Positions 1 to 64,000 of a stretch of 64,000 bases of DNA are shown here, piece after piece. Made by a program: the position numbers and the translations under genes. Below the pieces are notes generated by a model that saw nothing but the letters and a program-made list of their open reading frames with translations, made no database searches and was not told the origin of the DNA. Source of the DNA: an uncultured Armatimonadia bacterium (GTDB lineage: Bacteria; Armatimonadota; Zipacnadia; CAVVLO01); assembly GCA_963749155.1 (NCBI GenBank), contig CAVVLO010000002.1, positions 704,001-768,000 of the forward strand. Reading direction: 5' to 3'. The first letter of the stretch is position 1, and each line of letters opens with the position of its first letter.

Positions 1-1
1 C

Positions 2-232
2 TACAATGTGGACGCCCCGCTGGTCGAGACGCCGCTCAGTGCCGCCGAGGTGGAGATCCCCCTCAGGATGCAGGTCGGCGCGCCTTCGCAGCCGGTCGTC
101 GCGGTTGGCGATGTGGTGAAGGCAGGCCAGCTTATCGCCTGCATCCCCGAAGGCGCCCTGGGCGCCAATATCCACGCCAGCATCAGCGGCAAGGTCACCG
201 CGGTGGACGGCTATATTGCCATCGAGGCTTAA
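2..232 (+). CDS. C-terminal part of PduS/RnfC-like BMC-associated Fe-S flavoprotein (5' truncated by window edge)
   Basis: Frame open from position 2. PLRMQVGAPSQPVVAVGDVVKAGQLIA...GANIHASISGKV is the RnfC-type sandwich-hybrid domain found at the PduS C-terminus; lies directly before a PduT-like gene. Confidence 0.75.
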   Translation, partial: YNVDAPLVETPLSAAEVEIPLRMQVGAPSQPVVAVGDVVKAGQLIACIPEGALGANIHASISGKVTAVDGYIAIEA

Positions 233-246
233 GTGAGGACTGCTAT

Positions 247-795
247 ATGAACCGCGCTATCGGTATGATCGAATATTTCAGCATCGCTGCGGGCATCAAA
301 GCTACTGACGAGATGCTCGATGCGGCCGCTGTGGAGTTGCTTTTCTCGATGCCCGTCTGTCCGGGCAAGTATTTCGTGATGTGCGCGGGCGAGGTCTCGG
401 CTGTCCAGACCGCCGTAAACGTCGCTCGCAATGTATCGCCCGAATTGACCACCGACTGGGTGCTGCTGCCCAATGTGGACGAGTCCATCTTCTCCGCTCT
501 GACCGGTACAGTGCCTGTCGACGATATCAAAGCCCTGGGCGTTATCGAGACCTTCACTGGCCCCGCTGCGGTTATGGCCGCCGATATCGTCGTGAAAGCT
601 GCCGATATCAAGCTTATCGAGATCCGCCTGTGCAAGGGGCTGGGCGGCAAGGCCTACACGCTCTATACAGGCGATGTGTCGGCCTGTGAATCCGCGACTC
701 GTGTTGCGGTGAACCAGCTCCAGAGCCAGTCGCTTATCGTCTCTTACGCGGTCATCCCCTCGCCCAACGAGGAACTTATCCGCGCCTTGCTCTGA
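247..795 (+). CDS. Tandem BMC-domain shell protein (PduT-like, BMC-T)
   Basis: Two BMC domains (AIGMIE...DEMLDAA...CPGKY; ALGVIET...AADIVVKAA...GLGGK); the Cys of CPGKY matches the PduT pore Fe-S ligand position. Confidence 0.9.
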   Translation: MNRAIGMIEYFSIAAGIKATDEMLDAAAVELLFSMPVCPGKYFVMCAGEVSAVQTAVNVARNVSPELTTDWVLLPNVDESIFSALTGTVPVDDIKALGVIETFTGPAAVMAADIVVKAADIKLIEIRLCKGLGGKAYTLYTGDVSACESATRVAVNQLQSQSLIVSYAVIPSPNEELIRALL

Positions 796-823
796 CCCCC
801 TTCCCCAGCGGCAGGAGGCCCTG

Positions 824-2029
824 ATGAAGTTACTCGTGCTCAATAGTGGTGGCTCGTCGGTCAAGTACAAGCTGTATGATATGAGCGATGAGAGCGTCCT
901 CCTGGCGGGGGGCGTGGAGCGCCTTAACGAGCCGTCCGGCCTGGTCAAGCATAGGTGGGGCGCGGGGCAGGTTCACGAAGAAGAGATGCCCTCTCCAAGC
1001 CATCAGAAGGCCATCCTCCGTGCCCTTGAGCTGGTCGTGGATCCTGGCCTTGGCGGACTGGCGTCCCTCTCCGAAGTCGAAGCCGTTGGCCATCGCGTTG
1101 TGCACGCAGGCGAGCACTACACTGGCTCGGTGCTCATCACCCCTGACGTCGTCCGCGCGCTTGAGGAGTGCTCCGACCTCGCGCCGCTGCATAACCCGCC
1201 CAACCTGGCGGGTATCCGCGCTGCCCAGGCCGCGATGCCCCAGGTGCCGCATGTTGCCGTCTTCGACAACGCCCTGCACCACACGGTGAAGGATTACGCT
1301 TATACCTATGCCTTGCCCTATGAATACTTCGAAAAATATCGCATCCGCAGGTATGGTTTCCACGGGGTGGCTTTCCGCAGCGCGACCGCCCAGGCCGCCG
1401 AGTTGCTTGAGAAACCCCTCTCAGAGCTGCGTCTGGTCACGCTGATGCTGGGCAGCGGCTGCACGGCCAATGCGATGAAGCACGGCGCCTCTTGCGAGGT
1501 CAGCACGGGCTTCACCCCGCTGGAAGGGCTCATCCAGTCGACGCGTACGGGTGATATGGACCCTGCTGTGCTGCTCTATATAATGGAAAAAGAAGGCAAG
1601 ACCCCCGCCGAGATGAACGCCCTGCTCAACAAGCAGAGCGGCTGGTATGGCATCTCGGGCGTCAGTCAGGATATGCGCGAGGTGACGCGCAAAGCTACCG
1701 AAGGTGATTACCGCGCCAACCTGGCTATCCAGGCTTTCTGCCATCGAGCCAAGAAATACGTGGGCGCTTACGCGGCGGCGATGGGCGGGATTGACGCTCT
1801 GGTCTTCGCCGGGGGCGTGGGCGAGAACGAATGCGGGCTACGCGCCGAGATCTGCGGTGGCCTGGAGTTCCTCGGATTGTACCTCGATTCGCGCAAGAAC
1901 CGCGATCACAAGGGCAAGCCAGGGGTAGTTTCCACCGACGCCTCGCCCGCGAGCATCGTGGTTGTGGCCTGCAACGAAGAATTGGTAATCGCGCGCGACA
2001 CCGCTGAGGTCGCCGCCAGGGAGGGTTAA
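824..2029 (+). CDS. ackA: Acetate/propionate kinase
   Basis: LVLNSGGSSVKY, GHRVVHAG, APLHNP, RRYGFHG, GFTPLEGL, DALVFAGGVGEN and NEELVIA motifs. Confidence 0.93.
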   Translation: MKLLVLNSGGSSVKYKLYDMSDESVLLAGGVERLNEPSGLVKHRWGAGQVHEEEMPSPSHQKAILRALELVVDPGLGGLASLSEVEAVGHRVVHAGEHYTGSVLITPDVVRALEECSDLAPLHNPPNLAGIRAAQAAMPQVPHVAVFDNALHHTVKDYAYTYALPYEYFEKYRIRRYGFHGVAFRSATAQAAELLEKPLSELRLVTLMLGSGCTANAMKHGASCEVSTGFTPLEGLIQSTRTGDMDPAVLLYIMEKEGKTPAEMNALLNKQSGWYGISGVSQDMREVTRKATEGDYRANLAIQAFCHRAKKYVGAYAAAMGGIDALVFAGGVGENECGLRAEICGGLEFLGLYLDSRKNRDHKGKPGVVSTDASPASIVVVACNEELVIARDTAEVAAREG

Positions 2030-2034
2030 GCAAT

Positions 2035-2412
2035 ATGCGCAAGCCTGAAGGGGCCAGAGTCTGGCTGATCGGAGACGCCTATCTGCCCGCCGAGATCAAC
2101 CCCGAGCTGCCAGGGCACGAGTCCACCTGCGTGCTCAACACCTCGGAGAAGCCCGCCAACGTCGTGCTGACGTTCTACTTCGAGGATCGCGATCCCATCC
2201 GCGACGTGAAGGTGCCGGTCGGCCCAGAGCGCACGCTGCACATCAGGCTGGACAAGCCTGAGATGCTCGGTGGGATGACCTTGCCGCGCCTGGTGCCTTT
2301 CGCCATCAGGGTGGAGAGCGATATCCCGATCGTGGTGCAACATTCGCGCCTGGACGTCACACAGCCCAATCTGTCGGTCTCGACCAGCATCGCCTATCCG
2401 CTGGAAGACTAA
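2035..2412 (+). CDS. Sensory rhodopsin transducer (ASRT) family protein
   Basis: W.I.DAY.P...HES.CVLN...TFYFEDRDP...RTLH.RL...VESD.PIVVQHSRLD pattern. Confidence 0.85.
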   Translation: MRKPEGARVWLIGDAYLPAEINPELPGHESTCVLNTSEKPANVVLTFYFEDRDPIRDVKVPVGPERTLHIRLDKPEMLGGMTLPRLVPFAIRVESDIPIVVQHSRLDVTQPNLSVSTSIAYPLED

Positions 2413-2433
2413 CCCGACTCCGTAGCTCCTCTG

Positions 2434-2469
2434 AAGCCCCGGCGCCGCAAGGTGGCGGGGCTTTGTTTT
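2434..2469 (+). terminator. Intrinsic terminator closing the BMC operon
   Basis: aagccccggcgcc-gcaa-ggtggcggggctt stem-loop followed by tgtttt. Confidence 0.7.
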
Positions 2470-2489
2470 GGGCGGTTGGCAGACTAACC

Positions 2490-4931
2490 TCACCAGGTGG
2501 GACCCGATGACTTCTGGTAGTACTCGACCGGTTTCTGGGGCCTGGGCCGCCACCAGGTGGGACTGCAGGCAGCCAAGGCGTTCCAGCAGCACGGGTATAG
2601 CACCAGCGCTAGCAGTGGTCGCCCTGGCGTGCCGTGCTGATGCCTCGGAGCGACATTGCAATGCGATCTTGCTGTCGCCCTGCGGATCCCACATTACCCT
2701 GTGCGCGAAGGCTCCAGCAGGGCGATTGGCGGGCAGTACAACTCCTTGCCTCACCATCGACGCGAGCCCTCGCGCGCTACCTCAGCCGTAGGCGGCGCGG
2801 CGCTTCGTTCGGCGTTGCATTAGGTTTCCATCCTTCAGCCATGCGTTCGAGGCCCTCGGCGAGGGCAGGGCCTCTGCCTCCAGGAGCTCAGTCACGCTCC
2901 TGTCAGCGCGAGTCCGCACCAGACGGCCTGGAGCGTCGAGGCAGGAAGGTCCCACTGCCAAACCTGGCCAGTCAGTAGCGGCTGGCATAGAGAGCATCGG
3001 CCAGGTCTTGTGGCGGCGGGGTGCGCGTGGAATGCCAGGGCTCGAGCCAGGGCACATCGCCGTAGCTGGCAAGCAAGACTTCGGCCTGCTGACGCACGCG
3101 CTGCCAGTCAGAGCGCAGCAAGGCGTATCGCACCTCGTTGCCAAGCTCTCCCGCGGCCTGCCGGGCCTCTGGCGCCACCGGGTAATCTGGCGCGCGCAAT
3201 ACTTCGGCCGGTCCCTGCTGGGGGCGGCAGCAAGTGCTTCGGGCAGCATCGTATCAACTGGGGAGACCTGGGGCAGCGTGACCGGTTCAACGGTCACACC
3301 TTGGTAGCCAGTCGGCGCCTTTCGTGAGGGTCTGGCAGTGGTGGCAACACTGGGCTGCTTGTCTTCCTCCAGCCCCGGTACGTACTTGCGATATTCGACC
3401 GGAAAGAGTTCCAGGCGCTGCTCGTCGGGGAACCAGGCCCAGTCCAGCCCAAAGAGGGGCATAAAATCCTGCGCGGCGACGAGAAGGCGTCACGCGGTGA
3501 GGAGGCATAAATCTGCGCGCACGAGAGCGCGCCTTCGCGCAGCACTGGCGCGCTCAGCGTCACCGGCTTGCCCGCGACCTCGGCCTGGATGCTGCCGACG
3601 GTCAGCAGCACTTTCGTGTTAGGCGTCCGGGTGGACTCGGTCTTGTCGCTCCCCTGCTCCGGAGGCGCCAGTCGCATCACCTTTAGCTCTACAGGGCCCT
3701 GCTCCCATCCGGAAATGAGACGCGCCGAAGCCCCCAGTATGAGGGTCGCCTCGACCGGTGCGTAGATAAAACCATCTCTCGCGATGGCCGCGCAGACAGG
3801 CTGGTTACCCAGACAGAGTAGAGGCTGCGCGAGTCCGGCTGCCGCTAAGGCTCTTCGGGCATCGAAGTAGTTAAGGGTAGCTGTTGCGGCAGGCTGCCTG
3901 TACCACTCCTGAAGTGAGTCCTCAGAACAATGAAACACAGGCGACATACTTCGAGCAAACTGCGCATCCCGCTCTCCTTCCAGCAACTGGACATACGGGA
4001 CGCACTCGGCGGGCTGACCGTTGACCAGCCCACGGATAGCCTGGGCTTCAAGGGCGGCTTCCTCAAGGGTCGGGGTGGACAGGTAGTCCACTTGGGTTCC
4101 TTTTTCGGGATAACCGAGTTTCTCGTTTGCAGCCCGGCGCCCCTCAGGTGTGCGCAGGTCGAAGCCGTCGAGTTCTGAGGCGCGAGGCTTATACCAACTC
4201 AACACCTTGAAGTCCGAGCCCAGGCGCTCTGCTGCCCAGCCCAGACGTTCTTCGGCCAGCTTCAGCAGTTCCACATCGCCTGCCACCAGTTGCAGCTTCG
4301 CCCACTGCAGGCAGTGGGCTTCCTCGGCGAAGTGGTCCACCATCGCGGGGGAGGGATTGCCTCCGGCTCCGGCAAGCCCCGGCTTGCCCAGCTTGCGCAA
4401 GGCCAGGTCGGTCAGCAGCCAGGGCGTTGACGCTGGCCATGCGAAGTACGAGGCCCACGGCCCCCACTCGGGGCCCAGTAGCGGAGCAGTCGCCTCAAGC
4501 AGCCCGCGCCAGTCCTCGGTCAGGAAGCAGAGCCGGGCAAGCAGAGAACGCGCGCTGACTGGGTAGATGTAGGGCTTCTGCTTGCCTTCATCTTGCTGAC
4601 CGCCTTGGAGTAGCAACTTGCGGAGCGCCTCAACACTGGTATAGGCGGCATCCACCTCTTCTTGCGGCACTTCTGTATTGCCGTAGTAGGCAACCAGCGC
4701 CATCACGTCGCCGTACATCGCCTGCAAATCCTCGATTTGGGCCTGCAGAAGGACCCAGTCGGCGGGTGTTTTTGCTTCGGGCAGTTGCTTGTGGAGGTCA
4801 GCAAGGGCTTCAGCCTGGGCGCGTAGCTCGGGGTCACTGGGCAGCAGGTAGCCATAGGGAACCGGTTCAGCACAGGCGGTAGCGAGCAGAAAGGCAACCA
4901 ATAGCGCGAGGCAGAGTGTTGCGCGGGTCAT
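2490..4931 (-). CDS. Secreted helical-repeat protein with copper-amine-oxidase N-terminal (stalk)-like domain; multiply frameshifted, 3' end uncertain
   Basis: Signal peptide MTRATLCLALLVAFLLATACA after ggagg. LTVGSIQAEVAGKPVTLSAPVLREG is stalk-like; it continues in ORFs 2782..3462 and 2972..3199. Confidence 0.45.
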
Positions 4932-5138
4932 AGCGATTCCTCCCAAAGCAAGATGGTGAGGCGCTGCTGACACTTGGACTTGAAGCGAAACCGATTTGTT
5001 CCATTATAACCGATAAGGCTAGCTGGGCAGGGAGGATTTACTAATTCGATTTGGCGAAACACAAAATCAGGCCTCCAGCAGGAAGCTTACCCTCTCATGT
5101 GTAATTTACTTCCGGCTACGGCCCAGGGGAGGGCAACT

Positions 5139-8027
5139 ATGAAGCCTGTCCAGATACTGCTAATTACGGTTTTGCTGCTTGGAGCGCTCGCGCTGCAGGT
5201 GGCAGCCCAAGGCGAAGGTGGCACGATGAGTTTCTCGACTGACTATGCAAGCTGGATTATCAGCCCGGACGGCAAGGCCCTCAGCCTCCTTGATAAAGCC
5301 TCAGGGCAGGATTATGCCGGCCAGCCAGCCCATCCGATTGCCGTGGTGCGAGTCGCCGGCACAGACTGGTTTGCCACATCAGCTTCCTTTGACCAGGGCA
5401 AGCTTACCGTTGGCTTCGGCGAGTCGGGCATCAAAATGGTGCTTGGACTACGTGAGCGCGCTCATTATGTGATGGCCGAGGTGATCTCGGTCGAAGGCGA
5501 GGGCATCGAGCAACTCACTTTCGTAGGTATCCCCACCCGGCTGACGGGCGATGTCGCGGAGCCCTTCTCCGTGTGCGCACTGGCGCTTAATCTGCAGACC
5601 AATGTGACTCCCTTGCCTGGCCAGATGACCTGGCTGCAGGCTCTGTGTTATCCGCGCTTTGGCCTTGTCGGCGCGAAGGTGGCCCTTATCGCCTGCCCAA
5701 CCGCCGAACTGCGTAACGTGATGAAAGAGGCCGTCACTGACGCGCCCGACCTGCCTCATAGCCCAATCGGCGGCCCCTGGGCCCTCGATGCGCCCGGCAA
5801 CCGGGAATCCTATTTCTTCAACTTCGGCGACCTGACCGAAGAGACCGTGGACGAGTGGATAGGACTTGCGCATAACCTCGGCATCACCCAGATAGACTTC
5901 CACGGTGGCGGGTCCTTCAGGTTCGGCGATTGCAAGCCCAACCCGACGATGTACCCCAACGGACGCGCCAGTATGAAGGCGGTCATCGACAAGTTGCACG
6001 CAGCAGGCATCAAGGCCGGCTTGCACACCTATGCGCATTTCATCTCGCCCGATTGTCCCTGGATAACTCCTGTCCCAAGCAAAGACCTCGCCAAGATTTC
6101 GACCTACACTCTGACTACAGGCCTTGGGGAGACGGACCTCGAGCTGGCGGTGGATGAATCCACCGAGCAAATCTCAACTGTCGTCGGTTTCTTCATCCGC
6201 AACAGCCTCATCCTGCAGGTGGATGATGAGCTGATGCGTTTTGAGAGCGCGACCAAAGAGGCGCCTTTCACTTTCAAACTGACCGAACGTGGCGCCTTTG
6301 GGACGAAGGTTGCGGCCCATGAAGCGGGCGCCAGAGTCCATCATCTCATGCAATGCTTCTTCCTCTTCGCGCCCGATGGCGATTCGCCCTTGCTCGAGGA
6401 AGTCGCAGCGACAACGGCCGATTTTTACAACGAATGTGGCTTCGATATGATTTACCTCGACGCGCTCGATGGCGAAGACGTGCTCGGTGGGTGGGAGAAC
6501 GCCTGGCATTACGGCTCCAAGTTTACTTTCGAGATAGTAAAACGCCTTAATAAAGCGCCGATTATGGAGATGAGCACCTTCCATCATCATCTCTGGTATG
6601 TCCGCGCGCGGATGGGCGCCTGGGATCACCCCACGCGCGCCTACAAGACCTTCGTGGATTTACACTGCGAGTCCAACAAGGGCTGCGACAAGATGTTCCT
6701 GCCTGCTCACCTCGGCTGGTGGCGGACTATTATGACCCCCGATTTCCAGCAGGAAAGGACTTATCCGGATGATGCAGAGTATCTGCTGGCCAAGTGCGCC
6801 GCGCATCAGTGCGGGCTTTCGCCGCAGGAGTTCACTCCCGCCACTTACGCCGCCTCAGCTTATCTGCAGCGTATAGGGAACCTCTACAAGAACTGGGAGG
6901 AGCTGCGGCTAGCTGGTTTCTTTACACCCGAACTGTGCGCGAAGCTCGCTGTGCCTGATTCGGATTTCTCGCTGACCACCAACGCCGCAGGGCAACCTGC
7001 GGTGCGCGAGATGGAATATGTAAAACACAAGGTCGAGGGTAACGCTCACCCGACTTCTACCTGGACTGTCTCCAACCAGTTCGAGGGTCAGCCTGTGAAA
7101 CTGCGCATTGAGGCCTTGCTCTCGGCCGGCGCGTATGATTCGCCCGAAGCGGTCACCCTGACAGATTTTAGTGATCCTGCCTGGTTCGCCGAAAGGGGCT
7201 CCTCAGCGGGAGTCCAGTATAATCTGACCACCTCGACCGAACAGGTAAAAACCGGCGCAGCCAGTGGACTTTTCGCCGCGGACTCGCCCCCCGTCAGCGA
7301 AGTGACGGATGCCAAGAGTCATCAAGTTTCTCCTCTCTCGAGCACGGTCAGCGCGCAGTCGAGGGCACGCCTCTGCATTGTTACCTGGGCGCCGAATTTG
7401 CCCCCTTGAAAGATCTGTCGGGCAAGACGGCACTTGGGGTCTGGGTGTATGGCGATGGTCAGGGCGAGGTGCTAAACCTGCAACTGCTCAGTCCCCACTA
7501 TATGATGAGTGGTTATTGCGACCGCTATATCATCGTAGACTTCACCGGCTGGCGCTATTTCGAGCTGATAGAATCCGAAGGCGATCGGGCCGAGACGCTG
7601 GCCTGGCCCTATAGTGGCAATGTCTATGCGATGTACAGAGAGACCATAACGCCTGCCGCTATAGAGCGCATGCGGCTTTGGTACAACCTGCTGCCTCCGG
7701 CGAGACAGGGCCGAGTGTTATCTCAGCCCTATCAAGGCACTGCCTCTGGCAAAAGAGAAGGTCGCCCATCCCACGGTGACCATCAACGGGCAGCGACTTA
7801 CCTTCCCCATCGAGTTGCCTACAGGTTGCTGGCTGGAATACAACGGCCTGGACGACTGCAAGGCCTACGATGAGGTTGGCAATCTCCTTGCCGAAGTGAA
7901 GCCCTTTGGCGAAGCGCCTGAACTCAAAGCGGGAGAAAACACCTTCGAGTTCGAATGCGCGCCCCTCGAAAGTGGCCTGAATCCGAGGGCGCTTGTGACC
8001 GTAAACTGCGAAGGACCAATACTCTAG
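5139..8027 (+). CDS. Large secreted glycoside-hydrolase-like TIM-barrel protein (frameshifts near 7400 and 7700-7760)
   Basis: Signal peptide MKPVQILL...VAAQ; GIKAGLHTY and FDMIYLDALDG motifs; ORFs 5097..7409, 7406..7873 and 7776..8027 join. Confidence 0.55.
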
Positions 8028-8040
8028 ATACAAGCTGCGG

Positions 8041-8069
8041 TTGACGTATACCACCCACGGCGGTAAGAT
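8041..8069 (+). promoter_or_regulatory. sigmaA-type promoter of tRNA-Pro
   Basis: TTGACG-N17-TAAGAT. Confidence 0.75.
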
Positions 8070-8100
8070 TGCCGCCGGCGATAACCTGATATCGCCAGGT

Positions 8101-8178
8101 CGGGGCGTAGCGCAGCTTGGTTAGCGCGCGTGCCTTGGGAGCACGAGGTCGCCAGTTCAAATCTGGCCGCCCCGACCA
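8101..8178 (+). tRNA. tRNA-Pro(TGG)
   Basis: Cloverleaf; anticodon arm cgtgc-ctTGGga-gcacg; GTTCAAA T-loop; encoded CCA. Confidence 0.96.
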
Positions 8179-8204
8179 GCCTTCTTCCTTCGCTGGAGGC
8201 CCTG

Positions 8205-10307
8205 ATGCGCTATATTCTCCTTGTGATGATCCTGATTGGGCTCTTCCTAGCTCAGACTCTTGTCGCCTCAGCCGATGAGAAAACAGACTATCCTCGCCTG
8301 GCCAACCTGTGGGGGATGAACTTCTGGAGCCTGCCAGAGATGACTCCAGCTGACTACGACGCCTGGGCCAGATATGACCTGCTGATAACTGCTGGGGGTT
8401 CTGTTGACCAGTGGAAGCAACTGCGCGCCGAGTTGGACAAACGCCATCCGGGAATCAAGCTGCTGCAGACTGCTCCGCTAAATAACATCGAATATGATCC
8501 CCCCTGGCTGAACACCGAGCTTTACCTTAGACGTCCTGATGGCACCCGGTATCGCTGGTGGGCCGACCAGATCAGTATCCCCAATATCCTGCTGGACGAG
8601 TGCTTCGAAGCCATCATCGCCGAGATCGAGAAAGACGCCGCCCCCTATGTCGACTCGGGACTCTGCAACGGGCTGTTCTTCGACAGCGTGGTACCGGCGC
8701 TCTCCTTCTGGGGTGATACCGATGCCAACCTCGATGGTGTAGCCGACGGCGCCACACTTGATGAAGCCTGGCAGGCGCGCCAGAACGAGGTCTTCGCGCG
8801 TGTGAGAGAGCGCTTCCCAGGTATAGTACTGATGGCTAACGATGTCGATTTGAACCACGGTGAGCAGCTAAAGGGACGCCTCTTCGAAGGCGGCACACTT
8901 TTCGACCGCGCGGCAGAAGGTCGGCTTTCGGTAGGCGAAGTCGTGCGCGCTTTGGGCAAGTTTGAAGGCGCAATGCGCCAGCCGACAACCAACTTTACCT
9001 TGATGAGTCATCCTCTCGGCTGGCAAGGCTGGCGAGTTGGCCTGGCAGCCAAAAGTCATAGGCCAGGCGATGTGCCCCTGGTGCTGCGCGACTTCCGCAG
9101 GATGCGTCTTGGACTGGCTCTCAGCTTGATGGGTGACACCTTTTACGCTTATGATTTCGGCACCACTTATTACGGCCTTCGCACCTGGTATGCCGAATTC
9201 GATGCGCCCCTCGGCAAGCCGCTGGCACCCGCTGAAAAACTCTACCCCTTCGGCAAAACGCCGGAAAAAGTCGTCTTCGAGTGGCAGGCGGGCCAGCCGG
9301 CGACCGGATTCCGGATGGATGAATTCGTGCAAGCGAGACGCCCTGAAGGGCTGGAAGTAACCATAACCGACTCACCTCCCGACCAGTGGCATAATCCGCT
9401 CTCGACCGATCCTGTAAAAGTCTCACTTGCGCCTGGGAAGACTTACCACGTCCAGGTAGAAGCGCTAGTGCCTCCTCAGCCCAGACCCGCGTGGGCTGTG
9501 ACGGTCAGGACACCCACCGGCGGCTGGCAACATCATGACAAGGGTTATCATCCACTGGATTACCGCACCGCCGAGGCCCTGACCTCGGGCACGAGCCGCG
9601 AGTGGAAGGTGGATACCCTTGTCACGCTGGACGACTTCAGCGACTATTCGGTCCAATGGCATCTCCTCGCCAACGGTACGCTGACCGTCACGAGCCTGCG
9701 CATAAGCGAGGCTCCCGAGGAGTGCTGGCAGCGGCGTTTCGAGGGCGGGCGTGTGCTGGTGAACGCCACAGCGCAACCGGTAACTCTAGCGCTGCCCAGA
9801 CCTCTACGCAAAGTCAAAGATGACGCTGCGCCGCGTTATACACTGCAACTCGACAACAACGAGGCAGGCTTCTCCTGCACCGGAGAATGGGGCTGGGCAG
9901 CACCCGAGGTCAGCTTCCTGGGCACAGACTTCCGCACAGCCGAGGGGCAGGGCAAGCTGGCAAAGTGGACCTTTACCGCCCCCAGCACTGACACTTATAC
10001 TCTTCTCAGTTAACCTGCCCGGTGGCGAGGACTTACACCGAAGCGCGCCCTTTACAGCCTCGAAGGGCTCGCAGACGCGCCGGTCGTCGCAGTCGACCAG
10101 GCCGCAGGCGATGGCGGCTGGAAGCAGCTCTTCCAGGTGCCTCTAACCAGGGGCCAGCGTTACAGTGTTATGCTGCGCAGTGGCCGAAAAGGGCTGACCT
10201 TCGCCGATAGCCTGCTTGTTGAAAGCGCTGCTCGGTACAATGATGGCGCGCTTGTGAACCAGGTCGAGCTGGCCCCGCTGGATGCCGTCGTGTTGGTGAA
10301 TCCATAA
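8205..10307 (+). CDS. Secreted putative glycoside hydrolase (GHL15-like) with inserted carbohydrate-binding and golvesin-like domains; frameshifts near 10005-10090
   Basis: Signal peptide; GLFFDSV, YAYDFG...WYAEFDAPLGKP and WQRRFEGGRVLVN motifs; C-terminus ends ...LAPLDAVVLVNP* at 10307. Confidence 0.6.
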
Positions 10308-10308
10308 C

Positions 10309-11385
10309 CTAAGCGCGCCCTGTCCAGTAGTCTCGGACCTCTTCGCAGGCCGCCATCAGGGCCTCGAGGTTCTCCATCGGCACGTCAGGATACATATCAT
10401 AGGCGATGATGAGCCCGCCATGCGGGCTACCGAGTTTCAGGGCTATCTCCCTGATATGGTCGCGCACCTCGGCAGGTGTGCCATACGGCAATTGATATTG
10501 TCTGTCCACGCTGACGATGAGGCACATCCGCCCCTTCAGCAACCTGGCTGTCGTGTCCACTCCCATACAGTTGATCTGCATGTTGAAGGCTGTCAGCCCC
10601 GCCTCGAGGAACTCCTCCCACAGGTCCACCGTGTGGCCGTCCGAGTGCTGACCTGTCAGCGCGCCATACTGCTTGCACAGGGCGTACATCCGCGTATAAC
10701 CGGGCTTGAAATAGCGGCGGAAGGTCTGCGGGCTGATGAGGCAACGGTCCTGGCAGCCCCAGTCATCGCCAAACATCACCAGGTCCACGGGCGAGGAGAT
10801 GCGCAGCACCTGTTCGAGGTAGCGCATATTGTAGTCCAGCACCAACTGGACAATCTCGTCCATCTCCGGTGTCTCTTCGGCCATATCGGCGAGGGCGTTT
10901 ACCATCCCGCGCAGGAAGTGGACCCGCTCGAAGAAGCGCTCTCCACCCACCGTGACCATCCCGCCAGCCGCCCTTGCAGCGTTGCAGGCGGCGGCGACAG
11001 CGCCCCAGTTGTGCTCGCCTCGCTCGCTGTATTTCAGCGGGTCGGGCGCCCGGTAGTGGCGCAGATGGCGGATGTCAGCGAGCGGGTGCTCCTTGATAAG
11101 GCCTTCCATCCCATGGCGCAGGGCGTGCCAAAGGCAGCCCCAGTTGTCGAGATACTCCTCATCGGCGCGATAACCGGGTGCGACCAGGGCGTCGTAGTCA
11201 GTCCCGCGCTGCGGCACCCAGCCGACCTGCCCAGGATATTTCTCCAGCAGGGGAATAAGATCGTCGCCGTAACGCAGCCAGGTGGCCATCGAGAGGCTGC
11301 CCCAGATGGGGATCTCCCCTGTACCTGTATTGGTCATTGTAGCGCGAAGCTTCTGTCCGGCAGTGCGAGTGTCAGCCTGGGTCAT
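10309..11385 (-). CDS. Uroporphyrinogen decarboxylase / MtaA-CmuA-like family protein
   Basis: DNWGC.W, FLRGM.NAL.D, FGDDWG.Q...LISP..FR...KP.Y, HSDG, VDRQ..LP.GTP.EV motifs; start overlaps the upstream stop (ATGA). Confidence 0.85.
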   Translation of the reverse strand: MTQADTRTAGQKLRATMTNTGTGEIPIWGSLSMATWLRYGDDLIPLLEKYPGQVGWVPQRGTDYDALVAPGYRADEEYLDNWGCLWHALRHGMEGLIKEHPLADIRHLRHYRAPDPLKYSERGEHNWGAVAAACNAARAAGGMVTVGGERFFERVHFLRGMVNALADMAEETPEMDEIVQLVLDYNMRYLEQVLRISSPVDLVMFGDDWGCQDRCLISPQTFRRYFKPGYTRMYALCKQYGALTGQHSDGHTVDLWEEFLEAGLTAFNMQINCMGVDTTARLLKGRMCLIVSVDRQYQLPYGTPAEVRDHIREIALKLGSPHGGLIIAYDMYPDVPMENLEALMAACEEVRDYWTGRA

Positions 11386-13130
11386 TGGACTGGTTCCTCC
11401 GGTACGGGCTTGCCTGTGTTGAGCGAGAGCAATTGGCCTTCCCAGCCTTGCTGCCTCATTGTCGCATCGAAGACCATCACACCTAATTCTCGCGGGTCGG
11501 GATTGGCAGGGGTGACCACAGCCGGTATCCACGACTTCACGCGAAACTCCAATACAACTTCGTCGCCCTCTTGCGGTGGTATGGAGAAGGTAACCAATCC
11601 AGAGTATGGTTTCTCGAGTGCCGCGACTTTCTTGCCTGCGAGGAAGATGCCCCCTTCGGGGCTGACCGCAAATTCCGGCAGCATCAGGTTGAGGGTCAGC
11701 TCGTAGGCTTTACCTCTTTCCACCGGCAGAAGCAGCCTGGGCGACTTGCCCGACCACCGGGCATGCTCCTTCGCCATCGCCGGACCACGACCGTGCCAGC
11801 CAGTGAGATACGGGGTGTCTCCCCTGGCCCCAATAGCCAGGCTGTAACCCGTGAGCAGCGCCTCGGTAAGGACTGGGGCGGGGCTGAGGTTGTCTGTGAC
11901 CAGCGCAAGCGATCCGGCCTGGTTTTCCACGAGGAAGGAATCTGTGCCCAGGTTGCCACTGACAATTGCGTTGGTCATACCCTCCCCGATCCTGACGGCC
12001 AGGCGCCCTTCGCCAAAAGTGTTTCCCTGGATCTGTGCGATGCCCTGGCGCAGGTCTACTCCCGGGGCATCGGTCGCGCCATTGTCCCAGTTGGCGAAAT
12101 TGCTGCTTGAAATCGAAAGCTGGCCGTTGGGGCTGTCGAGTCGCACGCACTCGCTGATTGGGCCGAAGGTTACGCAGTTTACCAGCGTGACCTTGCCGGC
12201 AACCTTCGGGCCGATATCCACCGCTATAGAATCGGTCGAGCCCCATCGCCCGACGAAGATGCCATTGGTGATGGCAATCCCACTGCTGGCTTCGATTTTG
12301 AGAGCGGCCTGGGAGCAGTCGGCGCCGATATTGACATAAGTGCCATTGCCCCCGCCTGCGCCCGCGTCGCTGAATTTGAAGCCGGTGCCATAGCCAAAGC
12401 AGAAGCAGTTGGAACAATTCTGCCAGTCAGTGCGAGCGAACTCGAAACCCACCCCGTTCTGGTTGATCCAGGCGCAGTAGGGATCGTCGGGCTTGTAGTT
12501 CACACCGAAGGGCCAGAAATGCACGTTCTCGACCCGCCCCACATCATAGCAATGGTCTATAAACAAGCCGCGCCAGGCGGGATAACCTGTCACGTTGCGC
12601 ACCAGATGCCTGCCCGCGTAGACCAGCTTGATAGCCTCATAAGGATTGAGCAATAGACAATCGAGGATAGCCGTGTTGTCGGCCCCGCCGCGCACCTCGA
12701 CACAAGGAGGATAAGGCGTTGGCGGCGCTTCGTAGGGCGCCTCGGGGTATTTCACGATTACACCTTTCAAAGTTGCGGCCGATCCACCCAGGGTGATGAA
12801 GGCCGGCCCTTCCTGAGAGCCTTTGCCGGCGTAGGCGAGCAAGATGGAGCCCTTCGTCGGGCTGGTAGGCGCGGTTCGGGCGACTCCCTCCAGTGTGACG
12901 AAGGCTGGGATGCGCAGGTTGCCCTTTATTGCCCAGACGCCAGCGGGCACCTCGACAAGGCCCCCTTCTCCGGCAGCGGCCTGAAGCGCCTGCTGGAAGG
13001 CGGCAGTGCAGTCGGTTTCGCCATCTGGCACCGCTCCGAAGTCGCTGACTGACAGGTTTGCGCTCAAGCCTCGGCGCCAGGACTGTCAAAGTCACAAGCA
13101 AGACCAAAGGCCCTGTCTGTGCAGATTCAT
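11382..13130 (-). CDS. Secreted right-handed beta-helix protein (Pectate_lyase_3/GH28-related), paralog 1; frameshift in signal region
   Basis: VSDFGAVPDGETDCTAAFQQAL...GGLVEVPAG; DHCYDVGRVENVHFWPF. Confidence 0.8.
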
Positions 13131-13280
13131 TCCAGGTACTCCCTATACTCGATGAGATTCGCCCAGTTTCGCGACAGTCAGGGCCAGTCCTGCAGGAAGG
13201 CAGACCTGCCCTCAGCGAATCTGGATAGTTACCTTATTCTGCTGAGGGACGCCTGCGCGCCCCTGGCCTGGAGGCACAGA

Positions 13281-15462
13281 GTGCATAAAATGATAATTAT
13301 CGGTTTTATACTTGTGCTACTTGCGACTCTCGTCGCTTTACCCACACTTGGAGATACTCGGACCCCGCCCCGCATCGTGGAGTTTCTTGGCGACCAGCCG
13401 ATGACGCGCGTTGGCCGGCCTTTCGTGATGCTGGCCTGCCTCGCCAATCCGGCCGATGTACCAGTAAGCGTCGTGGCGCGCCTGGTCGTGCCTGAAGGAG
13501 TGCAGGTCGAGGACGGCGCAGAGCGCCCACTGACCTTGCAACCCAGCGAGGAGATCAACCCTTCGCTGGACACTGGTCGCTTCCAAGCCTCTTTATGAAG
13601 AGGTTGTCCTCGAGGTTGCCGAAGGGGCAGCAGTTTTGGCGGCAGGACGCGTGCCCGTGCGTTTTTTGCCGGCGCTCGAGGTTACCAGTCCCGCGTATAT
13701 CCCCGAGCCTCAGCCGGTCACTACCAAGCTGCTTGTTGGCGCTCACAACTGCCCCCTTTGGGAAGCGGGTCGGCCCGAGATGTGGAGCCAGCTTGTCGAA
13801 GCACACCGAACGCACCCCGGCACTGGGCTTCTATGCCCAGGAGAACCCCGAGGTCGCCGACTGGGAGACCAAATGGGCCGTCAGAGCACGGGGTGGACTT
13901 CTTCATCTACTGCTGGTACCGCACCAGTCAGGGCGGCCCCGTGACCCAGCAATTCGGCAGCGCCATCGAAGCCCTCAAGCAGTCGCGTTTCAAGGCCAAC
14001 CTGCACTTCACGATTATGTGGGAGAACCAGTCGCGCGGCACTGGCGGGCGTGGCCGATGAGGCCGACCTGATGAACAACCTGCTGCCCTTCTGGATGGAC
14101 AACTACTTCAAGGATCCAGGCTACCTCAAGGTAGACAACAAGCCGGTGCTGTTCATCTATCGCCCCGAGTTTCTGGTGGATGACCTGGGCGGTGTCGAAC
14201 AGGTGCGCGCGGCTTTCGACAAGATGCGCCAGGCCTGCCGCGACGCTGGCTTCGAAGGGCTTGTGGCTGCTCGGTGAGTATCGCGGTCTGGACACCGCAT
14301 CATTTCGAGCTGATGAAGAGCCTTGGTCTCGATTACAGCTTCGCCTATTGCTGGCCCATCGGCTACAGTCCCAGTCCCCAGCAGGCTATCGATGCCCAGA
14401 TGGACTTCATCCAGACGACGGAGAAAATCAACATCCTCCCGCAAGTGGTGACGGTCTCGCAGGCCTGGAGCGGCTGGCGCGACGAGTGGAGCATCTGGAA
14501 GCTGCCTCCGACCGAGTTCGAGACGCTTCTCCGGCAGGCCAAGTCGGTAGTCGAAGCCTCTCCCGATGAGGGCCTGGGCAGCAAGCTGTTGCTACTGGAC
14601 AACTGGAACGAATGGGGCGAGGGACACTACCTCCTGCCCTACACTGAATACGGGTTTCGGTTATCTGGACGCCGTGCGGAAGGTCTTCTCGGACGCGCCA
14701 GAGCCTCATAGTGACCTGATTCCCGAGGATGTCGGGATGGGTCCATATGACACCGCCTACCGCACCTGGCTCGCAGAGCAAAGGGAGCTGCGTCAGATAA
14801 CCCATCAGCAGGTCTTTGGCCCTGGCGCCAAAGAAGCTGATGGGCTGGTCGGCTGGTGGCGTTTCGATGAGGAGGTCACTGGCAAAGTTGCGCTGGATAA
14901 TGCAGGCAACGGTCTGGGAGCGATGCTACGCGAGGCGACGCGCGCGCCAGGGCTCGTTGGGTCAGCCCTGGTATGCACCGGTGGCGGGGCTTTTGTGCCA
15001 GGCCAGTCTGGGCTCAACACTACAGTTGGCTTCACGGTCGAGTGCTGGGTAAAGACCGACCTGGCAGACCAGACCGATAAATGGATTGTCAACCGTATGT
15101 ATAACTCGGGCGAATCGGGCTTCCGCCTGGGCCTGGCCCAGGGCAACCTTACCTTCGCCGTGCCGCAGACAGGCTGGAGCCATCATCTCTCAACCGGAGT
15201 TCAACTGCCAATCGGGCGCTGGGTCCACCTGGCGGGCACTTTCGATGGCCAGGTCATACGCGCTTATATGGATGGCAAAGAGATCGGCGCACTCGACAGG
15301 CCTGGCGCAATGAACGGCAGCACTGAGCCACTGCACCTGGGCACCTATCAGCTCGGTCATAAGGCCTTTTACACTGGCCTGCTGGATGAAGTGCGTATCT
15401 GGAACAGGGCCCTGTCCCCTGAGGAACTGGCAGCTCACGTGGCAGATCCCACTGCTTTGTAG
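13281..15462 (+). CDS. GH99-like/WbsX domain protein with C-terminal LamG domain; about 6 frameshifts
   Basis: Pieces PALGFY, HGVDFFIYCWY, YLKVDNKPVLFIYRP, DNWNEWGEGHYL, GFGYLDAVR; LamG motifs LVGWWRFDE, WVHLAGTFDG, GLLDEVRIWNRALS. Confidence 0.75.
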
Positions 15463-15566
15463 CGGGTCTTCCCTCCGGCCCGGCAGTATGCTAATATCGC
15501 GCGCGGCCGGTCTTTGGCGGGACCGACCTAATAGTGCAGCAGGGGCTGGCAAAGCCTTTTCCGGGC

Positions 15567-15575
15567 TGCTATAAT
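15567..15575 (+). promoter_or_regulatory. Extended -10 promoter of the tRNA cluster
   Basis: TGcTATAAT 11 nt before tRNA-Gly. Confidence 0.7.
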
Positions 15576-15586
15576 CGGCCTGCTCG

Positions 15587-15662
15587 GCGGCGGTAGCTCA
15601 ACTGGTAGAGCGGAAGCCTTCCAAGCTTCAGGTCGCGGGTTCAATCCCCGTCCGCCGCTCCA
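15587..15662 (+). tRNA. tRNA-Gly(TCC)
   Basis: Anticodon arm gaagc-ctTCCaa-gcttc; CCA end. Confidence 0.96.
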
Positions 15663-15667
15663 ACTGC

Positions 15668-15744
15668 GCGCCCGTAGCTCAGGTGGATAGAGCAGCTGCC
15701 TTCTAAGCAGCGGGTCGCGTGTTCGAGTCGCGCCGGGCGTGCCA
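15668..15744 (+). tRNA. tRNA-Arg(TCT)
   Basis: Anticodon arm gctgc-ctTCTaa-gcagc; CCA end. Confidence 0.96.
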
Positions 15745-15751
15745 AACAAAT

Positions 15752-15828
15752 GGTGAGCGTAGCTCAATTGGCAGAGCGCTGGATTGTGGTTCCAGTGGTT
15801 GTGGGTTCAAGTCCCATCGTTCACCCCA
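15752..15828 (+). tRNA. tRNA-His(GTG)
   Basis: Anticodon arm ctgga-ttGTGgt-tccag; G-1 and C discriminator; CCA end. Confidence 0.96.
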
Positions 15829-15840
15829 TCAACAGCAGGC

Positions 15841-15869
15841 AGGGCTGGGTCTCAGGACCCGGCCCTTTT
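15841..15869 (+). terminator. Intrinsic terminator after the tRNA cluster
   Basis: gggctgggtc-tcag-gacccggccc-tttt. Confidence 0.8.
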
Positions 15870-15979
15870 GCTTTGGAACAGCTTTTCCTGTTCATATTTC
15901 TGGGCCAAACTCGAGTTTGCTAACCCTCTGAAAGTCCCTTTCCTGCAGGAAACCAGGCCTTCTGGCGGTATATAGGAGA

Positions 15980-18154
15980 ATGAAAACCTGCTGCCTGATC
16001 ACCTTGCTGCTTATTTTGGGGGGCCTTTCGATGGCACAAGAGTTCAAAGGCGTCGAACAGGCGCGTATCGAAGTAGAAAACGGTACCCCCAAACTCTACA
16101 TAAACAACGAGATCGTGGCACCACTCATCTTTTTCTTTAATCAGGGCGTGACCGAGAACTGGCTCGAGCGCTTCCAGCGCCCTCAGGTCAAGCTCTGCGC
16201 AGCGGCGGGCGTGCACATCTACTCCTTCGATATGTGGCAGCCGAAATACTGGGTGCGCCCTTATGATTATTCCACGGTAGATGAGCAGTTCAGGACCATC
16301 GTAGAGGACGACCCCGAGGCGCTGTTCATACCGCGCTTTGTGCCAGGCCCCACCCCAAGCTGGCCCGAGTGGAGGAGCTTCCCCGAGGGAGAACTGACCG
16401 AATTCGCCGATGGAACCAAGATCGCAGACCATCTCGCTTGCCTCCAGGTGGTTCTGGGGGCCGGCTGATGAACGCCTCGAAGCGCTTATCCGCCATGTAG
16501 ACGAAAGCCCTTATGGTAAACGTATCCTCGCCTGGCACCTGGGCGGACCTAACTCGGAGAACTTCCAGCATGGCTTCCGCGAGAGCGGCCCTGACGTCTG
16601 CGAAGCCAACCAGATTCGTTTTCGCGACTGGCTGCAGAGACCACTACGGCACTACTGAAGCCTTGAGGGCCGCCTGGGGTGATGAGGAAGTCACCTTGCG
16701 CACCGCTCGCGTGCCAGTTGATGAAGAAGGGCGCTTCCATATGCACGGGATGCCCGAGATACAGCTTTTCTATGACCTGCCTCGCCAGCAAGCCTGGGCA
16801 GATTACAGCCAGTACCAGGCCGAGTTGTTCGCCAAGCGTATTGAAAGCTGGGCCAGGCTGGTCAAACGTGTCACCGATGGCCGCAAGCTGACGGTCTTCT
16901 TCTACGGTTATCTCTTCGAGCTGGTCGGCAGCTTCAGCGGGCACGAAGCCCTGAACCAGGTACTCGACTGCCCGGACGTGGATATCCTCGTCAGTCCCGT
17001 GCCTTATGGCAACCGCACCGCGGGCAACGCGGCAGGCTTTATGTCACCGGTCGATTCGCTGCCCCTGCATGGCAAGCTATGGCTGAATGAGGATGATATG
17101 CGCACGAGCATCCTCAACGAGAAAGACTTCCCGGGCTGGATCAATGATTCAATGTTCGGCGAACGCGCGAAGACTATCAGCGAGACCGTGAATCTGCTTG
17201 ACCGCAACACAGCAGCTCTCTACACCCACCGCGCGGGTACCTGGTGGATGGACCTGGTCGGGGCTGGGGCCTTCAACGATGCCGCCGTGTGGGAGCTGAT
17301 GGCCGAGCGCAGGCCGCTCTTCGAGCAACTGGGCGAACAGCCTAGACCCTTCAAACCCGAGGTCGCTGTGCTGATTGACGAGCGTTCTCGCACCTATATG
17401 CGCGCCGACTGGGATTACTTCTACCTGGGCCTGATGCGGCTCAGAGACCAGATAACCAAGTGCGGCGCATCGGTAGGGTATTACACGCTGGAGGATTTCC
17501 TCACCGGGCTTGTGCCCAAGTGTAAAGCCTATCTCTTCGCCAATGCTTTCTATCTGGATGACCAGCAGATTGCAAAACTCCACCAACGACTGGAGCAAGA
17601 GGGTGCCACCGCAATATGGGTTGCCGCTCCCTGGCTATCTTGGCCCGACTGGGCCGGACGTAAATCGAGTGGGGCAAGTCACTCGAATGGCTATCGTGCA
17701 GAAGGATGGCGTAGAGGGTAGCGTCGGGGTTGGCCTGCTGGAAGGGCTTGCCTGGGGGCAGACGCAAGTTTTCAAACCACGACTTGTGATCGAAGACTCA
17801 CGCCCCTGGATACTTGGCACCTATCGCGCAGATGGGGCTATCTCGGCGGCCAAACTGGACACAGGCAAGTGGCAGAGTGTCTTCTTCGCTGACCTGCTGC
17901 TTGACGCGACGGCGCTCGCGAAAGTCTTCCAACAAGCCGGCGTTCATCTCTGGACCGACCCGGGCTTCATCATCTACACCGATAACGAGTGGCTGGTGCT
18001 GCACACAGGGCAGGCAGGGCTTGTACCGGTCTATCTGCCGGCAGGTTACACCGCCGAGGTGACGAAGGGAATTCTGGCAAGCCAAAGCGGTCAGACTCTT
18101 CAGCTTGATTGCCAAGCCGGCGACACGGTCTGGCTGCGGCTGCATAAGGACTAG
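15980..18154 (+). CDS. Secreted beta-galactosidase-like (GH42-related) protein; about 3 frameshifts
   Basis: F.DWL...YGT.EALRAAWG, FYGY, SL.LHGKLWLNEDD.RT and trimerisation-like domain; four ORFs join. Confidence 0.7.
17789..18150 (+). repeat. 362-bp direct repeat, copy 1 (3' end of the beta-galactosidase-like gene)
   Basis: Matches 18715..19076 with 4 substitutions. Confidence 0.95.
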
Positions 18155-18165
18155 GAGGGATCAAA

Positions 18166-18657
18166 ATGATCAACTATCCATGGCGATGCGAGCCCTTGCC
18201 AGCCTTTGAGCTGGTTGGATTCACTGGGATCGTCACATCTGGCGGAGAGCAATACGATGCAGTGAGGCGCGATGGCAGGTGGGAGACACTCCGACGCTTG
18301 GGTGGCGCCGACCCCACCATTTATGGCGTGGCCTCGATGGACAAAGAGTGCACCGATGGCCGTTATCGGTATACACTGGCAGTGAAGGCATCGCCTGCTT
18401 CAGTCGATACTAAGGGAGAAGAAGGCCTGTTTAATCTGAGTATGCCTAAGGCCGAATGGGTGATCTTCACACTCGACAGTTTCGTGGGGCAGTACGGCAA
18501 GTTCTGGCAGGACGATCCTTACAAGCTGCTGCAGGCGCTGGGGCGAGAGTTCGATCCCGCCGTCGGCGTCCACATCGATGTCTACTCCCCCGGTTATGGC
18601 AGCGATGAAGACAAGATGGAGTTTATGATGCCAGTAAGGCCCTCCGTTGCAGAATAA
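18166..18657 (+). CDS. GyrI-like small-molecule/effector-binding domain protein
   Basis: F.LVG...IYGV...YRYTLAV...MPKAEWVIF...IDVY...EFMMPV pattern. Confidence 0.7.
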   Translation: MINYPWRCEPLPAFELVGFTGIVTSGGEQYDAVRRDGRWETLRRLGGADPTIYGVASMDKECTDGRYRYTLAVKASPASVDTKGEEGLFNLSMPKAEWVIFTLDSFVGQYGKFWQDDPYKLLQALGREFDPAVGVHIDVYSPGYGSDEDKMEFMMPVRPSVAE

Positions 18658-18714
18658 CCCTGGACGCCTTCACAGGGAGGGCTAACCAAGGAGCGACCGC
18701 CCCAATATCCTGAT

Positions 18715-19080
18715 ATCGAAGACTCACGCCCCTGGATACTTGGCACCTATCGCGCAGATGGGGCTATCTCGGCGGCCAAACTGGACACAGGCAAGTGGCA
18801 GAGTGTCTTCTTCGCTGACCTGCTGCTTAACGCGACGGTGCTCGCGAAAGTCTTCCAACAAGCCGGCGTTCATCTCTGGACCGACCCGGGCTTCATCATC
18901 TACACCGATAACGAGTGGCTGGTGCTGCACACAGGGCAGGCAGGGCTTGTACCGGTCTATCTGCCGGCAGGTTACACCGCCGAGGTGACGAAGGGAACTC
19001 TGGCAAGCCAAACCGGTCAGACTCTTCAGCTTGATTGCCAAGCCGGCGACACGGTCTGGCTGCGGCTGCATAAGGAGTAA
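18715..19080 (+). pseudogene. Repeat copy 2: orphan 3' fragment of the beta-galactosidase-like gene
   Basis: Duplicate of 17789..18150 with no convincing start; ends TAA 5 nt before the sulfatase ATG. Confidence 0.85.
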
Positions 19081-19085
19081 TCACG

Positions 19086-20582
19086 ATGAGTAGGCGCCCC
19101 AATATCCTTATTATGATGTGTGACCAACTTACAGCAGGTGCCCTTGGCTGTTATGGCGGGCCGCTGCCTACACCCAACCTCGACAGGCTGGCAGCAGGCG
19201 GAGTACTGTTTACCGATGCAATCTGCACGACCCCTTATTGCTCTCCCAGCCGCGCTTCGTTGATAAACGGCTTGTATCCCCATACCCATGGCATCAACTA
19301 TAACTGCAACCGGATAGACTATCCGGCAATCCAGACCCCAGCGACCGAAGAGGGCATCAAGGCCAGCGATGTGACTACCGAACGACTGCTCTCCGAGGCA
19401 GGCTGGGACACCCACCACTACGGCAAGTGGCATCTCTCGGATGAGCCGCTGCCCTACTACACCGATATGTATGGCGAGCATCTGTTGTATGAGGAAGAGC
19501 TGTCCCACGTCTTCGAGGGGGTACGCAAGGAGCCTCGCGAGACCTGGATGGACTGGTACAACTGGGCTTTACCGGTGACGCGCAGCCAGGCGATTCTAGA
19601 AGCAGAACACAATCTCGCCGGTGCCTGGGATAGCCTCGTCTACAAGGACTTCCTGCTCAAGGCGGGCCGGCTGGAGCTGCCGCAGGAGCAAGTATTCGAC
19701 ATAAGGGTCGCCGAGAAGACCATCGAACGGTTGCACCACGCCGGCGATGTGCCTTTTATGCTGACTTGCTCTTTCAATATGCCGCATGATCCCAATGTGA
19801 CTCCATCGCCCTGGTATGACTCTGTAGATCCCGGCTCCTTGCCCCTGCCCGAGAACTGGGACTTGCGCGAGGAACGTTTCGAGCCCGAGCTGTCGCGGCA
19901 CATAGTGGCGGATTTGGGTGAGGCAGCTGCGCGCGAGTATCTGCGTATCTACTATGCCGCCGTGTTGCTGGTAGATGACCAGGTTGGGCGTATTCTGAAG
20001 GCGCTTGAAGACCTCGATCTGGCTGAGAATACGCTGGTTCTCTTCACCGCTGATCACGGCGACTTCGCAGGCGGGCATGGGATGTTCTGGAAGAGCAGCA
20101 GCGCCTTTTACGAAGAGCTGGTGCACATCCCGATGATAATGCGCCTGCCTGGCGTGCTGGAACCAAATAACTACCCAGGGCTTGCTTCACTAGTGGACGT
20201 AATGCCGACGCTGCTCGAGTTTGCAGGGCAACCAATTCCCGAAGGCCTCCAGGGTCAGAGTCTTGTGCCCTGGCTAACAGGCGCCGCTCGCTCACAGACG
20301 GCTCCCGACCTGGTTTTCTGCGAGCGTGTCCAGCCCACTAGCGGACTTACGCGCCAGGTGGGTCCAGACCAGGCCGGCTCCTTTATGGCGCGCAGCCTGG
20401 AGTGGAAATATATCCTCTACCCAGGCGGCGACGAGTATCTCTACAACCTGGAATATGACAGAGCGGAAACAACCAACCTTGCCGACAGCGAGCCAGCCAG
20501 AAAAACCGAGTTGCGGGCTGCCCTCGAGGAGTGGCTGACGCGCACCGGCTGGAGCGGAAAGCCCTTGCCAGCTGCTATTTAA
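19086..20582 (+). CDS. Cys-type sulfatase
   Basis: RPNILIMMCDQ, CSPSRASL.NG, GKWHL, FTADHG. Confidence 0.93.
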   Translation: MSRRPNILIMMCDQLTAGALGCYGGPLPTPNLDRLAAGGVLFTDAICTTPYCSPSRASLINGLYPHTHGINYNCNRIDYPAIQTPATEEGIKASDVTTERLLSEAGWDTHHYGKWHLSDEPLPYYTDMYGEHLLYEEELSHVFEGVRKEPRETWMDWYNWALPVTRSQAILEAEHNLAGAWDSLVYKDFLLKAGRLELPQEQVFDIRVAEKTIERLHHAGDVPFMLTCSFNMPHDPNVTPSPWYDSVDPGSLPLPENWDLREERFEPELSRHIVADLGEAAAREYLRIYYAAVLLVDDQVGRILKALEDLDLAENTLVLFTADHGDFAGGHGMFWKSSSAFYEELVHIPMIMRLPGVLEPNNYPGLASLVDVMPTLLEFAGQPIPEGLQGQSLVPWLTGAARSQTAPDLVFCERVQPTSGLTRQVGPDQAGSFMARSLEWKYILYPGGDEYLYNLEYDRAETTNLADSEPARKTELRAALEEWLTRTGWSGKPLPAAI

Positions 20583-21318
20583 CGGAGATCTCCAGGCCTT
20601 CCTTGTCCAGCATAACGTTGAAGCTTATCGAACAGTTGGACGGATCTCGCACGAAGTCGAGATAAGGCCCCAGCTTCTCGGTATAGGTTGCCGAATCGTG
20701 ACACATTATCAAGGCGCCTTTTGGCAGTTTTTCCCAGCAGGCAAGCAGCACATCGAAATTGAGAGCCTTGTCTCCACAGGTCGTCCCGCCGACATCTAGA
20801 TATAGCAGGTCTATTGCACCAGGATAGCCCTTTGCAAACTCGACTGCATCGGCAGCCACCAATTTTGCCGCTGTTGACTCGCCCAGCGAACGGACATTAC
20901 GTTCGGCAGTCTCTGCAGCCTCGGGCACTACTTCCACGCCGATCAGCTCTTCCGCCTCATAGCAAGCCCCTGGACCAACCGCAGCGCCGGCGTTGCAGAT
21001 ATAGGTGAAGCCACAGAATATACCCGCCGCAAGCAAGACTTTTGGCTGGCGAATCGAGTTGAGCGCGTAAAGCAAGCGCTGGATGCGCTGAGTTATCGAA
21101 GTCCAGGGCAACTCGAAGTTGTCGGCTACCTGCTGGCGCATCTCGAGCAGTCGCGCTTCATCATAGTCCGTATGCGAGATGACACCGGCCTCTCGTAGCG
21201 CTTCGAGACATTGATCTACTTGCTCGCGTTCGGATTCGAGAGCCTCGATTGGTTCATGAGGATCATAGTAATCCATCGTATAGGTTGCCACATCAGGCGC
21301 CCAGTATTCGCCTCTCAC
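20575..21318 (-). CDS. Class I SAM-dependent methyltransferase, paralog A
   Basis: AGIFCGFT, IGVE, DAVEF, IDLLYLD, L.KGALIMCHD. Confidence 0.75.
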   Translation of the reverse strand: MRGEYWAPDVATYTMDYYDPHEPIEALESEREQVDQCLEALREAGVISHTDYDEARLLEMRQQVADNFELPWTSITQRIQRLLYALNSIRQPKVLLAAGIFCGFTYICNAGAAVGPGACYEAEELIGVEVVPEAAETAERNVRSLGESTAAKLVAADAVEFAKGYPGAIDLLYLDVGGTTCGDKALNFDVLLACWEKLPKGALIMCHDSATYTEKLGPYLDFVRDPSNCSISFNVMLDKEGLEISVK

Positions 21319-21330
21319 TTGCCGTCCCCC

Positions 21331-22075
21331 CTATTTAACTGATACTTCGAGCCCCTCGCCATCGAACAGCACGTGGACGCTGGCTCTGGCAGTTGGACTC
21401 ATCGCGAACGAAAGCCAGATATTTATCAAGCATAGGCCCGCAGTTATATGAGTTGTGCGCCAGAATAACTGCCCCCTCAGGCAACTTGTCCCAGGCGGCT
21501 CTGGTAATGTCCAGATAGATGCCCTTGCCTCGAGCCTCATCCCCATCGGCATCGTGGTAGAGCAGGTTGATCTCGCCCTGCCAGTTGGCGCAGAAAGGCA
21601 CCGCGTCAGCGCAGACTACATGGGCCACGCCGGTTGGGTCAATTGCTCGAATATTGCGTTCAGCTCGCGCGGCCTCTTCGGGAACGATCTCGACCCCGAT
21701 GACAGCTTCTGCCTGATAGCAGGCGCCCGGCCCCACTGCTGCACCGGCATTGCACACGAAGGTGAAACCGCAAAAAGCTCCATCGGAGATTATAACCGGC
21801 GGTTGGAGGATGGCCGCGATGGCGTAAAGCAGCCTCTGCATACGGGGTGTGATAGCCGTCCAGGGGATCTCGAAAGCCTCTTTCACGGCTTCTGTATGCG
21901 CAAGAAACTTCTCCCTGTCGTATTCAGTATGAGGCAGGATACCCTCTGCCACGAGGTGAGCCAGGCACTGGTCTACGATCTCAATTTCTCTTTCTATTGG
22001 TTCCAGTTGCTCGAAAGGACGGGTCATATCCATCTTGTAGGTCTCAAAATCGGGAGTCTGAAATATGCTGGCCAA
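21331..22075 (-). CDS. Class I SAM-dependent methyltransferase, paralog B (frameshift near 21385)
   Basis: Colinear with paralog A; the C-terminus VLFDGEGLEVSVK lies in another frame. Confidence 0.75.
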
Positions 22076-22201
22076 GTGTAAGGCTCCTCCTCAAGGTCAC
22101 AATTTCCCTAAGTTCGTCAGGGTTTTACAATCTCCCTCTTCAGAGGAGGCAACCTGCCTTCGGCGAAAATCTGCCAAACTGGATTCTGGAGGGAGCAAGC
22201 T

Positions 22202-23344
22202 GTGCAATATCGTAAATATGGCAATACAGGACTTCAACTGGCAGCGCTCGGTTTTGGAGCGATGCGCCTGCCTGCCGAGGAAGAGCGCGCTGTGCCCCTG
22301 ATGGAGCGCTATCTGGAGCTCGGTGGCAACGTGATAGACACCGCGCGCGCTTATGGCCACAGCGAAGAGATGGTTGGCAAGGTCCTGAGAGGACGCCGTG
22401 AGCAGGTTATCCTTTCGACCAAGAATCACTCACTGGAGATGGGCCGCCGGCATCCCCAGGACTGGCGCGAGTATTTCGAAGCCTCACTTACTACAATGGA
22501 CACCGACTACCTAGACCTCTACCACATCCACAATATCTGGTTTGAAGGCTTTGAAGAGGTGCTTTACGAACCTGGCGGGGCCTGGGACCAGTTGATGAAG
22601 GCCAAGGATGAAGGCCTGGTACGCCACATCTGTTTCAGTTGCCATGACACGCCTGAGGCGATGATGAAGTTCATCGACCTTGGCATCTTCGATGGCATCC
22701 TGCTGCAATACAACTTGCTGGACAGGCTGGAACGCTTCACTGGCGCGCATACGGGAGGCACGGGCAACGAGCAGGTGATTTCCTACGCCGCCGATAAAGG
22801 CCTGGGTGTGATGGTGATGGGTCCAATGGCCGGCGGTCGTCTGATGCAGGGGCCAGCCGAACAGCTCAGAGCTATCCTGCCTGAGAAGACCGCCAGTATC
22901 GCAGAACTTGCTCTCCGATTTGTGCTTGCCAATGACCACGTGACCTCGGCGCTGTCGGGGATGAACGCGATGGAGCAGGTCGAGGAGAATTGCCGAGTCG
23001 CAAACCAGCAAGGGCCGCTTTCTGAGGCCGAACGCGCTGCCGTGCTGGACGCTGTCGCGCAGATGGAGAAGCTTGCAGAGCTGTATTGCACTGGCTGCGG
23101 CTATTGCCTGCCCTGCCCTCAGGACATCGCCATCCCAGCGCTCTTCTCGGCGATGAATTATCACCGGGTATGGGGCCTTACTGACCTGGCGAAGGGCGTC
23201 TACAGGCGATATGGCCCTAATCATCCGAAGGGCAAGCAAAACGCTTCGGCCTGCACCGAATGCGGCCAGTGTGAAGAGCGCTGCCCGCAGAATATACCCA
23301 TCATTGAACAGCTCAAGGAAACCCATCGCGCGCTGGGCGAGTAG
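22202..23344 (+). CDS. Aldo/keto reductase with C-terminal 4Fe-4S dicluster
   Basis: LGFGAMRLP, IDTARAYG, DYLDLY.IH; CTGCGYCLPCP and CTECGQCEERCP. Confidence 0.92.
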   Translation: MQYRKYGNTGLQLAALGFGAMRLPAEEERAVPLMERYLELGGNVIDTARAYGHSEEMVGKVLRGRREQVILSTKNHSLEMGRRHPQDWREYFEASLTTMDTDYLDLYHIHNIWFEGFEEVLYEPGGAWDQLMKAKDEGLVRHICFSCHDTPEAMMKFIDLGIFDGILLQYNLLDRLERFTGAHTGGTGNEQVISYAADKGLGVMVMGPMAGGRLMQGPAEQLRAILPEKTASIAELALRFVLANDHVTSALSGMNAMEQVEENCRVANQQGPLSEAERAAVLDAVAQMEKLAELYCTGCGYCLPCPQDIAIPALFSAMNYHRVWGLTDLAKGVYRRYGPNHPKGKQNASACTECGQCEERCPQNIPIIEQLKETHRALGE

Positions 23345-23364
23345 GCTGGCTTCGGGAGCAGAAG

Positions 23365-24498
23365 ATGAAACAGGTAAACCTGGGCCTTATTGGGTGTGGC
23401 GGGGCAGCCCGGATGCTCTATGCGCCCTATATACCCCATCTCAAGGGCGGCAAGATCGTTGCTGTAGCAGATCCTGACCAGGCCCGCGGGAGCGCGCTGG
23501 CGGACCAGTTTGGCGCTGCTTCCTATACCGACCTGGCCGACCTGCTCGCGCATCCCCAGCTAGATGCCGTGATGGTTATGACCCCAACCGGCACCCACGA
23601 GAAAGTCGTCACCGCGGCAGCCGCGGCGGGCAAGCACGTCTATTGTGAGAAGCCGATGGCGCCTACAATCGAAGAAGCCGATATGATGATCGAGGCCTGC
23701 AAAACCGCAGGGGTCTTCCTGATGGTCGCCTTTATGAAGCGCCACAACAAGAGCTTCCAGCGTGCGAAGGAAGTCATCGAATCCGGAGACCTCGGCGATG
23801 TCTTCGAGCTACGTTGCACCTGGGACAACGGGCGGGCGGCAGCCACCACGGGCGATTATCGCCATCGGGCTGAATCTGGCGGGGGCTTTCTGCAGGAAGA
23901 CGGTTCTCATCCCCTGGACGTGTGTCGCTGGTGGCTGGGTGAAGTTGAAGAAGTGACCGCCAACGCCCTATTGGTGGCCTCGGACAGGCTCGAAAATGAA
24001 GACGTCGCAGGCGTGATGTTGCGCCACAGGTCAGGCGCGCTGTCCAGCCTGCATATCACGATGCTCTCGCATCGGCGGGGCCTCGAGGCTTACGAGGTCT
24101 TCGGCACGCGCGGGACACTCGTGCTGGAGGCGCCTTACCACAGCAGCCGGTCGCTGGAGCCACTGCGGCTGCACCTCTATCGCAAGTCCACTGAACGCGT
24201 CGACCTGACGCTACCGGCCAGTTGGAATCCAGGTGAAGAATTCGAGTCCAGTTGGCAGTATGGGCGGGAGTTGGAGCACTTCTGTGAGTGTGTCGCTACT
24301 GGCACGGAGCCAGCCGTCACTGGAGAAGACGGCCGGGCCGTGGTGGAGATTCTAAATGCCGCCTATGCTTCGGTTGCCGAGGGCGCCAAAATAAAACTGC
24401 CCCTTGCCGCCTCGCCCGATTTGCCTGCGCTTATGCGCCGGCTGAAGGCCGAATCGCCCTGGGCGCTTGGCGATTCCACCTGGTGGAGCTGGTACTAA
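23365..24498 (+). CDS. Gfo/Idh/MocA family oxidoreductase
   Basis: GLIGCGG, GKHVYCEKP, GGG...DGSHPLD. Confidence 0.92.
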   Translation: MKQVNLGLIGCGGAARMLYAPYIPHLKGGKIVAVADPDQARGSALADQFGAASYTDLADLLAHPQLDAVMVMTPTGTHEKVVTAAAAAGKHVYCEKPMAPTIEEADMMIEACKTAGVFLMVAFMKRHNKSFQRAKEVIESGDLGDVFELRCTWDNGRAAATTGDYRHRAESGGGFLQEDGSHPLDVCRWWLGEVEEVTANALLVASDRLENEDVAGVMLRHRSGALSSLHITMLSHRRGLEAYEVFGTRGTLVLEAPYHSSRSLEPLRLHLYRKSTERVDLTLPASWNPGEEFESSWQYGRELEHFCECVATGTEPAVTGEDGRAVVEILNAAYASVAEGAKIKLPLAASPDLPALMRRLKAESPWALGDSTWWSWY

Positions 24499-24515
24499 GC
24501 CGGGCAAGCACTTGC

Positions 24516-25793
24516 CTACTCGCTAATCACCAACGCCGGATTGTTGGGGCCGAAGACCGCGCGAGCGCCGATGCTGTTCTCGACCGAGAGCGGCCCAATC
24601 CCCATATTGCCCATTATCAGCGCCTGGGTCGCCTCGCCCGTAAGCCGGGCCAGCGCGCCTTCCTGGTTGAAGGTACAAGCGTTGATGTTCAGCCGTCCGC
24701 CACTTGCAAGGAAGCACGGCCGATTGTCGCTCTTGTGCAAGACGCCCCACTCGTGGATGTTGCAAGCGGTCATATTCAAGCTGCCGGCTTGCACTTCTAT
24801 CAGCGTGTCGGGCACCGCCCAGAAGTCGCAGTTGGTCAGTGTCAAATTACCAGTGTTGCCACTCCTCAGTAGCACCGCGCGACTGCCCTCGCCAGCCCCG
24901 AAGGGCGCGAACATCCCGTGCGTGATGCTGAGGCCAATAGCGAAGGAATCCTCGATGTCCAGCCCGTAGACGCAGCAGTCCGCGCCAATCCCGACGAACT
25001 GACCATTGGTGACCCCTGCCGGGTAGCCAAGCGCTTCCACCGCGTCCGTCTTGTAAAGGCGATAGCCCGTGTGATAACCATAGCTGAAGGTGTTGTAGAT
25101 ATACTGCCAGTCACTGCGGCCGATGTCGAAAGCTACCCCGTTGTTCTGCACGAAGGCCCTCATCGGCTTGCCCAGCGTGAAATACGGCCAGAAATGGACA
25201 TTCTCTATCCGGCTGATGTCATAAGTGTGGTCGGTGTGGATGCCTATCCGGAGCGGTTCTCCCGAGATGTTGCGTACCAGATTCATATGGGCGGCGTCCA
25301 TATCCAGCCCTTTATAGGGATTGCGCAGGAAGATGTTCTCAACGCGCGAGCTTGGGCCCACCTTGATGGCGTAGGGGTACTTGGCAGGCTCTGCCTGCTC
25401 AGCCTCCTGCTCTGGCCAGTTCATCGCAAGGCACTCGATGGCGTTGCCCCCGCCAACCAGTTGCAGGGCGGCGGGTAAAGTCTCATCGTCCTTGCCGTAG
25501 GTGATGTTCAACACAGTGCCAGCCAGGCCGCCAGGCCAGGAGTATTCTCCGCGCAGCGTGATATTTGGCTTGACTACGACGCTGCCAGCCAGCAGATAAC
25601 TGCCAGCCGGCGCAAGCACCACTCCGCCTCCGGCGGCTGATGCAGAGTCAATAGCAGCCTGGAAAGCCGCGGTATCATCGGTCTTTCCATCAGCCTTGGC
25701 CGCGAAATCCATCACATTGAAAAGCCCGCCTGCCAGTGCACTACCAGCGAGCAACAACACCATCAGAAAGCAAAAAAGAGCGATTGTTGGCAT
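24516..25793 (-). CDS. Secreted beta-helix protein, paralog 2
   Basis: Signal peptide; NVMDFAAKADGKTDDTAAFQAAID; DISRIENVHFWPY. Confidence 0.8.
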   Translation of the reverse strand: MPTIALFCFLMVLLLAGSALAGGLFNVMDFAAKADGKTDDTAAFQAAIDSASAAGGGVVLAPAGSYLLAGSVVVKPNITLRGEYSWPGGLAGTVLNITYGKDDETLPAALQLVGGGNAIECLAMNWPEQEAEQAEPAKYPYAIKVGPSSRVENIFLRNPYKGLDMDAAHMNLVRNISGEPLRIGIHTDHTYDISRIENVHFWPYFTLGKPMRAFVQNNGVAFDIGRSDWQYIYNTFSYGYHTGYRLYKTDAVEALGYPAGVTNGQFVGIGADCCVYGLDIEDSFAIGLSITHGMFAPFGAGEGSRAVLLRSGNTGNLTLTNCDFWAVPDTLIEVQAGSLNMTACNIHEWGVLHKSDNRPCFLASGGRLNINACTFNQEGALARLTGEATQALIMGNMGIGPLSVENSIGARAVFGPNNPALVISE

Positions 25794-25911
25794 ATTGTTT
25801 CCTCCTCGTTATGAGTGAAGTGACTTTTCGCCACAAAGAAGCTTTCTCCCGCTTGCAGGAAGCCTCCCTTTGTTGCTGAAACTGGCTTTCATTATCCTGG
25901 AGGTGGCCTGT

Positions 25912-26751
25912 ATGCGACTCGGAGCACCCGTATTCGAGCCTTTTACTAATCCCGAAGAATGGCTGGCCGTTCACAAGAAGGCCGGTTATGGCGCAGCTTA
26001 TTGCCCGGTAGGAGGCGACGCCGATGCCCAACTCATCGCTGATTACGCCGCAGCCTCGGTCGAAGGCAATCTCATAATCGCCGAAGTCGGCGCGTGGAGC
26101 AACCCGCTTTCACCTGACTCTGAGACCGCCAAAGCCGCTCGCGACCACTGCAAGCGCCAACTCGAGCTGGCAGAGGCCATCGGCGCCCGTTGCTGCGTGA
26201 ATATCGCTGGTTCTCGCGGCGCCAAATGGGATGGGCCATCTGCCCTCGATTATGAGGAAGAGACCTTCCATATGATTGTCCGGTCAGTGCAGGACATCAT
26301 CGACAGTGTCGGCCCCGCGCGCGCTTTCTACACGCTGGAGACAATGCCCTGGATGGCCCCTGACAGCACAGAGTGCTATTTCGACCTGATAAAAGCCATC
26401 GACCGGGAGCAGTTCGCAGTCCATTTCGATGCGGTAAATCTCGTCTCAAGTCCGCATATCTACTACCATAATGACGAACTGATCAGCGAGTTCGTCCGGC
26501 GCCTCGGGCCGGCCATCCGCAGTTGCCACCTGAAGGACATAATCCTTACGGGAGAGCTAACTGTCGTGCTGCGCGAGATAGCGCCAGGCAAAGGCGAACT
26601 GGACTACAAGACCTTGCTGACCATGCTTTCCGAGTTGGAGCCTGACACTCCTCTTATGGTAGAGCATCTCCAGACCGCCGAAGAATACGCCGAAGCCATC
26701 ACCTTCATCCGCGCGAAAGCCGATTCACTCGGGCTTGAGTTCCTCAGCTAA
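25912..26751 (+). CDS. Sugar phosphate isomerase/epimerase (AP endonuclease 2 TIM barrel)
   Basis: LETMPW, HFDAVN, CHLKD, PG.GELDY, MVEH. Confidence 0.88.
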   Translation: MRLGAPVFEPFTNPEEWLAVHKKAGYGAAYCPVGGDADAQLIADYAAASVEGNLIIAEVGAWSNPLSPDSETAKAARDHCKRQLELAEAIGARCCVNIAGSRGAKWDGPSALDYEEETFHMIVRSVQDIIDSVGPARAFYTLETMPWMAPDSTECYFDLIKAIDREQFAVHFDAVNLVSSPHIYYHNDELISEFVRRLGPAIRSCHLKDIILTGELTVVLREIAPGKGELDYKTLLTMLSELEPDTPLMVEHLQTAEEYAEAITFIRAKADSLGLEFLS

Positions 26752-26761
26752 CCCAAAACGC

Positions 26762-26796
26762 AACCGGGGAGCCTCTGAAGGCTCCCCGGTTTTTTT
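26762..26796. terminator. Terminator between convergent genes
   Basis: aaccggggagcc-tctgaa-ggctccccggtt followed by a T run. Confidence 0.85.
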
Positions 26797-26814
26797 CCAG
26801 ATTTTTGTGGTTGC

Positions 26815-28074
26815 TTACTGGGCGCTGTTCAGGCCCACCTGTAAATCGCCAGTTGAAAGGTTTTCGAGCTGTAATCCGCCCGCGCACTGGTTCATCCCGA
26901 TGATCGCCGCCTGCATCCCTTCTCCCAGCCTGATATGCGGTTTGTTCTGCGCGAAGTAGCAACCTGTCACGGTCAGGCGCGCGTTGGAAGCGTCTACGCA
27001 AGGCGCATCTCCCCAGGCAGCGAAATGGCAGCCGTTGAGGATAACCGCGCTAGGGCCTGCGGCCGTGACCTGGCTGCCTGTGGCTGCAACGGGCCAGAAG
27101 CCGCAATTGGTAAACTTGATTGGCCCAGTGTTGGTATCGGTCACTTCAACCAGTCCCATTACCTGGCAGTTGACAAACTGATGGCCCGAATGGGGCTGGC
27201 TTGCTTCGATCCGGAAAGCGCAGGGGCTGATGTCGCCGCCTGATTGGGTCACCACAACGTTGCCCCCGCCATTGCCCAGGTCGGCAAACCGGAAACAGTA
27301 TTTGTTGAAGATAGTGAAGCAATTGGTCACGAACTCCCAGTCGGTGCGCCCGAAGACGAACCCCTCGGAGTTCTGTCCCACATAATCTGCCAGCAAGCCC
27401 CAGTTGTTTGCAGTTGCGTTGAAAACCGGATCTCCAGCGCGCGCCCAATAATGGGGATTGAAGTGGACATTGCTGATGCGGCCGATATCGGTGCACTGGT
27501 CAACCATAACACCCATCCGCAAGATGCAGCCATAAACGTGGTTGATAACATGCAACTCGCCGTGGTGGGTGCCGAAGTCAATGCCCCGGTAGCTGTTGAC
27601 CAGTGTGCAGTTCTCCACTGTGCCATGCATCGCGCGCCCCTGGACAGTCCAGGGATAGGGGACGATGGCGTCAACTTTCTGTTCGGGATACCAGAAGGTT
27701 AATCCGCGGACCGCGCTGCTCTCGGAAAGGTTGATGAAGGGAGTGGCGGTCTCATCGCCGCGCCCACCATAGGCCATAAGTACGGTGCCCTTGGGCAGCG
27801 CGCCATGATGGGGCATCTCCCAGACGCCCTCAAGCGCAACACCCGTCGGGAGGGTCAGACTGCCATCACACCGGTAATGGCCGTTTTCCAGCAACACAAC
27901 GCCGCCGCCAGCCTCCGCGCAGGCATCTAATGCCGTCTGGATTGCCATCGTGGCGTCGCTGCGTCCCGAGTTGTCAGCCGCGAAATCTGCAGCCAGGAAT
28001 CTCCCTGCCGCACCAGCAGAGGTTGCTCCCACCGAGATCACCACCAAAATTATGAGGATTGCCAACTTGCTCAT
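26815..28074 (-). CDS. Secreted beta-helix protein, paralog 3
   Basis: Signal peptide; DATMAIQTALD..AEAGGGVV.L; DIGRISNVHFNP; FGRTDW. Confidence 0.8.
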   Translation of the reverse strand: MSKLAILIILVVISVGATSAGAAGRFLAADFAADNSGRSDATMAIQTALDACAEAGGGVVLLENGHYRCDGSLTLPTGVALEGVWEMPHHGALPKGTVLMAYGGRGDETATPFINLSESSAVRGLTFWYPEQKVDAIVPYPWTVQGRAMHGTVENCTLVNSYRGIDFGTHHGELHVINHVYGCILRMGVMVDQCTDIGRISNVHFNPHYWARAGDPVFNATANNWGLLADYVGQNSEGFVFGRTDWEFVTNCFTIFNKYCFRFADLGNGGGNVVVTQSGGDISPCAFRIEASQPHSGHQFVNCQVMGLVEVTDTNTGPIKFTNCGFWPVAATGSQVTAAGPSAVILNGCHFAAWGDAPCVDASNARLTVTGCYFAQNKPHIRLGEGMQAAIIGMNQCAGGLQLENLSTGDLQVGLNSAQ

Positions 28075-28148
28075 ACACTCACCTGCCCACCGCCGAAGCG
28101 GAGTGGATGGGATTATGTTTCTTGAGGACGCCAGCCAGACTTGCCTGG

Positions 28149-29213
28149 TTAGCTGCTGGGTAGCTGGACGGGCTGCAGTAATGGCAGATAAAGACACTGC
28201 AATCCATTCGTGAACCAGTCAGGCACCAGTAAAGGCTGGACAGGTAGCTCCTCCAACTGGTCAGTTCGGGTGGGCAGCAGTAGCTCCTGCACAGGGGTAG
28301 TTAACTTTGCGGCAATCACGGTAAGGGAGCCAGCTTTCACCTGTTGGTGATGGATGGATTCCTGGCCCTGCAGGTTGAAGACGAACTCGACCAGGCGCAC
28401 TCCGCTGCCAATAGAGGAGAGCTCAAATTTGCACGGGGCGATGCCCTTGAGCACGGGCGCTGCGCCTGGGGCGGGCCGCACATAAACTTTGGCGCCTGTG
28501 GGCATTGTCTTCACTTCTACCCGGGTAGGTGGCTTGGGTATCGGCTGGTTACCGAGTAACTGGCTCACCGTGACAAGCTGGTAGCCTTGACTACGCAAGC
28601 CGCGCACAAGCGGACGCAAGGCGTTCACCGTGTTGGTCCGGTCGTGCATCAGCACAATGGCGCCACTGCGAGCCTTGCCCAATACATAGCTGACTATCTC
28701 GCTCGAGCTGCGGCCGGTCCAGTCGCGCGTGTCCATATTCCAGTGGATGATACGTAAACCAAGTTCTGCGCAAACACTTTGGGTAGTATCATTGAAGCTG
28801 CCATAAGGCGGCCGGAAGAGGGGCGATACTCTGCCGCCGGTGGCTTCGCGGATAATCTCTAGGCTTCTGGTCAATTGCCATTTCTGACTATTGGCATCCA
28901 GCTTGGTGAACTGGGGATGCGAGAGGGAATGAGTGCCTATTTCCATCCCAGCATCAGCCCAGGCCTTAACCTGCGCGGCATTTCGTCCAACCGCGTTGGC
29001 AAGGAAAAACCCGGTGCCTTTTACGCCTTCTTCTTTCAGAATCTGAAGCTCTTTTGCCCAGTTGGAAGGACTGGATTCCAGATCGAAGGTAAGCGCAATA
29101 GCTTTGCGGCTCGTTGGACCATTGAAAACGGCAGTAGAAGCAGCCCATGCGCTGCACACCGCCCAGAGCGCGGTAACAACGGTCAGCCAGATTGCCAGTT
29201 GGCGTGCCTTCAA
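28149..29213 (-). CDS. Secreted polysaccharide deacetylase (CE4/NodB) with PEGA-like domain
   Basis: IALTFD, GTHSLSHP, FRPPYG, DTRDW, IVLMHD; V.TMPTGAKVYV. Confidence 0.88.
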   Translation of the reverse strand: MKARQLAIWLTVVTALWAVCSAWAASTAVFNGPTSRKAIALTFDLESSPSNWAKELQILKEEGVKGTGFFLANAVGRNAAQVKAWADAGMEIGTHSLSHPQFTKLDANSQKWQLTRSLEIIREATGGRVSPLFRPPYGSFNDTTQSVCAELGLRIIHWNMDTRDWTGRSSSEIVSYVLGKARSGAIVLMHDRTNTVNALRPLVRGLRSQGYQLVTVSQLLGNQPIPKPPTRVEVKTMPTGAKVYVRPAPGAAPVLKGIAPCKFELSSIGSGVRLVEFVFNLQGQESIHHQQVKAGSLTVIAAKLTTPVQELLLPTRTDQLEELPVQPLLVPDWFTNGLQCLYLPLLQPVQLPSS

Positions 29214-29289
29214 GGCCTTCTCCTGCGCGCGAGGATTGCTCCGAGGACACAAGGGCCGGGTCCTTCAGAAAGAAGGCCCGGCCTTCTTC

Positions 29290-29383
29290 AAGCTACCACC
29301 GGATTGTGCCAGTGTCAAGCCGGTAATTGGCCCAGTGAAGGGAAATCTTCGCGGTTTCGCCGGCTAATAACCCGTGCTATAAT
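29290..29383. promoter_or_regulatory. Divergent sigmaA-type promoters (deacetylase / eno)
   Basis: Minus strand TTGACA-N17-TAGCTT (29318..29290); plus strand TGcTATAAT ending at 29383. Confidence 0.65.
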
Positions 29384-29446
29384 CGCGCCTGTGAAAGGGC
29401 GTTACACTTTCCCGCGAAGGCTAACCTGAGGCTAGCCGCGCGCTAA

Positions 29447-30784
<1,338 letters not shown>

Positions 30785-30848
30785 ACTACCATTAACACCC
30801 GGGGGGCGGGTCACCTTGAACCGCCCTCCCTCCAATATGGAGGCGTTT

Positions 30849-32294
30849 ATGCCACTGCAGAAGACCAAGATCCTCTGCACCCTCGGGCCAGCCAGCGAAA
30901 CCTTCGAGCAGATAGCAGCCCTGGCTAAGGCCGGTATGAGCCTGGCGAGAATCAACTTCTCCCATGGCACTTATGAGCAGCACGCTGCCAAACTGGAAGC
31001 CATCAAGAAGCTGAATGAAACCCGTCACAGTCCTATTGCTGTCATCACTGACCTTTCCGGCCCCAAGCTACGCATTGGGATGATTCCTGAAGGGCCTATT
31101 ATGCTGGAAGACGGGGCTACTCTGGTCCTTACCAAGGAACAGGTAGACGGCACGGTTGAATGCCTTTCGGTGAGTCTTCCCCAGCTTGTGGACGACCTCA
31201 AGGTCGGCGATGAGCTGCTGCTGCATGATGGGATTATCCTTCTCCAGGTAATCGCCAAACGGCCAGGAGAACTGGTCTGCCAGGTGGTCAATGGCGGGCC
31301 GCTTTCCAGTCGTCAAGGCATAAATGTCCCAAAGACGGAGCTTTCGATACCCAGCGTTACTCAGAAAGACAGGCAAGACCTGGAATTCGCCCTCAGTGCT
31401 GGGGTTGACTGGATTTCGCTGAGTTTCGTGCGCAGCGCCAGAGACATCGAGATATTGCGCTATCTGATTTCCTCAGCGGGTTATGACACCCCAATCGTCG
31501 CCAAAATCGAGAAAGCCGAAGCGGTTGAAGATATCGATGCGATAATCGAAGCGGCCGACGCGGTTATGGTGGCGCGCGGCGATTTGGGAGTCGAGATCCC
31601 CATCGAGCAAGTGCCGATGGTGCAGAAATCCATCATCCGTAAATGCGTCGAAGCTTGCAAGCCTGTAATCACGGCCACCCAGATGCTTGAGTCAATGGTC
31701 GAGAATCTAGGCCCCACCCGAGCCGAGGTCACCGATGTGGCCAATGCCATCCTCGATGGCAGCGATGCCGTAATGCTGGCCGAGGAGACCGCCGTTGGCC
31801 AGCATCCCGCACTTGCGACCTCTACGATGCGCAAACTTGCCGCGACCGCGGAAGAGAATCTGGCCTTCCTCGAGTTCTTCGAGCGGGCTTCACGCCAGCC
31901 CAATATGAATACTGCCGAAGCGGTCGCCCAGTCGGCCTGTCAACTTGCTTACGAACTGGACGCCAAAGCCATAGTGGCGCCAACCTCAAGCGGCCTGACC
32001 CCTGCCCGTATCACGAAATATCGGCCCAAAAGCCCAATTATCGCAGTTACCCATAACGAGCATATCCAGCGCAGGTTGCAGCTCTGGTTTGGCGTTATCC
32101 CCCTGAGAACCAGGCCTGCCAGCACCGTGGACGAGTTGCTAGCGGGCGCCCTCGAGTGTTCAGTTGCAGCCGGACTGCTCTCTGAAGGCGATCTCGTAAT
32201 AATGGTCGGGGGAGTACCCGTGGGTCATGAGGGAGCGACCAATTTCCTCAAAGTGCATGTCGTTGGCGAACAGCTCATAGGTCACGAAAGTTAG
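30849..32294 (+). CDS. pyk: Pyruvate kinase
   Basis: KTKILCTLGPAS, RINFSHG, MVARGDLGVE, ATQMLESM, PTRAEVTDVANA. Confidence 0.97.
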   Translation: MPLQKTKILCTLGPASETFEQIAALAKAGMSLARINFSHGTYEQHAAKLEAIKKLNETRHSPIAVITDLSGPKLRIGMIPEGPIMLEDGATLVLTKEQVDGTVECLSVSLPQLVDDLKVGDELLLHDGIILLQVIAKRPGELVCQVVNGGPLSSRQGINVPKTELSIPSVTQKDRQDLEFALSAGVDWISLSFVRSARDIEILRYLISSAGYDTPIVAKIEKAEAVEDIDAIIEAADAVMVARGDLGVEIPIEQVPMVQKSIIRKCVEACKPVITATQMLESMVENLGPTRAEVTDVANAILDGSDAVMLAEETAVGQHPALATSTMRKLAATAEENLAFLEFFERASRQPNMNTAEAVAQSACQLAYELDAKAIVAPTSSGLTPARITKYRPKSPIIAVTHNEHIQRRLQLWFGVIPLRTRPASTVDELLAGALECSVAAGLLSEGDLVIMVGGVPVGHEGATNFLKVHVVGEQLIGHES

Positions 32295-32317
32295 TCTCAG
32301 CGAGGCAATAGCGGAAT

Positions 32318-32758
32318 ATGCCCACTTCAGCAAGAGCACGAAGTCTTTTCAGGCGCCACTCGGGCTGGCTCTTTGGCCTGGTGGTTATCTGCTCGATTGG
32401 CGCAGCGGTGCTTATCTCGCCAGGCGTTAGAAAATGCCAGGTCTGGTCCTCAAGCGTGGAGGAGACGCGTCGCCAGGTTGCCGTGCTTGATCAACGCAAG
32501 TCAGCTCTGCTGGATCAGTTCACCATCGGCCAGGAAGCCATGCTCGAGCGAAAAGCCCACGAGCTTGGTCAAGTGAAGCCAGGGGAGGTACTCATCCAGG
32601 TAGTGCCTAGTCCAGAAGCCAAGGCGCCCCTGCAAGCTTTGCGTCAATACTGGTACCCTCAGCGAGAGCTGGAACCCGAAGTGCCGGCTCTCATCCTCGA
32701 AAAACCAAAAAAAACTTCTCCCAGCCCTAAAGTTTTACCGCTATCCGCCGATAAGTAG
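32318..32758 (+). CDS. FtsB/DivIC-like septum formation initiator
   Basis: One TM helix, coiled coil, ERKAHELGQVKPGE resembling the FtsB E..AR..LG.VKPGE motif; near eno. Confidence 0.6.
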   Translation: MPTSARARSLFRRHSGWLFGLVVICSIGAAVLISPGVRKCQVWSSSVEETRRQVAVLDQRKSALLDQFTIGQEAMLERKAHELGQVKPGEVLIQVVPSPEAKAPLQALRQYWYPQRELEPEVPALILEKPKKTSPSPKVLPLSADK

Positions 32759-32787
32759 AGCAACACACACGCGCGGAAGGCGCCCTT

Positions 32788-33594
32788 ATGGACTTTGGTA
32801 AAATAATCGGCCTGGTATTGGTGCCCGGTATTTTGTTTGCCGGTGTCTCAATCAGCGGCGGCGTTGGAGCCTTCAACGATCCGCCCGCTCTTCTAATCGT
32901 ATTTGGCGGCACGCTTGCGACCGCCTTCCTTGCCTTGCCCCTGTCAGTGTTGATGGCAGCGCCAAAAGCCTTTCTCAAGCTTGTGCTTGGGAAGGAAACC
33001 AATCCCGTCGAACTGATAGTTGCCCTGGTTACCCTGGCCAGGCGCGCCAGGAAAGAAGGCCTGCTGGCCCTCGAAAACGATATCGAGTCCATCGAAGATC
33101 CCTTCCTGCGCAAGGGTATGCAACTGGCGGTGGACGGGATGGAGCCTAACGGCTTGCGCGAGGTGCTTCAGCTCGAAATCAAGTCTATGAAGCAACGCCA
33201 TGCTGTCAACCGCTCCTTCTTCGATCATGGTTCGGTAATTGCCCCAGGATTCGGCCTGATCGCAACTCTGATGGGGCTAATCCACATGCTTGGCAATCTG
33301 TCCGACCCCAGCTCGCTTGGCCCCTCGATGGCTATGGCCTTCATTGGCACCTTCTACGGAGGCGTCTTGGCTTACGCTATCGTCATTCCCATCAGCGGCG
33401 CCTTGTTCAACAAGACTGAGGACGAGGGACGCATCCGGTCTATGGTGCTGGAAGGCGTAATCGGCATCCAGAGCGGCGAAAGCCCGCGTGTAATCGAAGA
33501 AAAACTCAAAGCTTTCCTGCCCCCCGCCAAGCGCAAGCTGGTGCCTGACCTGAGTTCTGGCGCGGGAGGTGAGGCCCGTGACGCCGCCGCCTGA
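32788..33594 (+). CDS. motA: Stator A subunit (MotA/PomA)
   Basis: ARKEGLLALE, DPFLRKGMQLAVDG, APGFGLIATLMGLI.ML, TFYG. Confidence 0.92.
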   Translation: MDFGKIIGLVLVPGILFAGVSISGGVGAFNDPPALLIVFGGTLATAFLALPLSVLMAAPKAFLKLVLGKETNPVELIVALVTLARRARKEGLLALENDIESIEDPFLRKGMQLAVDGMEPNGLREVLQLEIKSMKQRHAVNRSFFDHGSVIAPGFGLIATLMGLIHMLGNLSDPSSLGPSMAMAFIGTFYGGVLAYAIVIPISGALFNKTEDEGRIRSMVLEGVIGIQSGESPRVIEEKLKAFLPPAKRKLVPDLSSGAGGEARDAAA

Positions 33595-34363
33595 AGACGA
33601 TGAACCCGAAATGCAGGAAGAGTCGGTTCCCAGATGGCTGATGACTTATGCAGATATGATTACCCTCTGCATGGCCTTCTTCGTATTGCTCTATTCCTTT
33701 TCGATCATCGACTTGCAGAAGTTCAAGGATGCCGCAGGCTCAATCGGCGCCTCCTTTGGCGCCATCGAATCGGAAGGGGGCTCGGGTGGAAGCGATGGCC
33801 TGCTGGAAGGCTCCTCCGAAGCCAAGCCCTTTGGGGCGCAAGAGTTGCACATCCCGACTGGCGAATACATGGCCATTAAGGCCGAGATAGACAAATTGGT
33901 GCAAGAGATGGGTCTGCAAGGCCAGGTCGAAGTCCAACTCGTGCAAGAAGGCTTCAGTGTGCGCGTACTGGATGCTATCCTCTTCGACTCAGGCTCGGCA
34001 GATTTACGTCCACTTGCCAGGAAGGTCTTGAGCCGTATTGTGATGGCACTTGGCCAAACGCCTTACTCACTGCGGGTAGAGGGACACACCGATTCACTGC
34101 CCATAAGCACTCCGCGCTTCCCTTCCAACTGGGAACTGTCGGCAGCCAGAGCGGCGACCGTGGTGCATCACCTGGTCCAGATGCGCCTGATTGCTCCAGA
34201 GCGCCTTTCTCTGGCCGGATATGGGCCTTACAGGCCTGTCGCGCCCAACACTACAGACGTCGGGCGAGGCAAGAATCGTCGCATCGAGCTTGTCGTGCTG
34301 GCGCCGAGTCCCGAGTTTAACCAGCCGCCCAACTTGCTTGCTTCCCCTATCAATAGCAGTTGA
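33578..34363 (+). CDS. motB: Stator B subunit (MotB/PomB) with OmpA-like PG-binding domain
   Basis: WLMTYADMITL, VEGHTD, SNWELSAARA, NRRIE. Confidence 0.92.
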   Translation: MTPPPEDDEPEMQEESVPRWLMTYADMITLCMAFFVLLYSFSIIDLQKFKDAAGSIGASFGAIESEGGSGGSDGLLEGSSEAKPFGAQELHIPTGEYMAIKAEIDKLVQEMGLQGQVEVQLVQEGFSVRVLDAILFDSGSADLRPLARKVLSRIVMALGQTPYSLRVEGHTDSLPISTPRFPSNWELSAARAATVVHHLVQMRLIAPERLSLAGYGPYRPVAPNTTDVGRGKNRRIELVVLAPSPEFNQPPNLLASPINSS

Positions 34364-34399
34364 CGATACTCTGCCCAGGGCGTTATGCTCCTGCCCAGT

Positions 34400-35290
34400 A
34401 TGAAGCTGAACCTGGGCGTAGATTGCCATTGCCACTGTTTTCCTGACTCGGTGTCCGAGGCAGCCGCGGCGGCTATCCAGGAAGGCTATCCTGGGTCGCT
34501 GGTCGCCGAACCGCGTCTCGAGGCGTTGCTTGCCGGGCTTGTTGAAGCTGAACTGGTGGCAGGAGTTATTGTTTCTATTGCTACCAGGCCCAGCCAGGTC
34601 GAGAACATCGCGCGCTGGGCAGCGGGTATTAACAAAGCCTCGAAGCTGCTCGAAGCACTTGGGCAGGGACGTATCCCCAGTCAAACAGATTTCGAGCAGC
34701 CTGAAGCAATTGCTTTAGGAGGACTCCATCCAGCCTCAACAACCAAGGCCGCCGATGTCGCTCTGCTGCGGGCGCTTGGCCTGCCGGGTGTGAAATTCCA
34801 GCCTCGTTTCCAGCAGTATGATGCCGATTCCGAAGAAGCTATCGAGCTTTACAAACTAATCCAGAAGGACTTCATCTGTGTCTTCCATTCGGGCCAGGAG
34901 TTCCCGCCGATGGATCCCCTGCCCTCGGAGCCTCGCAAGCTGCGTCATATCCTTGATGAGGCGCCCGATCTTTTAATGGTCGCAGCCCATACCGGCGGCT
35001 ACCAGCGCTGGGACGACGTTGAACGCTATCTGGTTGGGACAGCGTGCTATTTCGAGGTTTCTTTTACCTTTGGCGAACTACCCGATGCTCGCCTTGTCGA
35101 CCTGCTGCGAGCGCATGGGATGGATCGGGTGCTGTTCGGCACCGACTGGCCCCTGCGCAATCAGCGCGACTATCTGGCGCGTTTTATGGAGTTGCCTCTC
35201 ACCCCTGATGAACGTGATGCTGTGCTGTGGCACAACGCTGTCCGCCTATTTTCTGACGTTGTTAAGGCCCGCAAAGCGCTTCAAGTTTGA
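34400..35290 (+). CDS. Amidohydrolase 2 family protein
   Basis: DCHCH, AAHTGG, RVLFGTDWP, NAVRLF; start placed after TTGACG-N18-TATGCT. Confidence 0.85.
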   Translation: MKLNLGVDCHCHCFPDSVSEAAAAAIQEGYPGSLVAEPRLEALLAGLVEAELVAGVIVSIATRPSQVENIARWAAGINKASKLLEALGQGRIPSQTDFEQPEAIALGGLHPASTTKAADVALLRALGLPGVKFQPRFQQYDADSEEAIELYKLIQKDFICVFHSGQEFPPMDPLPSEPRKLRHILDEAPDLLMVAAHTGGYQRWDDVERYLVGTACYFEVSFTFGELPDARLVDLLRAHGMDRVLFGTDWPLRNQRDYLARFMELPLTPDERDAVLWHNAVRLFSDVVKARKALQV

Positions 35291-36298
35291 ACCAGCAGCC
35301 TGGCGATACCTTCTCCCTCAGCGATGCCAGCATGGTGAGATGTCAGTCTAATATCTCCGTGAGGTCGAAGCGGCCCAAGTGATTCCACCAGCCCCGCCTG
35401 GGGCGCTCTTAGCTCAACTCTGACGCCTTCCAGGACAGACCACACAGTGCCTAGCAACTCCCCCGCCGCGACCTCCACTCCAGCCCGTATAGCGGGTTCG
35501 AATATTCCGGCAATCGGCGCGGTTACAGAGATCCGCCCACAGCCGTCGCTCACGTAATAGTTGGCCGGCACTTCTGTCTCGAAGGGGTACATTCCAAGAT
35601 AAGCCAGGCTGTTTCTTAGCCCTCTTACCCCCTCTCGAACACTCTGGGGGTAGACGCTATATTGACCGGCAAGCTCCACTGTGAGAGCGTTTTTGCCAGC
35701 GTTCAAAGCAGTGTGCAGCAGCATCCTGGACTCGGGCCGGTCCTTGTCAGTGTCAATACGAGGGTCCAACCTCAATCCGGGGCAATCCAAATGCGCGCGC
35801 GAACTCCATCTGGTCCAGAGTCGCAAGTACCGCCGAGCAACCAAGCTTTTCCCAGCAATGCAAATCAAGCACTGCGTCCGCCTGTTTAACCCCTGCCTCC
35901 CATAGGGCTGCTGAGAGTCGCTCGGTCGAGTTGCCTTCGCGCTTGCCTGGCCAGGTGCGATTCATATTATGTGGATTGTCGCCAGAATACGGCTCTTCCG
36001 CCTCCTGGGACAGGAAGTGTCTTCTGTGCGCATATGCCAGTGGATTGGCAAGTGGAGCCACGAGCAACTCCCCCTTCAGCTTGTTCGCCTGGAGTTCAGC
36101 AAGTACCTTGCAGGCCGCCACAGAGCCATTTAGCTCTATCCCATGCTGGGCAGCGATGACCGCCAGAAGCGGGCCAGGCTGACTGCCCACAAGTCTGAGA
36201 AGGGGGATACACACTACCTCGCCTGATTCTAGCGGTACCTCCAGTAGCTGCAGCTTGCATGCTGCCGGAAGAAAACTCTCTGACTCGTCAGAGTCCAT
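35281..36298 (-). CDS. Succinylglutamate desuccinylase/aspartoacylase (M14-like); frameshifted near 35760-35850
   Basis: AAQHGIELNG, NMNRTWPG, DAVLDLH, LTVELAG and C-terminal sandwich-hybrid segment. Confidence 0.8.
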
Positions 36299-36510
36299 AT
36301 CTGGCCTCCACAAAAGGATTTCCAATCTGTTTGCCGAGTCAACCGAGCTTCCTGCAGGAAAGCCTTTTAGTAGAACGAACTAGCCCTTCGACCCTAAGCC
36401 ACTTGCGGCAGTTGGGTGAATGCTGGTAATCTGGCGCACGGTCAGGGTCCCCTCGGGCCTTGGGCGTGTTATAAGGTTGCCCTGATTCGAACTGACTGGA
36501 GACACTCCTG

Positions 36511-38511
36511 ATGCGGCCTGGTGGCATAAAGGCTGACGCCGAGTTCGGTGACGCTGCCCAACAAGGCGAGCGTGGTCAGCTTCTAACACTTAGTAAACGC
36601 GCTTTCCTGCTTGGTCTTCTGCTCATTCCGCCTATGGTTTACTGGGTGGAGTTGATGGAGATCAAGTGGAATGTCTCCGATGGTACCTGCGTCTCCATCT
36701 TCTTCGCGGTAATCTTTGCCTTGTTCGTGCTGGCGCTGCTTAACAGGCTGGTCGCGCGCTATCTGCCGCGATTTGCCTTCAGCCAGGGCGAGCTTGTGCT
36801 GATTTACGTAATGCTCTCATGTGCCGTTGCAGTCGCTGGCCACGATATGATGGGCAACGCCCTGCCCAACTTGCAAAACCTCTTCTGGTTCGACACGCCC
36901 GAAAACCGCTGGGACGAGATGCAGCAATATGTACCCCAGTGGTTCTCGATCCGCGACAAGGACGTGCTGAAGGGCTTCTACCTCGGGGAATCCAGTATCT
37001 GGGCGCCTGACCATCTGGTGCCCTGGCTCAAAATGATGGCAGTTTGGGGCGGTTTCCTCGCTGTCGTCATCTTCGTGATGATCTGCATCAACGTCATATT
37101 GCGCCGCCAGTGGACCGAGGTTGAACGCCTGACCTACCCCTTGATGCAACTGCCCCTCGAGATGACCAGTCAGCGCAAGGACAACCTCTGGACCAACAAG
37201 GTTATGTGGCTCGGGTTCGCCATACCCTTCCTGATAGAAAATATGAACGCTTTCCATTATCTGTATCCGGCTGTCCCGAGTGTCCAGATAAAACTGTATG
37301 ACCTGGGGCAGTTCTTCACTTCGCGTCCCTGGAATGGTATGGGCTGGACGCCGATATCCTTCTATCCTTTTGCGATAGGGTTTATTTTCTTCTTGCCAAC
37401 CGATCTGGCTTTCAGTTGCTGGTTCTTCTACCTGCTACGCAAAATCACCGAAGTAGCCACCACGGCGATTGGCTGGCACGATCCAGGCGCAGCCTCTGGC
37501 CTGGCGCGATTCCCCTACACCTATGAGCAGGGCAGTGGCGCCTGGATTGGACTTTTCGTGTTTGCGCTCTGGGCTAGCCGCGGGCACCTGGCTGAAGTGT
37601 GGAACAAGATCCTCGGCAGGCCAACCTATCTGGACGACTCTAATGAGTCTATGAGTTATCGGATGGCTTTTGCCGGTATGGTGCTTGGTTTTGCGGCCAT
37701 CATCGCTTTCTGTATGGCGGCGGGAATGAGCTTCGGAATCGCCGTTATGTTTTTCGCTATCTACTATATGCTCTGTATCGCCATCACCCGCGTACGCGCC
37801 GAGCTTGGGCCGCCCGCCCATGAGACCAACTGGGTTCGCCCCGAGATGATGGTTATCTGGACCTTCGGCACCAAAGCCATTGGCCCAGCAAACCTGACGA
37901 TAATGAGCTACTTCTACTGGTTCAACCGGGGCTACCGCAACCTCGTGATGCCGCATCAGCTGGAAGGCTTCAAACTGGCAGAGCTTACCGGCACCCAGCC
38001 CAAGCAGATGATGAAAGCCATAATGATCGCCTGCGCGCTGGGCATAGTGGCGTCCTTCTGGGCCCTGCTGGATATGTATTATCGCGAGGGAGCAGCGACG
38101 GCCCGAGTGGCAGGTGGCTACCGGACTGGCATCGGCAACTATGCTTTCGACCGACTCAAGGGCTGGCTGACCAATGAAGCGCCAATTGATGTGCCCGCGC
38201 TGATGGGAGAAGGCTTCGGCCTCTTCTTCGTGCTGGGACTCGTGTTCTTCAAGAACCGGTTCCTGGGCTGGCCGCTCCATCCAGCCGGTTACGCCCTTGC
38301 GATGAGTTATGCGCTGGAATATTTCTGGTTCTGTTTCTTCCTGTCCTGGCTCATCAAGACGCTGCTTGTCAAATACGGCGGAGTGCGCCTGTATCGCAAG
38401 GCCATACCCTTCTTCCTGGGAGTAATAATCGGCGATTATGTGATGGCAAGCGCCTGGGCGCTTGTAAGCCCAATCGCAGGCATACGAACGTATCAGTTCT
38501 TTATTTTCTAA
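36511..38511 (+). CDS. Polytopic membrane protein, DUF6785/DUF6784 (OPT-like putative transporter)
   Basis: Many TM helices; RRQW...ERL.YP, TRVRAELG, WPLHP.GY, KYGG.RLYR...PFFLG. Confidence 0.75.
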   Translation: MRPGGIKADAEFGDAAQQGERGQLLTLSKRAFLLGLLLIPPMVYWVELMEIKWNVSDGTCVSIFFAVIFALFVLALLNRLVARYLPRFAFSQGELVLIYVMLSCAVAVAGHDMMGNALPNLQNLFWFDTPENRWDEMQQYVPQWFSIRDKDVLKGFYLGESSIWAPDHLVPWLKMMAVWGGFLAVVIFVMICINVILRRQWTEVERLTYPLMQLPLEMTSQRKDNLWTNKVMWLGFAIPFLIENMNAFHYLYPAVPSVQIKLYDLGQFFTSRPWNGMGWTPISFYPFAIGFIFFLPTDLAFSCWFFYLLRKITEVATTAIGWHDPGAASGLARFPYTYEQGSGAWIGLFVFALWASRGHLAEVWNKILGRPTYLDDSNESMSYRMAFAGMVLGFAAIIAFCMAAGMSFGIAVMFFAIYYMLCIAITRVRAELGPPAHETNWVRPEMMVIWTFGTKAIGPANLTIMSYFYWFNRGYRNLVMPHQLEGFKLAELTGTQPKQMMKAIMIACALGIVASFWALLDMYYREGAATARVAGGYRTGIGNYAFDRLKGWLTNEAPIDVPALMGEGFGLFFVLGLVFFKNRFLGWPLHPAGYALAMSYALEYFWFCFFLSWLIKTLLVKYGGVRLYRKAIPFFLGVIIGDYVMASAWALVSPIAGIRTYQFFIF

Positions 38512-38573
38512 ATAAGCCTGGGCTTCAACCTTATATGTTTCACCCGTCTTGCCGGGGGGTAGTTTGTGTTAGA

Positions 38574-39098
38574 ATGGATTCAGTAGCAGGAGAACCTCCT
38601 TTAGGAGCGAAAAAGGGACCGTTATGGGCTCCCTGGCGGCTGGAGTATGTTGAAGGGCCACCGCCAGGAGGATGTATCTTCTGTGACAAGCCGGCGCTTG
38701 GTGATGACCGGACCGCGTTGATAATCGCGCGGTGGGAAACCTGTTTTGCCATACTCAACAGGTTTCCTTACAACAACGGGCATCTGATGCTGGCGCCCTT
38801 CCGCCATGAGGCGGAATTGTCTGGGCTCGAGCCGCGGGAGCGGCATGAACTTGCTGACCGCGTCGCACTGGCAGGCGAGGCGCTGAAGCGCGCGTTTTCG
38901 CCTGATGGGCTCAATGTGGGCCTCAACCTGGGCGAGGCAGCAGGAGCGGGAGTAGCAGGCCATTTGCACTGGCATATCGTGCCGCGCTGGCATGGAGACA
39001 CCAACTTTATGCCCGTGCTTGCAGATACCAAGGTCATACCTCAGGCGCTGGACAAGACCTGGGAGATACTAAAGTCAGTTCTTGAAGACCTGGGCTAA
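38574..39098 (+). CDS. HIT family hydrolase (Ap4A phosphorylase-like)
   Basis: LWAPWR.EY, CIFC, LNRFPYNNGHLM, HLHWHIVPRW.GD; start uncertain. Confidence 0.9.
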   Translation: MDSVAGEPPLGAKKGPLWAPWRLEYVEGPPPGGCIFCDKPALGDDRTALIIARWETCFAILNRFPYNNGHLMLAPFRHEAELSGLEPRERHELADRVALAGEALKRAFSPDGLNVGLNLGEAAGAGVAGHLHWHIVPRWHGDTNFMPVLADTKVIPQALDKTWEILKSVLEDLG

Positions 39099-39131
39099 GC
39101 CAACCGGCATTAATGCCAGGGAGGGACTGGA

Positions 39132-40655
39132 ATGAAGCGGACCGCCTTTGTGCTCGTAGCCATTCTTGCATTGGCTGTATTTGCACAAGCTGTCCTGGCA
39201 CTGCCCGTCGAGATAACCTCGCCGAAGGCAGGACAGGTAGTAAAACAGAGTGTCAAACTGACCGCAATAAAAGACCGGCCTGATGAGGGTTATGTCAGTT
39301 TCTTCGTCGACGATATGTTTGTCGCGGCGTTGACCCAGCCCTTCTCAATCAACTGGGACGTGAAGGAATTCGTCGCGGTAGCCGAGCGGCTGCGCGATGA
39401 ATACCGGTCGGGCGAGCGAGTTGGTTCGCCGGTAACTGTCCCTGCTATTGATGGAGAACATACTGTCAGGGTCGTTGCTTATGACAACACCGGGGAGGTC
39501 ACCGGAGAAGACACTCTTACCTTCACCGTGACCAACAGCATCAAGCTGGAAGGTGACCCCGCTGTCAGGCTCAAGTATGGATTCGAGTTGCTTCAAGAGT
39601 CCATCTACGATATCGACACCAACCTGGCGCTTGAGGTAGCCGGTCCTGCTGCGATCAGCTCCAAGGGTAAATCCTTCGAGAAGCTTCGCGATATCGTCAC
39701 CCGCAGCCAGGGCGCCGAGGGTGGGATGATTTACCGCAAGTCCTTGCAGGGCTGGAAGCAGCAGATGGGTTCTGCCCGGTTGCTGGACGATGCGGGCAAG
39801 TCACTTACCTTCAATATGGATCTCGTGGGCGTGCAAGAATTCGTCCGCGGCGATGACTTCAAGCCTTTTATCTGCTCGCCTTACGTGCCGCTGCCCGGCA
39901 AGCCGGTCCGAGTCAAGGAAAGCTGGCATGGCAAGATCCCCGTATCAATCGAGGGGCAGCAGTTCGACCTTACCGGCACTAGCACACTGCAGAACCTCGA
40001 GTGGGAAAGCGGCTACAAGTGCGCAAAAATCGTCAGCACCTTCAGCGGAGGCGCGCAAGTGCCGGCTGAAGTTGGCGGTCAACTCGCCATGGTGAAGGGC
40101 GACATCTCCGGCACCAAAACAACCTGGCTCGATTATGGCACTGGCAGGATCATCAAGGTAACGCAGGCACTAACCGGCAAAGCCACAGTAACAAGCGCGC
40201 AGCTCCAGGAAGCCCTCAGCGCAATGCTGGGCACCGGACGCAGCTCGGCGCCTGGCGCCGCTGGCCAGGGAGCGCAGCAGCGTATGCCGGGAACCGGCAC
40301 CAGTGGTATGGCTCCAATGATGGCTCCGATGATGTCGATGCCCGGTATGGGTTCGATGACCGGTGGCCCGCCTTCACCTATGATGGCCGCTGGTATGATG
40401 GGAGCAACAGGCGGTATGGCCCCAGGCGGGATGCCCGGTATGATGCCACCTTCACCCACAATGGCCTCTGGTATGATGATGCCAGGTGGCGGACCGATGA
40501 TGATGCCAGGTGCTGGTGGAGGCGGTTGGTCCGGTGGAGGAGTAACTCCTGGCTCAAGCGGGATGTTCCAGCAGCAGCAGCAGCCTGCGGTCCCTCTCGA
40601 CATCAATTACATAGCCGACTCCGTGCTTGTACTGGGTACGTTGGAGTCGGAGTAG
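39132..40655 (+). CDS. Secreted protein: Ig-like domain, beta-rich domain and Met/Gly/Pro-rich insert
   Basis: Signal peptide; VEITSP..G..V, V.FFVDD, DGEHTVRVVAYD Ig pattern. Confidence 0.7.
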   Translation: MKRTAFVLVAILALAVFAQAVLALPVEITSPKAGQVVKQSVKLTAIKDRPDEGYVSFFVDDMFVAALTQPFSINWDVKEFVAVAERLRDEYRSGERVGSPVTVPAIDGEHTVRVVAYDNTGEVTGEDTLTFTVTNSIKLEGDPAVRLKYGFELLQESIYDIDTNLALEVAGPAAISSKGKSFEKLRDIVTRSQGAEGGMIYRKSLQGWKQQMGSARLLDDAGKSLTFNMDLVGVQEFVRGDDFKPFICSPYVPLPGKPVRVKESWHGKIPVSIEGQQFDLTGTSTLQNLEWESGYKCAKIVSTFSGGAQVPAEVGGQLAMVKGDISGTKTTWLDYGTGRIIKVTQALTGKATVTSAQLQEALSAMLGTGRSSAPGAAGQGAQQRMPGTGTSGMAPMMAPMMSMPGMGSMTGGPPSPMMAAGMMGATGGMAPGGMPGMMPPSPTMASGMMMPGGGPMMMPGAGGGGWSGGGVTPGSSGMFQQQQQPAVPLDINYIADSVLVLGTLESE

Positions 40656-40678
40656 AGTCTCAATCAGACTGAGCAAAC

Positions 40679-40708
40679 AAGGGACGCCTTCGGGCGTCCC
40701 TTTCTCTT
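40679..40708 (+). terminator. Intrinsic terminator
   Basis: aagggacgcc-ttcg-ggcgtccctt-tctctt. Confidence 0.8.
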
Positions 40709-40727
40709 GGGATACCGGAGGACAAAA

Positions 40728-41591
40728 ATGGTCGCTGGTCGCAAAATTGCTTTTCTTGCAAGCCTTGGCTTCACCCAGGAACCTGCCGAACAGGTTGTTG
40801 AAACTCTCGCCGGGTTTGGTTATGACGGGGTAGAGTGGACGATGGCTCATCTGAATCCTCACGCTGACTGGCAAGTCGCCAGGCGGGCTGTGGAAGCCAC
40901 CCACGCGGCAGGGCTCGAGGTCTCGGAACTGGTGGTTCAGCAAGACCCTGTTACCTTCGATGAAGAGCGCCGGGCCGCTGCCATCGACACCACCCTCAAG
41001 GCTATCGACTTGGCCGCTGAGCTTGGCATCGAGACCCTCAACGTCTTCACTGGCCCCGCGCCCTGGGACCCCTCCGCCCCTAAACTTAACGGCGACCTCA
41101 CTGAGCGGATGGCCTGGGACCAGGTCTCATCCGCCTTCGAAGTCTGGCTGACAAGGGCCGAACAGCGCAAAGTCGTCCTGGCCGTCGAGACCGTCTTTGG
41201 GATGCTCGTCCACGATTATTACACCTTACTCGAGCTGAACAGGCGCTTCTGCTCCTCAGCCTTGCGCGTGAACTGGGATCCCTCCCATGCGGTGCTCCAC
41301 GGACAGGATCCCATCTTCCCTATTACAGCACTGGGTGACAAGATTGCCCATTTCCACCTCAAGGATGCGGTGGGCACTGCCCAGAGCCTCGACTTGATGG
41401 CCTTCCCCATGCTTGGAGAGGGACGCGTCGACTGGACAGCCTTCTTCGCGGCAGCAAGTGAAATCAACTACCAGGGTTTTTATTCGGTGGAATTCGAATC
41501 GTTTGGTTATTACGCCAAGGTGCTGCGCAGTCCGGCAGCTGCGGCGGAAGTCTCCATGATGCAGGTGAAGGCGCTGCTGGGAGCAGATTAG
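40728..41591 (+). CDS. Sugar phosphate isomerase/epimerase
   Basis: GYDGVE, LAVE, NWDPSH, HFHLKD, GEGRVDW, SVEFE. Confidence 0.88.
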   Translation: MVAGRKIAFLASLGFTQEPAEQVVETLAGFGYDGVEWTMAHLNPHADWQVARRAVEATHAAGLEVSELVVQQDPVTFDEERRAAAIDTTLKAIDLAAELGIETLNVFTGPAPWDPSAPKLNGDLTERMAWDQVSSAFEVWLTRAEQRKVVLAVETVFGMLVHDYYTLLELNRRFCSSALRVNWDPSHAVLHGQDPIFPITALGDKIAHFHLKDAVGTAQSLDLMAFPMLGEGRVDWTAFFAAASEINYQGFYSVEFESFGYYAKVLRSPAAAAEVSMMQVKALLGAD

Positions 41592-42091
41592 TGTTCTGGC
41601 GCAAGAAGAAGCCGACTGAGCCTGAGCTGACAAAAGCCGCTGCGGGCAGCAAGTTGCTCGAGGAAGGCTTCGCGGCGAAGGCTGAGCCCCTGTTAAGCCA
41701 GGCCGTAAAAGAGCAACCTCACGATCACAAAGTCTGGGGTAATCTCGGCGTTGCGCGCCTTTACCTGCAGCAATTCGATGAAGCTCTCAGTGCCTTGCGC
41801 AAGGCGGTAAAACTCGCTCCTGGGCAGCCCACCCACCGCCTTAATCTGGCCGTGGCTTTACATCAGTCTGGCCACACAGGAGAAGCCGTCAGTGAGCTAC
41901 GCTCCCTATGTCAGACGCATCCCGAGGTGGCTGACGTTCACTACAATCTGGCAGTTGCTCTGGCTTCGCTTGATGAGATCGATGAAGCAATAGAAGAACT
42001 GCGAGTCGAGATCGCCCTTAATCGGCGTCACGAGCGAGCGATCACTCTCCTTGCCAACTTGCTCCAGGTGCAGATGAGCCGGGAGCACTAG
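41591..42091 (+). CDS. Tetratricopeptide repeat protein
   Basis: WGNLG...FDEA..ALRKAV.LAP; HYNLA.AL...DEA repeats. Confidence 0.85.
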   Translation: MFWRKKKPTEPELTKAAAGSKLLEEGFAAKAEPLLSQAVKEQPHDHKVWGNLGVARLYLQQFDEALSALRKAVKLAPGQPTHRLNLAVALHQSGHTGEAVSELRSLCQTHPEVADVHYNLAVALASLDEIDEAIEELRVEIALNRRHERAITLLANLLQVQMSREH

Positions 42092-42215
42092 ATTAATACG
42101 AACGAAATAACACAAGTTATTTAACAAAGTACCCCTTGATATCTCCCCCTTTCCCGCCCTTTCTGTTATCCTGTTATGGGGGGCATTTCGACGCCCAATC
42201 ACGCGGGAGGGGCCG

Positions 42216-42659
42216 ATGAAATTCTCAACCAAGGGGCGCTTCGCTGTACGCGCGCTTGTCGATATCGGCATTCACGCCGCAGAACATCCAGTAACGGTAA
42301 AGGAGATTTCCGAGCGTCAGGGCATCTCTACCTTCTATTTGGAGCAGCTCTTTTCCAGGATGCGCAAAGCTGGAATCATCAGGGGGCTACGCGGTCCAAA
42401 TGGCGGCTACGAACTGGCCAGAGAGCCCGCCACCATAACCGTACTGGAAGCAGTTGAGGCTGCCGAAGGGCCTGTGGCTCTGGCTGATTGTAACGATGAC
42501 GATGACATACACCAGGCCTGCCCAAGACGACAAAATTGTGTTACCTCTGTGCTCTGGGTCGAGCTGGCCGAGCAGCTGCGCGAACTCCTTGCCCAAGTAA
42601 CGCTAGCTGAATTGCTCGAACGTCATAACAGGCTGGAGGCTTCCTCGAGGGGAAGCTGA
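42216..42659 (+). CDS. iscR: Rrf2 family regulator, IscR-like (three Cys)
   Basis: STKGRFAVRAL, YLEQLF..MRKAG, RGPNGGY.LA; C-x9-C-x5-C; precedes a cysteine desulfurase. Confidence 0.8.
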   Translation: MKFSTKGRFAVRALVDIGIHAAEHPVTVKEISERQGISTFYLEQLFSRMRKAGIIRGLRGPNGGYELAREPATITVLEAVEAAEGPVALADCNDDDDIHQACPRRQNCVTSVLWVELAEQLRELLAQVTLAELLERHNRLEASSRGS

Positions 42660-42670
42660 AGTCTACCCCT

Positions 42671-43843
42671 ATGGAACGCGTCTATCTTGACAATGCTGCA
42701 ACCACCAGGTGTGATCCCCGGGTTACCGAGGTTATGGTGTCCTGCCTGACCGAATCCTTTGGCAATCCCAATTCACAGCACTCCTTTGGCCATAAAGCAG
42801 CCCACTTGCTGGAAGAGGCTCGAGCCACAACTGCCGACTGTCTGGGAGCAACTCCTGAAGAACTGACTTTTACAGCAGGGGGCAGCGCGGCAATCTACCT
42901 GGCGCTCACCTGTCTGGCCAAGGCCGGCAGAGCCCAGTCGAACCGCATACTTGTTTCTTCCGTCGAACACGAAGCTACTCTCAAAACCTGTCGCCTGCTC
43001 GTAGCTGAAGACTTTGAAGTGGTGCAGTTACCGGTTGATGAGGAAGGCTTCGTCGAACTCGAAGCCGCAGAAAGCGAACTGGCACGAGGCGCGGCCTTCC
43101 TCAGCGTACTCCACGTGCAAAATGAAGTCGGCACAATCGAGCCAATTGAGGCCCTTGGCGCCCTGGCCCGTAAAGCGGGGGTGCCCTTCCATCTGGATGC
43201 CATCCAGAGCTGTGGACAACTGCCCCTCAATTTGGCCGAGTTGCCGGTTGATATGCTTTCGCTGTCAGCGCACAAATTTTACGGTCCGAAGGGAATCGGA
43301 GCGCTTTATGTAAGGCGCGGACTGGACCTGGCAGGTACTGCACTGGCGCCAGGAGGTGACCTTGCGCCTCACGCGGGCACTCCTGATGTAGCAGGAGCGG
43401 TAGGGCTTGCGACGGCCCTGCAACTGGCCACCAGCGAGCTGTCAGAGCGCGCAGCCCGCATCAGCGAGCTAAGAGCCTTGTTGATTGAAGAAGTACTCGC
43501 TTCTAGTCCAGATGCTATACTGTCAGGCCCTTGTGAACAGCGGGCAGGTGGGATCACCCATTTTACTTTTCCACGGCTGGAAGGCGAAGCGCTGGTCACC
43601 AGGCTGGACCTCAAAGGCTTTGCCGTCTCAACCGCCTCAGCCTGCAGGGCTTCCTCCGCCCAGCCAAGTCACGTGCTCAAAGCTATGGGGGTGCCGGCAA
43701 GCCGACTTTATGGGGCCTTGCGCGTTTCACTGGGCAAGGACAATACAGCGGAGGAAGTAAAAGCTTTTGTACAGGCCCTCTACGAGGCAGTAAACAGCCT
43801 GCGTCTTTCTAGCCCCCTAATCTGCTCCTGCCCTCTGGTATAA
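42671..43843 (+). CDS. iscS: Cysteine desulfurase (IscS/NifS)
   Basis: YLDNAATT, FGNPNS.H, SAHKFYGPKGIGALY, STASAC...SHVL.AM. Confidence 0.92.
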   Translation: MERVYLDNAATTRCDPRVTEVMVSCLTESFGNPNSQHSFGHKAAHLLEEARATTADCLGATPEELTFTAGGSAAIYLALTCLAKAGRAQSNRILVSSVEHEATLKTCRLLVAEDFEVVQLPVDEEGFVELEAAESELARGAAFLSVLHVQNEVGTIEPIEALGALARKAGVPFHLDAIQSCGQLPLNLAELPVDMLSLSAHKFYGPKGIGALYVRRGLDLAGTALAPGGDLAPHAGTPDVAGAVGLATALQLATSELSERAARISELRALLIEEVLASSPDAILSGPCEQRAGGITHFTFPRLEGEALVTRLDLKGFAVSTASACRASSAQPSHVLKAMGVPASRLYGALRVSLGKDNTAEEVKAFVQALYEAVNSLRLSSPLICSCPLV

Positions 43844-43876
43844 TGAACCATTAGCCAATCCGCAGAGGGACTAGCC

Positions 43877-44794
43877 TTGAGAGACCAGTCACAGCTTTCG
43901 GAGCGTATCCAGCACCTGAAGCAAGAACGCAAGGCGCTGGTGCTTTGCCATTATTATGAGCGCGAAGAGATTTACGATGTCGCCGACCATATCGGGGATT
44001 CCCTTGGCCTGAGCCGACTTGCGGCGGACAGCGATGCCAGTGTGATTGTTTTCTGCGGTGTCCACTTTATGGCTGAAACCGCCTCCATCCTCGCCCCTGA
44101 AAAGCTTGTGCTGCTACCTGTGGTCACGGCAGGCTGTCCGATGGCCGATATGGTCGATACCGAGTATGTACTCGAGCGGCGCAAGGCTCTGCCTGAGGGG
44201 GAAGTCGTCGCCTATGTCAACACTTCCGCCAGGGTAAAGGCTGTCTCAGACTGGTGTTGCACCTCAGCCAATGCGGTTTCGGTCGTGAATCACGTGCCTT
44301 CGGACACGGTGATTTTCGTACCTGACAAGTACCTCGGGGCTTATGTAGCCAGCAAGACCAACAAAAAGGTAGACCTGCCCCCTGGTTATTGCCCGACCCA
44401 TGCGATGATCTTGCCGGAACACATATTGCAGGCAAAGGCCGATTATCCAAAGGCTCTGGTGCTGGCTCATCCCGAATGCCGGCCGGAAACTTTGGCGCTG
44501 GTTGATTATGTTGGCAGCACAGCGGGTATGGAGAAATATGTGGCAGGCTCCGAGGCTACCGAGTTCATCATCGGAACAGAGACCGGCTTCATCGCCAAGC
44601 TGCATCGCGACAATCCTGGAAAGCAGTTCATTGCGGCGCGCGAAGCCGCAACCTGCCCCAATATGAAGAAGATAACTCTCGAAGCTGTGCTCCACTCGCT
44701 GGAGGGCCTGGAGCCTGTGGTCAAGGTGCCCGAGGATATCGCAAGCAAAGCCAGGCTTCCAATAGAGCGTATGCTCAGCATACCGAGAGATTGA
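43877..44794 (+). CDS. nadA: Quinolinate synthase
   Basis: FCGVHFMAETA, GCPMAD, YVNTSA, CPTH, HPEC, CPNMKK; own TATAAT at 43839. Confidence 0.96.
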   Translation: MRDQSQLSERIQHLKQERKALVLCHYYEREEIYDVADHIGDSLGLSRLAADSDASVIVFCGVHFMAETASILAPEKLVLLPVVTAGCPMADMVDTEYVLERRKALPEGEVVAYVNTSARVKAVSDWCCTSANAVSVVNHVPSDTVIFVPDKYLGAYVASKTNKKVDLPPGYCPTHAMILPEHILQAKADYPKALVLAHPECRPETLALVDYVGSTAGMEKYVAGSEATEFIIGTETGFIAKLHRDNPGKQFIAAREAATCPNMKKITLEAVLHSLEGLEPVVKVPEDIASKARLPIERMLSIPRD

Positions 44795-44877
44795 TCGAAG
44801 GAGTTGTAAAGCATTACAGGCCACACCGACTTAGGTCCCACCCATTTCGCAAGAGCGTTAAGAGTGGAGGGTTCTCT

Positions 44878-45915
44878 ATGGCCAAAGAGTTCACACGCAA
44901 GCAACTGCTGACCTTGCTGGGAGGCCTTGCAATAACTGGCCTGCCTGGTTGCGGCAGCAAGGAGGCGGCCTCCGAGCCGCTCCAGACCCCCCCTGTGCCA
45001 CCCGCCCCACCTGCCCCAGAAAGCTCTGAAGCCGGCAAGAAGAGCCTCGTTGTGGTTGCCCTTGGCAAGAATCTGACGAATGCCAACGGTGACTATATCG
45101 CAGCCCAGGTGCAGCCTGTGGTGGACAAAGCCATCGCCAGAGCATTGAAGGCCAAGGATGCGGTAGAAGGTCTTGCCAAAATCATCAGCCCCGAGGATGT
45201 AGTCGGACTCAAAGTCAACTGCATCGCCGGTTACTCGCTTTGTTCGCGTCCAGAGGTCGCTTTTGCCATCGCCAGGCGCGTCCAGGACCTTGGTGTACCG
45301 CCGGAACATATCATCATCTGGGACCGCACCGACGCCGAGCTTATTGGCTGCCGTTACACGCTCAACAAGCAACCAGGCGCCATCCAGGTCTATGGCACCT
45401 CACCCGACATTGGTTATACAGCCTCACCTCTCAAGGGGGGCACCTTCAGCGATAACATCTCGAATATCCTGGTGGAGCGCTGCACCAAGCTCATCAATGT
45501 GCCGGTGATGAAGACCCACGGGGGAGCTGGCGTGTCTTTGGCGCTCAAGAATCACCTGGGCACCAACCAGAATCCTGGCAACAACCACAATGACTTGAAG
45601 TCTATAGGCGATCTCAACGCCTTCGCTCCCATCAAGGACAAGACCGTGCTGGTTGTTTGCGATGCGATCCGGCCTCTCTACAAAGACGGGCCTGGCGACA
45701 ATCCCCAGTACCGCTGGGAATATAATGCCATCATCGCCAGCACTGACCCTGTTGCGCATGACAGGGCGGGCTACGAGATCCTCTCCCAGCGCTGGCAGGT
45801 CGCGCACGGCGCCGAAGGTTGGGGCCACGAATATGGCCTCGACCACATCAGGCGCGCCGGTGAACTGGGACTTGGCAATTTCGATCCGAGTATGCTTGAG
45901 ATAGTGGAGGCCTAA
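44878..45915 (+). CDS. DUF362 family protein 1, Tat-like lipoprotein
   Basis: TRKQLL...LPGC lipobox; VGLKVN, INVPVMKTH, SLALKN, STDPVAHD. Confidence 0.85.
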   Translation: MAKEFTRKQLLTLLGGLAITGLPGCGSKEAASEPLQTPPVPPAPPAPESSEAGKKSLVVVALGKNLTNANGDYIAAQVQPVVDKAIARALKAKDAVEGLAKIISPEDVVGLKVNCIAGYSLCSRPEVAFAIARRVQDLGVPPEHIIIWDRTDAELIGCRYTLNKQPGAIQVYGTSPDIGYTASPLKGGTFSDNISNILVERCTKLINVPVMKTHGGAGVSLALKNHLGTNQNPGNNHNDLKSIGDLNAFAPIKDKTVLVVCDAIRPLYKDGPGDNPQYRWEYNAIIASTDPVAHDRAGYEILSQRWQVAHGAEGWGHEYGLDHIRRAGELGLGNFDPSMLEIVEA

Positions 45916-46163
45916 GGTTCAGTCAGGCTGGAACAAGCAGCGTCTACTAATTGTCTATATAATGAAACCAAGTGCTTGCCTGGTGGCCACTTCAGCAGGT
46001 AAGTCTAGATTTGGTGCATAATATAGGTATTACAGGACCGACAGGCCTGCACTGGTTGTTCGGCAGGCCTGTGAGTGTATGACGAAAACAGCTAGATAAT
46101 TAGGGACTTACCAATCCAGCTGACGCCAGTCGTCGAGCGAGATTGATACCAGGAGGCCAATAT

Positions 46164-47171
46164 ATGGCAAAAGACCGAGAACACACCAAAGGCATAACCA
46201 GGAAAGATTTCGTCAAGGGCGCGCTCGCAGGAGCCTTCCTGCTTGGCGCGGCCGGTTCACTTCCAGGCTTCGCCGCTTTTGATCCAAAGAAGAAGAGCCT
46301 CGTGGCAATTGCTCGCGGCACCAATCTGATGAACGCCAATGGCGATTATCTCGGCCCACAGGTCCAGACTGTGGTGGACCGGGCCATCGCTAAAGCCCTG
46401 CAGGCGCCTAATGCGGTCGAAGGGTTGAAAAAAATCATCAGCGCGAACGATACTGTGGGGCTGAAGGTAAACTGCATCGCCGGCTATTCGCTATGCACCC
46501 GGCCTGAAGTAGCCCTGGCCATTGCGCAGCGAGTCCATGACCTGGGAGTGCCCTCCGAGCGCATTATCATCTGGGACCGCACTGACGCCGAGCTTATCAA
46601 CTGCCGCTACCGGCTTCAGAAAGCTCCTGGCGGAGTCCAGATTTTCGGCACCAAGCCAGGAGTTGGCTACACTGACGCTCCTGTCCCAGGTGGCGCCAAG
46701 GCAGATCATCTCTCGAAGATACTCACCGAGCAATGCACCAAGCTCATCAATGTGCCTGTAATGAAGACTCACGGCGGAGCCGGGATTTCTCTCGCGCTAA
46801 AAAACCATCTGGGCACCGACCAGAATCCTGGCAGCTACCATGATGATGGTTGTATTGCGGTTGGAGACCTCAACGCCTCGCAGCCCATCAAAGACAAGAC
46901 CGTGCTGGTCGTTTGCGATGCAATCAGGCCCCTGTGCAAACATGGCCCTGGCGATAGTCCCGAGTTCCGCTGGAATTACAACGGCATCCTGGCCAGCACC
47001 GATCCCGTAGCGCATGATCGTGTGGGCTACGAAGTAATGGCCCAGCAGTGGCGGACTCTGCGCGGGGCTGAGGGCTGGGGTCATGAGCAAGGTCTGAAGC
47101 ATATACTGAGGGCTGCTGAACTCGGCCTCGGTCACGGCGACCTAAATATGATCCAGATCGTCGAGGTATAA
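46164..47171 (+). CDS. DUF362 family protein 2, Tat-like signal
   Basis: TRKDFVK signal; close paralog of protein 1. Confidence 0.85.
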   Translation: MAKDREHTKGITRKDFVKGALAGAFLLGAAGSLPGFAAFDPKKKSLVAIARGTNLMNANGDYLGPQVQTVVDRAIAKALQAPNAVEGLKKIISANDTVGLKVNCIAGYSLCTRPEVALAIAQRVHDLGVPSERIIIWDRTDAELINCRYRLQKAPGGVQIFGTKPGVGYTDAPVPGGAKADHLSKILTEQCTKLINVPVMKTHGGAGISLALKNHLGTDQNPGSYHDDGCIAVGDLNASQPIKDKTVLVVCDAIRPLCKHGPGDSPEFRWNYNGILASTDPVAHDRVGYEVMAQQWRTLRGAEGWGHEQGLKHILRAAELGLGHGDLNMIQIVEV

Positions 47172-47187
47172 GGAGCGACTAGTAAAA

Positions 47188-48166
47188 ATGGCAAAACAGT
47201 TTACGCGCAAGCAACTCCTCGGATTACTCGGAGGGCTGGCGATAACCGGGATTACTGGCTGCGGCAAAGAAGGAGCCACTACTGGGGCTCTGCCCCCCGC
47301 CGCGCCTGTGCCTGCTCCAAAGCCTGCCACCAGCACTCCCAAAGTGGGCGGCGAACTAGGCAAGGGTGTCCTTTATATAGCCAAAGGCGCAGATGCCAAG
47401 GACAACGTCAAACGTGCCCTTGTGGGGGCGGGCGGACTTGAGAAATGGGTTAAGCCTGGCTCAAAAGTCGTCATCAAGCCCAATATGGCCTGGGGAGCTC
47501 CCCGGTGACGTTGGAGTGGTTACTTCTCCCGACGTCGTTGTTGCGCTAGTCGAAGCCTGTAAAACAGCAGGCGCGGGAAGCATCCGGGTCATCGATCACG
47601 GTATAAATCCGGCCGCGTCGGTCTACGCCGCAAGTGGTTTGAAGACGGCTATCGAAGGCGCCGGCGCCGAGTGTTTTATTGATACTTCGGGCGGCACCGA
47701 GCGGCTTTACACCAAAGTGGCTCTGCCCCAGGGCAAAGCAATGCAGGAAGACGAGTGCCTCACCGAGTTGCTCGAAGCCGACTGCTTTATCAATGTGCCA
47801 GTCTGCAAACATCACAGCGGCACCAATGTATCGCTTGCTCTTAAGGCGATGATGGGAGCCAACCGGGACAGGCAGAAGTGGCATGCCAGCCAGTTGCATC
47901 AGTGTATCGCCGACTACGCGACAGAAGTCAGGGCTCATCTTGTCGTGCTGGACGCGACCAATGTGCTTAAGGACAACGGGCCTCAAGGGCCAGGCACAGT
48001 GGATAAAGCCAATCAGATCATAGTTGGCACCGACCCAGTCGCGGTGGACGCCTATGGCGCGACTTTGGTCGGTTATCAACCTGACCAGGTGGACCATATA
48101 AAGTTCGCATACGAGTTTGGGTTGGGCGAGATGTCCCTGGCCAACATCAAACTTAACGAAGTCTGA
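47188..48166 (+). CDS. DUF362 family protein 3, Tat-like lipoprotein (frameshift near 47500)
   Basis: TRKQLL...ITGC; VVIKPN, INVPVCKHH, TDPVAVD; break at a C run. Confidence 0.85.
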
Positions 48167-48184
48167 TAATCCGGGAGGCTCCAG

Positions 48185-49691
48185 TTGAGAAGCTGGCTGC
48201 GCCGAGGGGTGCAGGTAGCGAGCTTTGGGTTGTTTGTTGTATTGCTCGCCTATACCTTCCCCCTTGAAAATACCCTTGCAGATGACTTATGGCTGCGCTT
48301 CGATCCGCTGGTCGCCCTTTCGGCGATGATTGCGGCGAGGCAGATAATTCCTGTGCTACTAATCCCGCTTGCTTTTATGGCGCTGGTTGGCCTGCTGATT
48401 GGCCGGTGCTTTTGTGGATGGATTTGCCCGCTTGGAGCCTTGCTGGACTTTTGGAGCTGGCTGGTAAAACCGCGCCAACTTGGCAGACCTTCACCTCACC
48501 TGACCAAAGTAAAGTATGTCCTCCTAATCGTCGTGCTGCTGTTTGCCCTATTTGGTTTCCAGCTTGTGCAGTGGGTAGACCCGTTGGTCATCCTGACGCG
48601 TAGTTCCTCTTTGGTTGCCTATCCTCTCTATATGAAAGCGGCCCATCAATGGCCCTGGCTAGCCAGCCTGTTTGGTTCGGAAGCGCCCCTGGGCACAGCG
48701 CCGTTTTTCAGACTGGGCCTGGTGGCGGCGGCCTTCCTGGTCGTTATCCTGGGCCTGTCACTGCTTCAGCCGCGTTTCTGGTGCCGGTACCTGTGCCCAC
48801 TTGGCGCCTTCTACGGAGCGCTCTCACGCTTTCCGTTATTGAAGCGGCGGGTCTCCGAGGCTTGTATTGACTGCGGCAAATGCGCCCACTGGTGCAAGAC
48901 AGGCGCCATCAGACCAGATGAGTTGCGCGGGCGAGATGCTTCAGAGTGCATCCTTTGTCTAGAGTGTGAACGCGTCTGTCCGCCAAAAGCGACCCGGTTC
49001 GTAGTTGGAGGCACAGAGCAGAACACTCAAAGTGGATACGGAGTTACGCGCAAGTATCTGTTAGCCTCCCTGGTCGCCGCGGCTGCCGGTGCCGGTGCTT
49101 TCCTGGGCCAACAAATCGGACAAGCCTCTTGACCATAAACTCATCAGACCTCCTGGCGCGGCCCCGGAAGAGGACTTCAATGCACTTTGTGTGCGTTGCG
49201 GCGAATGTATGAAAAAATGTCCAACCGCTGGTCTGCAGCCTTCTATCACAGAGGCTGGCCTTGAAGGGCTAGGCACTCCTGTACTGGTTCCTCTGCATGG
49301 TCCCTGCGAAAAAGATTGCAACACCTGCGGGCAGGTCTGCCCAACTGACGCCATCCGGGGCTTCCGCATCGAGGACAAGCCCAAGCTGAAGATTGGCGTG
49401 GCAGCAGTAGACCGGGGCCTCTGCATCGGCTGGGCGCGCGGGCGGCTTTGCCTGCTTTGCGAGGAGCAATGTCCTTATGGGGCTATCCACCATGTGGACG
49501 CCTCTGGTACGCAATGCCCTGTTGTCGATGATACACTCTGTGTAGGGTGTGGGATTTGTGAGTTCCAGTGTCCACTTCGCCCCCAGGCGGCTATCCGCGT
49601 GAACGGGGTTGGGGAGCGGACTAGCGCGCCCAGTAAGCCGAGCGATGCCCTCGCCGACTTCTGGAGGCGGTCAAACCCGGATGATAATTGA
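48185..49691 (+). CDS. Membrane polyferredoxin (NapH-like TM domain fused to NapG/MauM-like domain; frameshift near 49105)
   Basis: GRCFCGWICPLG, FWCRYLCPLG, several CxxCxxCxxxCP, IRPPGA..E..F...CVRCGECMKKCPT. Confidence 0.85.
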
Positions 49692-50367
49692 GACCAAAAT
49701 CTGTGGCCTCACCAGTATCGAAGACGCCAGGCTGGCCGAAGAGGCCGGCGCTGACTGGCTGGGCGTGGTCGTAGAAGTCAGTTACTCGCGCAGGTCGCGT
49801 ACCCTGGCAGAAGCCAAGGCTATCTTTGAAGCAGTCTCGACCTCTACTGTGGCGCTGCTGATGGAGCCTGAACTGGAGTTCCTGCTTCGAGTGCAGGAGG
49901 AGCTTAACCCAGACGCCTTCCAACTCGTGGGAGAAGACTCCCCCGATTTCATCGCCAAAGCGCGCGAGGTCTTGCCTGAAGAGGTAGCCCTCTGGAAGTC
50001 TATCCATCTGCCCGCCGAGGCCGGTATGGAATTCGACCTGTTCACCCTGATTGAGAGAGCGCGCGAGTATGAACAGGCCAGTGCCGACCGGTTTGTACTG
50101 GATACGCGTGTCACCGTTGGCGGCCAGACAGCTTATGGGGGCACGGGGCAGGTTGCCGATTGGGAACTTGCCGCCGAGGTAGTGCGCCAGGTGGATCTTT
50201 CAGTGTTGCTGGCCGGTGGACTCTCTCCGGACAATGTCGCAGAAGCTATCCAAAAAGTGCGACCCCGAGGCGTGGATGTCGCCAGCGGGGTCGAGAGCGA
50301 GCCCGGCATCAAGTCGCCGGAGAAAGTCAGAGCTTTTATCCAGGCCGCGCGAGGCGCCCTCGGTTAG
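49681..50367 (+). CDS. trpF: Phosphoribosylanthranilate isomerase
   Basis: TKICGLT, GGTG..ADW, LLAGGLSPDNV, GVDVASGVE..PGIK. Confidence 0.9.
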   Translation: MIIETKICGLTSIEDARLAEEAGADWLGVVVEVSYSRRSRTLAEAKAIFEAVSTSTVALLMEPELEFLLRVQEELNPDAFQLVGEDSPDFIAKAREVLPEEVALWKSIHLPAEAGMEFDLFTLIERAREYEQASADRFVLDTRVTVGGQTAYGGTGQVADWELAAEVVRQVDLSVLLAGGLSPDNVAEAIQKVRPRGVDVASGVESEPGIKSPEKVRAFIQAARGALG

Positions 50368-51020
50368 TCCAGCCCAGCAGGAGGCTCATCAGGCGTCTGG
50401 GCCTGTTCGAGGGGCGGCTTGGGCACTTTTCCCAAAGCGGTCAGTACCGTTGCCCCAATCCCCACTAACGCTGCGTACAAGGTTACCAGGGTACCCAGTG
50501 GCACCATCAACTTCGAAAGCGCAAGCGCAGCGCAACCCCAGGCCACCTTCGAGGCGTCACTAGCCTCGGGACGCCCGAAGAAAGCCATCAGCCTGCCTCC
50601 GGCATAAAGTGAAGCCGCCGCAAAACCAGCCCAGGCGATGGCGATCCAAAGTATGAGCATCAAGGCGCCTACGAGTGCCAGAACGCTGTTGGTGCTGATT
50701 AAACCTACCCCAATCGCAATCAGGAATATCGAGGACAGAAGTCCCCAGACAAGGGCGCCAACAGGGCGCTCCCGGATCACCAGCGCGCGCACATTCGTCT
50801 TGGTCGGCTGATAAGCCGCGATCAGTAAAGTCAGCCCCATCGCTGCGGCGATGAGCAGGGGGATCAACAAACCGATTGTGATAACTATAACGGCACTGCC
50901 AAAGGCCTTCTCAGCGCCCCCAGCGCCTGCTGGCGCAGCGACTTTCGCAGCCTCCTCGGCCCAGGCAGGCCAAGCGAGTAAAGCCAGCATTACAGGCGAA
51001 TACCTGGCTAGCAATTTCAT
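50364..51020 (-). CDS. Membrane protein (4-5 TM) in the ECF operon
   Basis: Signal-like N-terminus and hydrophobic helices; ATGA overlap with the upstream gene. Confidence 0.7.
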   Translation of the reverse strand: MKLLARYSPVMLALLAWPAWAEEAAKVAAPAGAGGAEKAFGSAVIVITIGLLIPLLIAAAMGLTLLIAAYQPTKTNVRALVIRERPVGALVWGLLSSIFLIAIGVGLISTNSVLALVGALMLILWIAIAWAGFAAASLYAGGRLMAFFGRPEASDASKVAWGCAALALSKLMVPLGTLVTLYAALVGIGATVLTALGKVPKPPLEQAQTPDEPPAGLD

Positions 51021-51596
51021 CTTGAGAAAGCCTCCTCGGTGCGTTCGAGACGCTCACTGCGCTGTATGAACAAACCCAGCGCGAGCAGCAACGCTATCAG
51101 CGCCGCCACCGCAAGCATAAGCCAGGTTGGCGTAACCCCATACCCTTCGAGAGTGGTCTGCATCGACTCGCGGGACAGGGGCATACTGGCCGCAATCAAT
51201 TCGGTCCCAAGCATATCGGCGACCGTCTCATACGAATTGGTTAGCTCGCTACTCCAGCCGGCTGACTTGCTTTGAGGGAGTCATCAAAGGCTGGTTATAG
51301 CCCCAAAACAGCATCGCGCCGAGTACCAGGAGCGCCAGGCATGACAGCGCAAGGCTATAAGTGGTCTGGCGCATACCGCTGCGCCTGACGGCATCCATCA
51401 CCTTGAACTCGAATCCCGCAGGAGCCTCTTCGATAAGCGCCGAGGGCAGCACCTGCTCCAGTTGTTCTTGCGCCGCGGCAAATCGCGCGCAGGCGGGACA
51501 CTGGCTCAGGTGGTCTTCGACTTCGCTCATAAGACGAATTGGCAAGCGTGATACAGGGAACAAGGCGACCAGGTTGCGTACTTTATCACAGTTCAT
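51017..51596 (-). CDS. Zinc-binding anti-sigma factor (zf-HC2), 2 TM; probable frameshift near 51270
   Basis: MNC...EDHLSQCPAC (HxxxCxxC); the alternate frame AGWSSELTNSYETVADMLGT continues into ORF 51017..51214. Confidence 0.8.
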
Positions 51597-52206
51597 CCCA
51601 CTGGCCTCCTTCTTCATTTGTTTCCTCCGCCTCAGGCAAAACGGCCTCGGGGTCGAGTGCCTTGGCGAGGGCGGCTTTCCCCCGAAAGACGAGGGTCTTG
51701 GCGGTGCCCACAGGCACTTCCAGCGTCCTGGCGATGTCTGTATAACTGAGATCAGCCAGATAGCGCAGGCAGATGGCCAGCCGGTATTTTTCCGGAAGGT
51801 CGGCAATCGCCTTGCGCACAACCTGCTGTACCTCGCGCGTCTCTACCAGGTGTTGGACGCTGGGCTGAGTCAAACTTTCGGGGCCGGTGGATCCGCTAAG
51901 GATTGCCTCATCAAAAGGCAAAGAAGGGCGGTTTTTGTGCATCCGAAGATGGCTCAGCGCCACATTGGCTGCCAGTTTGAGCAGCCAGGGCAAAAAGGGA
52001 CGGTTCTGTCTATAGGTGTGTAATTTGCGCCAGGCTCGGACAAAGGTCTCCTGTGCCAGGTCTTCAGCCTCCGAGCGACTGCGCGCTTTGTGGGCGACGA
52101 CCGAGTAGACCTGGTGCTGATAACGCCTGACCAGCAAGCCATAGGCAGCTCTGTCGCCCGCCACTGCTCGCTGTACCAGTTCGTAATCCGAAGCCGAGTT
52201 CAGCAC
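51586..52206 (-). CDS. ECF RNA polymerase sigma factor (SigW-like)
   Basis: AEDLAQETFVRAW, F.PWL..LA.N, LPEKYR...LRY...LSY.DIA..L..P.GT.K. Confidence 0.93.
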   Translation of the reverse strand: MLNSASDYELVQRAVAGDRAAYGLLVRRYQHQVYSVVAHKARSRSEAEDLAQETFVRAWRKLHTYRQNRPFLPWLLKLAANVALSHLRMHKNRPSLPFDEAILSGSTGPESLTQPSVQHLVETREVQQVVRKAIADLPEKYRLAICLRYLADLSYTDIARTLEVPVGTAKTLVFRGKAALAKALDPEAVLPEAEETNEEGGQWDEL

Positions 52207-52227
52207 AATATCACTCCTGCCGGCTTA

Positions 52228-52254
52228 TACGCTGGCAAGTCTGGTCTAGTTTCA
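52228..52254 (-). promoter_or_regulatory. Putative autoregulatory ECF promoter
   Basis: TGAAAC-N17-CGTA about 20 nt upstream of the sigma start. Confidence 0.75.
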
Positions 52255-52315
52255 TTTTACTACCAGGACAAGCAGAAAAAGGCCTTTGTAACGGATTAGG
52301 CAGCAATTTCAGACA

Positions 52316-52348
52316 CAACAAAGGACAGGGAGCCAAAGCCCCCTGTCC
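52316..52348 (-). terminator. rpsT terminator
   Basis: ggacaggg/ccctgtcc stem followed by tttgttg on the minus strand. Confidence 0.7.
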
Positions 52349-52375
52349 GGAGAGAACCGAAAAACCTTGCGCCAG

Positions 52376-52654
52376 TTACTCGGCGGCGATCTCGAAGGCG
52401 TGCTTGAACCTGGCGGTCAGCCTGGACTTGCGCCGAGCGGCCTGGTTGGGATGGATAACGCCTTTGCCCGCGGCTTTGTCAAGCTGACGAGCGGCTTCGC
52501 GCAAAGCGCCAGCCGCTACGTCCTGGTCTTTGCCTGCGAAGCTTTCGAGAGCCTTGCGGACATAGGTCCGCATCTTGCTGCGCACCATTTTGTTGCGCAG
52601 AGCCTGTTTCTTATCCTGGCGAAGCGACTTACTTCTTGACTTGGTAAACGGCAA
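52376..52654 (-). CDS. rpsT: 30S ribosomal protein S20
   Basis: RNK..RSKMRT.VRK, LDKAA.KGVIH.NQAARRKSRL. Confidence 0.96.
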   Translation of the reverse strand: MPFTKSRSKSLRQDKKQALRNKMVRSKMRTYVRKALESFAGKDQDVAAGALREAARQLDKAAGKGVIHPNQAARRKSRLTARFKHAFEIAAE

Positions 52655-52804
52655 CGCTCACTACACCTCTTCAAACAACCTGACTTCCTGGTCGGAGCCA
52701 GATTTTAGCACACGATTTCGCCGAGGTAAAGGGGGCTAAAGGCCTTCCTCACGGCGTAAGGTTGTCGACACTTGAAAATGGGGTTATGCTTGAGCTAACT
52801 GGAG

Positions 52805-53302
52805 GTGGCGCCAGTGTTTTACTATATTGCGATTATGGGCTTCGTGGCCTTTGTGGTAATTGCCTTTCTGATAAGTGAATGGCGAAGTTACCGGGCAGGC
52901 CGGGGCCTGCTGGACAAGCGGCTGATCTGGACCCGCACTTTCGCCGGAATCGCTGTGCTGGCGCTGCTTGCGATGGTACTGTGGGGTATGCTCGGATTGC
53001 CTTATTCCGACCTGATGGAACCCGAGCTGCGAGATACGGCGCGCTGGCAGATTTTTTATTACTGGGCAAGCGTGGCCGGGGTTGTGCTAATCCTGCTCGC
53101 TTTTCTGATTGTGGATTATAAATTATTAAAGGCGCGCACTGACGAATTGAAAAACCAGATCAGCAGCCAGTTCGTTGGAGAACTGCAAGAAATCGCTGAC
53201 CGCGCCCGAGAACACAGACAGGAACTTGAAGAAGCCGCCGACAAAATCGCCGAAGAACCTCCCAAAGAGGAGTCTGAATCTCCCGACCAAGATGACCACT
53301 GA
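52805..53302 (+). CDS. Hypothetical 3-TM membrane protein with acidic coiled-coil tail
   Basis: Three hydrophobic helices; stop overlaps the ribD start region. Confidence 0.65.
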   Translation: MAPVFYYIAIMGFVAFVVIAFLISEWRSYRAGRGLLDKRLIWTRTFAGIAVLALLAMVLWGMLGLPYSDLMEPELRDTARWQIFYYWASVAGVVLILLAFLIVDYKLLKARTDELKNQISSQFVGELQEIADRAREHRQELEEAADKIAEEPPKEESESPDQDDH

Positions 53303-54423
53303 CCTGGATTATATGAAGTTGGCGCTTGAGCTTGCCGCTGGGGGGCGCTACACCGCTTCTCCCAACCCAATGGTAGGCGCGGTTATCGTGCGCGAGGGCG
53401 AGGTTGTCGGGCGAGGCTTCCACAAAAAGCCTGGCCTGCCTCATGCCGAGGTGTTAGCCCTTGCCGAGGCCGGCGAAAAAGCCCAGGGGGCAACCCTTTA
53501 TGTCACTCTGGAACCCTGCTCTCATCACGGGCGCACCGGACCCTGCTGTGTGGCGCTTGCTCCAGCAGGCATAAAACGCGTCGTCGTGGCCAGTCTCGAT
53601 CCTGACAATCGGGTAGCCGGCGCTGGTATCAAACACCTCCAGGAAGAAGGTCTTGAGGTGCAGGCTGGCCTGCTCGAGCGCGAGGCGTTGAATCTCAACG
53701 AGCGCTATATCAAACATCGTCTGATCGGTATGCCCTTCATCACCCTGAAGGCCGCGCTTACACTGGATGGCAAGCTGGCAGCGCACACGGGCGATTCTAA
53801 ATGGATTACCTGCGAGGAAGCCCGCCGGGCCGCCCATCTCTTGCGCGCCGAACATGACGCCGTCCTGGCAGGGGTAGGCACAGTACTAGCTGATGACCCA
53901 GAACTGACCTGTCGAGTGCTGGACGATCCAGACTTCGAACAACCTGCGAGGATTGTTGTAGATCCGACTTTGCGAGCCCCCCTTGATGCGGAAGGTCTTC
54001 TCTCCCCTCGATGGCGCTCGCAGGCTTGTGCTTTGCAGTGAAGAAGCGCAGCTCGACCGTATGGCGGCCTTCCAGGAACGCGGTATCGAGTTGTTGCCTG
54101 TGCCCGAGACCAGGCCTGGCCGGCTGGCACTGGAACCTGCCCTGGCCCGGCTGGCGAGTGAGGATATCACCAGCCTGTTGGTGGAAGGTGGCGGTGAAAC
54201 ACATGCGGCCTTTATATCGCAGGGATTTGGGGATAGAATATGGTTTGCCGTAGCTCCCCGTCTGCTGGGAGGGCGCGAGGCCCCCACCCCTCTCGAGGGA
54301 GAGGGCTTTGCCACGGTTGCCGAAGCGCTGGACCTTACAAACGTCTCGGTAGTGCAGATGGGCACTGACTTTATCTTTGAGGGTTATTTGTTTGGGAGGG
54401 AGCCTGCCTGTTCACTGGCATAA
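53292..54423 (+). CDS. ribD: Riboflavin deaminase/reductase (frameshift near 53985)
   Basis: PNPMVGAV, HAE, TLEPC.H.GRT.PC, LDGK, SKWIT, LLVEGG. Confidence 0.93.
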
Positions 54424-55061
54424 TCCGAGAAACGGGGACACTTGCGCGCGTTCTGGCAGAGGGCCAAAGCCGCCGGCTTGAGATTGGCTGCCAGCGCTCG
54501 CTTGCCGGGCTTGCCTTTGGCGACAGCGTCGCAGTAGATGGCGTCTGCCTCACGGTGGCGGCCTTGCAGCCCTCCTCTTTTGAAGCCATTGTGATGGAGG
54601 AGACCTTCAGCCGAACGACCCTGGCCACCCTCCGAACAGGCGCCAAAGTCAATCTGGAGCCTTCGCTCAGGCTTGGAGACCGGCTTGATGGCCATCTGGT
54701 GCTTGGTCATGTGGATGGCATGGGCAGGCTGGAACGCTTTGAGGAGCGAGGAGCTTCCAGGCTGATCTGGTGGTCGGCCCCTGCAGAACTCCTCCCCTAT
54801 TTCGCCGTCAAAGGTAGCGTTGCCCTCGATGGCATTAGTCTTACCCTGGTCGAGGTCGATGATCGGACTCGCCAGTGCTCTGTTTCCGTGCTTCACCAGA
54901 CGCTTGCCGAGACCAGCCTGGGCGCGAAGCGCTCTGGCGATTCGATAAACCTTGAAGTTGATGTGCTGGCCCGGTATGTACGGCGCAGCCTCCTTGGGAG
55001 CGATGTCCTGCCTCAGTCCGGAGTCACCAGGGAACTTCTTGAGGACTCCGGCTTTTTATAA
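54408..55061 (+). CDS. ribE: Riboflavin synthase alpha chain, CTG start
   Basis: (CTG)FTGIIRETG...GDSVAVDGVCLTV, GHLVLGHVDG, KGSVALDGISLT, NLEVD.LARY. Confidence 0.93.
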   Translation: MFTGIIRETGTLARVLAEGQSRRLEIGCQRSLAGLAFGDSVAVDGVCLTVAALQPSSFEAIVMEETFSRTTLATLRTGAKVNLEPSLRLGDRLDGHLVLGHVDGMGRLERFEERGASRLIWWSAPAELLPYFAVKGSVALDGISLTLVEVDDRTRQCSVSVLHQTLAETSLGAKRSGDSINLEVDVLARYVRRSLLGSDVLPQSGVTRELLEDSGFL

Positions 55062-55106
55062 GTGATTAAGGGCTGACTGGTGCTTCCCCAAATTCTGCGA
55101 GGTCTT

Positions 55107-56330
55107 ATGGGAATCGAAAACGTAGAAAAAGCTGTTGAAGCCTTCAAACGCGGCGAGTTTGTAATCATCGTGGATGACGAAAGTCGCGAGAACGAAGGCG
55201 ACCTGGTTATCGCCGCTGAAAAAATCACACCCGAAGCCGTTAACTTTATGGCAAGGGAAGCGCGGGGGCTTATTTGTGTCCCCATGCAGCAGGAGCGGCT
55301 TGCCGCCATCGGTAGTGAGCCGATGACCAATACCAACCGCGAAGCGCGTGGTTGCGCCTTCGAGGTCAGCGTGGATGCCAAACTTGGTATCACAACCGGC
55401 ATCAGTGCCGCTGACAGGGCGCGCACTATAAAGTTGCTCGCCGATCCGGCAACAGGCCCTGCCGATTTCGTAAGGCCGGGGCATATATTTCCCCTGCGAG
55501 CAAAGCCTGGCGGGGTGCTGCACCGTACAGGGCACACCGAAGCCGCGGTAGACCTGTCTCAGCTTGCGGGATTTTCCCCTTGTGGCGCTATCTGTGAGAT
55601 TATGAATCCCGATGGTTCGATGGCGCGCCGTCCCGAGCTTGAGGAGTTTGCCCAGCGTCACGGCCTGCTGATAATCACCGTTGAGGAATTGGTCGAATAC
55701 CGGCGTCATCACGAGAAACTCGTCGAGCATACCTCGGAGGCTGATTTTCCCACTGCCCACGGTCATTTCCGCATCCACGGCTATCTTAGCCTGCTCAACA
55801 ACGCCCCTTATATCGCTCTGGTCAAAGGCGTAATGGATGAAGAACCAACTCTTGTGCGCGTTCATTCAGGCTGCCTGACTGGCGATTGTCTTTTCTCGGC
55901 CAGGTGCGACTGTGGAGAACAACTCGAACTGGCGATGCGCATAATTGAGGCCGAAGGCAAAGGCGTTATACTTTATATACCCGAGCACGAGGGGCGAGGT
56001 ATAGGCATCCTCAACAAGCTGCGCGCCTACAGGTTGCAGGATGAGGGAGAAGATACCATCGAGGCCAACCACGACCTGGGCTTCCCAAGCGACCTTAGAG
56101 ATTTTGGTATAGGCGCCCAGGTACTCGCTGATCTCGGCCTGCGAAAATTACGTCTAATGACCAACAACCCCAAAAAGCTGGTGGGGCTTTCAGGCTGGGG
56201 GCTTGAGCTGGTAGAACGGGTACCACTGGAAGTAGCTCCAAACGAGCACAATCTGCGCTATCTCAATACAAAGCGCGAACGTATGGGCCATAGTCTTGAA
56301 CTTGGAGAACACAAGGAGGAGAGAGCGTGA
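55107..56330 (+). CDS. ribBA: Bifunctional DHBP synthase / GTP cyclohydrolase II
   Basis: [48 protein letters not shown]. Confidence 0.96.
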
Positions 56331-56797
56331 ACACCTATGAAGGCAATCTGATCGCACAAGAGCTGCGTTTCGCGCTGGTAGTCAGCCGTTTCAACGAGTT
56401 TCTCACCAACAAACTCCTGTCTGGGGCGCTGGATGCCCTCAAACGGCACGGGGCGTCCGAGGCCAACCTGGATGTCATCTGGGTTCCGGGAGCTTTCGAG
56501 ATCCCCCTGTTTGTGAAACTCGCCGCTGAATCAGGCAAATATGACGCGGTAATCGCTCTTGGAGCGATTATCCGGGGAGAGACTCCCCATTTCGATTATG
56601 TGGCAAGTGAGGCGTCCAAGGGCATAGCGCAAGTCTCTCTTGCGACCGAATGCCCCGTGATGTTCGGGATAGTCACCGCCGACACGCTGGACCAGGCCAT
56701 TGCCCGGACTGGCACCAAGGCTGGGAACAAAGGAGCCGACGCCGCCGTTAGCGCCATCGAATGCGCCAACCTTAAGCGCCAGCTCAAAGGAGAGTAG
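56327..56797 (+). CDS. ribH: 6,7-dimethyl-8-ribityllumazine synthase
   Basis: [27 protein letters not shown]. Confidence 0.97.
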
Positions 56798-56803
56798 TTT
56801 CAA

Positions 56804-57967
56804 GTGAGAAGAAGTGGTCAGGTAAACCTGGCGTTGTTGATAGTCATCGCTTTGCTTTTCGGGCTGATTGGTGGCCTGCTGGGCACTCTTGTAGCCCGGC
56901 AATCGCCTTTGAGTCAGCCTGGTAACGGCTCAACAGCTGTTACCGTGCCAGTAAGTCAGAACACAGGCCAGTGGGGCGAGTTGCAACAGGCTGTGAAAGC
57001 CGCGGCAGCCAACGCGACTCCTGCTGTGGTAAATGTCCACGTAGAGCGCGAAGCGCGCCCGCAGCCTTTTGGGCCCTTTATGTTCGAATTTGGACAGGGT
57101 GGCCCCGAGAAGGGCCAGGGCTCCGGTTTCTTCTTCGATGACAAAGGCCATGTGCTCACCAACGGGCATGTCGTCGAGGGGATGGACAAGATCGAAGTCT
57201 CGCTGTCGAATGGCAAGTCTTATCCTGCCAAGATAGTCGGGCTGGATCATGAATCCGATGTTGCGGTGTTGCAGGTAGATCTCAAAGGCGAGAAGCAAGC
57301 CTATCTTCAGGCCGGCAACGATGATGGGATGGAGGCAGGCACCTTTGTGCTGGCCATCGGCAATCCTCTCGGTTATGAGAATTCAGTCACGCTCGGTATC
57401 GTCAGCGCCCTGCATCGTCAGGCCGTCAGGGTAGAAGACCGCGTCTATCGCGATCTCATCCAGACGGACACAGCGATCAACCCGGGCAACAGTGGCGGGC
57501 CACTCATCACTCTCGATGGCAAGGTCATCGGTGTAAACACCGTTATCGCATCGCCCAGCGGGGGCAGCATTGGGATAGGTTTCGCCATCCCGATGAGCCA
57601 GGTGCAGAAACTGCTGAATGACCTGCTCACCATCGGCCATATCGAGCGGCCAGCGCTTGGCGTGTTGATAGACGACGTCACGCCGCAGGCCAAGGAGTAT
57701 CTTGGTTACACGAAGGACGAAGGCGCGGTAATTGGCGCCGTCGTACCTGGTGGTCCCGCTGCCAAAGCCGGGCTTCTGGCTGGCGACATAATCACCGAGA
57801 TAGACCATAAGCCGATAAAAAAGGCCGAGGATGTCATAGATCTGATAAAGGCCTACAAACCTGGCAACGAAGTCTCGATGCAGGTCTTCTCGAAGGGCGC
57901 CTTCAAGTATGTAAAGGTGAAGCTGGTCGACAAGTCCAAGCTGCCCAACGCGACAACCGGAGGCTAA
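56804..57967 (+). CDS. HtrA/DegP family serine protease with one PDZ domain
   Basis: N-terminal TM; LTNGHVV, DVAVL, IQTDTAINPGNSGGPL, GIGFAIP. Confidence 0.93.
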   Translation: MRRSGQVNLALLIVIALLFGLIGGLLGTLVARQSPLSQPGNGSTAVTVPVSQNTGQWGELQQAVKAAAANATPAVVNVHVEREARPQPFGPFMFEFGQGGPEKGQGSGFFFDDKGHVLTNGHVVEGMDKIEVSLSNGKSYPAKIVGLDHESDVAVLQVDLKGEKQAYLQAGNDDGMEAGTFVLAIGNPLGYENSVTLGIVSALHRQAVRVEDRVYRDLIQTDTAINPGNSGGPLITLDGKVIGVNTVIASPSGGSIGIGFAIPMSQVQKLLNDLLTIGHIERPALGVLIDDVTPQAKEYLGYTKDEGAVIGAVVPGGPAAKAGLLAGDIITEIDHKPIKKAEDVIDLIKAYKPGNEVSMQVFSKGAFKYVKVKLVDKSKLPNATTGG

Positions 57968-57973
57968 CCCCTG

Positions 57974-58538
57974 GTGAAGCTCGGGCTGATAAGCGATACG
58001 CATGGTGCCGTTGCGCCGGTTAGGACTCTCCTCGCCGGCGCCTTCGCCGGCGCAGACCTGGTGTTGCATGCGGGTGATGTGCTCTATCATGGGCCACGCA
58101 ACCCGCTCCCCGACACCTACAACCCAGCCCAGCTTGCCGAGGTTATCAACGTCTCGCCTGCGCCTTTCCTCATCGCGCGTGGCAACTGCGATTCTAGCGT
58201 GGATGAAGCAGTAATCAACGTGCCCCTGCTTGCGCCCTATGCGCTAGTCCAGTGGGAAGGCCTGCGTATACTCGTCAATCATGGCGACCTTTGCTCCCGA
58301 AAGGAGCTTGCCTCCGAGGCGAAGCGACTCGGTGCGCGCATCGCGCTGTTCGGGCATATCCACACACCGGTGCTCGAAGAGGAAAAAGGTGTGCTGCCTA
58401 GTAAATCCCGGCAGTCCTTCCCTGCCCAAGTACGAGGTTGGGGGGCAGCTTGTGCCGACTTATGGGCTAATCGAGGCTGGTCGAGTCGTCCTGCGCCGGC
58501 TGGACACCGATGAGGAGCTATTTTCTACGGAAATCTAG
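57974..58538 (+). CDS. YfcE-like metallophosphoesterase (frameshift near 58395)
   Basis: ISDTHG, HAGDVLYHGPRN, RGNCD, HGD, GHIH; NPGS in the shifted frame. Confidence 0.88.
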
Positions 58539-58599
58539 CGGCAAAGCTTCGCCTGGCAACAGCCCCTAAGTATTGACCAGGTTCTATATGAGACTTCCA

Positions 58600-58626
58600 G
58601 AAGACCAGAGCAGTTGCTCTGGTCTT
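58600..58626 (+). terminator. Perfect hairpin after the rib-htrA-yfcE run (terminator or operator)
   Basis: aagaccagagc-agtt-gctctggtctt; weak U-tract. Confidence 0.5.
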
Positions 58627-58849
58627 GCTATTTGGTCACCGGTCAGCCTCCCACTCAAGCCCTCTCTGTTGCCTACCAGGTTCCCCCCTGCCTGCTTTGC
58701 ACTGCCTTTGCCTTCTGTTAGCCTGAGACAGTCGCAAGGCTCGGAGGGCTGGCGGAAAGCGCTTTCCCCCAACCCAGGCGACTTATGGACCTTCCACTGG
58801 GGCAACCAGGCAACCCAGAGACAGGTCACATTCCTGAGAGGTGATTGTT

Positions 58850-60535
58850 ATGTTGCGAATTACTGTTCTTGTTTTGCTGGCAGCCTGTCTGCTGGCACTG
58901 CCGGCCCTTGCAAAGGATATGCCGGACGTTCCCTTCACCCACTGGGCCTACGATGCGGTCGACGAGTTGACCGATATTGGTATCCTCCAGGGCTATCCTG
59001 ATGGCACTTACAAGGGCCAGAGGACTCTCACCAGGTATGAGTTTGCCGAGGCGACCGTGAAGCTTGTCCATTACCTCGAAAACTATGTCGACGAGAAGAC
59101 CGCGGCGCTGGAATCCGGCGTTGACGCCGCCTCTGCGCGTGCCATCGCCAAGGACGAAGCCGCCAAGGCAGTTGCTGCAATCAAGCTGCCGACCTTTGAT
59201 ATGACTCTGGATGAGGTAAAGTCCGCCGCTGCCGCCTCTGGCGCCGCCGCTGCCAAAGAGGCTCTTGCAGGTATGAGTCCCGGCCTCACCAGGGCCGAGG
59301 CCCAGGCGCTTATAGATACCGCCGTGACCACCTTGGTCACCAAGGACTACCTGGCCAACCTGGTTGCCGAGTTCCGCACAGACCTCCAGGAGCTTGGCAT
59401 AGACGTCGATGATCTGATGTACCGAGTCAGTGCCGCCGAAGCCGCTCTTGAGGCTCTGGACGCCCGCGTGACTGCTCTCGAGGAGAAGCCTGACAAGGTA
59501 ACTGGCAGTTTCATCTGGAAGGCTGGCAGCGCTCAGGCCGTCTATTCGACCGATTGGGATCGCTTCAGCAATATGGATGCCCGTATCGCAGTTGATGGCC
59601 CGCTGGGTGATTCTGCAACTGGTCACGTCAACTTCTGGCGGCCTGATTATGGAGGCGACGGCACCGTCTGGCTGGAAGAGGCTTATGTTGTTGTCCCCGA
59701 AGACAAGCTGCCTTTCGATGCCAAGCTGGGCCTGCAGTATTACTCGGTAGGCAAGGGCCTGGTTTTCAACAACGACTATGATTCGTCCGAAGCGCTGCTG
59801 CTCTCCAAGGGCTTCGGTTCGACTGACCTGGCTTTCTTCTATGGGTTCAGCAACGCCTATGAGACCGAAGATGCGGTTCAGCTTGTTAGTGCCAGCTTCC
59901 CGCTGCTTGGCGCGACGGTAAAGCCGATGTGGCTAATCCAGGGCCTGGGCAGTGAAGAGGCCTGGGGAGTATCTGTAGAACTTCCGGAGTTCGCTCTGGG
60001 TGGACTGGGACTGGCTCTGGCGGGCGAATATGCCTCGTATGAAGAAGACCTTGGCGGCGCCAGCCTTTCCAGCGACAACACTGCTTATCTCCTGACTGGC
60101 AGTCTGTCGGGCCTGGGCGACTTCGGCCTGGATCTTTCCTATGCGAAGACCGAACCGGGCTATATGAACTATGACGCCTCGCTGACAGGCCTCAAGCTGT
60201 GGAGCTATTATCTCGACTACAGCGGCCTGCCGTGGGACTGGCTGCTCGGGGCGCCCGCGCAGGCTCTGCCGGGCACGAAGGCCTATTCGGCGGGGCTCTC
60301 CAAGGACTTCGGCAGCGTCTCGGCGCTGGCCCGGTTTGCCCGCTGGGATACCACCGATGGGCCAATCCCCTTCGGCAGCACGCTGGTGCTTTCCGACAGG
60401 GCTGACCTTTCGCAGCTTACCCTTAGCACCGACCTGGCCGATGGAGTAGCTCTCGGGCTTACCTGGGCTAATCTCGAGGTAAAGGGCGTAGACGATTACC
60501 AGTACTTTGGAGGCGCCCTTAACGTCGCCTTCTAG
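58850..60535 (+). CDS. SLH-domain, coiled-coil, beta-barrel outer membrane protein (OmpM/SlpA-like)
   Basis: DVPFTHWAYDAV..L...GIL.GYPDGTYKG...LTRYE.A SLH; coiled coil; amphipathic strands; C-terminal Phe. Confidence 0.85.
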   Translation: MLRITVLVLLAACLLALPALAKDMPDVPFTHWAYDAVDELTDIGILQGYPDGTYKGQRTLTRYEFAEATVKLVHYLENYVDEKTAALESGVDAASARAIAKDEAAKAVAAIKLPTFDMTLDEVKSAAAASGAAAAKEALAGMSPGLTRAEAQALIDTAVTTLVTKDYLANLVAEFRTDLQELGIDVDDLMYRVSAAEAALEALDARVTALEEKPDKVTGSFIWKAGSAQAVYSTDWDRFSNMDARIAVDGPLGDSATGHVNFWRPDYGGDGTVWLEEAYVVVPEDKLPFDAKLGLQYYSVGKGLVFNNDYDSSEALLLSKGFGSTDLAFFYGFSNAYETEDAVQLVSASFPLLGATVKPMWLIQGLGSEEAWGVSVELPEFALGGLGLALAGEYASYEEDLGGASLSSDNTAYLLTGSLSGLGDFGLDLSYAKTEPGYMNYDASLTGLKLWSYYLDYSGLPWDWLLGAPAQALPGTKAYSAGLSKDFGSVSALARFARWDTTDGPIPFGSTLVLSDRADLSQLTLSTDLADGVALGLTWANLEVKGVDDYQYFGGALNVAF

Positions 60536-60552
60536 GCGCCTTCAGGACCTTT

Positions 60553-60589
60553 GGGGCGGAGCCTTTTCGGGCTTCGCCCCGTTTTTTTT
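60553..60589 (+). terminator. Intrinsic terminator
   Basis: ggggcggagcc...ggcttcgcccc followed by T8. Confidence 0.88.
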
Positions 60590-60600
60590 GCCCCGGTGGG

Positions 60601-60629
60601 TTGACACCCTGATGGGGGCCTGTTAGGAT
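60601..60629 (+). promoter_or_regulatory. rRNA promoter
   Basis: TTGACA-N17-TAGGAT with extended TG and a GC-rich discriminator. Confidence 0.85.
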
Positions 60630-60803
60630 ACGGCCCGCCGAGGGGCAAGAGCTGGTTGACAAGGGAATAGGGAGAAGAACGCCAAGCTTGTGCAGGGCTT
60701 GAAAAAATAGCTTTGCCCGTCTGGGGCCCAAGGGCCCTGGACATCAGCAGGCAAACTCGAAAACAAAAGCAACCCACTGGCCAGTGGCTGGTGGGTAAAT
60801 ATT

Positions 60804-62337
<1,534 letters not shown>

Positions 62338-62558
62338 AAGGAGCATTTCGGGCCGACTCAGTCGGTCGCTCCAGGTCGATCTACACAAGCAAGCGTTCTT
62401 TCAGGAAGCTAACCCTTCCCTCCCAGAGAGTTCTCCCGATGCCCCAAGCCGGCCTCGGTGCTTACCCTCTTCCCTTGTCAACCACGCCCTTAGGCACAAT
62501 ATTGCTCGGAGCGGCCTGCGATTGCTTGATCGCAGGCTTTTTCGTTTATACTGGTCTT

Positions 62559-64000
62559 ATGCGTATTCACTTGGTCGCCCTTATCATCTCCTTAGGTGTG
62601 CTTGCCCCTGCGCGCGCTGGGTTGCTAGCGCTTGAAGTCGACCCTCAGACTCTGGGCCTTCGCACAGAAGCTGCCACTCTGGCCGATTCGCTGGGTTACA
62701 CGGCTTATTGGGAGGATGGCAGCCCTGCCTTTGAATTCAACAAGCCAGCTTCTGTCGAGCCGCTCGGGGAAGGTCACTTTCGGCTGAGCTACGAGGCAAC
62801 GCTCGAGAGTGGCGAGAGCCTCCGGGCGACATGTGAGCTGACCCAGCAATCTCATCGCCTCAGCCTCGACTGGACTTTCGATCTGCCCGAGCTGACTCAG
62901 CCACTTAGTCCTTGGAGTTGCGGCTTCCGCTTCGCCTTCCCCAACGCGCCGACCAGCGCCGAACAGCGCCCGTGGGTGAAGTGGGTGAAGCCGACCGGCG
63001 AGGCCGATTTAGCGGGCGATACACCGTATCCCGACCTTGCTACCTATCTGCGCAAAGTGCGTTTCGGCCAGGTAGACCTCGTCTTTGCGACGCCCTGGTA
63101 CGACCCGGACTGGTTCTACAAACGCGATCTGGGTCGAACCCACTTCATCCGGTGGCGCCCACCAGAGCCTGGCAAGCCTGCTACGGTGAGTTTCAGCTTG
63201 ATAGCAGCCGACGAGGCCACACCTGATGCGTTGCTTGCAGCAGTAGCCACAGAGCAAGTCCTTTGGTGGCGACTGGACAGCCCTGAAGGCGCCAAGGTCT
63301 TTCTCCCTGGGCAGGACGTAACGCTCGAGCTTGCCCTCGGTGATACCTCGGGGGCGCCCCAGGAAGCCAGGCTCTCACTTGAGGCGCGCGACTACTACGG
63401 CAAGCAACTCGCCTCGGTCGACAAGGTACTTCCTCTCACCCGCCGGGCAGTCTGTCGAAGTGCCCCTGCCGCTCGGCCAGGTGGCGCGGGGGATGGTCTT
63501 CGTGGCCGGCACGCTCGAGGCAGGAGGCCAGACCCAGCAGGTGCGCGGCAGCTTCGCAGTGTTGCCGGAGCGTGAGCCCACCGTGAACGCGGAGTCCCCC
63601 TTCGGCTTCGCCAACCTGATCGCGAACCCGGCTGTCTATCCTGACCAGCTTCCGCTTGAGGAGGTCGCGGCGGCGGCTGCCCGGGTCGGCGCCAAGTGGG
63701 TGCGCTGGCCGCTCTGGCAGCCTCAGGCTGAGTATACTGAAGAGTACCAGCAGAGCGTCCAGCAGCGCCTGGATGTCCTGACCGCAGCGGGGCTGATGGT
63801 GGACTCACATATCGGTTTCCCGCTTGAACCAGACCGAGGCCGACTGGTCCCAGCTCGAGGAAGGGCTGCGCCTGTTTGCAGGGCTTACTCCTTCTCTGCG
63901 CGTTGGCAACGAGTACAACCTGCTGCGCTGAGGCCAAACCTGAGCAATACCTTGCGCTGCTCTCGCGCATCGCCGAGTTGCAGCATCAGGTGGCGCCGCA
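62559..64000 (+). CDS. Secreted clan GH-A-like glycoside hydrolase (frameshifted, 3' truncated)
   Basis: Signal peptide MRIHLVALII...ARA; SPFG and GAKWVR segments and a VGNEYN acid/base-like motif near 63905 in shifted frames. Confidence 0.55.

Follow-up and report, generated by a model that had tools for sequence, protein, structure and literature searches.

The DUF362-polyferredoxin operon

The analysed window, a stretch of 64,000 nucleotides, carries on its forward strand three genes for DUF362 proteins (PF04015) and one for a multi-Fer4 membrane protein, as originally predicted and in agreement with our profile search. The genes and their motifs are listed below, with coordinates given as positions within the window.

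44878..45915, + strand: DUF362 protein 1 (345 aa), predicted lipoprotein with a T-R-K Tat-like signal (profile match, cluster members)
44893..44901, + strand: T-R-K motif of gene 1 (F-T-R-K-Q-L-L; aca cgc aag), from the sequence
46164..47171, + strand: DUF362 protein 2 (335 aa), with a T-R-K-D-F-V-K signal and a predicted LarA-like fold (profile match, structural model)
46197..46205, + strand: T-R-K motif of gene 2 (I-T-R-K-D-F-V-K; acc agg aaa), from the sequence
47188..48166, + strand: DUF362 protein 3, predicted lipoprotein with a T-R-K signal and one frameshift near 47500 (profile match)
47203..47211, + strand: T-R-K motif of gene 3 (F-T-R-K-Q-L-L), from the sequence
48185..49691, + strand: membrane polyferredoxin, a NapH-like N-half fused to a NapG-like C-half, with one frameshift (profile match, hydropathy)
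49046..49054, + strand: internal T-R-K motif of the polyferredoxin (V-T-R-K-Y-L-L), before a weakly hydrophobic fifth segment, from the sequence

All four T-R-K motifs were located in the genes for which they had been named, and the two proposed lipoboxes were found with their cysteine at residue 25 of protein 1 (L-P-G-C, slightly atypical) and of protein 3 (I-T-G-C). The coding assignment of the earlier gene models stood but their intact frames did not, gene 3 being frameshifted in this assembly at 47499-47504 and the polyferredoxin gene at 49054-49104. Both frameshifts are most likely assembly errors, because other assemblies give whole proteins of 324-325 aa and 486-501 aa, respectively. 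A single sequencing error had been excluded as the source of T-R-K, which is not one assembly's error either, since R-K recurs across other assemblies in cluster members of each gene (4/4 for gene 1, 6/6 for gene 2, 6/6 of the other gene 3 members having the N-terminus, with seven printed, and both full-length polyferredoxins).

The layout of the polyferredoxin fits the original proposal of a dual Sec/Tat substrate, judged from hydropathy and cysteine motifs. Its N-half has four strongly hydrophobic segments, and the full-length polyferredoxin P0331 shows four Sec-type helices, the motif, a weak fifth helix and a NapG-like Fe-S domain. It thus resembles the polytopic polyferredoxin PFD (PMC5449189) in its NapH-like N-half and NapG-like C-half (NapH and NapG profile matches both below cut-offs), and in a motif that directly precedes the weakly hydrophobic fifth helix, with basic residues after it; the motif is T-R-K here and R-R there. 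In a tested homologue, Tat is needed for the Fe-S domain and for integration of the fifth helix (PMC5449189).

The DUF362 proteins are predicted to share the fold of the nickel-pincer enzyme LarA (lactate racemase), whose superfamily corresponds to Pfam clan CL0471 (PMC11770544). The top five structural matches of the DUF362 model were LarA-type (Z 14.1-16.4; next match 5.2), with rmsd of 3.0-3.7 over 203-212 aligned residues and a Foldseek E of 3e-6. Identity was 11-15%, and the comparison is one of folds that covers the N-terminal part of LarA only; the DUF362 profile had no match among PDB sequences at E below 0.19. The genome also contains larC. Residues K101, K201, H203, K213, H226, D252 and D285 are invariant among the DUF362 proteins. 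DUF362 and polyferredoxin genes were adjacent at 5 of 25 polyferredoxin loci (1.5 kb flanks read), and five relatives with this arrangement served for a synteny test of iscS and nadA. In 5/5 the best iscS matches and nadA lay on other contigs than the operon; synteny thus gives the suggested link to iscR-iscS no support, and iscR-iscS-nadA was rejected as a part of the system.

Single-arginine signals across the genome

The arginine pair of Tat signals is described as almost invariant. A scan blind to both arginine positions, combined with a profile search, detected 15 Tat-like signals in the genome (14 N-terminal and one internal) and no R-R signal among them. All 15 read T-R-x, with K at the second position in ten, G in two and A, E and Q in one each, so that the motif first described as R-K holds as a preference for lysine within a broader T-R-x. 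In the arginine-blind scan T-R-K/G signals made up six of the top nine matches. The signals keep a polar cap, a hydrophobic pair at +2/+3 and, close to the N-terminus, an h-region of moderate hydrophobicity that is rich in Gly/Ala. Judging by family assignment, they sit on typical Tat cargo, namely three sulfatases, an FGE-sulfatase protein, a Gfo/Idh/MocA protein, a Fe/Mn SOD, a pectate-lyase-like protein and the DUF362 proteins. The original prediction had described single-arginine signals in the DUF362 operon; they are present there but extend genome-wide, and the operon is therefore just one customer. One of the 15, the T-R-Q signal on contig C6, is a weak candidate, being highly hydrophobic and Sec-lipoprotein-like. 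The alignment of signals (A4) comprised 12 rows and excluded three signals (the internal one, T-R-Q and C3:540380, which was found later), and one out-of-frame row was removed from a second alignment (A3). The TIGR01409 signal model exceeded its cut-off in 38/41 genomes, with nothing over the cut-off in this one.

R-K is not routine in orthologues: none of 117 DUF362 homologues has R-K and 93 have R-R. Arg2 is kept in all 23 readable class orthologues of the polyferredoxin (counts exclude L203, whose region was not printed, and the duplicate L223), R-R is found in 38/43 homologues of the T-R-E protein (the remaining five are N-truncated) and in 13/14 Tat-like SOD signals, and an orthologue of the Gfo/Idh/MocA protein with 60% identity has R-R at the homologous position. 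Even with a profile built from the T-R-x signals, 76 of 88 matches read in relatives were R-R. The T-R-K motifs are thus not chance occurrences, because orthologues hold R-R in the same register; two C5 paralogues give no register test, since their class homologues are mostly without a signal. About three plausible single-arginine signals occurred beside a normal TatC among the 88 matches (T-R-K in G006, T-R-G in G002 and G035), and the SOD signal of relative G032, also beside a normal TatC, is E-R-G. These signals count against the reading favoured below.

The TatC receptor

The Tat machinery that the original prediction presupposed is represented by profile matches to tatA and tatC. The only TatC found in the genome (G000:C1:603816-604577, outside the window) is free of stops and scores 184.9 bits with PF00902 and 153.2 with TIGR00945 (cut-off 132.7). 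The TatA/B family gave one PF02416 match (TIGR01411, 65.2 against a cut-off of 53.9), and neither a separate TatB nor a second TatC was found in the genome.

We compared this TatC with 355 others at 28 columns, in each of which conservation reaches 85% of rows or more. It keeps 25 of them, with the equivalents of H12, L13, R17, P48, F94 and L99 retained, and departs at three (E15D, P97R and E103L), all in the signal-binding site. Within the twin-arginine binding site (H12, E15, F94, E103), H12 and F94 are kept while E15 is replaced by D and E103 by L, so that the site is not conserved. The protein also carries Y100P, at a position poorly conserved in the set of 355 (Y in 103, H in 106). The E103 region had been singled out by the original prediction and is indeed changed in this lineage: E103 is present in 348/355 other TatC sequences and in 31/31 TatCs from 30 class relatives, and the five other full-length TatCs that lack it have Q, Q, Q, S and T. 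The loop is identical in 7/7 other cluster members covering it. A tatC frameshift masking a normal P-x-L-x-x-x-E loop was rejected, as the main frame is gapless through F94-L99 and seven other assemblies agree.

In the genomes read, the TatC substitutions occur in this lineage only. A sister TatC (P0002/P0042; 61% identity) carries E103I and Y100P, and the two TatCs group together at a tree support of 100/100. Sister-level cargo includes P0053, an orthologue of DUF362 protein 2 (65% identity) with T-R-K-E-F-L, and P0388 with K-R-G; sister TatC and sister cargo lie on separate contigs, and one shared organism is not demonstrable. The sequences suggest that TatC and the signals changed together in one evolutionary event comprising this species and its sister, which therefore provides no independent replicate. 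A search of 301 genomes found no close TatC relative elsewhere in the phylum (next best 240.8 bits vs 354.5), and scans of genomes and metagenome contigs returned only TatCs of at most 44% identity. The low-scoring family f19 was considered as a second such lineage and set aside on its signals, many ordinary TIGR01409 matches being present in 5/5 genomes tested.

Proposed reading of the signals by TatC

In the cryo-EM structure of E. coli TatBC with MdoD, Arg1 binds E15/F94, and Arg2 forms a salt bridge with E103, packs on Y100 and also faces lipid head groups (PMC13323110). Because the sole TatC here lacks E103 and all 15 signals lack Arg2, co-evolution of signals and receptor is likely. We consider it probable that a working TatAC is present whose receptor and signals have co-evolved to T-R-x-x-hydrophobic-hydrophobic, with Arg1 alone being read and Lys preferred next to it. 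H12/F94 and D15 would still recognise Arg1, the loop as remodelled by P97R, Y100P and E103L would no longer need Arg2 and would favour lysine in its place, and the lost affinity may be offset by the invariant Thr cap and by h-regions of slightly higher hydrophobicity. Some such compensation for the loss of E103 is proposed here; the E103A variant of E. coli TatC serves as a transport-inactive control (PMC13323110), so that loss of E103 by itself inactivates a normal system. A changed TatC is not a strict requirement for single-arginine signals, as single R-to-K changes only slow bacterial Tat export according to a review (PMC6708511). Among the clients of such a system would be the window operon, its three LarA-fold DUF362 enzymes being exported folded, and the first four helices of the NapGH-like polyferredoxin would be inserted via Sec and its last helix and Fe-S domain via Tat. 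A stronger version, in which the altered loop prefers Lys and disfavours Arg at position 2 and cross-reacts poorly with the canonical system, is possible but doubtful.

Tat might instead still work with recognition merely loosened, hydrophobicity targeting the cargo, position 2 drifting and the TatC loop changes being damage that the system tolerates and no adaptation to the signals. In E. coli, higher h-region hydrophobicity suppresses twin-arginine mutations as well as TatC E103K/F94D (PMC5539426), G, Q and K are each one base change from Arg codons, and h-regions are more hydrophobic here than in class signals (mean 2.02, n=14, vs 1.65, n=38; in a second comparison 1.95, n=12, vs 1.73, n=93), the controls in both comparisons being strong R-R matches and hence biased. 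We nevertheless judge loosening unlikely, given that Thr and Arg1 are fixed in 15/15 signals (Thr in 14/38 class R-R signals), that Lys occupies 10/15 second positions and the ancestral Arg none, against the prediction of pure drift, and that TatC is otherwise intact.

Decay or bypass of Tat, with the cargo passing through Sec or being retained inside and the T-R-x motifs persisting as relics, appears less probable still. It would agree with the inactivity of E. coli TatC upon loss of E103 (PMC13323110), with the few Tat-like signals (15), with the many homologues of relatives' R-R cargo that have no signal here and with the presence of SecA, and a 2026 review takes the sites of haloarchaeal TatCt, lacking F94 and E103, as inactive (PMC13673990). 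However, tatA and tatC are unbroken, with H12 and F94 among the 25/28 TatC columns kept; TatC is no more diverged from the sister (61%) than the cargo proteins are (65% and 62%); the T-R-x-x-hydrophobic form is kept across strains, with no strain-level variation at position 2 seen in nine clusters; the Fe-S domain of the polyferredoxin requires Tat in the tested homologue (PMC5449189); and several relatives with a normal TatC are equally poor in signal matches (4-7 at E<=1). A technical or decoding cause (sequencing error, an altered genetic code, RNA editing restoring Arg, or a canonical second TatC missing from an assembly of 7 contigs with frameshift errors and 5.87% contamination) is very improbable and largely refuted already, since independent Logan, JGI, ENA and NCBI assemblies have identical residues, AAA and AAG both encode invariant DUF362 lysines (K101, K201, K213), ruling out a Lys-to-Arg code change, five different residues replace Arg2, and the R-R cargo that an overlooked canonical TatC would require was not found.

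The co-evolved system favoured here would share with canonical TatAC/TatABC systems a TatC and TatA that pass family cut-offs, typical cargo families and the n/h/c layout, and would differ in its sole TatC (E103L, P97R, E15D, Y100P) and in signals with a fixed T, K/G/A/E/Q at position 2 and no R-R found. Natural signals with one arginine of the pair replaced are known: TtrB is the only known native K-R cargo (PMC6708511), and mitochondrial Rieske proteins have K-R/R-K motifs uncorrelated with the presence of Tat (PMC6251230). Those are single substrates, and TtrB loses Arg1, whereas here Arg2 is missing from a whole set of substrates and the receptor residue that matches it is missing as well. 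A natural TatC without E103 is also known from haloarchaea (TatCt), but it lacks F94 too, is thought to be paired with a normal TatC and occurs in hosts that keep R-R cargo (PMC13673990); the TatC described here retains F94 and is the only one found in the genome. Laboratory suppressors show that export is possible without the arginine pair or E103 through hydrophobicity or TatB compensation (PMC5539426, PMC7317946), but they are products of engineering that restore export in part (to about 30% activity at most, PMC7317946) and do not represent a state that occurs naturally across a genome. According to the 2026 review, every Tat system analysed to date recognises Z-R-R-x-hydrophobic-hydrophobic (PMC13673990), and our literature search, which covered few subscription journals, yielded no report of a Tat motif reduced to a single arginine throughout a genome.

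An organism whose sole TatC and whole cargo set lack the Arg2-E103 contact allows the structural model to be tested on a natural case and bears on the open question of what keeps the arginines conserved if the mechanism can do without them. As TIGR01409 gives nothing over its cut-off here, motif-based predictors can miss the entire Tat secretome of an organism. The doubtful stronger version, with lysine preferred and arginine disfavoured, would if true represent the first case of a Tat signal re-coded throughout an organism, and would give engineers a second export channel ready for use.

The operon and its neighbours

Upon re-reading of the sequence, the four T-R-K motifs of the original prediction were found at their places and with differing codons, and Pfam matches confirmed that three of the genes encode DUF362 domains and one a membrane protein with several ferredoxin domains.

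Window 36511-38511: gene for a DUF6785/DUF6784 membrane protein, located upstream
Window 42216-44794: closely packed genes for an Rrf2 regulator and a cysteine desulfurase, with nadA, all upstream of DUF362 gene 1
Window 44878-45915, 46164-47171 and 47188-48166, + strand: DUF362 genes 1 to 3
Window 48185-49691, + strand: polyferredoxin

DUF362 gene 3 and the polyferredoxin gene are each split by one frameshift in the studied assembly, read as an assembly error because full-length versions from other assemblies share their 90% clusters. Single frameshifts in further genes of this genome (Gfo/Idh/MocA, sulfatases, secA; e.g. C1:720411-720571, C3:540300 and C2:1072735) are consistent with indel errors of the same assembly.

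The predicted DUF362 structure (pLDDT 91.3) matched LarA-type structures clearly above all others, in accordance with the common Pfam clan of DUF362 and LarA noted in an excerpt of PMC11770544. A larC gene lies at C1:551745-553064. Nickel-pincer cofactor inputs include NAD precursors and sulfur. The suggestion that the adjacent iscR-iscS could supply clusters found no synteny support among relatives: iscR-iscS-nadA lies on other contigs than the DUF362-polyferredoxin pair in all five relatives with the pair. Judged by sequence, the polyferredoxin is probably a dual Sec/Tat substrate, as predicted, being the same kind of NapH-NapG-like fusion as the polyferredoxin that required both Sec and Tat in PMC5449189. 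In 23 relatives, 25 polyferredoxin loci were compared; 5 have a DUF362 gene directly upstream, and the four of these that were readable all carry an R-R signal. Our best guess, held with low confidence, is that a LarA-fold DUF362 protein outside the cytoplasm trades electrons with the quinone pool via the polyferredoxin.

Single-arginine signals across the genome

Pattern scans over all reading frames revealed T-R-K signals beyond the operon and no convincing R-R signal. N-termini were also scored with a matrix from 93 R-R signals, blind to both arginine positions, and a profile search built on 12 of the T-R-x signals gained one more. Scans and profile search together gave 14 N-terminal Tat-like signals and one internal signal, all starting with T-R, followed by K (10), G (2), A, E or Q (one each; the T-R-Q signal is a weak case). 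The single-arginine motif of the original prediction was thus upheld in 15/15 signals, but it is neither confined to the operon nor always completed by K. Further cargo included three sulfatases, one FGE-sulfatase protein, a Gfo/Idh/MocA oxidoreductase, an Fe/Mn superoxide dismutase (SOD), a pectate-lyase-like protein and three proteins without a Pfam family. With 40 R-R cargo proteins of relatives as queries against this genome, the matches listed (at most four per query) had a T-R-x signal or none at all. TIGR01409 scored above cut-off in 38 of 41 genomes, the studied one not among them.

At C5:51300-56000 (L233:6307-10980), a gene pair encoding an exported protein and then a signal-less sulfatase is tandemly duplicated; the exported proteins, 65% identical and without a Pfam family, carry T-R-K in one copy and T-R-A in the other, and are possibly carriers with the sulfatases as passengers.

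R-K is not routine in orthologues: outside the lineage, 93 of 117 DUF362 homologues showed the R-R pattern and none R-K. All 23 readable polyferredoxins of the class retain the second arginine, reading R-R (21) or K-R (2). Homologues of the T-R-E protein had R-R in 38/43, the remaining five being N-truncated, and Tat-like SOD signals in 13/14, with E-R-G in one. Although its training on T-R-x favours K and G, that profile still met R-R in 76 of 88 matches read in relatives (about 120 listed). Of the other 12, about three resemble genuine signals (T-R-K once, T-R-G twice) and the remainder are not signal-like, so a few percent of signals in genomes with a normal TatC have a single arginine, as isolated cases, compared with 15/15 here. 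In relative G006, a metallophosphoesterase-like protein (L446) bears a T-R-K signal.

A 2001 paper reportedly ascribed a critical role to the second arginine. The arginine pair is "almost invariant" in a review passage (PMC7317946) and general to all Tat systems analysed in an excerpt of PMC13673990. In part of PMC6708511, R-K blocks thylakoid transport and TtrB is the only known native K-R cargo, a single protein in contrast to the 15 T-R-x signals here. Excerpts of PMC3827258, PMC6251230, PMC9360617 and PMC13186574 contained no lineage-wide single-arginine case, and we found no published report of a genome-wide one.

The TatC receptor

The genome encodes one tatA and one tatC, both over NCBIfam cut-offs. 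With residues numbered by alignment to a solved TatC whose numbers match the E. coli papers, the E103 region, where a receptor accepting R-K had been suspected to differ, was indeed changed (E103L, P97R, Y100P), together with E15D; H12, F94 and L99 are kept. The protein deviates at three (E15, P97 and E103) of the 28 columns with at least 85% conservation across 355 TatCs. According to the cryo-EM study PMC13323110, Arg1 of the signal makes a water-mediated bond to E15 and stacks under F94; Arg2 is salt-bridged to E103, lies packed against Y100 and is exposed to lipid head groups; the receptor residue lost is therefore the partner of the signal residue lost.

Of 355 other TatCs, 348 have E103, the exceptions being two fragments and five full-length, unrelated proteins that are candidate independent replicates: P0018 (Q; named as from a Solirubrobacteraceae bacterium), P0200 (S), P0202 (Q), P0262 (T) and P0300 (Q). 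Among class relatives, TatCs were read from 30 of 40 genomes, and each of these 31 proteins keeps E103. Relative G006 has two tandem tatC genes (L034, G006:C19:133202-134736), both with E103 and one with E15A; TatCs of relatives G036, G037 and G003 (L026, L028, L036) have V or A in place of E15 but keep E103. Two equally long ORFs with identical N-termini (C1:605393-607090 and C2:887309-889006), one just downstream of tatC, represent either a duplication or an assembly repeat.

A sister TatC (61% identity) has E103I and Y100P, retains E15 and P97, and forms a clade with the studied one (support 100/100, deeper position uncertain). Two cargo-type proteins about as distant have the signals T-R-K (P0053) and K-R-G-T-F-L-K (P0388); with similar identities as the sole ground, all three may come from one organism. 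No further lineage member was found among 301 phylum genomes.

A proposed export code

We consider it probable, from sequence comparison, that the system is a working TatAC, which would recognise Thr-Arg and the following hydrophobic pair, the Arg2 requirement being gone and lysine favoured at that position. Since E. coli TatC with E103A serves as a transport-inactive control (PMC13323110), loss of E103 would need compensation. Candidates are the TatC loop changes, the Thr before Arg1 (fixed here, 14/38 in class R-R signals) and more hydrophobic h-regions, which are somewhat more hydrophobic here than in control signals from biased sets; E103K suppressors acting through hydrophobicity are described in part of PMC5539426.

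Plain loosening of recognition is unlikely: Lys in 10/15 and Arg in 0/15 suggest preference over mere drift, the 15 including paralogues and so being non-independent. Decay of Tat, or rerouting of its cargo to Sec, is quite improbable in a genome with tatA and tatC. An artefact is most improbable; the assembly has its frameshifts, and the operon's R-K motifs recur in other assemblies.

The favoured reading of Thr-Arg by TatAC concerns a phenomenon larger than first described, genome-wide and not operon-only: a real variant Tat system whose only receptor and full complement of signals have jointly lost the second-arginine contact.
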